Shown: positions 1-64,000 of the stretch, in pieces
Position numbering within the stretch: position 1 is the first letter of the stretch
Layout of the letters: every line of letters starts with the position of its first letter
Source: Octopus vulgaris
Lineage: Eukaryota
DNA: 64,000 nt
Reading direction: 5' to 3'
Assembly: GCA_951406725.2 (NCBI GenBank)
Contig: OX597830.1
Location: 23,064,001-23,128,000 of the forward strand
Position numbers and translations under genes: made by a program
Notes under the pieces: generated by a model
What the model was told of the DNA's origin: nothing
What the model saw: the letters and a program-made list of their open reading frames with translations, nothing else
Database searches by the model: none

Positions 1-470
1 GGGACCATTATTGTTGTGGTACCATTAGAAACACTGTTGTAGAATTGTTTTCTATTAGAACCAGTATTGTGGAGAGTCTGTTGGGAGAAATAAAATAGTG
101 GACCTAATTTTTTGTAAAAATCACCATTGTGGAAATGTTTTCCAGTGAAAATGCCATTACAGAGCTATTTTCTGCTAAAACTATCATTGTGGAGCTATTT
201 TCTGGTGGAACTATCATTGTGGAGTTGTCTTCTGGTAAGACACCATTAGGAAGCTGTTTTATGGTAAAACCACCATTGTGGAGCTGTTTGCTAGTGAAAG
301 ACTCACCGTGTGCTGTTTTTGGTAGAACCATCTTGGTGGATCTGTTTTTGGCAGAACCAGCTTTGTGGAGCCGTTTTGGTAGAACCAAAATTGAAGAGCT
401 GTTTTTGGTAGATCCATCATTTTGGAGCTGTTTTAGGTAGGACCACCAGTGTGGAATTATTTTTCAAACC
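1..470. repeat. Degenerate minisatellite, ~30-bp unit
   Basis: Recurring ccattgtggagctgtttttggtagaa-like units every ~30 bp; this explains ORFs 104..388 and 129..440. Confidence 0.85.
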
Positions 471-574
471 ATTTGAAGTTCTCCATCTCTGATGATTTTT
501 TACACATATTTCTACTGTTCATTTCGTTTCTGATTGCAACGTACAATATTATTGAATTACCAGACTGTATATTG

Positions 575-945
575 ATAACAGTATCAATATCTATTCAATA
601 TCAATATCATATATATCTATACAGTCAATATTACCGAATAATGATCGTACAGTCAATATTAATATGCCATGTCTACGCAGTCGATATCAATACACTGCGT
701 TTACACAGCTGATATCAAAATACCATGTCCACACAGACGATATTAATATGCTACGTCTCTCTCCAGTCAATATCACAATGCCGTATCTTTTTGTCAATAA
801 CAACAGCAGCATGTGATTTATACAGTCAATATCAAATAGGTTGTATCTATACAGTCGATATCGATACGCTACGCCTATCCAATCGATATTACTCTATTAC
901 CATACCATACAAATGTACTACAGATTACGATTAAGCAGTTGATAT
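575..945. repeat. Degenerate minisatellite, ~30-bp unit
   Basis: Recurring tacagtc(a/g)atatcaata...g..tatct units. Confidence 0.75.
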
Positions 946-1255
946 CATCAGATAATCTGGAGCTGTTATAGTAGATCATTTTTTTAAAAAAAAACAAAGA
1001 AAAAAATGAAATCAATTAATTAAAATATAAAAGAACTATTGCTTGTTTAATGGTTTGCTCTAATATTTATGATAGCATTGCTGATATCTCTGTGATGATG
1101 ATCATGTCCCATTACTAATGTCCCATTTCATAGATTAGACAACAGTTGGAAAGGTTGACTATTCAAATTGGTACCAACTTAAATAAATTGATTGGGGTTC
1201 TTCACAGCTCATTAATCTTTCATATAAAAATAATATAAAACAAAATAATACAATA

Positions 1256-1271
1256 TATGTGTGTATTCATG

Positions 1272-1309
<38 letters not shown>

Positions 1310-1397
1310 TGTGTGTGTATCTATCTATCTACCATTCTATCTATCTATCCATCCATCTATCTATCTACCATTCTATCTATCTATCTATATCTACCAT

Positions 1398-1454
<57 letters not shown>

Positions 1455-1500
1455 ATATATGCACACACACAGACACATAATATATATGTGTGCATATGTA
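1256..1500. repeat. Compound (TA)n/(TCTA)n microsatellite
   Basis: Direct reading of the sequence. Confidence 0.95.
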
Positions 1501-3106
1501 TGTAGGAATTAAATAAAAAGACAAAATAATATTAATATAACTTTTTTTTTATAAAAAAAAAACAGGAATAAATGTAATATAATAAAAGATGAAAAAAAAA
1601 ACATTGTAAAGATATTAAAAAAAAAGTCGTAAATGTGACGGCTTTGGCAAAGTATTTTAATTTATTTCAAAAGCTGAAATGGAATTAATGAAAAGCTTCG
1701 TAACCCCCAACACTTACAAATCCACCCCTACCTCATGCAAAAAACAACAACAACAGCCATAACGATGACAACAATTACAACAACGACCATAACGACAATG
1801 ACAGCTATTAATGGTTATAACAACAACAAAAATTACTGATATGACAAAAGGAATCACTACATCAAATTAATCCCCTCCTACCACGACCTCCACCACCAAC
1901 ACCAATAATAACAATAAACATAACAAAAGCAACCACTACATCAATTGCTTCTTCCCCCCTCTCCCTTCCCCTCAAACTATAACAAAAACAACAAATACAA
2001 CAAATACCCATATAGCAACCGCTATACGACTACAACAACTGTTGCAACAACGACAACAACAACAACGCCATCTAGTTTGGTAAGCAATATTTTATTGATG
2101 AAATTTGTAAAAATGAACAGTTGATTATTTTTGGGTTAACGAGTTTGGGAAATTGAAATTAGCAGAATTGGTACTCAGACACACTGACACACAGTCATAC
2201 ACTTTACACATGCACAACCATACAAGGACATACACACATATAAACAGACATACACAGAGAAATACACTTCACACATCACTTTTTATTGGAATACATATGC
2301 AAAAACTACACCACGTTTCTCTTTTACACACACATTTACTCACACATTCTCACTCATTCTCTTACACATACACACACAACATTTCTATCTCATTTCTTTA
2401 TTAAGTTTATTTTCTTTGCTTAATTATAACTAACTTTCTCACTCTTCGACACACACGCATACATACACATACACTCTCTTTCTCTCTCTCTCACACACAC
2501 ACATACATACACACACGTGTGCACTTTTTTTCATTTTCTAATTGTTATTCTGACCGTGTAGTTACTCAATCTTTAGAAATAGCAGTCAAATCTCCCTCAA
2601 ATAACTAACACCCAACAGTCTTAACATTTCAAACACACACACACTGGACAATGTATTTTTGAGTTCTCTACTTGTAGGAAAAAGCAGAGATGGCCACAGA
2701 TGGAATGTCTACATCTAAGACAGCTGACCTGACATGAGAGTAAATAACAACTACCACTACTATTAATACTACAACTACCACCACCAATAATCTAGGTGCA
2801 ATGGGATTGCACCTAGAAAGTTCCCTTCAAAGGCACAAGTCTAGGCAAAGTTGTATATGGAAAACCAGCAGTCGCCCATGCATACCGGCCTCCCTTCTCC
2901 ATGCCACCGATTTTATCCAAGGGAAAGGCAAAGGCTGATACAGCTTGGCACCAGTGACAGTGCAACTCATTTCTACAGCTGAGTGAACAGGAGCAAAGTG
3001 AAATAAAGTGTCTTGCTCAAGATCACAAAACAGCCAGGTCCAAGAATCGAACTCACTACCTCATGATTGTAAGCCCAATGCTCTAAACCACTGAACCATG
3101 CACCTT

Positions 3107-3177
<71 letters not shown>

Positions 3178-3490
3178 CATTTATTTATATATATTTATTT
3201 ATATATTCAAAAGTCTCCGTACATAGGAAAAATTTTACACCAGTTGTCAGGTAGTGGTGGGGCACAAAGACAGACAGACAGACAGACACACACACATTGG
3301 GCTTCTTTTCAGTTTCTGTATACAAATCCACTCACAAGGCTTTGGTCGGGCTAAGACTATGGTAGGAGATATTTGCCCAAGGTGCCATGCAGTGGGACTG
3401 AATCCAGAACCATGTGGTTGCCAAGCATGTTTCTTACCACACAATCACACCTGTGCCTATGTATATATGTTTGTATGTATATAAGTATAC

Positions 3491-3881
3491 TCTTTTACTT
3501 GTTTCAGTCATTTGACTGTGGCCATGCTGGAGCACCATCTTTTAGTTGAGTAAATCGACCCCAAGACTTATTCTTTGTAAGCCTAGTACTTATTCTATCA
3601 GTCTCTTTTGCCGGACCGTTAAGTTACGGGGACGTAAACACACCAGCATCGGTTGTCAAGCGATGTTGGGGGCACAAACACAGACACACAAACATATACA
3701 CATACATATACATATATACGACGGGCTTCTTTCAGTTTCCATCTACTAAATCCACTCACAAAGCTTTGGTCGGCCCGAGGCTATAGTAGAAGACACTTGC
3801 CCAAGGTGCCACACAGTGGGACTGAACTCGGAACCATGTGGTTGGTAAGCAAGCTACTTACCACACAGCTACTCCTGCGCC
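3491..3881 (-). mobile_element. SINE family A, full-length (tRNA-like head, internal microsatellite, gaaacaagtaaaag tail)
   Basis: Reverse complement begins ggcgcaggagtagctgtgtggtaagtagc...ggttccgagttcagtccc (A/B-box-like) and recurs about 20 times in the window; a partial copy lies at 3237-3457. Confidence 0.85.
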
Positions 3882-4439
3882 TATGTATGCATATAAAAAA
3901 CAACATTTTTCTATAGTTTCCATAATTCTAACATAAAACTTTTGTGGACCTAAGGCTAAAGGCATGCATCCAACATTCCACATTGTAAGATCAGACCTAA
4001 TAAGTAAAAAATGAAACAGGATGTAATTTTTCTGAAACCAAAGATTAAGGAAGTATAAAAATAGAGAGAGAGCTCTCACGTGAGAGAAAAGATAGCTAAG
4101 TACCTTGTGTAGCAAAACTTTAAAAGCACTCACATGAGTAGATAAAGTTTGCATGGTGTGTCTTGGTGTTATGGCTAACCAAGTCATCGGGATTATGACA
4201 GTCGTGGGATTCAGATTTGTAAAGTATTTAATTCAATTTAATTTAATTTTATAATTGAAGGAGTCGTAACAGAAAATCATCTACTTGATATAAACGCACC
4301 TAGACCTACAGTGTGTAAGTGTGTGTATGTGTGATTATGGGCAGGGTTGCTTGCATGTTTGTCTCATGTTGTGTATCTTTATATTAAACTACTTCAAACA
4401 TGGTTTTCTGTTTTTTATGTCATGTAATCTAGCAGTTTG

Positions 4440-4610
4440 GCAAATGGAAAGCAGACCAAAACCAGCTTGGAGATGGACCATAGAAACTGAAGCACTGGCA
4501 GGCAGCTACCAATGGAGACAACTGCAATCTGTTGTCAAAGATCATGACAAATAGAGATCACCTGTTGGCACCCTACGCTCCACATGAAGTCAAAGAAATG
4601 AAGAAAAGAA
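4440..4610 (+). mobile_element. RTE-clade LINE 3' end fragment
   Basis: Translates SRPKPAWRWTIETEALAGSYQWRQLQSVVKDHDK*RSPVGTLRST, matching the RTE C-terminal pattern GRPK.TWRRT.E.E....W..L...A.DR..WR.LV.AL, followed by a gaa-rich tail. Confidence 0.7.
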
Positions 4611-4870
4611 GTCTCAGACATTCAAATAAGTGCTGCGGTTAATATGATCAATTAAAAAACAAGGAAGCGAGCTGGCAGAATTCGTTAGCTTGCTAGGCAA
4701 AATGCTTAGCGGTATTTCATCTGTCTTTATGTTCTGAGTTCAAATTTCACTGAGGGTCGACTTTGCCTTTCATCCTTTAGAGTAGAAAAGAATATGATCA
4801 ACTAAAAAAATTCTGCAAGTTAATGCCCCAGCATGGTCATAACCCAATGATTGAAACTGGAAAAATAATA

Positions 4871-5742
4871 AGTGGTTCTCAACCAGGGTCCATATAAGAT
4901 TTTATTTTTTGGCAGGGGTCACACAACAAAATAGTAAACTGGGGATCCACAACAGTATTTTAAAGGCCCCTGAAAAACTTCTGCTTTAGATGTATGTATT
5001 GGTATGTATTTCAAGAAACAACTAGGTTTCCATTAGGCAAAATAAGCATCTGGTTTTCAACTGGGGCCCATATAAGATTTGTGGGGGAGGTCCACGCAAC
5101 AAAACAGTAAATTGAGGATCCACAATAGTATTTTAAAGGCCCCTGAAAATATTCTGCATTAGCTGTGTGTATAGGTATGTGTTATGATGTGGGTATATAA
5201 GTCTGGTGTAAAATAGCATTACACAAATAAATAGTTGCTTGTGGTTATCTAAAAATAATCTACCACAGAACTGCATGTTAACACAGAATACACTCTGTAC
5301 TACTTGAACACAGGTACGATACTCAGCATTCACTGTTCAACTATCGACTGTTAAACCAACACATGTCGAACTAACATGGTTAACCAACATGGTCGGTCGA
5401 ACTAACATCATCAACTACCCCCTTGACAGTTCACTCAGTTCTTATTCATTACAATCGGTTAGTACCACCTTCAGTCACGTGGGGGTGGTCAGAACTCTCC
5501 CATAACAGTATGTATTGCAAGAAACAGCTGGTTTCTTTCTCTAACATTTTACATGATTCAGCCTCGACAAGTTAATGTGTGAAAATCAAAATAAGAATTT
5601 TTAAGGAAGTTCCTATAAAACTACTATTTAAACATCATATGGCTATGGGGGTCCACCAGAATAAAAGAATAATAAAATAAAAAGGGTTTCAGCAATGCAA
5701 ACAGAAGTGTAAAAAAAAATAAAAAAAATTGAGAAACTGACT
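4871..5742. mobile_element. Two adjacent hAT/Charlie-like non-autonomous elements (4871-5030 truncated; 5049-5742 interrupted by a solo LTR)
   Basis: agtggttctcaacc / ctggttttcaact left ends and a ttgagaaac right end; the internal ggg(g)atccac...gtattttaaaggcccctgaaaa is duplicated; a third copy lies at 42500-43523. Confidence 0.65.
5180..5507. mobile_element. Solo LTR, 328 bp
   Basis: Termini TGTTATG...CATAACA (7-bp inverted, TG...CA), flanked by the 5-bp direct repeat GTATG (5175-5179 and 5508-5512). Removing it restores the hAT-like sequence gtatgtattgcaagaaac seen uninterrupted at ~5002 and ~42577. Confidence 0.85.
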
Positions 5743-6799
5743 CTAAATCGTGGTCTGGTTTCTCATTCTTTCTCAGACTACCTTGTACTCTAATATACTC
5801 AGGGGAGTATCTCTTACTCTAATGGACTCTGAGGGTGTACTAACGTTAAGCTATTCTAGATGAGGTGAGACTGTATGTTGAAGATTATGTCCTGAAGACA
5901 ATATGTTTTACATCAAACTGTAAGATATTTTTACTTAAGATTATCAACAAGAAAATAAGCAGATGAATAAATAGACATTTTTGAATTTGTTTTGCAATAA
6001 TCTAGACGTGAAGTAGTGTTGAAACTGATACAGCTACACTCTGGGAGGGTCATACTGTCAATGAACACACACACATACACTGGGTGTAGTTCACTTTGGC
6101 TTTTATTTATATTATCAGAAATTATATTAGATTATTTTGTTATAATAAAATTATATTAAAATATATTTTTTTTTAAATCATATAAAAAATACTCAAGGCA
6201 AAAAGTTAAATGAACACACACACTATCAAAAAACAAATAAATAAAATGAAAGCAAGGGGAAAAAAAAACGCTAAAAATGTAATACTGGAATAATATAATT
6301 GTCTGTAAATTTAGGGCAGGGTCACAGGAAAACCTCTTTGATAAAATAGAAAGAATTGAAATTTGAGTATAATTATTTATTTTATTAGAGTTAATTCCAC
6401 TCACTTCTCTCTCTCTCTTGGAAATAGAATTAGACAATTGGACAAATATAGTTTTCCTCCTCCTCCTCCACCACCACCACCACCACCACCACCACCACAA
6501 CAACAACAACGTAAATGATGAAGTGGGAGGTTATCTATGAGATTGTCGGGCTTGCCTGAAACAGCAGCCAAATCCTTTTAAAATTACACTCTGAGAATCT
6601 TAGTAAGGAAAAAGGATGCTGTAGTTACACCTAGATTGGGCTTGAAAAAAGGATAAAATGTTTATGATTATTGTAGTGTCTTGGGAGGATCATTACACCA
6701 ATATTAACAACACACACACAGGTTCAATATCACTTTATTGTTAGTGAATTGGTTAAATATCTAACCAACTAACAAATCAATTGTTTCTTTTACTTCTTT

Positions 6800-7234
6800 T
6801 CCATCTTTTTCTTGATTCAGTCATTTGACTGAGGCCATGCTTGTAAGATTTTAGTTGAATAAATCGATCCCAGGAATTTTTTTTAAAGCCTAGTACTTAT
6901 TCTTATTTCTTTATTCTCCACAAGGGGCTACACATAGAGAGGACAAACAAGGACAGACAAATGGATTAAGTCGATTATATCGACCCCAGTGTGTAACTGG
7001 TACTTATTTAATCGATCCTGAAAGGATGAAAGGCAAAGTCGACCTCGGCAGAATTTGAACTCAGAACGTGACGGCAGACAAAATACTGCTAAGCATTTTG
7101 CCCGGCATGCTAATGTTTCTGCCAGCTTGCTACCTTTTTATTCTACTGGTCTATTAACTGCTAAGTTATGGGGATGTAAACACACCAACACTGGTTGTCA
7201 AGCAGTAATAGGGGACAAACACAGATAGATACAT

Positions 7235-7287
<53 letters not shown>

Positions 7288-7437
7288 GATGGGCTTCTTT
7301 TCAGTTTCCGTCTACCAAATCCACTCACAAGGCTCTGATTGGCCTGAGTCTATAGTAGAAGACCCTTGCCCAAGGTACCACATAGTGGGACTGAACTTGG
7401 AACCATGTGGTTGGGAAACAAGCATTTTACCACACAG
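6800..7437 (-). mobile_element. SINE family A with a nested full-length SINE family B (6905-7134)
   Basis: Family A sequence is interrupted by the reverse complement of family B (ggcagaaacattagc...gttctgagttcaaattctgccgaggtcgactttgcc). Confidence 0.8.
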
Positions 7438-7672
7438 TTATGTTTGTTAGTCAGAATTATTTTGTCACTGTTTGCAACCTTTTCAATGACTTCCCCTTTT
7501 GATGCAAGGTCTGCTCTGTGTCTGTCTGAGAATTGGTCCTATATCAGTGTGTATGCATGCTTTTGTGTGTGTGTGTGTGTGTGCACGCACGAGCTACCTG
7601 TGACCTCTTTTATGCTTTTGATTATAGGGGGGTCACAAGATAAGGACTGACTGTGGGCTACACAAAAACATG

Positions 7673-8530
7673 TGGATGAGGTGGAGTGGGTGTAGGGGGT
7701 GATTGCTATGAGATTGTTGGACTCGCCTGAAATAGCAGCAGAATCCCTTTAAAATTACACCATCAGTATCTTACAAAAGAAGGATATATTGGATGCTGTG
7801 GTCACACCCACATAGGGCGTGGGGTTGATCTTGGGTTCCACAACAATGACAACAATAACGTTCTGATGATGTAGAGGTTCTATGTTGTTGCTCTATCTGC
7901 TAGAAATAGCAACTAAATACCCCTGAAATCACAGCATTGGTATCTTAAAAAAGAAGGACACATTGGATGATGTGGTCATACCTACACAGGACCTGAAAAA
8001 TAGGTAAGATGTTTAAGGCTATGTATTTTTGACTAGTTAGGGTCTGCACATTCAGGAGGGCTGACCTTTGGTCACATGACAACAATGTAATGATGAAGTA
8101 GAGGGTTTTATGTTATTGCTCTGCTAGAAATAGCAACCAAAATTCCCCCTGAAATTACACCCTTAATATTTTAATAAGGAAGGATGCATTGAATGATTAT
8201 ACTAGCACGGGGCCTATAAAAGGGCTACGATGCTTATGGCTGAAACATACTTTCGACTATAGGGTCTGAACATTCAGGGCTGACCTTGAGTTACACAACA
8301 ACAATATACTGATGATGTAGTGGGCTCTATGTTGTTGCTCTATCTACTAGAAATAGCAACCAAAATTCCTCCTGAAATTATATCCTTAGTGTCTGAGAAA
8401 AGAAGGACATATTGGATGAAGGGGTCCTGCATACTGTGTCTCAAAAACGGCCCTTGAAGTTCATAACTGGAATATATTTTGCATTGTCTGTTTGAGCAGA
8501 GCTGACATAGAGCTTACACAATAACAACAT
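7673..8530 (+). repeat. Tandem array of four ~190-230-bp degenerate units of an old interspersed repeat
   Basis: Each unit reads gatgatgtagagg...tgctagaaatagcaaccaaa..ccctgaaattacac...gaaggacacattggatga...gggctgaccttg; related single copies at ~2570, 6515, 14160, 19085, 63720. Confidence 0.75.
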
Positions 8531-8894
8531 CAACAATATTGATGATGATGATGATGATGATGATGATAACAACACCAAAAAAAAAAAACAAAAAAATCCC
8601 CTATTCTTTAATTCAGTCTTTTTTTTTACATAGCAGTTCCGTTCTCTGTGGAAAAAATGAGGAAATACAAGCAGACAGTGGTTTATCTTGGCCAAGGTTG
8701 CTTCTAGTATTAATGCTAACTTAAGAAACTAAGATGAAGAGGGTGGTGGTGAGACGTGTGTGTGGGGTTGTAGGTTTGGGGAGTAGTAGTAGCTGTGATG
8801 AGGGGAGAGGGGAATTGCAAAGAAAAACATCTTTTGCTGAACATTTAGCTTTCAATTCATACATGTCCATTAAATATGTAAGAGAGACATAGTG

Positions 8895-8928
<34 letters not shown>

Positions 8929-9446
8929 TGTGTGTGTGTGTGTGTGTGCATGTGTGTATTTGTGTGTGTAAGAGAGAGGAGCCTGTATATTAGTGAGAGA
9001 GAAGGGGGAGGGAGGAGCCTGTGTATTAGTGTGTGTGAGGAAGTGTATTAGTGCATGTATGCATGTATGTATGTATGTGTGTGTGTGAAAGAGAGAGAGA
9101 GAGAGAATGTATATGTGTATGAAATAGATAGAAAGAGTTGGTGTATGAGAGAGAGAGAAGTGTGTGTATGAGATAGAAAGAGAGTGAGTATATGTGTGTA
9201 TGAGAGAGAGAGTGTGTGTGTATGAGATAGAAAGAGAGTGAGTATATGTGTGTATGAGATAGATAAATACAGAGAGAATGTATGTGTGTGTATGGGAAAG
9301 AGAAAGAGAGAGTGTGTATAGATGACAGTGAGAAAGTTAGCAGGAGAATGTGTATGTGTCGGAGGGAGAATATACATGTGTATGACTGTGTATGAGAGAA
9401 AGAGGGAGTGAGAGTGTCTATGAGTATGTATACACGAGAAAGTGTA

Positions 9447-9493
<47 letters not shown>

Positions 9494-9814
9494 ATATTTT
9501 CCTTAATTGCAAGTTGATTGGTCAGTCACATGTCTTTGCTTTGTCTTGTCGAAATATGCCGTATGATGTTCGAATGGTAATTGTGAAATGAGTGTTTATC
9601 AGCATGCAAGCAGTGTTCTTTGTTTCTAATACTCTGGCCATGGGGGTGAAAATATTGCTTAGCTTGGAGACAAGCGAGGGTTGGCAACAGGAAGGGCACC
9701 TGGCTGTAGAAAAATCTGCCTCGACAAAATTCCGTATTACTCATGCAAGCATGGGGAAGTTGAAGTTAGACTGAGGATGATGATGATGATGAGGATGATG
9801 ATGGTTATGTGTAT

Positions 9815-10032
9815 TCTTTTATTTGTTTCAGTCATCTGATTGTGGCCATGCTGGAGCACTGCCTTGAAGGGTCTTAGTTGGACAAATCAACCCCAGGGTT
9901 TATTTTTTTAAAGCCAAGTGCTTATTCTATTGCTCTCTTTTGCTGGACTGCTAATGTTATGGGGACATCATGAACACACCAACACCAGTTGTCAAGCAGT
10001 GATGGGGGCGACAAACACAAGCACAAAGACAT

Positions 10033-10086
<54 letters not shown>

Positions 10087-10822
10087 TTCAACTTATGTTG
10101 AATTCAACAAAGTTTGCTTCAGAAGCATCAAGATGTATTAAAAGATACAGAAAAGTATAAAGCTAATAATACAGCATAAAGCACTTGATGCGTAATCACA
10201 GGGATGTGAGTTCAAGTCTCATGGCTGGCTGCCGAAAGATTTTTCTGCAAAATATGGATAGGTTATCCTGTTCAGGCTAAATCATTAGCATTAGCCTGCA
10301 TTTGAGAATAAAATTATTTCCTTATCTGTATCTTTTAATACATCTCAACATTTCTAAAGCAAACTTTATTTGTTGACTTTCAACGTAACTTGAATTTAAC
10401 GTATGATAGCGTCTTATAAAGCTAGATTTATATATCCTAAATTTACAGAAGAATTTGTTGTTGGAGCAGTTTAGCTTAATGGTAAAGCACTTGATACGTA
10501 ATCACAAGGATGTGAGTCCGAGTCTCATGGCTGGCTGCCGACATATTTTTCTGCAAAATATGGATAGTTTATCCTGTCCATGCTATTTTATCAGCATTAT
10601 CCTGTGTTTGAGAATAAAATTATTTCCTTATCTGTATCTATCTATCTATATATACACTTATATAAATACGACAGACTTTTTTCAGTTTCTGCCATCCAAA
10701 TTAACTCACGATGCTTTGATCGGCCCAAATTTATAGTAGAAGACACTCGCCTAAGGTGCTATGCAGTGGGACTGAACCCTGAACCATGTGGTTGGGAAGC
10801 AAGCTTCTTACCACACAGCCAC
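9815..10822 (-). mobile_element. SINE family A split by a ~590-bp insert in its internal (TA)n tract
   Basis: 3' half at 9815-10050 and 5' half at ~10665-10822, separated by the palindromic/tRNA-like insert 10081-10640. Confidence 0.75.
10465..10536 (+). pseudogene. tRNA-Thr(CGT)-like pseudogene or SINE head, partially duplicated at ~10177-10232
   Basis: D arm GCTT-aatggta-AAGC, anticodon loop tacgtaa, T arm GTGAG-t(c/t)c(g/a)agt-CTCAT. The acceptor and anticodon stems are imperfect. Confidence 0.55.
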
Positions 10823-11759
10823 ACAATGTGTGTGTGTGTGAGTGTGCATGCGTGTATGTGTTCTTGTGTGTGTGTAGACATCAGTGATGGTTGTCAAAGT
10901 GCATCATCATCATCACTATACAAAGTTGTTTATTTGTTTCCAGTTGCCTACGACAAACATGTTGGGGGAAAATTAGCTTGCTTGGAAACAGGCAAGGGTT
11001 GGGGACAAAAACGGGATCCCACTTTAGAAAATGTTGGTTAGTCCACATTACTCCTGGGTTCTCCTCCCTAAATGGGACACTGGGCTGTCATAAAGTTAAT
11101 CCTTTTTACCAGCTGAGTGGGCTGGAGTGGACGTGAAATAAAGTGCTTTGCTTAAGAACACAACACATTGCCAAATCCAGGAATTGAAACCACAAACTTA
11201 CGATCATGAGTCCTACACCCTAACCACAAAGCCATGCACTTCAACAAATACCATCAGATCCATGCAAGCATGAAAAAGTGGACATCAAAAATGATGATGA
11301 AGATGATGATGATGATGATGATGATGACAAAGATGATTACAACCATGACCGACTGTTTAGTGTGCTGTTTCATTTTATTTAATACAGGAGGTATAAGACT
11401 TGAGGCAGATTTAGCTGCTATTTCTACCAGGTCCAGTGACAACCGTGAGCCTGCTTTCATTGGCTCATAAACATGCAATGTTATTGTAACTGCACCAGAC
11501 AGCACCACAGCTCAGAAGAAGCATGATGTATTATTGCCAGTTGAAAACACATCGCCGTATTCATAACCAGGGGGGTGTGGGGTCGATTTTTGTTTTTGTT
11601 TTTGTTTTTTTTCTTTCCATTTGGATCACATAAAGTTTACTTTCAGCCTCGTTTTTATTGTTCTGCTTGGTTTACGCACAAGCTTATTCAATCTGTCCAT
11701 ATTTTTATTTCTATATTCCACATATTCACACGTAACGTAGCAAAACACCATTACATATG

Positions 11760-12072
11760 TATGCATATATACACATACATATACTCACACTCACACATGC
11801 ACTTACACACATACACACATGAATACACATACATATACACACACTCACATTCACACATGCACATATGAATATACATACATATATATATACACTCACACAT
11901 GCACTTACACACATGAATACACATACATATATACACACTCACATATGCACTTGCACACACATGAATACACATACATATATACACACTCACACATGCACTT
12001 ACATACACACATGAATACACATACATATACACACATGCACATTCACACATGCACTTACACACATATATGAAT

Positions 12073-12105
<33 letters not shown>

Positions 12106-12380
12106 TATATACATACACATATACATATACATATGCAAACAAACATACATACGTACATATATATATATGTATATATATATACATATACACACACATCCAC
12201 CTTCCACTATATTCAGTATAAAGAGTGAAATCTATTATACACACACACATATATATATATATATATATGTAGATACATACATATACATATAGACACACAT
12301 ATATACATATACATACATATGTGCACATGCATACATACATACATACATACATACATATGTACGTACACTTATTCACACAT
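11760..12380. repeat. Higher-order (CA/TA)-derived minisatellite, ~44-50-bp unit, grading into microsatellite
   Basis: Repeated acatgaatacacatacatatatacacactcacacatgcacttacac. Confidence 0.85.
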
Positions 12381-13211
12381 ATATATTATTTCATTATTAG
12401 ATATTGATGTGTTATCCTTTTTGCAAGACTAACTACTAACATTTTATCATCATCATCATCATCATCATCGTTACTATTATTATTATTATTATTATTATTA
12501 TTATCCTCATCATCATCGTCATCATTATTACATTTGGTTTGATTTTAGCATAACATTGTTTCAATGATGGTGGTGGTGGCACTGGTTGTGGGGCAATGCC
12601 ATTTTTTTTTTCTACGCCTTTCTCTGTTTATGCCACTGTGCTGCTGTCGTTTCTGCTATTACCTGTGTTGTTTTGTCGTCAAAGCAAATAAGCTGTAATA
12701 CAGCACAGATGTTGAATAGGTGAATAATATTTCCAGAATACAAACTTTTCCTATCCTTTGTTGTTTTATAATAGCGTTTTCCTTTTTACAATTTCCTTCC
12801 CCGACACTTTCTCCCCCCCCCCTTCTCTCTTTCGCCTCCTCATCTTCATCTTGCTCTAAGTGATGTACTATTGTACAGATCCTGACTACCATGCTTTTAC
12901 TAATGCAGTTCCTACGTCAACATTGCATGTTCGTTACATTTGCATAATACTTCATAGCAAAAAAAATTTAAATAAAAAAAAAATTAAAAAAGTGGGGGTG
13001 GGTATTTTGTTGGTTTTTTTTCATTGAGGATTACTCTCTAATTTTCATCGTTTCATTCTATCTCCCCACCCCCATCCCCACCCCAATACTCCCACACAAA
13101 ATTTTGTTGTAGAACAAAATGATGAAACAGCAAAGCTTGTAATAAATGAAAGTAATTTTTGCACTGTGTTAATGTGAGTGTCACCTAAGACTAAAGAAAA
13201 ACAAAAGAAAA

Positions 13212-13274
<63 letters not shown>

Positions 13275-13459
13275 GATTGGATAACAGTGGAAGCAAGAAA
13301 CCTCTAAACACAACTTCTGTGGTGCCTAATATTGTGGTGCCTAAGAGCTAAAGGAATTTGGTTGTTGATGTTGCTGCTGCAGCTGTTATTTAGCCACAGG
13401 ACAAACCTGACTGAGAAGTCCTACGATCAAAAGTATTCCAGCTGTGCCCACTCTGTCTT

Positions 13460-14110
13460 TTAAGAGGCATCTCAAAAGACAGAACTTTTTCAGTCCAGAG
13501 CGAGCCAAAAGTCATCATCCTCTTTTTCTCTTCGTTAGTATACAGCCACACCTAAAATATTGCTGCTCCCTGTGTTTCATATGGTTTCCCTATGCCAAAC
13601 AAAACATTGCAAGAGTTCAGACAGCCCAGAGGGCAATCACTAGGAAATAAAATGGCATCACTAATCTTGATTATTGAGACTGCCTTTATAACATTGAAAC
13701 TTTATTCTCATCACCACTGTTGCTGCTGCTACCGGCACTGCCACCACCACCACCACCACCACCACCACCACCACCACCACCACCACATCATTTGCACACA
13801 ACGTGAAGAATATACCATCAGCATTGCCCAAACAACCTTAACATCAAAGTCAGAACTTATGCAAGGCTGGGACCCTATGCCATACACCCCCTACACAATT
13901 CAAGCTCACAACACAACCAAATTGCAACACAATTACTTCTCCTCAACAGGCTCTGCTCTGTTTAACATTATTGCAAAACAAATCATAGAAGGAAAAGACC
14001 CTATTATCTTCAAACAATCCCTAGACAAATTTCTTTAAGGGATACCAGACAAGCCATCCCTGCCAGGATGTATGCCAGTCAACAACTCATTCTTTGAATG
14101 GGCCATGGTA
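13460..14110 (+). mobile_element. CR1/L2-group LINE ORF2 C-terminal fragment, interrupted by (CAC)n
   Basis: Degenerate frames IQPHLKYCC..W.P / QTAQRAITRK / QREEYTI / NYFSSTGSALFNII....FKQSLDKFL*GIPDKP match the post-RT region of CR1/L2-type LINEs. Confidence 0.8.
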
Positions 14111-15245
14111 CCACAAAACATGATTAGTCAGAGAATCATTGCTATACATGATCAAACAACCTGTTAGAAACAGCAGCCAAGTTTCCCACATGTCACACAC
14201 CCTACTATTTTAGGGACACATTGGATAATGCACTACTGGATACACTATACTAGAACAATAAATAAACAAACAAATAATCAAATGATAACTTCCTGAATGT
14301 TTTTACTTCATCAGAGCTGAGATGGTACCAAAAAAAAAAAAACGAATAGAACAGCAATCACATCAAATCCAGCATCATTTACCAGCAAATATTTTCTTAC
14401 ATGAACTTACATAAATAGGTGCAGGCATTGTGGTATGGCTAAGAAATTTGACCAAATGATCTTGGGCTCTGTTCCACAGTGTGACACCTTGGTCAGGTGC
14501 CACACTGTGGCACCTGTCTGCTAAAGCCTTGAGCTGACCAAAACATTGTGAGCGGATCTGATAGATGCCTCTGTGTGTGTGTGTGTAGATGTTTGTGATA
14601 CTTTGTCCTCATTGCCTGATAATTGTAAACAAATGTCATTCATTTCCAATATTCCGTAAAAACATGTCTGGCCATGGCAAAATATCATCTTGCTTAGAAA
14701 CAGGCTGAAGCTGGCGACAGGAAGGGCATCTGGCTGTAGAAAATCTGCTTCAATAAACTCTGCCAGTCTCATACAAGCATGGAAAAGTGGGAATTAAAAT
14801 GATGATGGTGATGATGATGACAATGATGATGATGAAGAAACCATAGTATTAATTAAACTTATTCCACTTTTGGACACAAATGTATTTGCCATCTTTTGTG
14901 TTATCTATTTTACTAATTGCTATTTTCTAATATGTTTCAATTTAAACACATAATTTATATAGAACATTATAAACAGTAATTTCGGAGAGAAAAAAAGAGC
15001 AACATTTCTGAGAGTGGACTTGTTGCTCTTTTCTATCTTAAACTGGAAATTGGCTCTTGTAATAATATCTATTGTCATTTCAGAAGTGAATTCATCTCCG
15101 AAGTTAATTCCTTCGATTTTGATTAAATATTTTTATGTTATTCCTTTCTTTTATTTTTTATTTTTTATTTTTATTCTCCTTCACTTCAGGTTTCTATCCA
15201 CTCCTGACTTAAAGTCTGTTGCTTTTAAAGTATATTTTTCTACAG

Positions 15246-15320
15246 CGAAAGGTCAACAAAGAGTGTGTTATAATGGATGCAACTATATTCCGCACTTGTG
15301 CAATTTGTTGGAGAAGATAG
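15246..15320 (+). other. Candidate 75-nt spliced exon (coding or non-coding) antisense to XYLT
   Basis: Consensus acceptor tatatttttctacag| and consensus donor AG|gtgagc. Length is a multiple of 3; open in phase 1 (xKGQQRVCYNGCNYIPHLCNLLEKI), while phase 0 ends exactly in TAG. Confidence 0.25.
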
Positions 15321-15998
15321 GTGAGCGTTGAGGAGATGTGACAGGAGAAGGCAAGAGGGTGAGTGGTGGGAAAATCAATCAAAGACTACAAGAAACACCT
15401 GAGAAAGAACACTGTCACTAGCATTGAACATAAAGGACTGGAAATAGGATTGGCTAAATTGGGAAGTGTATGACAGGGAAAACGAATTTGAGGATAAAGT
15501 TATAGGGAGAAGCTATTTTGCGGATGAATCAAATCCATGCTAATTGTGAAATATATATGTATGTATAAGTGAAAGTACATGGCCTAGTGATTAGGATATT
15601 ACACTCACAACCCATGCTAGCATGGAAAACAGATGCTAAATGATGATGATGATGATTGCTAGACCATGGGTTCAATTCCTGGACTGGGTGGTATGTTGTG
15701 TTTTTGAGCAAAACATTTCATGTTGCTCCAATCTGCTCAGCTGTAAAGGGTAAACCTGTGATTGGGTAGCCTTTCAATCAGGGATAATGCTGGCCTGTTT
15801 GCCTAGCTAGTGGTGTAGCACCATTGGAAAGCTAAAACAATGCAAAGTGCATTGTGATCAGCGATGTGTAATGACATTTAATAAGTCCGGTTGATACTGT
15901 GATATGTATGTGTATACACATACATATATGCACACAAATACATATAAGTACGTGTATATGTGTGTTTGTGTGTGTGCATGCGTGTGTGTATTTTTTAA

Positions 15999-16106
15999 TT
16001 GAAACTGAAACTCAGAGTTTCTCTCATGACTCGAATTTCACACCACAGTGATAGTGATATTCTGGCATGAAACTCAAGTCATGACACAAACTCTTGGTTT
16101 CAGTTT
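15999..16106. repeat. Fold-back palindrome, Penelope-like remnant
   Basis: gaaactgaaactcagagtttctctcatgactcgaatttcac pairs with atgaaactcaagtcatgacacaaactcttggtttcagttt; the consensus of the two arms contains GAAAC-TCGA-GTC. Confidence 0.7.
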
Positions 16107-16718
16107 AAATTATAATAAACCCATATCCTGTTCAACATATGTTGAATGCTTGTCTCTCATTCATTTAGGACATTGATCTCTATCCTTCAGTAAGTCTTTT
16201 AACCTCTTATCAACAGGCACAAAACCACCTCATTCAATCCTCCTCCCCCTCCTCCCAGTTGAGATGTCTTTGTCTTGCAAGTTACTTGGTGACCCCAGCA
16301 GTGCTGGAGCCATGAAAAAAAGTCCCAGTACATTCTGTAAAGAGGTTGATGTCAGGAAGAGCATCCAGCCTTAGAAACCAGGCTGAAATAGGCAACAGAA
16401 CTTGACACACTCCTCTGGCTTGTCAGCTCTTATGAAACCATCCAGCCCATGCTAGCATGCAAAATAGACATTGAGTGATTGACTGATTGATATATATATA
16501 TATAGTTTATAGATGAGAGACATATAAAATACACTTGTAGTGCTCAAGAGATTTAAACATGAGCAAGTATAGGAGTAAATGTAAGGATAAGCAAGTTAGG
16601 CAAGTTTATATGGAAAACATATTAAATACATTTAATACAAAAAAATGTCCATATGTTTACATATAAAAGGGTCTGACTTACACAACAGAAATGACATCAG
16701 AAATTAAAGAGGTTGCAT

Positions 16719-16946
16719 AAGAGTTTTACAAGTCCAACAATTGTTTCTGGGGGCTTGGTGGTCCAAAATAATGATTGCAAATTGAATCCATCATTGGATG
16801 ATACCAGCTTCCATCTTCAGGGAAGAATTTTAGATTTGAGGTTGACAGAAAGGAGATTAAAGATGGAATCCATCTTTAATCTCCTTTCTACCAACACCTC
16901 AAATGTAAAAGCCCCCAGAAACAGTTGCTGAACATACAAAACTCTT
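16719..16946. mobile_element. Fold-back palindrome (Penelope-like remnant) containing a hammerhead motif
   Basis: Outer arms aagagtttt...ttgtttctgggggctt / aagcccccagaaacagttg...aaaactctt; inner hairpin agaaaggagattaaagatgga / tccatctttaatctcctttct. Confidence 0.75.
16733..16823 (-). ncRNA. Degenerate minimal type-I hammerhead ribozyme motif
   Basis: Minus strand: tcc-CTGAAGA-tggaagctggt...accaagccccca-GAAAC-AATT-GTT-gga. Stem I is tcc/gga, stem II is partly paired and stem III is the palindrome ACAATTGT. The cleavage triplet GTT may be a CpG-decayed GTC. Confidence 0.6.
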
Positions 16947-17479
16947 CTTCAACCCCTTTATCATTTCTATCCTGTGTAAGTTGGACCTTTTTATATGTAT
17001 ACATATGTACTTTTTTTGTATTCAATGTATTTAATATTTTTTGTATATCAACTTGCCTAACTTGCTTATCCTATATATATATGTGTGTGTTTGTGTGTAT
17101 GGAGGGGTATAATTTAATGTTTTGGGCGTTACACTCATAGTCATAAGGTTGTGAGTTTGATTCCTGGACCAGGCAATGCATTCTGTTCTTGAGCAAGACA
17201 CTTCATTTCATGTTGCTCCAGTTCCCTTTGGGGTCTAAAGCTGAAACCATAGAATAAAGGGACATCATGATCATCACTTTCTGGCCATTTACGGTCACTG
17301 CTAACATGTATGTATACATTTATATGTGTGTTGACAGCAGCAACAGAGCCATTTAGCTCTTATTTCTAGCAGTGCAGGTATTCTAACATCTTCAGTCATA
17401 TTTAACGACAATTATTGTTTTCCTTTTTGATGAAACTCTGCTAACTAGCTGCCTGATTTAATCATATATATATATATAT

Positions 17480-17970
17480 ACCGGAGTAAGCACATAAATG
17501 TAAAACAAGGTGGAAAAAAAAAGAGTACTCAAATACCAGAGGTAGAGTAATATGCCTTATTTAAAAGCAGCACAAATATAACAAAAGCTGTTACTCAGAG
17601 TCTCACGTTCCTGTTCGTTGGACAATTTTGTTAAATATGATCAAAACTAGTTAAAGGATACACCTTTAAAAATAAATTTGTTTCATTGGTCCTTTCAAAT
17701 AACGGGCTTAAGCATGCGATAAACAAAATACACAAAATAAATGAATTCAATATAAATTCATCCTATTATAAAAATCGAGGAAAAACCTTTAATCGAAGAG
17801 CGGATTCAAAATACATATTGTCATTAATTATATATGAAATATAATTCGATTAATACAATTAATACATTAAAAATTAAAATATTTTACAACAGTATATACG
17901 CATACTTATATTGATGTATACTTATATTGATATGTATATTGATGGTTTAGTATGTGTATATACTGTTGTA
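17480..17970 (-). mobile_element. Penelope-like fragment with a degenerate hammerhead (17588-17625) and a hairpin (17884-17970)
   Basis: Minus strand: ttgt-CCAACGA-acaggaacgt-GAGAC-tctga-GTA-acag; flanked by (TA)n. Inverted arms ttacaacagtatatacgcatact / agtatgtgtatatactgttgtaa. Confidence 0.5.
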
Positions 17971-18060
17971 AGCCTTCAATTTAAAGTTTTTCCTGCACAC
18001 GCACGCAGCTGTATATGCATGCACTAGCACTATGACCCGGCAATGCTGGGTCATAGTATA

Positions 18061-18097
<37 letters not shown>

Positions 18098-18099
<2 letters not shown>

Positions 18100-18613
18100 T
18101 CATCACCGTTTAGCGTCTGCTTTCCATGCTAGCATGGGTTGGACGGTTCAACTGGGGTCTGGGAAGCCAGAAGGCTGCACCAGGCCCAGTTTGATCTGGC
18201 AATGTTTCTACGGCTGGATGCCCTTCCTAATACCAACCACTCCATGAGTGTAGTGGGTGCTTTTTACATGCCACCAGCACAGGTGCCAGACGAGTCTGGC
18301 AAACGGCCACAATCGGATGGTGCTTTTTATGTGCCACCAGCAAGGGGCCAGGTGAGGCTGGCAACGGCCACGAACGGATGGTGCTTTTTTATGTGCCACC
18401 GGCACGAGGCCAGTCGGGGCGGTGCTGGCAACGGCCACAAACGGATGGTGTTTTTTATGTGCCACCGGCACGAGGCCTTTCGGGGCAGTGCTGGCAACGG
18501 CCACATTCGGATGGTTCTCTTACGTGTCACCGGCACTGGTAACTCAGCTGCAATTTCCATTGATCGATTCTCACTTGCCTCAACAGGTCTTCACAAGTAG
18601 AGTTTTGTGTCCC

Positions 18614-18615
<2 letters not shown>
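18098..18615 (-). mobile_element. SINE family C with internal ~54-bp tandem repeats and a (GAT)n tail
   Basis: Core ttaggaagggcatccagccgtagaaac; about five units of ggatggtgctttttatgtgccaccggcacg. Related copies at 35040-35404, 39400-39780, 16270-16470, 20400-20710 and 45700-46040. Confidence 0.8.
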
Positions 18616-18671
<56 letters not shown>

Positions 18672-19679
18672 AATGTGTATTTGTGTGTAGAAGTCAATCA
18701 TCATCCTCTGATGTTTTATTGCAGTTAGGCATCCAAATGCACCTGGAACATCTGATGTTGAGTTAACTGCAGTGGTGAAGTGCATATCGGAACTAAATAT
18801 TTAAAGTGGTATTTATCTTAATTTGCACTATGCATATGTGTGTGTGTATAAGCATATGCATGTGTGTACACAGAGTAGTTAACTATGCTTAATACAGCAG
18901 GGAGTGAGAGAAAGAATATGTAGCAGGAGGCAGGCTAAAATATCATATGAAGGGTCACCAAAACAATATTGTAACACCTGCTGCAGGAGGTGCCCATCAC
19001 TGCCACAGCTGTGAAAAAGAGTGTAACGGAGAGTCTTGATATAGTAATCAATGTTGGAGCCCATGAGCTATCACACAAACTGCCAGAAATAGTAGCCAAA
19101 TCTCCTACTCAAACTGCTAGAAGTAGGAGCCCAATCTCCTTTAAATTACATACCTATAGCTATATTTAAGCTGTACTGGTTTTGGTGTGGAGATAATAGG
19201 AGGCTGTTGGAGTAGAGAGATGTTAGAGAAAGGATGATTATTAGGGGATATTGATTGGAAGGGGAAACATATGTGAGGAGAGTGTAATAATGAGAGAGAG
19301 AGAGGTGACAGAGTAAGTTTTGGAGCAAAACAAGAGGCCATTGTTGTAGTAATAGTGATTGACAGAGAGCATATAATTCAACATGGAATTTGTGGTGGGT
19401 TTTAAGAGTGCAGGAGCAGAAGACGGAGGTAGTAGAGAAAATGGGAAGAGAGAGAAAGAAAGAAAGAAAGAACAGGAATAGCTTAGCAGAGAGGAAGGAG
19501 TCGTGGAGGGGAAATGGAGATTGTGGAGTAGTGAGTTGATGGAAGTTTGCCTATCTGGCACTCAGGTTTGGAATATATATGCAGTATGTGTATGCATGTG
19601 TGCAGTGTTTGGGCATGTGTTTAGCAAAATTTTGTGTGTGTGCATGTATGTGTGCATGTTCAGCAGTATGTGTGTTTGA

Positions 19680-19710
<31 letters not shown>

Positions 19711-20842
19711 TGCAGCATTCTTCAATGTGTGAAAATGTAAAAATCGACCAACTTAATGTTGCCAAGCTATTTAATAACATCAAAAGTCTCCAATAGGATA
19801 AGATCGTTATCTAAATACCATTAATATACATTAATATATCTCACCTAATGAGATTTGTCAGGTGGAACTATCTTCAACAGAAGCAAAGCAAGCAGAAAAT
19901 TTCTGCTGCTTTAATCTCTGTCCCCCACTGGAAGCATAGACTAACTTCCTGATTATAATCTAAAACTGTCACTCACAGAATTAAGGAAAATAGATCAAAG
20001 TAAAAAAGAAAACAAAAAGAGAGTAAAAAAAAACAAAAGAAAAAAATCCCCTGTCTTAGAGAGATTCCAAATTTTTTTGTGGAATATATTTAAATTTGTT
20101 TTTTTCTGCAATCTTCAGTCAATCATGTGTGGGATTATAGGCTGTATAATAATGAACCCCTGCTTCAGATTTACTGCAGAATAGTTAACTGTTATAAAAG
20201 ATTAAGGCAAATACAAGCAATAAGTTCTTGTATATAATGTAGGAATATTTTCAGCCAATCGCAGAAGACTTTTGCCTCATATAACAAGGCACAATACTCA
20301 GACAAATAGAATATACACTTCTCCAGAGTTGAAAGGATGAAATCCAAATTCAATCTTGGTAGAATTTGAACTCTGAACATTAAACTGGAAGAAATCATCA
20401 TCAGATGTCTATTTTCCATGCTGGCATGAGTTGGCTGGCTTGACTGTAACCGGTAAGGCCAAGGGCCACACTAAGTACCCTAGTCTGTTTTGGTTTGGTT
20501 TCTATGGCCAAATGCCCTTCCTAGTTTCAACTACTCTGCAGAGTGTACTGGGTCCTTTTTTTATGCACAGATGCACTTTTAGGTGGCGTCAGCACCAGTG
20601 CTTTCCACATGGCACTTTGGTTTTAGGATCTCAGTTCTGCTGTGGGTGGGCAGATCTTCTCAAGTACAACAATGCACTAGGTATCTCAGTCCTCTGTCAA
20701 CACCTTTGTAAGGTTCAAACGTTTGAAGAAATACTGCTAAGAAATTTTGTCTGGCATGCTAAGAATTCAGCTGTCTTGCAGAATGGTGAAAAGTGAAGTT
20801 GACATCTGAAAGGTTGGAACTCAGACAATAAACAGCTGCAAC

Positions 20843-21205
20843 AGTCCGGGTTCATTCCCACTGTGTGGCACCTTGGGCAAGTGTCTTCTACTATAGCCTC
20901 AGGCCGTCCAAAGCCTTGAGAGTGGATTTGGTAGATGGAAACTAAAAGAAGCCCATATATATATATATACATATATATGTATGTGTGTGTATATGTTTTT
21001 GTGTCTGTGTTTGTCCCCCCAACATTGCTTGACAACCGATGCTGGTGTGTTTACGTTCCCGTAACTTAACAGTTCAACAGAAAAGACCAATAGAATAAGT
21101 ACTAGGGTTCCAAAGAATAAGTCCTGGGGTCGATTTGCTCAACTAAAGTCAGTGCTCCAGCATGGCCACAGTCAAATGACTGAAACAAGTAAAAGAGTAA
21201 AAGAG
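20843..21205 (+). mobile_element. SINE family A, 5'-truncated
   Basis: Matches the other family A copies. Confidence 0.8.
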
Positions 21206-21743
21206 ACAGAGAATAGTCTAACAGTAGGGCATAGAACCTGAAATTTTAAGGGAAGGGAGCTAGTCCTAGTTGTCAACTGGTACCTACTTTACTGACCCCT
21301 GGAAGGATGAAGAGAAACTGAACCTTGGTAGAATTTGAACTCAGAATATGAAGAGCTGCTAATTATTTTGTCTTATGTACTTATATTTCTGCTAGCTCAC
21401 CTTATAACAATAATAATAATGAATTTAATAATAATAATAATAATAACAACGATGATGATGATGATGATAAGATAATAATACCAATGATAAGGGGCATGAA
21501 CAACAAAAGGTGACAACGACAAAAACAATGATGGAAAAAGAGATGAAAATGGAAGAAAAGCAAATGAAGAAGAAAAAAAGCAGAAGAAAAAGAACAGATG
21601 AAGAACGGAAATTGTAGTAGTAGTAGTGGTAGTTGAAGTAGTTGTATTGGTGGTTGTAGTAGAAGTGGTGGTGGTGGTGGTGGTGGCAGTAGTGGTGGTG
21701 GTTGTGGTAGTAGTTGTAGCAGCAAAAGGTAAGTAGGACTCTT

Positions 21744-21805
<62 letters not shown>

Positions 21806-22007
21806 AAGGAAGTGGAAATCAAAAGAAAAATCTCCAGAAGTGATGATGTCTGGGACAAAGAATATTTCAAGTGGAGACAAATGAGATTAAATACAAGAAC
21901 CAAAAAAAAAAAGAAAAAAAAAGAAAAAAGATTAACAAAATGCATGCACACACACACACACACACACACACAGACAATCTACATATAAGAACATCCACAC
22001 GCACATA

Positions 22008-22053
<46 letters not shown>

Positions 22054-22130
22054 AACATACATACATACACACAAACATAGAGGCAGGTAACCTACTTATA
22101 CAACCACACACGCATATGTATATATGTACA

Positions 22131-22175
<45 letters not shown>

Positions 22176-22574
22176 TTTAAAACAGCATACACACATATAT
22201 AGATAGCCTACATACACAGACACAGATACACACACACACAAGCCAATTCAATATCAATTGGATATGTTTGTAAACAAAAGAACTCCAATAAAATATGACG
22301 TATTTCCTCAAAGAGAAAATAGAAAGAAACACTCACAAACAATGTCATGAAAACTGTTTACAAATCTTTACCAATTAATATCGAGAGCCTCGGGCACCGG
22401 CGGCACAAGAAAATGCACCTAGGCCACTACTGTGTAAAGTGGCTGGTGCAAGGAAGAGCATCTAGCTGTAGAAACCAGCTGGATGTTAAAACTAATAAAG
22501 TACATAACAGGGTTGCCTGGTTCCCCTTTGGTTAGACGGTGAAGAATTGGGTGATAATATATGATGGAGTATAA

Positions 22575-23680
22575 GGAAGGGAACTGGCAGAATGGTTAGC
22601 ACACTGGGTAGAATGCTTAGCAGCATTTCATCCGTCTTTGTGCTCTGAGTTCAAATTCCACCGAGGTCGACTTTGCCGATCATTCTTTTGGGGTTGATGG
22701 AAATGAGTACCAGTTGAGGACTGGGGGCCATGTTATTGACTAGCTCCTTTCTTGAACTTACCAGCCTTGAGCCAAAATTTGAAGTCAATAATAATGGTAT
22801 ACAATAAGGTGGTGGGCTGGCAGAATCATTGACACATTGAGCAATATGCTTAGCGGCATTTCATCCATCTTCATGCTCTGAGTTCAAATTCTGCCAAAGT
22901 CGATTTTGCTTTTCATCGTTTTGGGGGTCGATAAAAAATAAGCACCAGTAGGAGTGGCTGTGGGGTAAGTTATAGGTGTAGGAGTGGCAGTGTGGTAAGT
23001 AGCTTGCTTACCAACCACATGGTTCTGGGTTCAGTCCCACAGCGTGGCACCTTGGGCAAGTGTCTTCTATAGCCTCAGTCTGACCAAAGGCTTGTGAGAG
23101 GATTTGGTAGATGGAAAATGAAAGAAGCCTGTTGTATATATGTATATATATGTGTGTGTGTGTTTGTGTGTCTGTGTGTGTGTGTTTGTGTTTGTTCCCT
23201 CAACATTGCTTGACAACCGATGCTGGTGTGTTTATGTCCCTGTAACTTAGCAGTTCGGCAAAAGAAACTGATAGAATAACTACTAGGCTTACAAAGGATA
23301 AGTCCTGGGGTCAATTTGCTCAACTAAAGGTGGTGCTCCAGCATGGCCACAGTCAAATAACAGAAACAAGTAAAAGAGTAAAAAGAGAGAGTTGAACACT
23401 GTGGTCAATGCAATCAACTACCCCCTCTCTTCTGAACTTACTGGCCTTCGGCCAAAATTTGAACCCAATATTAAAGATATCCAAGAAGGTGGTGAACTGA
23501 CCGAATCGTTAGCACATGTTGCAAAATGCTTAGTGGCATTTTGTCGATCTTCACGGTCTGTGTTCAAATTCTGCCAAGGTCGACTTTGCCTTCCATCCTT
23601 TCAGAGTCAATAAAAAATAAGCAGCTGTTGAATGCTGGGGTGGTTCCCTGAAATTGCTGGCCTTGTGCCAGAATTGGAAA
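22575..23680 (+). mobile_element. Cluster of SINE family B copies with a full SINE family A (22976-23385) nested inside
   Basis: Three ggcagaat...gttcaaattc.gcc.aggtcgactttgcc heads around a family A copy. Confidence 0.8.
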
Positions 23681-23913
23681 TAAATATATGATGGAGAGTG
23701 TGAGAGAGATGCAGCGTCAAACTGGACCTGTCTAAGATGGCAGTAACTTTGATTGAGGACTGACTCACTGTGAGGTGAGTGAGACACTAATGGATGGGAG
23801 CCTCTATGTAGTCATTCACTCTGCTGGTAATAGCAGTTGAAACACCTTCAAATTATAATATACTGAATTAAAAGAAATGGAAGAACACATTAGACAGCGA
23901 TTCACTCATATAT

Positions 23914-24270
23914 ATCTCTACATATATAAACGGCAAAATGTCTGTGTGTGTGTCCTTTATACAAATCCACAACTTTTCAGTTAGAGGGCTTGCACTTTCT
24001 ATGGTCATTCAAAACCATCCAAGGGTGGTCATGCACATCTTTACATTTCCCCAGTCACCCAACAAAGCCATTAAAAAATCAATAGAAGTGACTTTTTTGT
24101 GAATTTTCTATCCAACACCCAATCAAAATGCCTGAAACTTGATACGCCAATTGAATGCCAGCAAGCTGTATGTGAATGGTTGGAGATTTGGACAGTACTA
24201 GTGTGTATGTGTGCATGCATGCAGCTGTATATGCATGCACTAGCACTATGACCCGGTGACGCCGGATAAA
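23914..24270. mobile_element. Helitron-like non-autonomous element
   Basis: Starts tctctacatatataaa...tgtctgtgtgtg. It carries ctagcactatgacccgg...ccgg, the reverse complement of a GC hairpin followed by CTAG; the same end occurs at ~18005-18057. Confidence 0.5.
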
Positions 24271-24416
24271 GGAGGATAAAGAAACAAAAGAGAGAGAGAG
24301 AAAGAATGACGTGATGGTCACAGACGGAACACCTTTGAGTGCAGTCTGCTCAGTCAGGACTGATTTGAACACTAAACAAAGCAGCAATGGTGAGCTGTAC
24401 TTTGTTGCCATGGTGC

Positions 24417-24471
<55 letters not shown>

Positions 24472-24737
24472 TGTGTGTGTGTGTTTATATATATATATAT
24501 ATATATATCTTTCATATTTTACTTGTTTCATTCATTGAAATTTGGCCAAGTTTTTTGAGGGGCACTTTGAAGGCTTTAGTTGGACAAATTGACCCCCAGC
24601 ACTTAATTTTTAAGTCTGGTGCTTATTCTAATTGGTCTATTTTGCCTAACTGCTAAGTTACAGGGACCTAAACAAACCAACACCAGTTATCAAGTAGTGA
24701 GTGGGCGGGACAAAACCCAAACACACATCCATGTGTG

Positions 24738-24794
<57 letters not shown>

Positions 24795-24817
24795 GTTTAT
24801 ATCTTCTGGATATCAAA

Positions 24818-24853
<36 letters not shown>

Positions 24854-24900
24854 GTGGCTTATTTGTAATTTACAACCAAAGGGCAGAACTATAAATGTCA

Positions 24901-25090
24901 CTAAAGTGACCAAGGGTACTAGCCAGCATCAGCATTGCTAGAAACAAGAGTCAAAATAACTCTTAGCCATGAGAATGCACTTAACTTATGACTTGTCAGT
25001 CATAAAATAAGTGCATTCTTGTGATTAAGAGTTGTTTTGACTCTTATTTCTAGCAATGCTGGTGCTGGCTAGTACCCTTGGTCACTTTAG
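24901..25090. repeat. 190-bp near-perfect fold-back palindrome inside a split SINE family A (24515-25260)
   Basis: ctaaagtgaccaagggtactagccagca... pairs with ...tgctggctagtacccttggtcactttag; 4-nt loop tgtc at 24994-24997; the left arm contains GAAAC-AAGA-GTC. Confidence 0.9.
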
Positions 25091-25530
25091 CAATTCTATA
25101 TATATATATACATATATATCATAGGCTTCCACAATTTCCATCCATCACATTCTCTCACAAAGAATTAATTGGTCAGGGGCTAGAGCAGAAGACACCTGGC
25201 TTGTGCTTCGCAGTAGGACTGAACCTGAAACCATGTGGTCACAAAACGAGCTTCTTAAGTTGTTACACATCGCTGGTCACAATGCACTCTTGCATTGTTT
25301 TCGCCTTTAAATGGCACCACCTCACTGGCTAGGCAAGCAGGCCAACATTCCCCTCTGACTGAAGGAGGAATGGAGCAATGTGAAATGAAGTGTTTTGCTC
25401 AGGAACACAAAGTGCCACCCAGTCAGGAAATTGAACCCATGATCTAGTGATCATGAGTGAAACATCCTACCCACTAGGCCTCACACCTTCATGTACCTAT
25501 ACAGCCATGCTTATATATGAATTATATAAA

Positions 25531-25914
25531 TGTGGAGGCACAATGGCCCAGTGGTTAGGAAAGCGGACTCATGGTTGTAGGATTGTGGTTTCGATTCCCA
25601 GCCTGGGTGTTGTGACTGTTTATTGAGCAAAAATACCTAAAGCTCCACAAGGCTCTGGCAGGGGGTAGTGGTGAACCCTGCTGTACTCTATCACCACAAC
25701 TTTCTCTTATTCTTTCTTCCTGTTTCTGTTGTACCTGTATTTCAAAGAGCCAGCCTTGTCACACTCTGTGTCACGCTGAATCTCCCTGAGAACTACGTGA
25801 AGGGTACATGTGTCTGTGGAGTGCTCAGCCACCTGCATGTTAATTTCACAAGCAGGCTGTTCCGTTGATTGGATCAACTGGAACCCTCGTTGTTGTAACT
25901 GACAGAGTGCCACG
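25531..25914 (+). mobile_element. tRNA-derived SINE family D, CpG-decayed copy
   Basis: Colinear with 50182-50574 but with many CG>TG/CA changes. Confidence 0.85.
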
Positions 25915-26229
25915 ATATATGGATAAGGGGCCCATCCTTTGATTATACACTGTCTCGATCATGGCTAACTTAGAAGTAGGGGTTGTGCTAAACAACATCA
26001 TCATCAGGGTACCTGTTGACCCTGTGTAAAGTGGATCCTAGATTAGCCGGTGGCGGTAGGATTTGAACTGTTGATGGTATTGTTAAGGCCAGCTGCTTCA
26101 TAACTATTTTGGTAATTTTAATGAAGAAAAAATGTGTCGAAAATCTCAAGTGTTTATAAGGAAACGGCAAAATTAAATATTAGAGAAATAAATGAAAAAT
26201 ATTAAAATAAACTACCAAACCAAAATCAC

Positions 26230-26262
<33 letters not shown>

Positions 26263-27095
26263 TCAAAACAAAAATTTCAAGAATCAACGAAAACAAAAAA
26301 AAAATTTAAGAAATGGAGTAAAAAGAAAACATAATTTATATATTTTAATTAATTTTTATTTCATGTTATTGTCTTTATAATTAAAAACAACAACAACAAC
26401 GTCAAATATAACAACATTGAGCCTGATTATTTGGTTGCCTAGACAACAGACATAACCATGTGACCTTCATAGTTGGGTTCTAATCAACAACAAGGATGAT
26501 GATGACAGCTGCAACAACAACAAGACCAAGAAGAAGAAGAACAACAACAACAACAAGAGGAAAGAAAACTTGTCTATTTTTTTTTTTTAAATCATTTTAA
26601 TTCCAATATATTTTTGTTATATTACATCTAGTTGAATTCAATGTCTTAGAGGTAGTTCTTACTTCTCCCCTCCCCATCTTTTTGTGAATAATTTGTAAAC
26701 TTGTAAAGTGGAATAATAACGATAAGATAATAATAATAATAATGATAATAATAAGATGGAAGGAGAATTGGAAGAAGGCAAAAGAGGAAAAGAAGAAAAA
26801 GAAGATAAAGATAATTGGAGGAAGGCTAAGAAGAAGAAGAAAGAAAGGTGAAGAGGAGGGGGAAGAGAAAAAGAAAGATAATAATAATACTTTCTACTAA
26901 AGGCACAAGAACTGAAATTTTGGGGAAGAGGACTAGATGATTACATTGACTCCCGTACTCAACTTAATTTATCGACCCCAAAAGGATGAAAAGCAAAGTT
27001 GATCATGGCAGAATTTGAGCTCAGAATGTAGTGGCAGACAAAATACCACTAAGCATTTCGACCGGCATGCTAACGATTCTGCCAGCTCGCCACCT

Positions 27096-27140
<45 letters not shown>

Positions 27141-27741
27141 TGATGGCATGCATTGCTCTCTCATTCAATAATAATAATAATAATGATAATAATAATAATA
27201 ACAGTATAATAATGGTTTCAAATTTTGGCACAAGGCCAGCAGTTTTTGAGTGGGATGGGGAAGTCGATTACACTGACTACCACCACCTGACTGGCACCCA
27301 TTTTATCGACGCCCCAAAAGGACAAAAGGCAAAGTTCACCTTGGGGACATCTGAACTCAGAACACAAAGATGGGCAAAATTCCATCAAGCATTTTACCCC
27401 ATGTGCCTGACCACCATCACCATCACCTCCACCGCCGCCATCACCAAGTAATGTTTACATCCTGATATTCTAAGTGGTGAGATTTTTCTTTACTACTGAT
27501 CATCTGATGCTATCATTACTATTATCTCGTGTTTTATATTATTACATACTTTAGATATCATTTCATTTGATTATATCAAGTTTCATATCATTACCTAATT
27601 ACTCACTACCACATGTTTTAGGATTTATAGCATATATTCCATGTCAACATCTGTTTTACAACAAATTTCATGCTAGCATTTGTTCTCTAACATATTTCAT
27701 GTTATCATCTGTTTTATATAACATTTCAAGCTAACACCTGC

Positions 27742-28193
27742 TTTAACGATTAAGCATTCAAATTACTCTGTCAAATGTAATGCTTGTAAATTAAAAATTG
27801 CTTCAAATTAATCATGCATTATATTGTCACTCCAAGATTTTGATGAAGTGGTTGTTTACTTTTAGAAGGACATTGTAGGGTAGGTGTGAGAAGCCAAATC
27901 TGGTCAACTCGAACATAAATCTGGTCAACTTAAACATTTCTTCATGCTAAGAGTTGCTGAAGTATGGAACGAACTGCCGGCATCAGTTGTTAGTTGTCAG
28001 AGCACTGCATCCTTCAAAACTTCCATGCTTTCTGAGATTCGCCAACACTACACCTGATTTTCCCCTCCATACACATGCAAGCATGTATCTGACTCATACA
28101 CTGTTCACTTCCCAGACATTTGTACATTACTGCATATGCTTTATATGCACTTTTGACAAGTTATGGTGCACCTGAGCACTGTATACAATAATT

Positions 28194-28240
<47 letters not shown>

Positions 28241-28290
28241 CAGTAGAATATCTGGGTTGGATATGGCTGGCTTAAATACTAGAGGATTAA
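27742..28290. mobile_element. piggyBac-like non-autonomous element (TTAA ends) interrupted by a CR1 3' end
   Basis: ttaacgattaagcattc ... aatactagaggattaa, a degenerate version of TTAA-ccctttagcatt / aatgctaaaggg-TTAA. Confidence 0.5.
27935..28238 (+). mobile_element. CR1-type LINE 3' end with 3' UTR and (TAT)n tail
   Basis: HFFMLRVAEVWNELPASVVSCQSTASFKTSMLSEIRQHYT* matches the CR1 pattern FF..RV...WN.LP..VV...S...FK. Confidence 0.85.
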
Positions 28291-28494
28291 GCCATATTTC
28301 ATGCTTGTAAATGTTTTCTATCATTAAGGCCCATTTTCATCTTTTCTATGTTTCAAGTTACCATCTGTCTTATATAGCATTTTATGTTTACAGGTGCTTT
28401 AAGCTATATTTCATGCTCCTATCTGCTTTATATCATTAAGGCCTATTTTCAGCTAATTTATATATTCCATGCTATCATCTTCTTTTTTATAAAA

Positions 28495-28820
28495 GGAAGC
28501 TGAATCAGATGGCAGAATTGCAGGTGCTGGCACAGAGATGAGCCAGCTGCAGCATTTGATCTTCAGAAGAGAAGTTATTAAAAAGAGCCAAACTTGTTAT
28601 CTTCAGTTAGGTTTACATGCCTATCATCGCATCCCCCCCCCGCCCCATCAATGTTGGGTAATGACTGAAAGAGTGTGATCATGAATACATGTGGCCAAAA
28701 CGGGCTCCGTTCAAAGGAACTCTGGTGTAATGCTACTTGATTGGATGTATAGCTCAGAGATGAGGGAGTCTCTCCAGGTCAAGCCTCTGCTTCTCTGCAT
28801 TGAGAGGTCATAGCTGTGGT
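28495..28820 (+). mobile_element. RTE-clade LINE fragment
   Basis: EAESDGRIAGAG...; WVMTERV*S*IHVAKTGSVQRNSGVMLLDWMYSSEMRESLQVKPLLLCIERS*LW matches RTE/Expander-like WVMTER.RSRI.AAEM.FLRR..G..L.DR.RSS.IRE.L.VEPLLL.IERSQLRW. Confidence 0.85.
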
Positions 28821-28822
28821 AC

Positions 28823-28879
<57 letters not shown>

Positions 28880-29080
28880 CTCTTTTACTTGTTTCAGTCA
28901 TTTGACTGTGGCTATGTTGGAGCACTGGCTTTTAGTCGAGCAAATCGACCCCAGGACTTATTCTTTGTAAGCCTAGTAGTGATTCTATCGGACTCTTTTG
29001 CCGAACCGTTAAGTTACGGGAACATAAACACACGAGCACCAGTTGTCAAGTGATGTTGGGGGACAAACACAGACACACAA

Positions 29081-29127
<47 letters not shown>

Positions 29128-29313
29128 CACACACACACACACATCTATACACATATATATGACGAACTTCTTTCAGTTTCCGTCTACCGAATCCACACAC
29201 AAGGCTTTGGTCTTTGGTCGGCCCGAGGCTATAGTAGAAGACACTTGCCGAAGGTGCCATGCAGTGGGACTGTACCTGGAACCATGTGGGTCATAAGCAA
29301 GCTACTTACTACA
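28880..29313 (-). mobile_element. SINE family A
   Basis: Matches the other family A copies. Confidence 0.85.
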
Positions 29314-30076
29314 TGATTAGGTTAGAAGCAATCTTTATTAACACACACACAGGTATGTAAATATGTTGATATATGTGAAAGGTAACAGGTAAATATCCAC
29401 GTCTGATTAGGTTATAAGCAATTTCTACAGAGCGTAAGTAAAAATTAAAAACGGTAAATAAAAACATGTCATATCCATTACGTACGTAAGAAGCATTCAT
29501 CACATGACACAAAACTAAGATCAAGTTACATAAGCTTAAAAAAAAAAAACAAAAACGCCCCCACAAGACCAGCTCTAAAGGATAAGTTTATAACCAAAAT
29601 TTACAACAACAAAAAAAAATATTAATAATGATTATGATAACAATGATAAAATAATAAAACATATATTTTACATATATATTCAAAGTGGTTTTAAAATATA
29701 TAAAGTTTTTATAGTACTTCAAAGCAAGAAAGTTTTATATCAGTAATGTAGCTTGAGTGTAGTGTGTAACAGCAATATGTTAAGAAAACATTAAAATATA
29801 TTAAGAAAACATTGATATGATCTTCTCATTGAATTAGGTTGTGAGAAAATTGAAATTTGATAACACTGTATCAATATAATGGAGGCAAGAAAGCCGAAGT
29901 TAATGAATATTGAACATATCGAGTGCATCAGATTGTTGGCTGTGTGGTAATATACGTATATCTACATTGGCGGAAATATATCAATATGTTGCAATGAGTA
30001 AAACAATATGTAAAAATTATAATGATGGACCTAACTATATATACAATAAATTTATATATATATATATATGTATATA

Positions 30077-30486
30077 GGTGCAGGAGTGGCTGTGTGGTAA
30101 GTAGCTTGCTTACAAACCATATGGTTCTGTGTTCATTCCCACTGTGTGGCACCTTGGGTGAGTATGTTCTACTATAGCCTCGGGCTGACCAAAGCCTTGT
30201 GAGCGGATTTGGTAGACGGAAACTGAAAGAAGCCTGTTGTATATATGTGCATATATATGTATGTGTGTGTGTATATGTTTGTGTGTCTGTGTTTGTCCCC
30301 CACAACATCACTTGACAGCCAATGGTGGTGTGTTTACGTCCCCCATAACTTAGCGGTTCGGCAAAAGAGACTGATAGAATAAGTACTAGGATTACAAAGA
30401 AAAAGTCCTAGGGTCGAATTGCTCAACTAAGGGTGGTACTCCAGCATGGCCGCAGTCAAATGACTGAAACAAGTAAAAGTATAAAA

Positions 30487-30488
<2 letters not shown>
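30077..30488 (+). mobile_element. SINE family A, full-length
   Basis: ggtgcaggagtggctgtgtggtaagtagc ... gactgaaacaagtaaaag. Confidence 0.85.
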
Positions 30489-30534
<46 letters not shown>

Positions 30535-31035
30535 ATGATGATAAGCACAGCTATGTGGTTATGAAGTAAGTGTCTCAACCACATGGTTCCAGGTTCAGTC
30601 CCACTGTGTGGCATGTTAGCAAGTGCTTTCTACTGCAACCCTAGGTCAAACCAAAACCTTGTGAGTGGATGTGGTAAATGGAAACTGAAACAAGCCCGAT
30701 AATGAGAATTTTTGGTATTATTTATTCTCCATTACATGTGTTTCATTTTCCAAAACGATACACAAAGACTTACATGTTACATTGACATGTAAATCTTTGT
30801 AATTCCTATTAGCAACTGACACATGTGAAAACGAGAATAAATACGAACAAAAGAATTCCATTTTTCCTGAATTGTTATACAATAATTCAGCAAATAACAT
30901 TTCCATAATTCTCAATTTTAACGTGTATTTTGATTGATTAACATACAACAGTAACTATGGATACATATTGATCGTAATAATGGATTAAGTAGAAGTGTTG
31001 CAAGAAGAAACAGCTGGGATATATATATATATATA

Positions 31036-31345
31036 TGGAGGCGCAATGGCCCAGTGGTTAGGGCAGCAAACTCGCGGTTTCAATTCCCAGCCCGGGTGTT
31101 GTGTGTGTTTATTGAGCGAAAACACCTAAAAGCTCCACGAGGCTCCGGCAGGGGGTGGTGGTGGTGGTGGCGACCACTGTTGTATTCTTTTGCCCCAACT
31201 TTCTCTCACTCTCTCTCTCTTCCTGTTTCTTGAGTAACGCTGTGATGGACTGGCGTCACGTCCAGGTGGGGGGAACACATACGCCACCGAAACCAGGAAA
31301 CTGGACCCATGAGCCTGGCTGGGCTTGAAAATGGCGCATAAATAA
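31036..31345 (+). mobile_element. tRNA-derived SINE with the family D head but a different 3' half
   Basis: ggaggcgcaatggcccagtggttagggcagc...cacctaaaagctccacgaggctccggcagg is shared with 50182 up to ...cttcctgtttct, then the sequences diverge. Confidence 0.8.
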
Positions 31346-31609
31346 ATAAATATATATATATATATATAAATATATATATATGCACACACACACACACACA
31401 TGTGTGCGCATGGGTATGTGTGTGTATACTTGTGTTCATTGTCTTACCAACACATAATAGCTCTTAGCAAGCATCACTATCATACAATCACTGTCCTTTA
31501 TTTCCAGTTCTCCATGGAACCATGACTACTCTTTGGGAAATATCAGCTTGAATGGAACTATAACTGATTTGGTTCTTCCACTACTTGGTCAATATACATA
31601 CATACATTC

Positions 31610-31999
31610 TTTTATTCTTTTACTTGCTTCAGTCATTTGATTTCAGCCATGCTGGAGCACTACCTTTAGTCAAGCAAATTAACCCCAGGACTCATTCTTT
31701 CTAAGCTTTAGTACTTATTCTATTGGTCTCTTTTGCTGAACTGCTAAGTTACAGGGATGTAAGCACACCAGCATTGGTTGTCAAATGATGTTGGTGGAGA
31801 CATATACAGACACACAAACATATATGTATACTTACTTACATACAGACATACATATATGACGGGCTTCTTTCAGTTTCTATCTACCAAATCCACTCACAAG
31901 GCTTTAAAAAACACTTGTCCAAGGTGCCATGCACTGGGACTGAACCTGGAACCATGTGGTTGTGAAGCAAGCTTCTCACCACCCAACCACTCTTGCGCC
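31610..31999 (-). mobile_element. SINE family A
   Basis: Matches the other family A copies. Confidence 0.8.
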
Positions 32000-32469
32000 T
32001 ACACACACATTATATATAATATAATTACTCGGGGTTGAAAGCTGGTGACCTTTATGTAGTAAAACACACAAAAAATAAGCGAAACACAGGCATGCGACTG
32101 AGTTGAAGGCAGATCTAAATCTGCCATTATAGCACATAAAGAAAATGGTGTTGTAGAAGTGTATGCAACACGTGAACTGCAGCTGATCGTGCGTAGTTTA
32201 AATACTGAGATTGCAAAGCAGGCACGAATTAGCCAACCTAATCTACAAAAAAAAAAAAAAATATTTTGCATTCTATGCATAGTAATCAGAGTAACCTTCA
32301 TAATTTTAATGAATTAGGTGCGTATTTTGCCATAAAAGGAAAATGCTGCTATCGATCTATTTTATTCAAAGTAGGCACTGCCTACGTTGCCTACCTAGGC
32401 AGCACATCCTTGGTATATATATATATATATATATATACAGTTTTGGAATAATAAAAAGAAGCAAAGTAG

Positions 32470-32616
32470 ATATTTAACAGATGATTCCTACAGCTGTTTC
32501 ACTGGACAGGTTAAAATATCATCATTTATATTACTACATAATCATTATACATATTATACATGACTAGTTAATTAAACGATGGCTAAACTGTATCATCAGG
32601 ATGAAATGTTGAAATA
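32470..32616 (-). ncRNA. Minimal type-I hammerhead ribozyme motif with a long stem-II insert
   Basis: Minus strand: CTGATGA (32599-32593), a ~90-nt insert, then GAAAC-AGCT-GTA (32500-32489). The core is intact and stem III is the palindrome ACAGCTGT. Stems I and II are imperfect. Confidence 0.55.
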
Positions 32617-32625
32617 TATATATAT

Positions 32626-32893
32626 AAAACAATTGCAGTGTGGAAAGTATTTATAACCCATTTAAGAAACACACAAAAACATTCACTTCAACATTTAAAT
32701 TTAATTTGCCAAAATATTTTCGTCGCTTTGAGACCGCAACCTGTTCCCTGACAAAATTCCGTGATGCAGCACAGAATTTTGTCAGTGAACAGGTCACGGT
32801 CTCAAAATGACGAAAATAATGTTGAAGTGAATCTAACTGTTTTTGTGTGTTTCCTAAATGGCTTATAAACACCTCCCACGCTGCAATTGTTTT
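32626..32893. repeat. 268-bp fold-back palindrome, Penelope-like remnant
   Basis: aaaacaattgcag...gaaacacacaaaaaca...ctgacaaaattc pairs with gaattttgtcag...tgtttttgtgtgtttc...ctgcaattgtttt; preceded by (TA)n. Confidence 0.85.
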
Positions 32894-33165
32894 CGTTCCA
32901 GCACACGATCACAGATCAGGTCACTTGCTATGCAAGTACATCTCTGTAATATATATATATATATTAGTAACAACATGTATGTATATGATTGTGTTTATAG
33001 ACTACTCTATGAAACACACAAAAACAGATTCTATATATAAATTTAATTTGCCAAAACCTTATTACTGACTAGATGTACCCCGCCCCTTCATTCTAGCAGC
33101 AGCTATCAGCCATTGATACAACTTTACCTAAAAAAACATAGCTCTTCAGTCAAACAATGTTTTTA

Positions 33166-33573
33166 AGAGACCTTAATTCTATTTCTGTCTCCATTATTTT
33201 TATCTATAGTCTCATATATTTTAAAAATTATCTTTCCTCTTTTTACAATTATTCTTAAACTGTCGGCCTCTTTTGAATTGACCAGCAATGTACGTACTTA
33301 CGTATGTATATATGTATGTATGTATTTATGTATGTATGTTTCTATGCATCACACACCATGTTTTTCAGAGACCTTAATTCTATTTCTGTCTCCATTATTT
33401 TTATCTATAGTATCATATATTTTAAAACCACCTGCTAATCTTTCCTCTTTTTTTCAACATTATTCTTAAACTGTCGGCCTCTTTTGAATTGACTGTAAAT
33501 GTACATACGTACTTACGTATGTATATATGTATGTATGTATTTATGTATGTATGTTTCTATGCATCACACACCA
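33166..33573. repeat. Direct tandem duplication, ~200-bp unit
   Basis: agagaccttaattctatttctgtctccattatttttatctatagt ... atgcatcacacacca occurs twice (33166-33358 and 33367-33573). Confidence 0.9.
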
Positions 33574-34411
33574 TTTTTAAAGTTATTTTTCAAGTATTTG
33601 TTTCTATAAAGAAAAGGAAAAAAAAAAAAAACCACCTGCTAAACATTCCCTTTTCAACATTATTCTCTTGCCAATTATAAAGTAAATTCTACCACATCCG
33701 TCTATAGAAACTCTCACTTCCTCTCCTCTTCCTCTCCATCCCCTTCTTCTTACTCTCCCTCTCCACACACACACACACACACACACACAATGAGCCTCCT
33801 GAATATAAATATCTAATTCCTTAATTCTCAGAGTCCAATAATTCTCCACTGACATAGAACTAATCAGTTACTGCTTAGTACTTTCAAATCCCTCAGTAAA
33901 ACACACACACACACACATTATTATCAGTCATCTGTAGACAAAAACTAAAACATCTTCACATCATATTTTTTTCAGGACAAAATAATATCAGCTGGCTGCA
34001 AGTCTTCACAAAATGGTTTTTATTTCAGAGATTTCCTTCTCTTAGATGGATTGTCTTCACTGTGGCTGGTGAGCCACCATCTACTCTTGGGTACATTGGA
34101 TAGCTGTTGTCTCTCTCCAGGGTTCCTCCACCTTTTGACAAGTTTTGTTTTTTAACCTGAAGTGTGTCCAAAAAATCACCCGCTTCACTAAGCAAACTAG
34201 GTGGTATTGCTGGTTTAGTTGATGGCAATCTGATCACGCAATAGGTTGTATTGGTTAGGTAGCTCTTGTGCTACCAGTAAAAACTATTTGTTTCACACTT
34301 TCATCCCTTTAAGAGATGAAAGTGTAAAATAAATAGTTGCTTTCTCTCTCACTCACACACAAACGAGTGTGCATTCACATGTAAACATTATATATTTTTT
34401 CTTTTCTTTTT

Positions 34412-34623
34412 TTCTTTTACTGGTTTCAGTAATTTTGACTGCGGCCATGCTGGAGCACCACCTTTTTAGTTGAACAAATCGACCCCAGGACTTATTCTTT
34501 GTAAACCAAGTACTTATTCTATCGGTCACTTTTGCCGAACCGCTAAGTTACAGAGACGTAAACACATCAGCATTGGTTGTCAAGTGATGTTGGGGGAACA
34601 AACACAGACACACAAACATATAT

Positions 34624-34680
<57 letters not shown>

Positions 34681-34840
34681 GGGCCTCTTTCAGTTTCCGT
34701 CTACCAAATCTACTCACAAGACTTTGGTCGGCCCAAGGCTATAGTAGAAGACACTTACCCAAAGTGCCATGCAGTGGGACTGAACCCGGAACCATGTGGT
34801 TGGTAAGCAAGCTACTTACCACACAGCCACTCCTGCGCCT
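34412..34840 (-). mobile_element. SINE family A, full-length
   Basis: Matches the other family A copies. Confidence 0.85.
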
Positions 34841-35039
34841 ATCTATAATAATAAATATGAAATTCTGTTTGTCTTTCTGCCTGGGACTCCTGTGTTTCAG
34901 TCTACATAGACACATGATATCTTTTTGGAAACAGAATGATCCCAAGATTGAAAATCTGCCCTTTATTTGGTTCTCAAACATCCAGCATTGGGATCAAGTC
35001 TGGATGAGGATTTGTTATACGTTAACAGATGAAAACTCA

Positions 35040-35374
35040 ATGGTCGGATGGTGCTTTTTTCGTGTGACACTGGCACGGAGGTCAGTCAGACGGCGCTGGC
35101 TCCGAACATGGCCGTAGCCAGCGCTGTCTGACTGGCCTCCATGCCGGTGGCACATAAAAAGCACCATCCGTTCGTGGCCGTTTGCCAGCCTTGTCTGGCA
35201 CCTGTGCCGGTGGCACGTAAAAAGCATCCACTACACTCACGGAGTGGTTGGCATTAGGAAGGGCATCCAGCTGTAGAAACACTGCCAGTTCAGACTGGGC
35301 CTGGTGCAGCCTTCTGGCTTCCCAGACCCCAGTTGAACCGTCCAACCCATGCCAGCATGGAAAGCGGACGTTAA

Positions 35375-35404
<30 letters not shown>
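35040..35404 (+). mobile_element. SINE family C with (GAT)n tail
   Basis: Reverse-complement match to 18098-18400. Confidence 0.8.
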
Positions 35405-35407
<3 letters not shown>

Positions 35408-35562
35408 TCCAAACATTTGTGAACTTACAAATTTTTCATTTAATCTGAATTTAGAGTAATACCATATTGGTAGGGTACCAATAAATGCTTTATCATTATT
35501 ATTATTGCTCTCTTTGGTTTTGGGGTGCAGGTCCAATTAGCCCTCTGCAGGAGCAAGTTTAA

Positions 35563-35785
35563 CCCTTTTGTTACCATATTTCTGTTGAGATACTCTGTGT
35601 TTCTTTCAATCAATTTTAAATTATAACAAAGAATTTAGTAAAATAATTTAGTTGTCATTAAGCTAGTGTCAGGAACATAAATTATGACTAAGGTTTGGTG
35701 GAAGATTTTAATTCAGAACTTTTGAAAACAAGACATTTGTACTAGTGAACCAGAAGCGGTTTCAGGTGGGTTGGTATCAAAAGGG
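35563..35785. mobile_element. piggyBac-like MITE with TTAA target-site duplication
   Basis: TTAA|cccttttgttacc ... ggtatcaaaaggg|TTAA (TSD at 35559-35562 and 35786-35789). Confidence 0.85.
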
Positions 35786-35980
35786 TTAAAAGTGTGCATG
35801 GAGTGTGGCTTTTAAGCTAGTTCATTCATACATGTATACAGTCACAGATTTACATTGTGTATTTATTTACACAAAGATACATATATCCAGACACACACAC
35901 TTACAGAAATATCTTTGTAAAGTACTGTTAATAAGAAAAATAATAATGAATAAAAACAACAAAAATCTTGCAAAACTTAC

Positions 35981-36239
35981 CTTTGTAAGGACAGTATCGT
36001 GGAAGACTCTTAGGGTAAAGCTTTCCTTCCTTGTCAAGGCAAGCGACATTTGATATTTCCTGTTTACATAGAATGGTCTTGGCTCGATTCAGAGCTGACC
36101 AAGTGTCTTTGGTTTTGATTTCACATTTTGGCGTGAAGTTAGCTGGCGGGTCTATCACAGGCTTTGGTTGGGCAACTATTTTACCGTTAGGAGGACCTTT
36201 CTCGTTCTCCAAGACATTGCGTGTAAGTACATTTGGCCT
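35981..36239 (-). CDS. XYLT: Internal coding exon of peptide O-xylosyltransferase (XYLT1/2, Drosophila oxt orthologue), stem/N-terminal Cys-rich segment
   Basis: Translation RPNVLTRNVLENEKGPPNGKIVAQPKPVIDPPANFTPKCEIKTKDTWSALNRAKTILCKQEISNVACLDKEGKLYPKSLPRYCPYK(G) matches the xylosyltransferase motif PKC-I-K-A-SAL-RAK---C-QEI---C----G-L-P---R-CP--G (as recalled for human XYLT1: [51 protein letters not shown]). On the minus strand it has a long polypyrimidine tract with ccaacag| acceptor and an AAG|gtaagt donor; 259 nt, phase 0 to phase 1. Confidence 0.92.
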
Positions 36240-36305
36240 CTGTTGGCAAAAGAGAAAAAGAAAAAAAAAAAAAAATTAAATATCTATGTATAATAGATAT
36301 ATATA

Positions 36306-36504
36306 TGATGGGTACTGAAAAGTTCCTGGCTTTAAGGATATCGTGAATGGTCTGGTTGGAGGCCCAATCCTCTGAGCTCTGTTACAGGTCTTAGAAAAAC
36401 TGAAGGACCACTGCAATAAATGTGTGAATGTGAGAGGGGAATAATTAACTGATCCTCCTGTATTTTCTTTTACCCAAAGCCAGGAACTTTTCAGCACCCC
36501 TTTG
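36306..36504. mobile_element. Tc1/mariner-derived MITE
   Basis: TIRs gggtactgaaaagttcctggcttt / aaagccaggaacttttcagcaccc with TA flanks. Confidence 0.85.
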
Positions 36505-36599
36505 TATTGTATGTATATACACACACACACACACATATATATATACATATATTTACACAAACAATATTCTTGTTTACAATTACAGTTGTAGGTCATGCT

Positions 36600-36930
36600 G
36601 GTACCTTCCTGCACTGAAAGGTCACAGCTCTGATACTATGGACATGTGATTAGAATGTTGCAAGAAAGAATTACAAGATCAATTCTTGAAGCTGAGGTAA
36701 CCAATAGGAGATCTTGGGGTAGGTGAAAATAGTTAGGTTATAGCCATAGTCCCAGTTGGTCATACTTCAGAATCCAGACGGAAAGTGTAATGATGGTTGC
36801 TTCTAACAAAACTCTATTGAGGAAGTACCTGAGACACTATTGAGGAAGTACCTGGGACACTATTGAGGAAGTACCTGGGACACTCCCAGAAACAGTGGGC
36901 AACAAAAATGGATGGACAGATGGTCTTCAG
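36600..36930 (+). mobile_element. RTE-clade LINE 3' fragment with a local 22-bp triplication
   Basis: TERSQL*YYGHVIRMLQERITRSILEAEVTNRRSWGR; ctattgaggaagtacctg(a/g)gaca occurs three times at ~36814-36882. Confidence 0.8.
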
Positions 36931-37383
36931 CTACACTGAAGTACTGTCTTTGAGAAATTTAGTTGATTCCATTGATTCCAGCACATATTTAAGTCTGGTA
37001 CTTACTTTATCGATATCTGTTTATCAAATAATCAAGTTATCTTTATGTAAAAGAACGTAACTTGTACCATATTTTGTTACACAAGTCTACATAGACACAT
37101 CTACAGAGACATACAACATGCTTCTGTGGTTTTCTCCCTCCTCTAAACTCCACTCACAAAGAAGAGATCCCTTGGAAGTTACAGTAGAAGATATTTGCAG
37201 TCACATTGGACTCAGAATATACAGATAGATAGATAGAGTGACAGATAAGATAGATAGACAGACAGATAGAGAGACAGATGGATAAATAGAGAGGCAGATA
37301 GAGAGGCAGATAGAGAGACAGATAGATAGACAGACAGACAGACAGAGAGAGAGATAGAGAGACAGAGAGACAGACAGACAGAC

Positions 37384-37414
<31 letters not shown>

Positions 37415-38079
37415 GTGGCCTGTAGGTCTTGGTATCAACTCATCTACTCAATGTTTCACTTTATAGATAAGATATGCCATTTTTTTCAGCCTTTTTTTTT
37501 AGAATTCACCATTTGCAAGGATTGCGTAGGAAAATATCTGATGTGGTTTGATTAGGTTTTAGTAGACCTTTTAGGGAGACCCTCAGGGTTTGTAGCTAAG
37601 TTCAGGTTCATTGTTGCTATGACTGATAGATTACAATCACATCAGTCATTACCCAACATTCATAACTATGACAAGGCAGTGCCCCAGCATGGCCATAATC
37701 TAATCACTGAAACAAGTAAAAGATAGAAGATAAATAGCTAAAGATGGAGGAGCGTAGCTAAGTGGAGGCATATGGCTTAGTGGTTAGTGTGTTGGACTCA
37801 CGACTGTAAGATTGTGGTTTCGATTCCTGGATTGAGCAATGTATTGTTTTCCTGAGCAAAACACTTCATGTTGCTCCAGTTCCCTCAGTTTGCAAAAATG
37901 AGTTTCGCCTAGAGAGGGATTGGTTCCACCAGGCTTTCTCACCTTCCCTATGCTGTATGGCTGCAGTGCCCCAATGACCTCCAAGGGGTTAAGGGACTTG
38001 TCAATGTCAGATAGCTAAAGACAGAGGCATGGAAACCAAATTGATGATACAAGTTTGGCTTTTTTTTTTTTTTTTTTTT

Positions 38080-38222
38080 TACCAATCTCTGCTCTTCTGA
38101 GGATCGAATGCTGGAACTGGCACAGTTACATGCCAGCAGATGTAAATTTAGCTTCCAGTTCAGCCTCCTGCTGCCCATCACTCATGAATATGGCTTTGAG
38201 ATATCCAAACTTCATTACATGC
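38080..38222 (-). mobile_element. RTE-clade LINE fragment
   Basis: VMKFGYLKAIFMSDGQQEAELEAKFTSAGM*LCQFQHSILRRAEI matches the RTE pattern V..FKYLG..F.SDG..E.E...RI..A. Confidence 0.7.
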
Positions 38223-39399
38223 CTCAAAGTTCACTGACAATACTTTCTGAGAAATGTCTTGATCTTTGCAGCACTTATTCTCATTTGCAGCACCGAACAC
38301 TTTTTATATAAACAAAAAGTTACAATATTGAGGAATTCATCTGATTCAACGATTTGCATGTCTATCAAAAGGGTACCACAAATACAAAGACATAGAACTA
38401 AGTACCTTTACAAATCTTATGGAGACTTTATGTAGCTAATGTATAACAATGGCTGACTTGGGCAGATCACTCCAATAAAAACTGTTTCTTTTGAAAATCT
38501 GCAGAAAACTTTAGGCTTGTGTTTTATATTTTCCACAACCCTATTCTGTTTCTTTTAACAGCATGAATATTTCTGTGGGAGCAATTTATTCTATTCTTGG
38601 TTTTTATGAGCGACATTCTTAAATGGATTTTTCCTGTGTCAATGGTTTATCCATTTAAGTGATTTGAGATCATTGTTCCTCTCATGAGAATTTCTCTGTG
38701 TCTGGGAATGGTATTTTCATAAGCCTCAGCCTTCTTCTCTAAGACATATTTAATGCATGTAACTTGTATTATTTACATAAAGGGGTAGATTAGCAGACTT
38801 GATAAAGATGCCAGATAAAATGCCTTGGGGTATTTTATTTGCCTTAGCACTTTACATTCTGAGTTCAAGTCCCACAAAGGTCAACTTAGTCATCCATCCT
38901 TTTGGGGTTAACAAAATAAAGCACTAGTCAAGTACTGAAGTTGATGTAATTGACCACATCCCCTCCCCTCAAAATTTCAGGCCTTGAGTACACACTTTCA
39001 TTTTAAAGGGCAATTGATAGGCAGAATCAGTAGAGCATCAGTAAAATTCTTCAGGTCACTGCCCCAGCATGGCTGCAATCTAATGATTGAAACAGATAAA
39101 AGGAGTGAGTGTATGAGCATGTGTCTTTGTGTTTGCCCCCCACTCCCACTGCCTGACACCTGGTGTTGGTTTGTTTATGTTCCCATTAGCTTAACAGTTT
39201 GGCAAAAGAGTCCAATAGAATAAGTACCAGACTTTAAAAAATAAACTTGGGGATCAATTTGATCCACTAAACCCTTCAAGATGGTGCCCCAGTATAATCG
39301 CATTCCTATCGATGAGAAAGGTAAAAGACAACAAAAGGTTTAATTCTAGTTTGGTATGGTTAGAGAAAACTATAGGAGTCACCTTCACATTAAGAATGA

Positions 39400-39800
39400 G
39401 TACGGGTGCCACTTAAAAAACACCCAGTCCACACTGTAAGGTGGTTGGCATTTGGAAAGGCACCCAGCTGTAAAAACCATGGGAAAACTCATCTTGCCTG
39501 TGTGAGTACCATGTGAAAAACACCCAGTCCACACTGTAAAGTGGTTGGCATTTGGAAGGGCACCCAACTGTAAAATCCCTGCCAAAACTGATCTTGCCTG
39601 TGTGAGTGCCATGTAAAAAGCACTCAGCCTGCCCTATGAAGTGGTTGGTGTTAGGAAGGGCATTCAGCCATAAAAATCTATGCCAAAACAGACACAGCAG
39701 CGGCACAGGCTCCTGCCTGGCCAGCTCCTGTCAAACTGTCCAACCCATGCCAGCATGGAAGAAGGACGTTAAATGATGATGAAAATGATAATGATGATCA
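39400..39800 (+). mobile_element. SINE family C with an internal ~100-bp triplication
   Basis: aaaacacccagtccacactgtaa.gtggttggcatttggaa.ggcaccca.ctgtaaaa repeated; (GAT)n tail. Confidence 0.75.
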
Positions 39801-40245
39801 CCAGCATCATCAGCATCAGCATTATCGTGGTGAAGTAGACATCGAGAGCATTATTACTTCTTGTTTAGATAAACAGCAGCTCACTAATTCCTCGAACATG
39901 TTCATGAAATCAAGAAGAAATACTCTTTCTCTTGCAGCTCTTATAATAATATCTGCTGGAACACCGTCTTGCTTTATGAGGCTGACACAGAGCTAAACGA
40001 CAAGTGGTTTCTTATTTTTTCGTCAAGTCTGGAAAAGGGTGATTGACAAAATGAATAATACTACTGATCTCAGCAAGATTTTCAGCTGAGAATGTTGCGT
40101 ACAGCAGGATTATAAAAACGAGATACGGTGAAAACATACAGTCTAGATTTCAACAGACTGTCTACCACATAAACTACACTTGAGAATACAAATACATATT
40201 AAAAAAAACATAATTAGAAAAAACATAAAAAGAATGAATAGCTGT

Positions 40246-40309
<64 letters not shown>

Positions 40310-40321
40310 TATATATATATG

Positions 40322-40383
<62 letters not shown>

Positions 40384-42499
40384 TGTATATCTATGTGTGT
40401 ATGCTTATGTGCATGTGAGTGTATACACGCACATATACACAAACGTGTGTGTGTATCTGTGTTTGTCCTTGTAAAAATAGTGAAAATAAATACGAGAATA
40501 TTTTAAAACAAGTTATTATGGTTTTGAACTTTTTTTTTGCTTTGTTGTTTCAGTTTTTTTTTTGTTGTTGTATCTGCTAAACTTTTTTCTGCTTTTATTT
40601 TGTAATATACGTACCCCCCTCCCCCCAAAATAAGTAAAAATATAAATTAAAATAGTTTTTAAAAATTACACACATACATACATGCGTATATATCTATATA
40701 TATGTATAAATATATATTTATATACACATACATGTACACAGTTGTGCACACCCATACACACACACACACACACACATGTATATATGCATACATCAATACA
40801 CATTAATATATATACACATACAAATATGTAAACATATATCCATACACACACACACACATACATATGCATATATATATAACCACAAACACACACTTATACA
40901 CACACACACACACATACAGACAATGACATATTTACACAATAGCCAGGAGGAAAGGAAAGACATGGGGTTAAGAACAGGGCTGTTTTGCACATGTGTACAT
41001 GTCTGCAAAGTACGTGTATGTATCTGTGTGTGTATGTGTGTGTGTGTGTGTGTGTGTATCTGTGAGTATGTCTGCATGTGTATGTGTGTGATATTAAAAG
41101 CCAGTTTTGAAAGTGAGACCCTTACAGACATCACTACTCCTCCTCATCTCGTTTCCTACAACACAAAATCTCATTATCCTCCTCTATAAAAGTTTGTGCC
41201 CAATGCTTAAGTAACGAATTATTATTGCAATTATTATTATTATTATTATTATTATTGTTGTTGTTGTGGTTGTTGTTAAATGAACTTTGTCTCAGTAATT
41301 ATTTATTTTTGCCAAAATCAGCCATTTCAGGAGGAAAAAAAAAACAAACAACAACCTTACAACGACACACTCATTCTTCTTTTATTTAAATAAAAAAAAA
41401 AATGCAAAGTGAAAGGGAAAAGAAACATAAAAATAAAAACAAGGACAAAAAAAGAAACTGCACCTACCCTCACCTCCCTCCCTCCTTGGCCACACACACA
41501 CACACACACACACACGTTTGCATTCAAATATGCACTTACAGCAAGGGAAAGGAAGGAACTGCCATTCTACAAGGAAATGGAAAATAATGCCGTTGCTACT
41601 ACTACTACTACTACTACTACCACCATCAGAAACAGCAGCAGCAGCAGCACCACCACCACCACCATCACCACCACTGTCACCACTACCAGTGTCACCATCA
41701 CCACCATCATCTCTCCCAATATATCCACCAACACCACCACCACCATTCCATATCGCTACTTTCTCTCAATCAACATTGCGATCACTACCTGTACCACAAC
41801 CATCACTACTAGACTGAAAACACCACTATCAACACTAGCACCACTACCATTCCTATCAACACCACTACCTCCTAAACCGCTAGAAATGCTGCTACCACTA
41901 TCCACTGCCGCCAACACTGATGAAGTACTGACTGCTGCCATCATACAACCACCATCGCCATTGACTACCTCTAACATACTGCACTACCACACCACCATCG
42001 CTCTCACAACCCACACCATGCCCAGAACTATCACCACTACCAATGCTGCTTTCTATAGAAGAAGAAAACATTGCTGTATTCTTTAAGCGAAAGTCAAAGT
42101 CAATAACATTGGCCAATACCACCACAAAGAAAACAGAAAACGGAAACATCTTTTCAAGAATTAGGATAAGAACTTTTTTGGTTTAGAGAAGAAAATTCAA
42201 AACAAAATGAAACCTCAGAGAATCTTTCAATATAATTGTATAGACATATAAGAGAATTTTTGAATATTATTATATACGCATATAAGGTGGAGATCTGGCA
42301 GAATTGTTAGAATGCCGACCAAAATGCTTAGCTGCGTTTCATCTGGCTTCATGTTCCAAGTTCAAATTCTGTCAGGGTTGACTGTCATCCTTTTGGGGTC
42401 GATAAAATAAGTACCAGTTGAGCACTGGGGGTGATGTAATTGACTTACCCCCTCCTTTGAAATTGCTGGTCATGAGACAAAACTTGAAATTGTTATTAT

Positions 42500-43523
42500 A
42501 GATTAGTCCACATGGCCCCAGAGGCTCCCTGTAAGATTTTTGGGGTCCACACAACATGTGTTTAGAAGTATGTATTTGTATGTATCGCAAGAAACAGTTG
42601 GGTTTCTTTCTCTAACATTTCACATAGCGCAGGAGTGGCTGTGTGGTAAGTAGTTTGCTTACCAACCACATGGTTCTGGGTTCAGTCCCACCGCATGACA
42701 TCTTGGGCAAGTGTCTTATACTATAGCCTTGGGCTGACCAAAGCCTTGTGAGTAGATTTGATAGATGGAAACTGAAAGAAGCCTGCTGTATATATATATA
42801 TATATATCGCTAGCCACTACACATTCTTTTTCTCTCCTTGTTTCTTTCTGTGTTCCTTTCTGTGGAAGAGCGTAGGCTCAAAACGTTAAAGACTTTTCAC
42901 TTCCCGAGCGTTATACTAATACATCTATTTGTTGTCTACACCACCTGTCTTTGTCTTTTGTTTTTTTGTGAATTCTCCCTATATGTATATACGCTTTTAT
43001 GCTTTTACTTGTTTCAGTCATTTGACTGTGGCCATGCTGGAGCACTGCCTTTTAGTCGAGCAAATCGACCCCAGGACTTATTCTTTGTAAGCCTAGAACT
43101 TATTCTATCAGTCTCTTTTGCCGAACCGCTAAGTTACGTATATATATGAATGTATATATATATATGTTTGTGTGTCTGTGTTTGTGCCCCAACATAGCTT
43201 GACAACCGATGCAGGTGCGTTTATGTCCCTGTAACTTAGTGGTTCAGTAAAAGAGTCTGATAGAATAAGTACTAGGCTTACAAAGAATATGTCCTGGGGT
43301 TGATTTGCTCAACTAAACGCAATGCTCCAACATGGCCACAGTCAAATTACTGAAACAAATAAAAGAATAGCTCAACCTATACAAGTTAATGTGTAAAAAA
43401 CAGTAGAGGGATTTTGAAAGTTTTTATAAAGCTAGTTTTTAAAAATCAAACGGAGACAGGGTCCACCAGAATAAAGTAATAATCAAAGGAGTCCATAGAT
43501 AAAAAATGGTTGAGAACCTGTGC
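42500..43523. mobile_element. Nested composite: hAT-like MITE > SINE A (42628-43366) > Penelope-like fragment (42808-42980) and inverted SINE A fragment (43002-43138)
   Basis: The hAT-like sequence resumes after the SINE and ends ggttgagaacc. The SINE's internal (TA)n holds the other two pieces. Confidence 0.75.
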
Positions 43524-43821
43524 TATAGATGTTAATAAGGTGGCAAGCTGGACAAAATGCTTAGTGACATTTTGTCCATTTTTATGTTCTGAGTTCAAAT
43601 TCTGCCAAAGTTGACTTTGCCATTTGTCCTTCCTGAGTCAATAAATTAAGTACCAGTCATCTACTTGGGACAGAACCCACAACCATATGGTCGTGAAGCA
43701 AATTTCTTAACTGCACAGCCATGTCTGCATATATATACTTTGGTCAGCCTGGTGCTATAGCAGATGACACTTGCTCAAGGTATTGCACAGTAGGACAGAA
43801 CTCACAGGTTCTATAAGGCTG

Positions 43822-44049
43822 TTAGCTGGCAGAAACGTTAGCATGCCAGGCGAAATGCTTAGTGGTATTTCGTCTGCTGTTATGTTCTGAGTTCAATTTC
43901 CGCCGAGATCAACTTTGCCTTTCATCCTTTCGGGGTCGATAAATTAAGTACCAATTACGCACTGGGGTCAATATAATCAACTTAATCCCTTTGTCTGTCC
44001 TTGTTTGTCCCCTCTACATTTAGCCCCTTGTGGGCAATAAAGAAATAAG
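43822..44049 (+). mobile_element. SINE family B, near full-length
   Basis: agctggcagaaacgttagc...gttctgagttcaa...ggggtcgataaattaagtacc...tagccccttgtgggcaataaagaaataag. Confidence 0.85.
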
Positions 44050-44127
44050 GACAGAACCCACAGCCATGTGGCTGGGAAGGGAATTTCGTAACTACACGGT
44101 TATGTCGGCATCTATAGACTTTGGTCA

Positions 44128-44415
44128 GTCACCAGACGTACTTTTATGTTCTACAAAATGTACTCTATATGTCCACCAGATGTACTTTTATGTTTCACCA
44201 AAAATACTTTCACTACCAAAAGATACAGTTTGATGACCCACAAGCTTTATGTCCTACAAAATGTGCTTTGCATGATATTTTATATATCCCATCAAATATA
44301 TATTTTCGTGCTACTAGATGTACTTTTGTGTCATCACATGTACTTTTATGTGCCACCACATGTACATTTATATGTCATCTAATGTACTTTTATGTGCCAC
44401 TGGATGTCCTTTTAC
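44128..44415. repeat. Degenerate minisatellite, ~20-22-bp unit
   Basis: Recurring ccaccagatgtacttttatgtg. Confidence 0.8.
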
Positions 44416-45204
44416 TTTGAGCAACATGATGTAATTTTCTGTGTTATCAGCTGATGAAAACCCCCCACAAAAAAACGAAGAGTAATAAGCGTGGGTGTTC
44501 TTTGGGTAAATCTTATTTTCGGTGGAATCTTTAAGTACTGAGGATGTTGCAAAAACCTGCATAGATAATACATTAGATGGATATCTGTTAATCAAAGAGT
44601 TTAAAAAGAAAAGCTGTGGTAGGAAAAGAATCTGGTAGAAAAAGAAAAAAGAAAAAAAACAAACAAACAGCTATGTGAAGAAATTTGATCATAACTATGG
44701 TGCCAGGTGTATACTTTGAACCAAAGTTATGGCAGTTTATCTTAAAGTTAAGATACTTAAAGCAGTTTTGCACAATTATCAGATTAAAAGAGCATTAGAT
44801 TAATTAATTAATTGCTCATATTATACACTCTTCTTCGTTAACTTTAACAAGTATCTGAGTGTAATTACTTTATCTCGTTTGATATATTGACATTGGAAAA
44901 AAATCTTATCATTATGTAATGCTATATATCCTAAAGGTAGGGGATAAAAGGAGAAAAAAGAAGGAAAGACAAGACCAGTCCAAAACTAGCGCTATTCTCC
45001 CTTAACACTTCTGTGATCATATTACTAATGAATCACACTGCCTATGTGTTTCTATTTTGAAAATTAATTAAGAAATTTTTAATGATTTTTTCAGTGATAT
45101 AAGCACAGGCATGGTTCTGTAGTTAAGATATTCACTTAGCAATTATGTGGTTTTGAGTTTAGTCTACTGTACAGCACCTTTGACATGAGTCTTCTATAAT
45201 TTTT

Positions 45205-45590
45205 TTCTACTCTAGGTACAAGGCCCAAAATTTTGTGGAGAGGGGGCCAGACGATTAGATCAACCCCAGTACGCAATTGGTCCTTAATTTATCGATCCTG
45301 AAAGAATGAAAGGCAAAGTCGACCTCGGTGAAATTTGAACTCAGAACGTAAAGACCGACAAAATACCTATTTCTTTACTGCCCAGAAGGGGCTAAACACA
45401 GAGGGGACAAACAAGGACAGACAAACGGATTAAGTCGATTATATCGATCTCAGTGCGTAACTGGTACTTAATTTATCAACTCTGAAAGGATGAAAGGCAA
45501 AGTCGACCTTGGCGGAATTTGAACTGAGAACGTAATGGCAGACGAAATAGTGCCAAGCTTTTCGCTCAACGTGCTAACGTTTCTGCCAGT
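45205..45590 (-). mobile_element. Two abutting or nested SINE family B copies
   Basis: gaaaggcaaagtcgacct.gg.g.aatttgaact.agaacgtaa occurs twice. Confidence 0.8.
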
Positions 45591-47343
45591 TCAGCACACG
45601 ACTAGCCAATGCCTTGTGAAACAATTTGGTAGGAGGCAGAAACTGTGTGTGAGTGCGCGCGTGCGTGTGTGTGTGTGTGTGTGCGTGCGAGTGTATATAA
45701 TCATCGTCATCATCATCAACAGTTAATGTACATTTTCCATGCTGGCTCGGGTCGGACACATGGATAGGGACTAGCAAGGTCAGGGGTTGCACCAGATTCC
45801 ATAGTCTGTTGTTCAAGCTTGGTTTCTACAGCTGGATGCCCTTCCTAATGCCAAACACTTTTACAGAGTGTACTGAGTACTTTTTATGTGGTACCAGCAC
45901 CCACACCAATGTTTTTTCCGTGGCATCTTGGTTTTAGGATCTCAATTCTGTTGTAGTGGGCGGGACCATTTGAGTACAGCAATGCACCACATATCTCAGC
46001 CCTCTGTCATCTCCTTTGTAAGGCTCAGCATTTTGAGAGCGGCCTTCATACATTAAATATATTAAATCAAAGGTTGGATTTTATGGTATTATCTTTAATT
46101 AAAGTTAATTATATAAATTCCACTCTTTAATTTGATGTATTTGTTATATATGACCAATCTACCGGACATGGAATTTCAGCTGGTATGGACAGTCTTCTTC
46201 TCAAAGGCAAACCATGCTGGGGCACCAACTTGAAGGGTTTTAATTGAATAAATGAAACTCAGTAATAATCTTATTATTTCTTAAGTCTGATATTTATTCT
46301 ATCAGTTTCTGTTGTTCAAACTGCTAAGTTATGCAAATGTAAAGTAAGTAACACTGTTGTCAAGTGGTGGCAGGGGTGGATGAGGGAGTGTCCAACCACA
46401 AACACACATGACAAGCTTCCACACAATTTCCATCTATGAAATTTGCTCACAACTTGTTCGTCAGCCCAAGAGTAATAATAACAAAAGATACTTGCCCAGG
46501 TGCTGTGCAGTAGGACTGAACCTGAAAATACCTGGTTGCAAAGCAAGCCTCCCGATCATGCCTGCATTGAATTATTATAGAGGCCTCTTTAAATTCCCAG
46601 TATTAACAATGTGTACATATGTTACCCCAGACCAGAGGGTGCTCACATACAATTATATCTAGTAACCTTTCTCTTTAAATGGTTACATTTAAAAGAAAAC
46701 AAAAACTACTCTTGAGATAATTTCCGTTCAAAAACTACTAAAATATTTCACTAAAAGACAACTATTATCCTTATATGGGCACTAATTTTTTTTTTTTTTT
46801 AGTATTTTTCTTTCCCAGTTTTGAAACTACTATTTACTCTTTAAAAAAGGCTATGAATTTCGAAAGTGGAGAGGGTGGAAGTGGAGATTCCTGTTTACAC
46901 AGGAAACAACAACAAAAATTGGTAGATATTTTTGGAAAATTTTTATTTCAAATCAATTTATTAAGAATTTCTTGCGTCTATTTTTTTTTTTTTAATATTA
47001 TTTTCATAAACTTTTTGTCATTTTATATTTGCTTTTCCACAATGTATTTTTCTAATCTCCATTAAATATTAAATTGAATAATAGATCAATAGAATAATTA
47101 ATAGAATATAATTTAATCTATTATATGGCTCAATTTACATTCACTGCTGAATTCATTATCTTTCAAATTATTGAAGATATTTAGGTACTAGTTTTCTATA
47201 AACTAAATTGTGGCCTTAGGCTATTGGAGATGGGCTGATGAAGTACAAAGCTGAACTGTTCTACATAGCAACTCGTTTAATTAAGCAACAATATAGTTTC
47301 AGAAATGAAATACTATAGTGATTTTTGTTTTGTTTGTTTTTAG

Positions 47344-47400
47344 TTGCTAGGTTTGAAAGAAGGGGCAGAGCTCACAACTTTCGCAGATCCTTCAAGAATG
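47344..47400 (+). CDS. Candidate 57-nt internal exon (LLGLKEGAELTTFADPSRM), in phase with 49365-49421
   Basis: Acceptor tttgttttgtttgtttttag|, open phase-0 frame, weak donor ATG|gtggcg (this donor also resembles the head of a local SINE). Confidence 0.25.
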
Positions 47401-47554
47401 GTGGCGAGATTAAAGCCATTAATGTTTATTTTTTGGGCATTGCTAGCATAAATATACGTTGAACATTGCGGTTGATGTAATCAATTTGACTCCTCCCCTC
47501 ATAAAATGTATGCCTTGTACCAAAGTCAAAAATGATAATTACTATTAATGGTAA

Positions 47555-48175
47555 CGTGGTGAGCTGGCAGAATTGTTAGCATGTTGGGCAAAATGCTTAG
47601 CGGCATTTCGTCCATCTTCACGTTCTGAGTTCAAATTCTGCCAAGGACGACTTTGCCTTTCATCCTTTAGGGGTCAATAAAATAAGTACCAGTTGAGCAC
47701 TGGGATTGGTGTAATTGACTCATCTCCTCACCCAAAAATGCTGCATTTGTGGAAAAATTTGAAGCCATTATTATTATTATTGTTATTATTATTATTAAGG
47801 TGGCGAGCTGGCAGAATTGTTAGCACCACGGGTAAAATGCTTTGCAACATTTCATCTACCTCTCCATTCTGAGTTCAAATTCTGCCAAGGTCGACTTTGC
47901 TTTTCATCCTTTCAGGGTTGATGAAATAAGTACCAGTTGTGCACTGGGGTCAATGTAATTGATTAGTCCTCTCCCCACCAAAATTTCAGACCTCGTGCCT
48001 ATAGTATAAAGGATTATTATTATTATTAATGGTAAGGTGGTGAATTGGCAGAACTGTGAACAGGCTGAATAAAATCCTTTTCAGCATTTCTTACGGTTTT
48101 ACGTTCTGAGTTCAAATCCCTAAGATTATTTTTACCTTACATCCCTTTCAGGGTCAATAAAATAGGTGTCAGTCA
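47555..48175 (+). mobile_element. Head-to-tail run of three SINE family B copies separated by (TTA)n
   Basis: Heads at ~47557, 47798 and 48035. Confidence 0.8.
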
Positions 48176-48951
48176 AGCCTTGTTCACACACACACACACA
48201 CACACATATATATGAGGATATATAGCATTACATAATAGTAAGAAGAGAGGTGAGTAGGTTGGGAGTGTTTGAGAGAAGATAGAATGATGCCCCTGAAAAT
48301 AATAACCCTTTGTACTAAAGGCACAAGGCCTAAAATTTGTGGGGAGAGATTAGTTGACTGCATCTGGTACTTATTTCATTGACCCTGAAAGGATGAAAGG
48401 CAAAGTTGACTTTGGCAGAATTTGATCTCCGAATGTAAAAATGAAAAAAATCTCTATAAGAGATGAAAGCAAGCTGGAGTGAGCTACTACTATGTCTAGC
48501 AGACGAGTATGCATCATTGAGGAAAATCATAATAAGGTTGAAACAGTGCAGTCTGGTGGTCTCAATTGCCGGAATAGTAGGGAGTCCTCTCCCCACTTGC
48601 AATGTATATCGAGTGCGAAGTGAACTGAATAACCAGCTGGAGGAGGTGTCTTCCTGTGGTTAAATAGCAATATTGTCTGTTCTTAGGTAACACCCATGTT
48701 TAGATAGTAATAAACATTAATATGCACATATACACTATTGAGTACTGTACATTCTCCTGGCTGCATGCATATATAATAAGTGAAGAATGGAGTGGCTGGT
48801 AGTTACATTTATTCCATGATGTACACTTGTTTCATTGATGGAATGTATGGATGAGAATAATAATATAGTTGTGTCCATTATATAAAGCATATTACATAAG
48901 GAGTTCCTTACACAGAGTCATAACTGAATGAATGAATATAATATACTGTTT

Positions 48952-49327
48952 TACTCTTTTACTTGCTTCAGTCATTTGACGGTGGCCATGCTGGAGCACT
49001 GCCTTTAGTCGAGCAAATCAACCCCAGGATTTATTCTTTGTAAGCCTGGTACTTATTCTATCGGTCTCTTTTGCCGAACCGCTAAGTTACGGGGACATAA
49101 ACACACCAGCATCAGTTGTCAAGTGATGTTGGGGGGGGGGGGGGAGCAAACACAGACACACAAACATACACACACACACATATATGCATATATACGACGG
49201 GCTTCTTTCAGTTTCCGTCTACCAAATCCACTTACAAGGCTTTGGTCAGCCCGAGGCTATAGTAGAAGACACTCACCCAGGGTGCTTTGCGGTGGGACTG
49301 AACCTGGAACTATATGGTTTGTAAGCA
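48952..49327 (-). mobile_element. SINE family A
   Basis: Matches the other family A copies. Confidence 0.85.
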
Positions 49328-49364
49328 GTTACAATTTTTTTCTTTTTGCTTTTCATTTATATAG

Positions 49365-49421
49365 GAAGAACTTGATAATCTAGAAAGAGTTTGTCTCCAG
49401 ATTCTTGAAGGAGGGAGCTAA
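49365..49421 (+). CDS. Candidate terminal coding exon of an unidentified plus-strand gene (EELDNLERVCLQILEGGS*)
   Basis: Strong acceptor (ttttttctttttgcttttcatttatatag|) and a protein-like phase-0 frame ending in TAA. It is followed by about 1.5 kb of largely repeat-poor AT-rich sequence with several AATAAA (e.g. 50755, 50847, 50869). No homology recognised. Confidence 0.35.
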   Translation, partial: EELDNLERVCLQILEGGS

Positions 49422-50181
49422 TGCTAAAATTTCTAAAATTTCAACAACAGACAGATTGGACTGATACATTCTTCTGAATTTTCTGTTTGATCTAACGTAG
49501 ATGTCTGTGAAAGATGTTCTCCTTCATACAAATTTGAATAGCAGCTATTTGTGAAAGTGTCTGGATTATCAGATCCCCTCTCTCTTACTATATATGTACA
49601 GACACACAGACACACACACACAAAGAATATATAATCTTCCACACAAGTAAAAATATGAAAAAATGAAGTTGAAAGTGCACTTGAAATCCTTTAATGTATA
49701 TCTATTAACATTATGCCATCAAGTTTCACAATGTCGCCATAATCATGAATGTTGCAAAATAAATAATGCTAATGGTATCTTACTTTATGTAACGGTAGCT
49801 GCATAAAGAAAAACAGGGTGGAAAATTACAAATCAAATAGCAATAACTGTCTTTCAACAATCACTGCCAAATGTATTTCTCTGATTTGTTGTTTTAGAAA
49901 CACGATTTTTGCAAAGTTGTTCAATGCTATACCTGGGTAAATGTAGAAAAAGACTGCACTCAAAGTCCTTTCACCCTTCTACATTTTCTCGTTCTTTTAC
50001 ATTAAATAGTTGCAATCTATTTAGGTATGGTTTGTATTTCTTGATAAATACACTTTATTTATTCATCTGTATTTGATCAACAATATTGTCAACACATTGT
50101 TACTACAATGGCAAAACTTAGTAATTCAGGTGTTTATTTGTTGCACTTATCCAAATGTTCACTAACAAGTATTTTTCTGCT

Positions 50182-50574
50182 GTGGAGGCGCAATGGCCCA
50201 GTGGTTAGGGCAGCGGACTCGCGGTCGTAGGATCGCGGTTTCGATTCCCAGACCGGACGTTGTGAGTGTTTATTGAGCGAAAACACCTAAAAGCTCCACG
50301 AGGCTCCGGCAGGGATGGTGGTGATCCCTGCTGTACTCTTTCACCACAACTTTCTCTCACTCTTACTTCCTGTTTCTGTTGTACCTGTATTTCAAAGGGC
50401 CGGCCTTGTCACTCTCTGTGTCACGCTGAATATCCCCGAGAACTACGTTAAGGGTACACGTGTCTGTGGAGTGCTCAGCCACTTACACGTTAATTTCACG
50501 AGCAGGCTGTTCCGTTGATTCGGATCAACCGGAACCCTCGTCGTCGTAACCGACGGAGTGCTTCCAAATCCAAC
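50182..50574 (+). mobile_element. Young full-length tRNA-derived SINE (family D; resembles described Octopus tRNA-Arg-type SINEs)
   Basis: A box tggcccagtgg, B-box-like ggtttcgattccc, CpGs intact, perfect 11-bp TSD ATTTTTCTGCT (50171-50181 and 50575-50585). Confidence 0.9.
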
Positions 50575-51316
50575 ATTTTTCTGCTACTACAATTTTATAC
50601 TTGTAGAGGGAAAACAGTCCTTTTTCTGCTTTAAACTTAATGTTGATTGTCCTCTGTAATTTTCTTTACTCCAAAAAAGGTGGAGTGGACATGGAACACG
50701 ACTAACTAATGAAATGAATTATAAATGTATAAAACCTCTAATTTTTATGGTCTCAATAAAATTTATGCGGTCAAACTATAAACAACTGCCTGTAGAGAAT
50801 CAATTTCATTGAGTGTTAATTAATATATGACAGCTTAATATGTATTAATAAACAACGTAACGATCTTAAATAAAAGATCAATTGTAACTAATTGATCCGG
50901 TAAACATCACAAACTAAGTGACTTGTTTGATACTGTTTCCTTTTTTAAGATGTGTATTTATGTGCATACGCACGCGCACACACACACACACACACACACA
51001 CAGGGTTGGCTGTGTGGTTAAGAAGCTTGCTTAACAACTGTGGCACTTAGGGCATGTATCTTCTGATAAGGCTCTGGGCCAACTAATGCCTTGTGAGTGA
51101 ATTTGGCAGAGAGAAGCTGTGTGGAAGACAGTTGTGTGTGTGTGTGTGTGTGTGTGTGTGGAATCCGACAGTGTAGTTAACCTCATGCTCAAGTTGAGTG
51201 CTGCATTGGAAATATTTTATCTTTCTACCCTCACAAGACCTTATTTTAAAAAATTTTCTTACATGTTTCAGCCATAAGACTGTGACCATGCTGGGGCACT
51301 GCTAGTGGTGTAAGAT

Positions 51317-51419
51317 GCTTACAGCACCTCAGTCTCCCTAGTGGTCACCCATCTAACTAGGCTTGGTGTTGTTTAACTTAGGTAATTGGATGAGAACCAG
51401 CACAGTCAACATAATATGC

Positions 51420-51424
<5 letters not shown>
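51317..51424 (-). pseudogene. 5S rRNA pseudogene
   Basis: Reverse complement tacaggcatattatgttgactgtgctggttctcatccaattacctaagttaaacaacaccaagcctagttag-atgggtgaccactagggagactgaggtgctgtaagc aligns end to end with metazoan 5S rRNA. It shows CpG decay and a ~7-8-nt deletion before box C. Confidence 0.85.
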
Positions 51425-51459
<35 letters not shown>

Positions 51460-51571
51460 TTATTTAAAGACTATGAAGGGTTTAGTTCACTGATGATCTA
51501 AACCAACAGGTATGCTGCGTAAGTGCTATAATTGGTCATCCTTAGTAGGCTTCTGAGTCAGCAGGTGTATA

Positions 51572-51745
51572 TTAAAGGAAACGGAAAACAAAACAAGGCA
51601 GGACAAGTATCTCAGGTCATTCAGAATATTTAATTAGAGTAAGGTGAATCATAAGAAGTCTCGTTTTTTGATTCACCTCTAATTAAATATTATAAATGAC
51701 CTGAGATATTTTTCCTGCCTTGGTTTTATTTTACATTTCTTTTAA
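51572..51745. repeat. Fold-back palindrome between (TA)n tracts
   Basis: caaggcaggacaagtatctcaggtcattcagaatatttaattagag...ggtgaatca pairs with tgattcacctctaattaaatattataaatgacctgagatatttttcctgccttg. Confidence 0.85.
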
Positions 51746-51746
51746 G

Positions 51747-51797
<51 letters not shown>

Positions 51798-51929
51798 CAT
51801 ATATATATATATATATACATACATACATACATACACACATACATATATATATATACATACATACACACACATACATATACATACACACGTAATAGATCTA
51901 TCTTCTCTCCATGTTTAAAGCATATTGTG

Positions 51930-52496
51930 CAGGATTGTCCGGAAAGTTTGTGCCCATTTGTAGTAGCTTACCTTTCGACATATTTTAGAACATGGCTGAG
52001 TCCATAAAATAGGATTTGAGTACACCTCCATTTAGAGCACAGTTTAAGCTATCTTTTCGTGGAAGAAGGCTTATGTTCCTATAACCTGTGTTAATTCTGT
52101 AACCCTTTAAAATGGAAGATAAGAAAGTTCATTTTCTGCACTTGATGCTTTGGGAACCAGACAAAAATTGCTGTAGATCGGCTGGGATGTGTTACCTCAC
52201 CCTCCATATTCACCAGATATTGCTCCTTCAGATTTTCACTTATTCAGGTCTCTGCAGAATAGTCTTAATGGTAAAAAATTTCAATTCCTTGGATGACGTA
52301 AAAAGTTACCTTGATGAATTCTTTGCCACGAAACCACCCCGATTCTGGGAAGAGGGTATTTTCAAGTTAAAGGAAAGATGGAGATGCATTGCGCAACAAA
52401 TTGGTTCATATTTGGTTGATTAAAAATGTAATGGCAAGAATTTATTGACCTTCTTCTTTCCTTTAAAAATCGGCACAAACTTTCTGGACAACCCAA
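51930..52496 (+). mobile_element. Internally deleted mariner transposon (transposase pseudogene)
   Basis: TIRs ttgtccggaaagtttgtgcc / ggcacaaactttctggacaa with TA at the right end. The N-terminus MEDKKVHFLHLMLWE is fused to GWDVLPHPPYSPDIAPSDFHLFRSLQNSL...FWEEGIFKLKERWRCIAQQIGSYLVD* (mariner YSPD(L/I)APSD motif) with frameshifts. Confidence 0.92.
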
Positions 52497-52938
52497 TAAA
52501 TACAAGTATTTTTTTAAATAATTCCAACAACAAGAACATGTTCAAGCTATAATGGTAAAAGCATGAATGCCATGAACTTATTTCCTCCAACCAACAGAAA
52601 CATTCCAGATACTTGCTGCAAACATTAATCTAATTTGTGGTGGGAGAGTTTGCATGTAGAGTGATGTAGTAGTGTTGGTGGTGGTTACGGTGGTGGTCGT
52701 GGTTGGAGTAAGAAGTAGTGCTGAAAGAAATGCTTGTGAAACAGTCCTGGGAGTTTGGATAATTAGTCCAAGACTTATGGCAGTCTGGACATTGTGGAAA
52801 CAAATGAGTTATGTTAGAGTGAAGTGGATGTAGGAGGAGTAGAGTGGGAGAGAGAGAGAGGGGGGGGAGGGAGGGAGGGAGAGAGAGGGAGGAATAGAAG
52901 GATATGAGCAAGAAAAAGAGATTGGACAAAGGGGAGGA

Positions 52939-52980
<42 letters not shown>

Positions 52981-53609
52981 ATATGTGTAGGAAAAACAAA
53001 AAAACCATTTTACTTTATTTTATTTCATTCCAGTAGCTTAAATTCAATTTTTCAATTATTCATTCAGAAAATAAATTTTAATATTGGAAAATTGAATTAC
53101 GCTCTTAAGTGGCAGACTAGACTAAATGTCAGACAGTATTAAATATGGTCACTTTGATGTTCGGAGTTCAAAACTCACTAAGGTCAACCTCACCCATTTC
53201 ATCTCTCCATGAACTTATTTTAAAAAAATCTTTTTTAAAATCTGCTACTCACTCTATCAGTCTCTTTTGCCAAGCTGCTAAGTTATGGGGATGTAAACAA
53301 ACCAACGCCAGTTGTTAAGCTGAGTGGTGTGGAAGACAAGCACAAAGACACACAATGTTTGTGTGTGTGTGTGTGTGTACATAGTATATGATGATCTTCT
53401 ATATAGTGTTTAACAACTAGATTCACTTACAAAGGCAGTGATCAGCCTGGGGCTATACTAAAAAAAAAAACACTTGCCCAACCTCCAAGTAAATTTTTAA
53501 CACTTAAGAAAAACAAAAAATAAAAAAAAAAAAGCATCCAAAGTGTATAAAGTTTTGTAAGATTGTATGCAAACACCACACACACACTTCTATGTACAGG
53601 TATGTACTT

Positions 53610-54075
53610 TTATTCTTTTTCTTGTTTCAGTCGTTTTACTGCGGCCATGCTGGAGCACCGCCTTGAAGTCTTTCCGTTGAACAATTCGACCCCAGGACTT
53701 ATTTTAAAGCCTAGTACTTATTCTATCTTTTTTGCCGAACCGCTAAGTTACAGGGGCGTAAACACACCAACAGTAATTGTCAAGTGATGATGGGGGGGGG
53801 GGGGCAAACACAGACACACACACACACACATATATATATATATGCGTGTGTGTATTTGTCTCCCATCACAGCTTGGAAACTGGTGGTGGTTTATGTCCCC
53901 ATGACTTAGCAGTTCGGCATAAGTGATCGATGGAATAAGTACCAGACTTTTTCTTTCGAAAAACTAAAAAAAGAACCAGGGTGGGGATGGAAATATCGTC
54001 AACTAAGAATGCTTCATGGTGGTACCCCAGCATGGCCACAGTACAGTGACTGAAACAAGCGAAAGCAAAGATAAA
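53610..54075. mobile_element. Two SINE family A 3' halves in inverted orientation
   Basis: Minus copy at 53610-53820 and plus copy at 53850-54075 on either side of a (CA)/(TA) tract. Confidence 0.7.
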
Positions 54076-54829
54076 AGCTATACCTCCTCCTTTCTCTCCT
54101 CTCCCCCCACCTCACTACTCCTATTTGTTGAAGTGGGGGGGGGGGAAGGGTTTGTCTACGTTATTAAAATTCATTATTAAAGTCAGCTCCAGTGATTCTG
54201 ACAAAGAGATATTGGTTTGCTAGCAAGAAATGAAGCGAAACAAGGGTTTTTTTTTCTTCTCCTTGAGAAGAGCAACTCTGCAGCTTTACTGCTTGAGTTA
54301 AAACATCGGGATTTTTTGATCAGTGTGGGTACAAGCCATCCGACTATTTCAAGTATCCATTTACAACAAAGGCGGAAAACAGGAAAAAAAACAAAACATC
54401 CAGCAATAAATGTAGCAATAAATCTTGATAATGATCTGCCCATCAAGTACAGGGAACTAATGAAAGAACAAACTGAGAAGATAGGGAAGCAGGGAAGGGC
54501 AAAAAGAGGCGAAAAAAATATTGAAGAATTCTTAACAAAAAAATGTCTTTCTTATATGATGGAGAGATATGGAGAACTAGAGAAGGAGAGACTGAGATTT
54601 GACAGAAAAGGAGAGTGAGAAGCGGAGAGTGAGGGAGAGAGTAAGATTGAGAAAGAGAGATAGTGTAGGAGAGACTGAAAAACAGAGAAGAGTGGAAAAG
54701 AGAGAGGAAGAGAGAGAGGGAAGAGAGAGGGAAAAGGAAATGAAGAAGAACAGTGAAAAGAATAAGTGAGAGTGGGAGGAAGAGGGAAAGGGAGAGAGAG
54801 AAAGAGAAAGTGTAAAGAGGGAAAGAAAG

Positions 54830-55003
54830 GGGTATATATACATATGCACATTATATATATAGATATATATATACATATACACATATATATATATAGATAT
54901 ATATATATACATATACACATTATATATATACATATACACATTATATATACAGATATACATATACACATATATATATATACATATACACATTATATATACA
55001 TAT

Positions 55004-55050
<47 letters not shown>

Positions 55051-55119
55051 ATAAAAGAGGCAAAGATGGGGGGAGAGAGAGAGAGAGAGAGACAGAAAGA
55101 GAAAAGTTAAAAGAGGCAA

Positions 55120-55157
<38 letters not shown>

Positions 55158-55305
55158 TGTGTGTGTGTGTGTGTGTGTGTGAGTATGTGTTTTAATAACA
55201 ATGAACCGACTCAACTCTATCAAAGTAAGGAAACATCTCCCAAACAACACAAACATTACATATGTAAGATAAGATGCTACGGGGGGGGGGGGGGAAGGAG
55301 TAGTG

Positions 55306-55352
<47 letters not shown>

Positions 55353-55720
55353 AGGGGGATTTAGATGAAGTAGCTGAAGATGGCATGGACATAGGATATA
55401 GTGAAGGGGGAGAAGTAGGAGGAGAAGGACGAGAAGCTGGTGGTGGTGGTGGCGATGGACGGTGGAGAGCAGGTGGGAAACGAAATAAGGAAGGGGGGAG
55501 GAGGTGGACGAGAAAGTAAAAAAAAAAGAGGTAGAAACGATAAGAGAGGAAAAAGATGAAGAAAGCGAAAGAGTTGAAAAACACTGGAAGTATATAAAGA
55601 TGAAAGATTAGAGCTAATACTTTGATGGAGTACGCGCGCGCGTGTCTGTGTGTATGCACACACGCACACACATATATATATACACAGGCATATATGTATA
55701 AAAATATGTATGATGTTTAG

Positions 55721-55767
<47 letters not shown>

Positions 55768-55911
55768 ATGTAAAGATACACATACATATACATAGATGTG
55801 TGTGCGTGTATGTATATATATAATATGTATGTATATATATATGTATGTATATATATATGTATGTATATATACGTATGTATATATATGTATGTATATATAT
55901 ATATACGTATG

Positions 55912-55950
<39 letters not shown>

Positions 55951-56190
55951 GTATGTAAATATATATATATGTATATACATATATATATATGTATATATGT
56001 ATGTATGTATGTATGTATGTACATATATATATATATATAGGATCTCAGAGACAGTTTTGATGATGAGAATTATCGTTGTTGGAACTGATGTGCGTGTGTG
56101 TATACACACCCACACGCACTTACACATGTATGTCTAAGTAAATGTGTATATATATATATATGTACATGTGTATGTGTGCATGCATGTGCA
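54830..56190. repeat. Compound microsatellite block (TA, CA, GA, TG, TATG)
   Basis: Direct reading of the sequence. Confidence 0.9.
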
Positions 56191-56780
56191 TATATGTTAG
56201 CAAATGGATCACCGATGGTTTCGTCGAATAATATTCCAGTTGTTGGATCAGCTGCTCTCTTCTATTTATAGAACTATAGCGTAAGTGGTTGAATATTCCA
56301 AAGGCACTCGTACCATTTGTGTAATTCTCAGACAGGATCAGTATGACAAAGTGTATGAATGAACGAAGAAAGCTAACTCATACGCTTTGAACTATAAGTA
56401 AGGCCCCTCTCATAAATTTCCGTCCTGCTAAACCTCAATTAAAAGGTTGGGTTGAAAACGCGTTGACACAAACTTGGTTCAACGACTTGGTTGTGCAAAA
56501 CATAGTTGTGTGGGCTAAGACGTTGCCTTCACAACCACATGGCTTTCGGGTTCAATCACACTGCACGTCACACTGGACAAGTGTGTACTGCCATAACCTC
56601 CAGATTTATGATTTACTGACTATACATACATACATTCATACACACACACACACACACACATATATATATTGGCCTGCTCGCTTAGCCAGCGGGGTAGCGT
56701 ATTTTGAAGCTTAAAACAATGCGAAGCGCATTGTGACCAGCGATGTGTAGCAAAATCTGATAGCCTGGTCGGGCACGGTG

Positions 56781-56813
<33 letters not shown>

Positions 56814-56902
56814 TTCATTCGTTCGTGTGTGTGTACTTTATTTACTGTCCATGTACTAAATAAAAAGTGTGTGTCAATAATTAAAAAAACTCTCTTTTTC
56901 TC

Positions 56903-56960
<58 letters not shown>

Positions 56961-56962
<2 letters not shown>

Positions 56963-57206
56963 ACTTATGAACAAGGGCAACAGGAAAATTATTTCAATGC
57001 CAATATGCTGAGAACAGACTTTAAATCGTCAGTTTCCACATTACAATATACATTCACAGTAAATAAACGTCGTGCTGAAATCGATTTCAGCACGACGTGT
57101 ATTTACTGTGAATGTATATTGTATTGCGGAAACTGACGATTTTAAAGTCTGTTCTCAGCATATTGCGCATTGAAATAATGTTTCTATTGCTCTTGTTTAT
57201 AAGTTG
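56961..57206. repeat. 246-bp fold-back palindrome with a loopless perfect 32-bp centre
   Basis: Centre acgtcgtgctgaaatc|gatttcagcacgacgt (57067-57098); arms extend to caacttat...ataagttg; directly follows (TA)n; each arm contains CTGACGA. Confidence 0.92.
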
Positions 57207-57344
57207 TTTATAATTTTAACCTTTATAAGTATTTTAATATGCTGCCACTTTTGATGGAATTTTTTCTGAAAAAAATTTTTTATCCTATATATATATATGT
57301 ATATGTATATTTGGAATTATAAGGGTATTTAAACATTCTAATAA

Positions 57345-58172
57345 AATATTGTGGAAAATGGAGTAAAGCAAGGAGACCTTGATGCACCCACCCTCTTTGC
57401 AATATACTTTGCTGTTGGGCTGTCAAATGCTTTTCAAAACTCCGAGGAGGGTATTTACATAAAATATCGAACAACAGGGAATGTTTTTAATCTGACCAGA
57501 CTGAAATTCAAAACAAAGGTCTTTACTTCACTCATTAGGGAACTTTTGTACGCTAACGATTGTGATCTTGTCAGTTATTCTGAAACAGGCCTGCAATCTC
57601 TTGTATCTGCATGTGATGATTTTGGGCTGAACATCAACTTGAAAAAAAAAAAAACAGTTGTAATGGATCAACCTGCGTGTGGTGTTGTTTGTAACCCCTC
57701 CCGAAAATTTTTGTTAAGGGAAAGTTACTTGAGGTTGTCGATTCGGTTGTCTACCTTGGAAGCTCTGTTCAAAATGATAGAAATCTTGATACAGAAATAA
57801 AGCTGCAAATTCAAAGGGCAGCAAAAGCATTTGGTGATTTGGAATCATGCGTTTGGCGCCAGCGACATATGCCAGGAAATCTCATAAGTTCTGTCCGATT
57901 TTACCTGTCTTTTGGTGGCCTCAAATTTCATCTGCGAACGCATGGAAAACGAACCTCTACCAACTATTCTGCCTACATGTCTGTGCACACCTTTGAATGC
58001 AGTGTATGCTAGAAGGTTTTCAAATCCAACCGAGGCCTCAAAAGACATTTTAAGATCCACAAAGAGCAGAACTTATCTGCAGCTCTTGGTGGTCCAAATC
58101 GGATGTGCAATCTGTGGGTGGGTGTCTTTTCAGAACATTGTCTGGTTTAAAAAGGCACATCAAATGCCATGA
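57345..58172 (+). mobile_element. RTE/BovB-like LINE remnant: RT motifs plus two degenerate C2H2 fingers
   Basis: ENGVKQGDLDAPTLFAIYF...GIYIKYRTTGNVFNLTRLK.KTKV....IRELLYANDC (YADD-like). Downstream FECSVC*KVFKSNRGLKRHFKIH (57992-58060) and CAICG..(fs)FRTLSGLKRHIKCH (58104-58170). Confidence 0.85.
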
Positions 58173-58954
58173 TGGCGCTAAGGTGGTCAAACTCTGCATA
58201 AGGAATAGAGAACCACCATACACACACACAGCCACACACACACACACACACAGCCACATACACACACACACACACACGCACACGTCTCAGAAAATTAGCT
58301 ACCATGATTATATAACTGTTTTATGAAAAATTATGTAATTCACCTTCACAGTGTTCAGCATGTATGTATGTGTCCGTGTATAATGACATCGCGTAATAGT
58401 CGTAAAGAAGCATCACCATCATACGAGCGATGTCGTTTGCTTCCAATCTTCGATGGAACAAGTTCAGCTATGGGGGAAATGTTGCATTACTTAGGAATAG
58501 GTGAGGGTTAGCTACAGGAAAGGCATCCCGCAGTAGAAGAAATCTGCCTCAACAAATTAAACCCAGCACATGCAGGTTTCGCAAAGTGGATATTAGAATA
58601 ATGCTGCTGCGATGAGTGTGTGTATGTAGACATACTCATACACATTCTCTATATATATATATTATTATTATTATTATATATATAGTATATATATATGTAT
58701 GTGTGTGTATGCATATATATGATGTAATTTCAAACTTGTTTACTTTTGGTCTTACGTTGCTAATTCTTATATAAACATGTCAGAGTATATACACACACAG
58801 ACACACTATGTTAGACACGGAAGCCATATATGTTAAATGCAGGGGGTCGGGTGTATAAAGCCAATTGCTCCTAAGAAGATGGGTTTAAAAATTTGTGCTG
58901 TTGAACAACATCAGTTAATTGTTAATTGACTGAAAGATAGGGAAGAGAACTGAA

Positions 58955-58967
58955 CACCACCACCACC

Positions 58968-59015
<48 letters not shown>

Positions 59016-59078
59016 CCCACCACTACCACCACCAATAATAATAATAACGATAATAATCCCACCACTACCACCACCACC

Positions 59079-59116
<38 letters not shown>

Positions 59117-59144
59117 TAACGATAATAATCCCACCACTACCACC

Positions 59145-59196
<52 letters not shown>

Positions 59197-59221
59197 TAAC
59201 AATAATAATCCCACCACTACC

Positions 59222-59262
<41 letters not shown>

Positions 59263-59291
59263 TAACGATAATAATCCCACCACTACCACCC

Positions 59292-59329
<38 letters not shown>

Positions 59330-59440
59330 CAATAATAATCCCACCACCATCACCATCAATAATAATAATAATAATAATAATAATACCATCACCACCATCA
59401 ATGATAATTATTATTATTACCACCACCACCACCACCACGA
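58955..59440. repeat. Higher-order compound repeat of (AAT)n alternating with cccaccactaccacc
   Basis: About seven cycles of (aat)n-cccaccactacca. Confidence 0.9.
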
Positions 59441-60447
59441 AGAAGAAGAAGAACAATAATTACTCCTGCTACACTATCACCACCCATCACTATCAACAAT
59501 AATAATACTCACTGCCAAGAACAACATCACTGACACGAACATTATTAACAATAATACCACCGCCATCACCACCAACAACAGCTACAATAATCTTCATTGC
59601 AATACCACCACCAGCACTACCTTAATACTAACATCATTAACAGTACCACCACCACCAGCAACACTATATGCCACCGCCACCTCCAAGAACAACGATAACA
59701 ATAAAATATTACTATCACCGCAACTAACACACATCGGTTTTTTGGTACAAGGCCAACAGTTTTCCAGGCGAGGGTGGACCTCAGTTTGCAGCTGGTACTT
59801 GTTTTATCGACTCCTGAAAGGATGAAAGGCAATTGGTAGACCTCAGTGGAATTCAAACCCAGGACGTAAAGACGGACGAAATGCTGCTAAGTTATATAAA
59901 AAAAAAGTAAACAAATTTACCATGAAGCTACAATACGTGCTAGAGCTGGCCGGAGGTAAATAATACGCACACCACCCGTTTTCGGCGCAGCAAAAAGCCG
60001 AACCCCTAATCCTAAACACCGGGTGTGCGCACTCTTTGCTTTCGCCATAGAGCTGATATGATCGACTAAAACCCATAAAAGTGGTGCCCCAGCATGGCCG
60101 CATTTCAATAGCTGAGACCAGTGAAAGGATGATCTATCTCTCTACGCACACACACACACATACAGACACACACGCCCACGCACACACACAAAAGCGCGAG
60201 CACACGCAGAGCCTACAGATGAGATCCGGAGGTATTCAATATGGAACACACTAAGTAGCGCTGAAATTATTAGAACTTAGACTCCGAAATCTTTGCCGAG
60301 GACTGAGGACCAAGTCCGCAGGGTAAAGAGTGGCTACAAGAGGAATCCAGGCGAGCTGACAAGGAGATAACGACGCAAATGAAAAAAATCAACACGCTTA
60401 GGTTAGATGTATAAATTATTCATGTATCTAACGGTCTCATTTAATAA

Positions 60448-60817
60448 GCGTAGGAGTGGCTTTGTGGTACCACATGCTTCCGGGTTCAGTCCCACTGCGT
60501 GGCACCTTGGGTAAGTGTCTTCTACTATAGCCTCGGGCCGACCAAAGCCTTGTGAGTGGATTTGGTAGACGAAAACTGAAAGAAGCCCGTCGTATGTATA
60601 TCTATATGTACGTGTGTTTGGGTGTCTGTATTTGTCCCCCCAACATCGCTTGACAACCGATGCTGGTGTGTTTACGTCCCCGTAACTTAACGGTTCGGCA
60701 AAACAGACCGATAGAATAAAGTACTAGGCTTACAAAGAATAAGTCCTGTGGTCGATTTGCTCGACTTAAGGCGGTACTCCAGCATGGCCACAGTCAAATG
60801 ACTGAAACAAGTAAAAA
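60448..60817 (+). mobile_element. SINE family A, CpG-intact copy
   Basis: Matches family A and retains CpGs (cactgcgtgg, ctcgggccgacc, cccgtcgt, tttacgtccccgt). Confidence 0.85.
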
Positions 60818-60899
60818 GAGAAAGAAAAAAACAAGAGTAACCCAAGCGGTTTTATTTGTTTATACCCATCATATCTCTCTCTCTCTCTCTCTCACACAC

Positions 60900-62096
60900 A
60901 CGGCAGTCCTCAAGAATAGAGCAAACGCTCTCATTTAATATGCGCCATTATACATCACACAGTACATACCCATCACCACAGAAAGTACAATTTACTATTT
61001 AAAGTAGAAGGACCTCACAAAGGCGCATGAAGGATAAACGTGTAGTGGAGATTTTAATAAAGGATGCCTGCACGCGCGCCTGTGTATCATTTTAAGGGCC
61101 CATTACCAAAATTCCTTTGACTAGTTTTACTTACGTTAGCTACAGGTAACCCTACTAACTTTAAAAAGGACATGTTAGGCAGTGTAAGTAAAAGACGTGA
61201 GAGCCACGGCTGAAATGCCTCTAACCATTGCTCTTCTCATTCGGGGTTGACATAGGGTTAAAGAACAACTGAATCTGTAACGACCCCCACCTACAATGGT
61301 TTAATACCTACCACAATCCCATCATAGAAAGTGAACTTTATTACCATGTAGACATGCCCGTCGCTAAGGGGTGTACTTGCCGGCACTATTCAGTGGTGTA
61401 GCCTCAGATATAGAAAATACAGCTTACGAAAATCTTCCTGTAATCCATTTCTTGAAGTCTGACTAACATGCCCGTCGCCAAGGGTTGCACTGGACAGCTC
61501 GGTCCCCGCACTATTCAATGGTGCACCCTCAGATGTAGAAAATACACCTTACGAAAATCTTTCCGCGATGCAAATTAGTGACCACTCAGAATATTCTGAA
61601 ACACTCTCAGGCACCAAAGACTAGTGACAGGCCTGTATTTAGAGGACAGACGGTTCTCATAAGAAGACATTAAGGGTAAACATACGCAGTGGGGAGTAGC
61701 TTAATAAAGGTTTCCTGCATGCGTGCACACGTGCATTTGTGCGCGCGCACATTTATTGTTTTAAGGAACCACTGGCAATCTTTGATTTGAGGACAGGTCA
61801 ATTACTCCAGCTGTAAGCAACCTTACTAACCTTAAAGGGATACGTTAGATACGAGAGGTTCATAGCTGGAATGCTGTTTATAGGTTTACTTATTCGGGGG
61901 TTGGCCTGGGGTTAAACAACGACAACAACAACATCCCTCGATCTATAACACTCTTACTTTAAAATAGTTCTGTACCCATCACATGCAATAGAGTGATCTT
62001 TACCATTTGGAGAAGAGGGCACTCAGAAGTGGACATTAAGGGGAAACGTGTGTAGGGGGGGGGAGAGTTTAATAAGGGGCTGCGTGCGTGTGTGTG

Positions 62097-62127
<31 letters not shown>

Positions 62128-62190
62128 TAGTGTGCGCGCATGTGTACGTCGTTGCAAGGAACAATTCCCAAACTTCCTTTGACTCGGCTC
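60900..62190 (+). repeat. Degenerate tandem segmental repeat (2-3 units) plus an internal ~90-115-bp direct repeat (61352-61438 / 61467-61564)
   Basis: Recurring aa(a)cgtgtagtgg.ga..ttaataaagg..gcctgca.gcg and cattcgggg.ttg.c.t.gggttaaa; catgcccgtcgc.aaggg.tg.act...cctcagat.tagaaaataca.cttacgaaaatctt occurs twice. Confidence 0.65.
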
Positions 62191-63174
62191 TAAGGTTAAT
62201 TATACTAATTATCGTTTATTGATTCAGTTCCGCTCTCTCCAGCATCAGAAAACCACTTTCCTGATCGCATGAGGCTTACGTAATGGAGGAAATGTTAAAA
62301 CAACAATAAAACAACAACAACAACGACAACGCTGACGACGACGACGACGGCGATGATGACGATGACAACGACGACAACATCATCATCAGTGGTGCTCCAG
62401 ACATGTTTCAAACATGGGAACTGGGTCAAGAGTAAGTCGTTGCGTTTCGTTAAGGACGTAAATCTTTGCGATAATGTCATTACAGGAAAATTAAAAATGA
62501 AATAATTAAAGAAAATCACAGCAAGAATATTTTTTTTTTAAAATTTAATGCGCGCGCGTACACACGTAGACACACAGAGGGGGGTCCCAAGTATCGTCGG
62601 TAGGGGTTAAGTTCTCATACGAAAACCTAATACTTAGGGGGCACAGCTGTTGTTGGTAAAAAAAAAAAAGCGAGGTTCCACATTCTGTGCCTCTGAGAAG
62701 GAAAGAGAAAGAAGGAAAAGGAAAGGAAGAACAAAAGGCGGGAAAAGAACAAGAGGCAAAGGAAGAGGAGGAGAGCCGAGAGGAAGAAAAGCAAGAAGAG
62801 AAAAGAGAAGAAAAATAAGGAGGCGGCGACGATGACGGATGATGGCGTAGAAGAATTGGCCGATCAAAGTAAAAAATGAGTCTAAGACTGATCATTTCTC
62901 AGTTACTTGTTTTAGTCGTTAGACTGCGGCCATGCTGGGGCACCGCCTTGATTTTTTTCTGCCAGCTCTTCGCACCTATCTATCTATCTATCCATCCGCC
63001 TGTCCGTCATCTATCATAGCTTAACAGGCCGGAACTTCGAAGTAACTGTCAGCATTATTATTGTTAAAGAATAATAAATCTGTACTCAACGAAGTGTATC
63101 GAGTAATCCTTGAATTTAATGCAAAATTGGTTTTATTATAACAAAAAAAAAAAAAACTGTACGCGTGCGCATAT

Positions 63175-63500
63175 ATCTAATATATAAAATCCGTTCTGTC
63201 TGTCTATCTGTCTGTTTGTGCGCTTATAACTCTAGTGTTGTTCATCCGATCGCACTGAAATTTTAAACATAGATACATGAGGGAGCGAGGCGTTCCGTAA
63301 TCTAAAACGATTTTCAAAATTGTTAGTTTCAAAGTGAGAATCGCTATTTTTGTAATCTTTTTGTCCTGTTTGTTCTGTCATTAAAAACAACGTGTTTGCT
63401 CAGACAGCCGGCACATACCATTTCGCTAGCAACAAGGGGAATACACGATGACAGTCAGCCAAAACCGTCGCTATACTGTCTCTCTTCTTTCCTCTCTCTG
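63175..63500 (+). mobile_element. Helitron-like non-autonomous element, 5' part
   Basis: a|tctaatatataaaa...(tgtc)n...ccgatcgcactgaaattt, typical of invertebrate non-autonomous Helitron 5' ends; a similar start occurs at 34843. Confidence 0.5.
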
Positions 63501-64000
63501 TCTCTCTTATGATGTCCGATTCCACTTTAAGTTATATATATATTGTGTTAAGAATAGTTATCAATCAATTATCCTTACTGAGAAGAACCAGTCAAAAGTA
63601 ACCACCACATACAATCACCAAACATCTCCACTACTTAACACAGTCCAAGTTTGGGGTTAATAATCTTAATCTTTAGTTAGAGTTTCTCATTCAAACTACA
63701 TTATCGGATTAAGACAGTAGGGTGTTTTGAGGGAGATTTGGCTGCTATTTCTACCAGGTCTAGCTATCATGTAGAGGTCTTCTACATACATATTGGTTCA
63801 TACATACATATACACATAAAATCGAAATAAAATACTGAAGCAACGGCCGTCAAATACAAAAGCCAAGGTCCATGCAGTGTCACAGGCCAAATAAATTTCC
63901 AACTTCTTGCCTAATGCGAATCCAGAGCAATTTCTTATATCTTACACTATTTCAGTATTGCGTTTCTATTGTAATGTGAGATAATACTTTCAGTTTGAAA

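Follow-up and report, generated by a model that had tools for sequence, protein, structure and literature searches.

The insertion and its hammerhead motif

The window analyzed here is a 64-kb stretch of DNA from Octopus vulgaris, and it holds a 568-bp insertion set between TA repeats as well as a reading frame with an exon of a XYLT gene (Table 1). The original prediction had placed a hammerhead ribozyme within a fold-back element at 16719–16946. The motif does lie inside an inverted-repeat element, but this span was too small: nested inverted repeats run from 16584 to 17072, centred on 16868, and homology to other copies extends the limits to 16505–17072. The two arms of the insertion meet almost without a spacer at 16868–16869, and DNA contigs from two runs cross the junction (16841–17001) without difference, showing that the arrangement is not an assembly artefact.

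Table 1. Coordinates of the insertion, its hammerhead motif and the XYLT frame in the window
Feature	Positions	Strand	Basis or remarks
(TA)n flank, left	16490..16504	.	sequence
Whole insertion, two 5'-truncated pLTR/3'-end copies of a putative Hydra-clade Penelope-like element, head to head	16505..17072	.	
Long arm	16505..16869	- (element sense)	starts at 5'-end hot spot -138 from cut site, crosses hammerhead
U17 (16736) and helix I 3' strand GGA (16735–16733); predicted cut between 16736 and 16735	16733..16736	-	
G12–A14 (GAA, 16747–16745) and 8-nt palindromic helix III (16744–16737)	16737..16747	-	sequence, alignment
Long irregular helix II, 66 nt, extra nucleotide on each side of base (16813, 16748)	16748..16813	-	folding, covariation
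Catalytic box C3–A9, CUGAAGA (CTGAAGA in DNA)	16814..16820	-	sequence, family alignment
Helix I 5' strand UCC (TCC in DNA)	16821..16823	-	sequence, family alignment
Short arm	16869..17072	+ (element sense)	start about -136, 73-nt deletion
Deletion junction (16909–16911, 2-nt microhomology) and leftover hammerhead 3' half in short arm	16909..16929	+	
(TA)n flank, right	17073..17082	.	sequence
Reading frame with upstream XYLT exon	35928..36272	-	human XYLT1 match, E 4.9e-10

The long arm ends at the family's long 3' end site (about +245 in reference numbering) and the short arm at the short one (about +155 to +160). As predicted, the copy is decayed. In the long arm, 28 of 320 positions depart from the family majority, a divergence of 8.7% against a median of 10.4% for 27 other copies, and in the short arm 33 of 200 do. 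The deletion in the short arm took CUGAAGA and most of helix II, so that the whole motif is found on the minus strand only. These breakpoints do not recur in any of 92 sampled arms; those of L156 (-95 to -25) come closest. Internal deletions of at least 10 nt are often found inside or just before the hammerhead in this family (L112, L129, L149, L156, L173, L176, L192, L193, L198, L114 and the window copy at 16909), seven of them with a start or end at -94 to -104; template jumps past RNA structures are one possible cause. The hairpin was also checked for A-to-G hyperediting, of which it bears no signature, with 3 A>G among the 28 changes of the long arm and 9 T>C among the 33 of the short arm, compared with 165 of 862 in other copies.

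On the minus strand, a complete type-I hammerhead core with a palindromic stem III can be read directly from 16823 to 16733, as originally predicted. The palindrome is ACAATTGT, helix III reading ACAAUUGU here and ACAGCUGU in most copies. A hammerhead descriptor, composed after the motif had been seen, matched this site and no other when both window strands were scanned. Shuffling the window 200 times by dinucleotides gave one match with the helix II condition and two without it, and 20000 shuffles of the element gave zero and one, respectively. The description of the motif as minimal holds for helices I and III but not for helix II, which is an irregular 66-nt hairpin. The window copy has a U–A pair at the base of helix II, and its palindrome was preserved through two changes, from the family's AGCT to AATT (16741–16740). 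L023 also has AATT; this likeness is likely due to chance, since the other arm of the window copy has just the C-to-T of the two changes.

A search of Rfam, proposed as a check, gave no hammerhead match in the window at E ≤ 10. It also gave none for L051, an intact relative, making the blank result for the window uninformative; both misses are likely owed to the long helix II. By folding prediction, the hammerhead fold of the window motif lies 4.3 kcal/mol above the lowest-energy fold, and those of isolated family motifs lie 2.5–12 kcal/mol above it.

Other repeats surround the insertion. A second fold-back of 139 bp (61-nt arms, 79%) lies 400 bp away at 15985–16123, further common interspersed repeats are found at 15608–15721, 16341–16479, 17146–17222 and 18096–18500, and the last includes a 62–66 nt tandem unit (18256–18500). 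By eye, frames on the plus strand resemble a mariner transposase end (52103–52423) and a LINE reverse transcriptase fragment (57345–58012). Also seen by eye, downstream of the hammerhead, were the word GTAAGT and, after it, CTAAC with a pyrimidine tract (window 16976–16983 (+) and 16678–16685; family +45 to +65 and +140 to +185), which together look like a possible pLTR intron.

Parent element and conservation of the motif

When the 2.8-Gb genome was searched with a 301-nt query, 1330 candidates were returned; among the 40 of these that were scored, the best copies other than that in the window were 81–88% identical. Across 29 other copies, the majority sequence includes the core, the palindrome ACAGCUGU and helix I. 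Some near-identical copies have common flanks and represent segmental duplications (L005, L007 and L010 at C17:19.25–19.43 Mb; L229–L231 on C28; L140/L141; L178/L179). Longer copies extend upstream into a frame with a CxLCLxE...CxH tail, and a search with this frame gave 14242 candidates, of which 150 were scored. In L065, an inverted pLTR is followed by a direct pLTR with the hammerhead and then by a broken ORF for a reverse transcriptase (RT) with, at its C-terminus, an endonuclease of GIY-YIG type. Its translation, read directly, has the RWK, DKT, RT, CxCx5C linker, CxxC-E and CxH-type motifs, the last CxH reading CKY where L003 has CKH. In L003, L090 and others, the same repeat is located after the endonuclease; a repeat found both before and after the RT–endonuclease ORF is a pLTR. 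The young sister family represented by L051 has an RT–endonuclease ORF that is open over 806 aa and carries Hydra-clade motifs, with the RWK region outside the frame examined; 720 homologues of this protein were found, one of them from Argonauta.

Profile support for the GIY-YIG domain was weak (P0001, E 0.012, under the cut-off; none for L051), so that the names of the RT and endonuclease domains rest on motifs. Pfam gave no match for four element proteins or two short queries, and the PDB gave a weak match to the GIY-YIG domain of I-TevI (E 0.58). Insertions in (TA)n are represented by the window copy and many others. Judged by its motifs, the parent element would belong to the Hydra clade of Penelope-like elements (PLEs). 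The Penelope-like origin proposed in the original prediction is borne out by the continuity of the hammerhead repeat with an RT and GIY-YIG-type ORF in longer copies; this linkage, which was to be looked for, was found in L065, L003 and L090, among others. The insertion is not a retrozyme. In metazoan non-LTR retrozymes, too, a type-I hammerhead lies in a short repeat that is non-coding and akin to pLTRs, but in the available text of bioRxiv 10.64898/2026.07.22.740005 they are defined by tandem hammerhead units, with no ORF, whereas the window has a single, truncated two-armed stub whose sequence is continuous with an ORF-bearing element elsewhere. The last 40 nt of the element had seemed to resemble the N-terminus of the ORF, a reading that was dropped because the true ORF start in L065 lies further on.

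At 49 of 73 endonuclease loci (a number that omits 9 longer re-fetches), a hammerhead-like match was found on the sense strand within 1.5 kb downstream, compared with 0 on the antisense strand; 16 of these 49 matches were profile seeds. The palindromes vary by family (ACAGCUGU, ACGGCCGU, ACGAUCGU and AUGGCCAU), and in sister families the hammerhead lies at the same place with 8-nt palindromes that are different but compensated. We aligned 14 sequences, taken from 17 seeds plus the window, partly chosen for pairing and mutually related. In these, helix III is paired in 100% of cells, with double changes at three of its four pairs, two helix I pairs are always paired, and the base of helix II consists of two G–C pairs, beyond which the helix is irregular. 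Pairing reached 82%, compared with 27–52% in slid controls, a contrast that is inflated by the pairing-based choice and relatedness of the sequences. Core letters other than N7 are invariant in this selected set, and the additional nucleotides that flank the base of helix II, one per side, are unpaired in 10 of the 14. Helix II measures 56–72 nt in family and sister motifs. Among the 33 matches that were not seeds, helix III pairs at 4/4 positions in 17, at 3/4 in 5 and at one or two in 8, some of the last being misparsed, and 3 were unparsed. The stem covariation that had been proposed as a check is thus present as compensated helix III changes across families, including matches outside the seeds. 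That the motif is a chance match within a DNA-transposon-like palindrome, as the blank Rfam search and the after-the-fact descriptor might suggest, is refuted by this conservation, together with the shuffles and the adjoining RT–endonuclease ORF, and can be given practically no credence.

Hammerheads of other families also appeared in the fetched sequences. L051 holds a second, unrelated hammerhead with a long helix II at 1265–1355 (+), with an inverted copy near 20–110; its helix I has 6 bp, position 17 is A, and its 8-nt palindrome is identical to that of the window copy. This hammerhead lies upstream of the ORF within an inverted pair of 385 bp and probably stems from another PLE family. 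Type-I hammerheads with palindromes of 6 to 10 nt were seen in L065 (1500–1575, +), L061 (40–110, +), L042 (near 2145), L081 and L057. Their appearance by chance in fetched flanks indicates that the genome is rich in such motifs.

The original prediction explained the GUU at the cleavage site as a GTC changed by CpG deamination. A T stands at position 17 in 28 of 29 other copies, and in 66 of 70 in a larger set (2 with C), while a true CpG nearby, at the helix II base, retains its C in 32 of 46 copies. The GUU was therefore inherited and did not arise by decay of the window copy. U17 also occurs in 10 of the 25 listed Hydra-clade hammerhead families, another octopus family included (available portion of PMC8557442). 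Some sister lineages read GUC (GTC-GG) or GUA, and an old C-to-T change in a distant ancestral master may possibly account for the T.

As far as the accessible text of PMC8557442 goes, Hydra-clade elements with C-terminal endonuclease (EN+) have the same RWK, DKT, CxCx5C, CxxC-E and CxH motifs, target TA, form inverted copies truncated at the 5' end and carry a type-I hammerhead near the 3' end; in many of these hammerheads, the base of helix II has an additional nucleotide on either side. The elements differ from the family described here in helix II, which with its loop is about 10–25 nt there compared with 56–72 nt here, and in helix III, which mostly has a loop of 1–2 nt there and is a perfect 8-nt palindrome here. 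The motif of Hydra-1_oBim (Hydra-1_Obim, Octopus bimaculoides) given in that source differs in sequence, and the window family is therefore another. The minimal metazoan PLE hammerheads, in the part of PMC4209133 at hand, are likewise situated in pLTRs, with a palindromic helix III, a short helix I, a nucleotide between 9 and 10.1 and a G10.1–C11.1 pair, and they also occur as dual motifs on opposite strands; most copies are truncated. Here, however, helix II is far longer, the palindrome is longer, and there is a second extra nucleotide before G12.

Copy ends and the formation of two-armed stubs

A 20-nt word downstream of the cut site had 100 exact matches, compared with 0 for a control. Mapping of 94 matches in 90 loci left 92 arms after removal of two duplicates; 67 of these span the cut site, and 51 hold the whole motif region. 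No pile-up of 5' ends at the cut site was found in this sample, with 3 of 70 ending within 5 nt of it compared with 4.0 expected. At -141 to -130 from the cut site, by contrast with an expectation of 2.3, there were 22 of 38 5' ends (21 of 36 without two within-locus repeats). Both window arms begin at this hot spot, the sharp edge of which, at -138, falls on the A of a TCATTC word fitting the Drosophila initiator consensus. Inspection by eye at +28 from the hot spot showed no downstream promoter element. The Penelope element of D. virilis has an internal promoter within its pLTR (PMC2377424, in part). From the copy ends, the -138 hot spot is likely to be the transcription start.

The 3' ends of the family gather near +160 and +240. 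An adjacent inverted arm accompanies 51 of the 92 arms. Of 50 arm pairs, 29 were unclassifiable; among the other 21, 18 have one arm at each 3' site, 3 have both arms at the short site, and none has both at the long site. In many copies, the two arms have unrelated 5' ends. The young sister family, for which 30 of 32 matches were mapped, has 16 arms with 3' ends at +454 to +459 and 11 at +549 or the reference end, with 11 insertions having one arm at each site and none having both at one site. The cut site is spanned by 26 of the 30 arms and coincides with the start of one. The 5' cluster is broader in this family (6 of 11 at -178 to -164, with a second cluster at -92 to -88), and no initiator-like word was evident there. 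In the L205, L232 region, a young arm that starts at the predicted cut site is fused to an inverted piece of the ORF, which is compatible with a rare cleaved template.

A precedent for such ends is found in PAc, the Poseidon element of Anolis carolinensis. In vitro, its protein cuts and extends both DNA strands, and RT starts at two internal sites on uncleaved RNA (PMC11167929, in part). The octopus copies resemble it in their AT-rich targets and lack of reads ending at the cut site, and would resemble it in two internal RT starts, extension of both strands and an uncleaved template. PAc differs in belonging to another clade, and its ORF begins inside the hammerhead, with RT beginning within the ORF, whereas in L065 the first ATG is found some 45 nt beyond the long 3' end site. 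Modelled on this in vitro behaviour and on the copy ends, a scheme for the stubs can be drawn. The element protein would cut a TA repeat on both strands, and uncleaved RNA would be reverse transcribed from two fixed internal sites, one at each DNA end. Both cDNAs would pass the hammerhead and run out at the RNA 5' end, some 138 nt upstream of the cut site, and joining of the two head to head would give the two-armed stub. In the window copy, later decay would have deleted 73 nt from one arm. By analogy with the systems in the available portions of PMC4209133 and PMC6765202, we infer that the parent hammerhead would cleave weakly, either as a dimer through its 8-nt palindrome or with help from protein.

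The main rival to dual priming is that a single cDNA reached the RNA 5' end, folded back on itself and was copied, the arms being two strands of one molecule. This would suit the nearly spacerless junction at 16868–16869 and the 3 derived changes that the arms have in common over 198 columns; three, however, is close to a rough chance estimate of 1–2. The arms also stop at different preferred 3' sites, each beside its own TA flank, the same layout recurs in 18 of 21 pairs and in the 11 young insertions, and in many copies the 5' ends of the arms are unrelated. We consider this snap-back origin unlikely. Alternatively, the short copies might stem from a short master of their own, as a retrozyme or MITE-like family that is non-autonomous, and owe their common 5' end to it. 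The end common to 22 of 38 arms would fit, L187 has head-to-tail junctions at the hot-spot end, and retrozymes have been proposed to come from pLTRs (bioRxiv 10.64898/2026.07.22.740005, in part). Yet copies of both subfamilies start at the hot spot (11 of A, 4 of B and 7 unassigned), subfamily A has longer copies too, the same sequence runs on into the ORF in other copies, the remaining 5' ends are scattered, and the window has no tandem array; a short master thus appears quite improbable. As a whole, we find it very probable that the window insertion is a decayed two-armed stub of a Penelope-like element with Hydra-clade motifs, carrying a complete but likely inactive hammerhead and likely formed by dual priming.

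The window copy and the wider family

Exons for Branch and Xylo_C, on the strand that also carries the XYLT1-like frame, are located at C17:22.97 and 22.96 Mb, about 90–100 kb beyond the window start, and we infer that all three belong to one gene. Since the insertion sits between XYLT exons, it is probably intronic and sense to the pre-mRNA, in agreement with the original prediction. In the predicted fold of the minus-strand RNA, 16754–16732 pair with the mirror arm with probabilities of 0.92–1.0 except at two mismatches, the complement of the hammerhead remnant in the short arm (16909–16929) pairing with 16755–16732. In XYLT pre-mRNA, the mirror arm would be transcribed ahead of the ribozyme, and the prediction has it pairing with the ribozyme's 3' half. 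According to this folding, the window hammerhead is likely inactive, held shut by its own mirror arm.

The intact core in sense orientation, the U–A pair at the helix II base and the palindrome retained through two changes could also be taken as signs that this intronic ribozyme is active or has been co-opted, cleaving XYLT pre-mRNA and altering its processing. Its divergence from the family is ordinary, however, the 3' half of its core is predicted to be paired, the window offers no tandem partner for a dimer, and PLE hammerheads cleave poorly, according to the available part of PMC4209133; such a role is very improbable. The copy shows no sign of selection and is most likely ordinary genomic debris, of little importance by itself.

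Hammerheads in PLE pLTRs, including those of the Hydra clade and of octopus, and inverted truncated copies are already in print. A literature search, which covered few subscription papers and the supplement of PMC8557442 in part, found nothing on this family, on Hydra-clade hammerheads with a long helix II or on the 5' hot spot. A possible, though still doubtful, wider reading is that the octopus Hydra-clade elements carry an undescribed long-helix-II hammerhead missed by standard models, and that thousands of stubs record a cycle in which RNA begun at a fixed initiator, 138 nt ahead of the cut site, would be copied uncleaved from two fixed starts, one for each end of the DNA break; the ribozyme would then not generate the template's 5' end and would act at another step.

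The long helix II may explain why Rfam fails on such motifs, and the young sister family, with its open ORF in L051, provides material for an assay. The copy ends agree, in a second clade, with the in vitro behaviour of the lizard element (PMC11167929, in part), namely uncleaved templates, two starts and extension of both strands. The family is thereby a genomic test of two questions about PLEs: the role of the hammerhead and the origin of inverted insertions.
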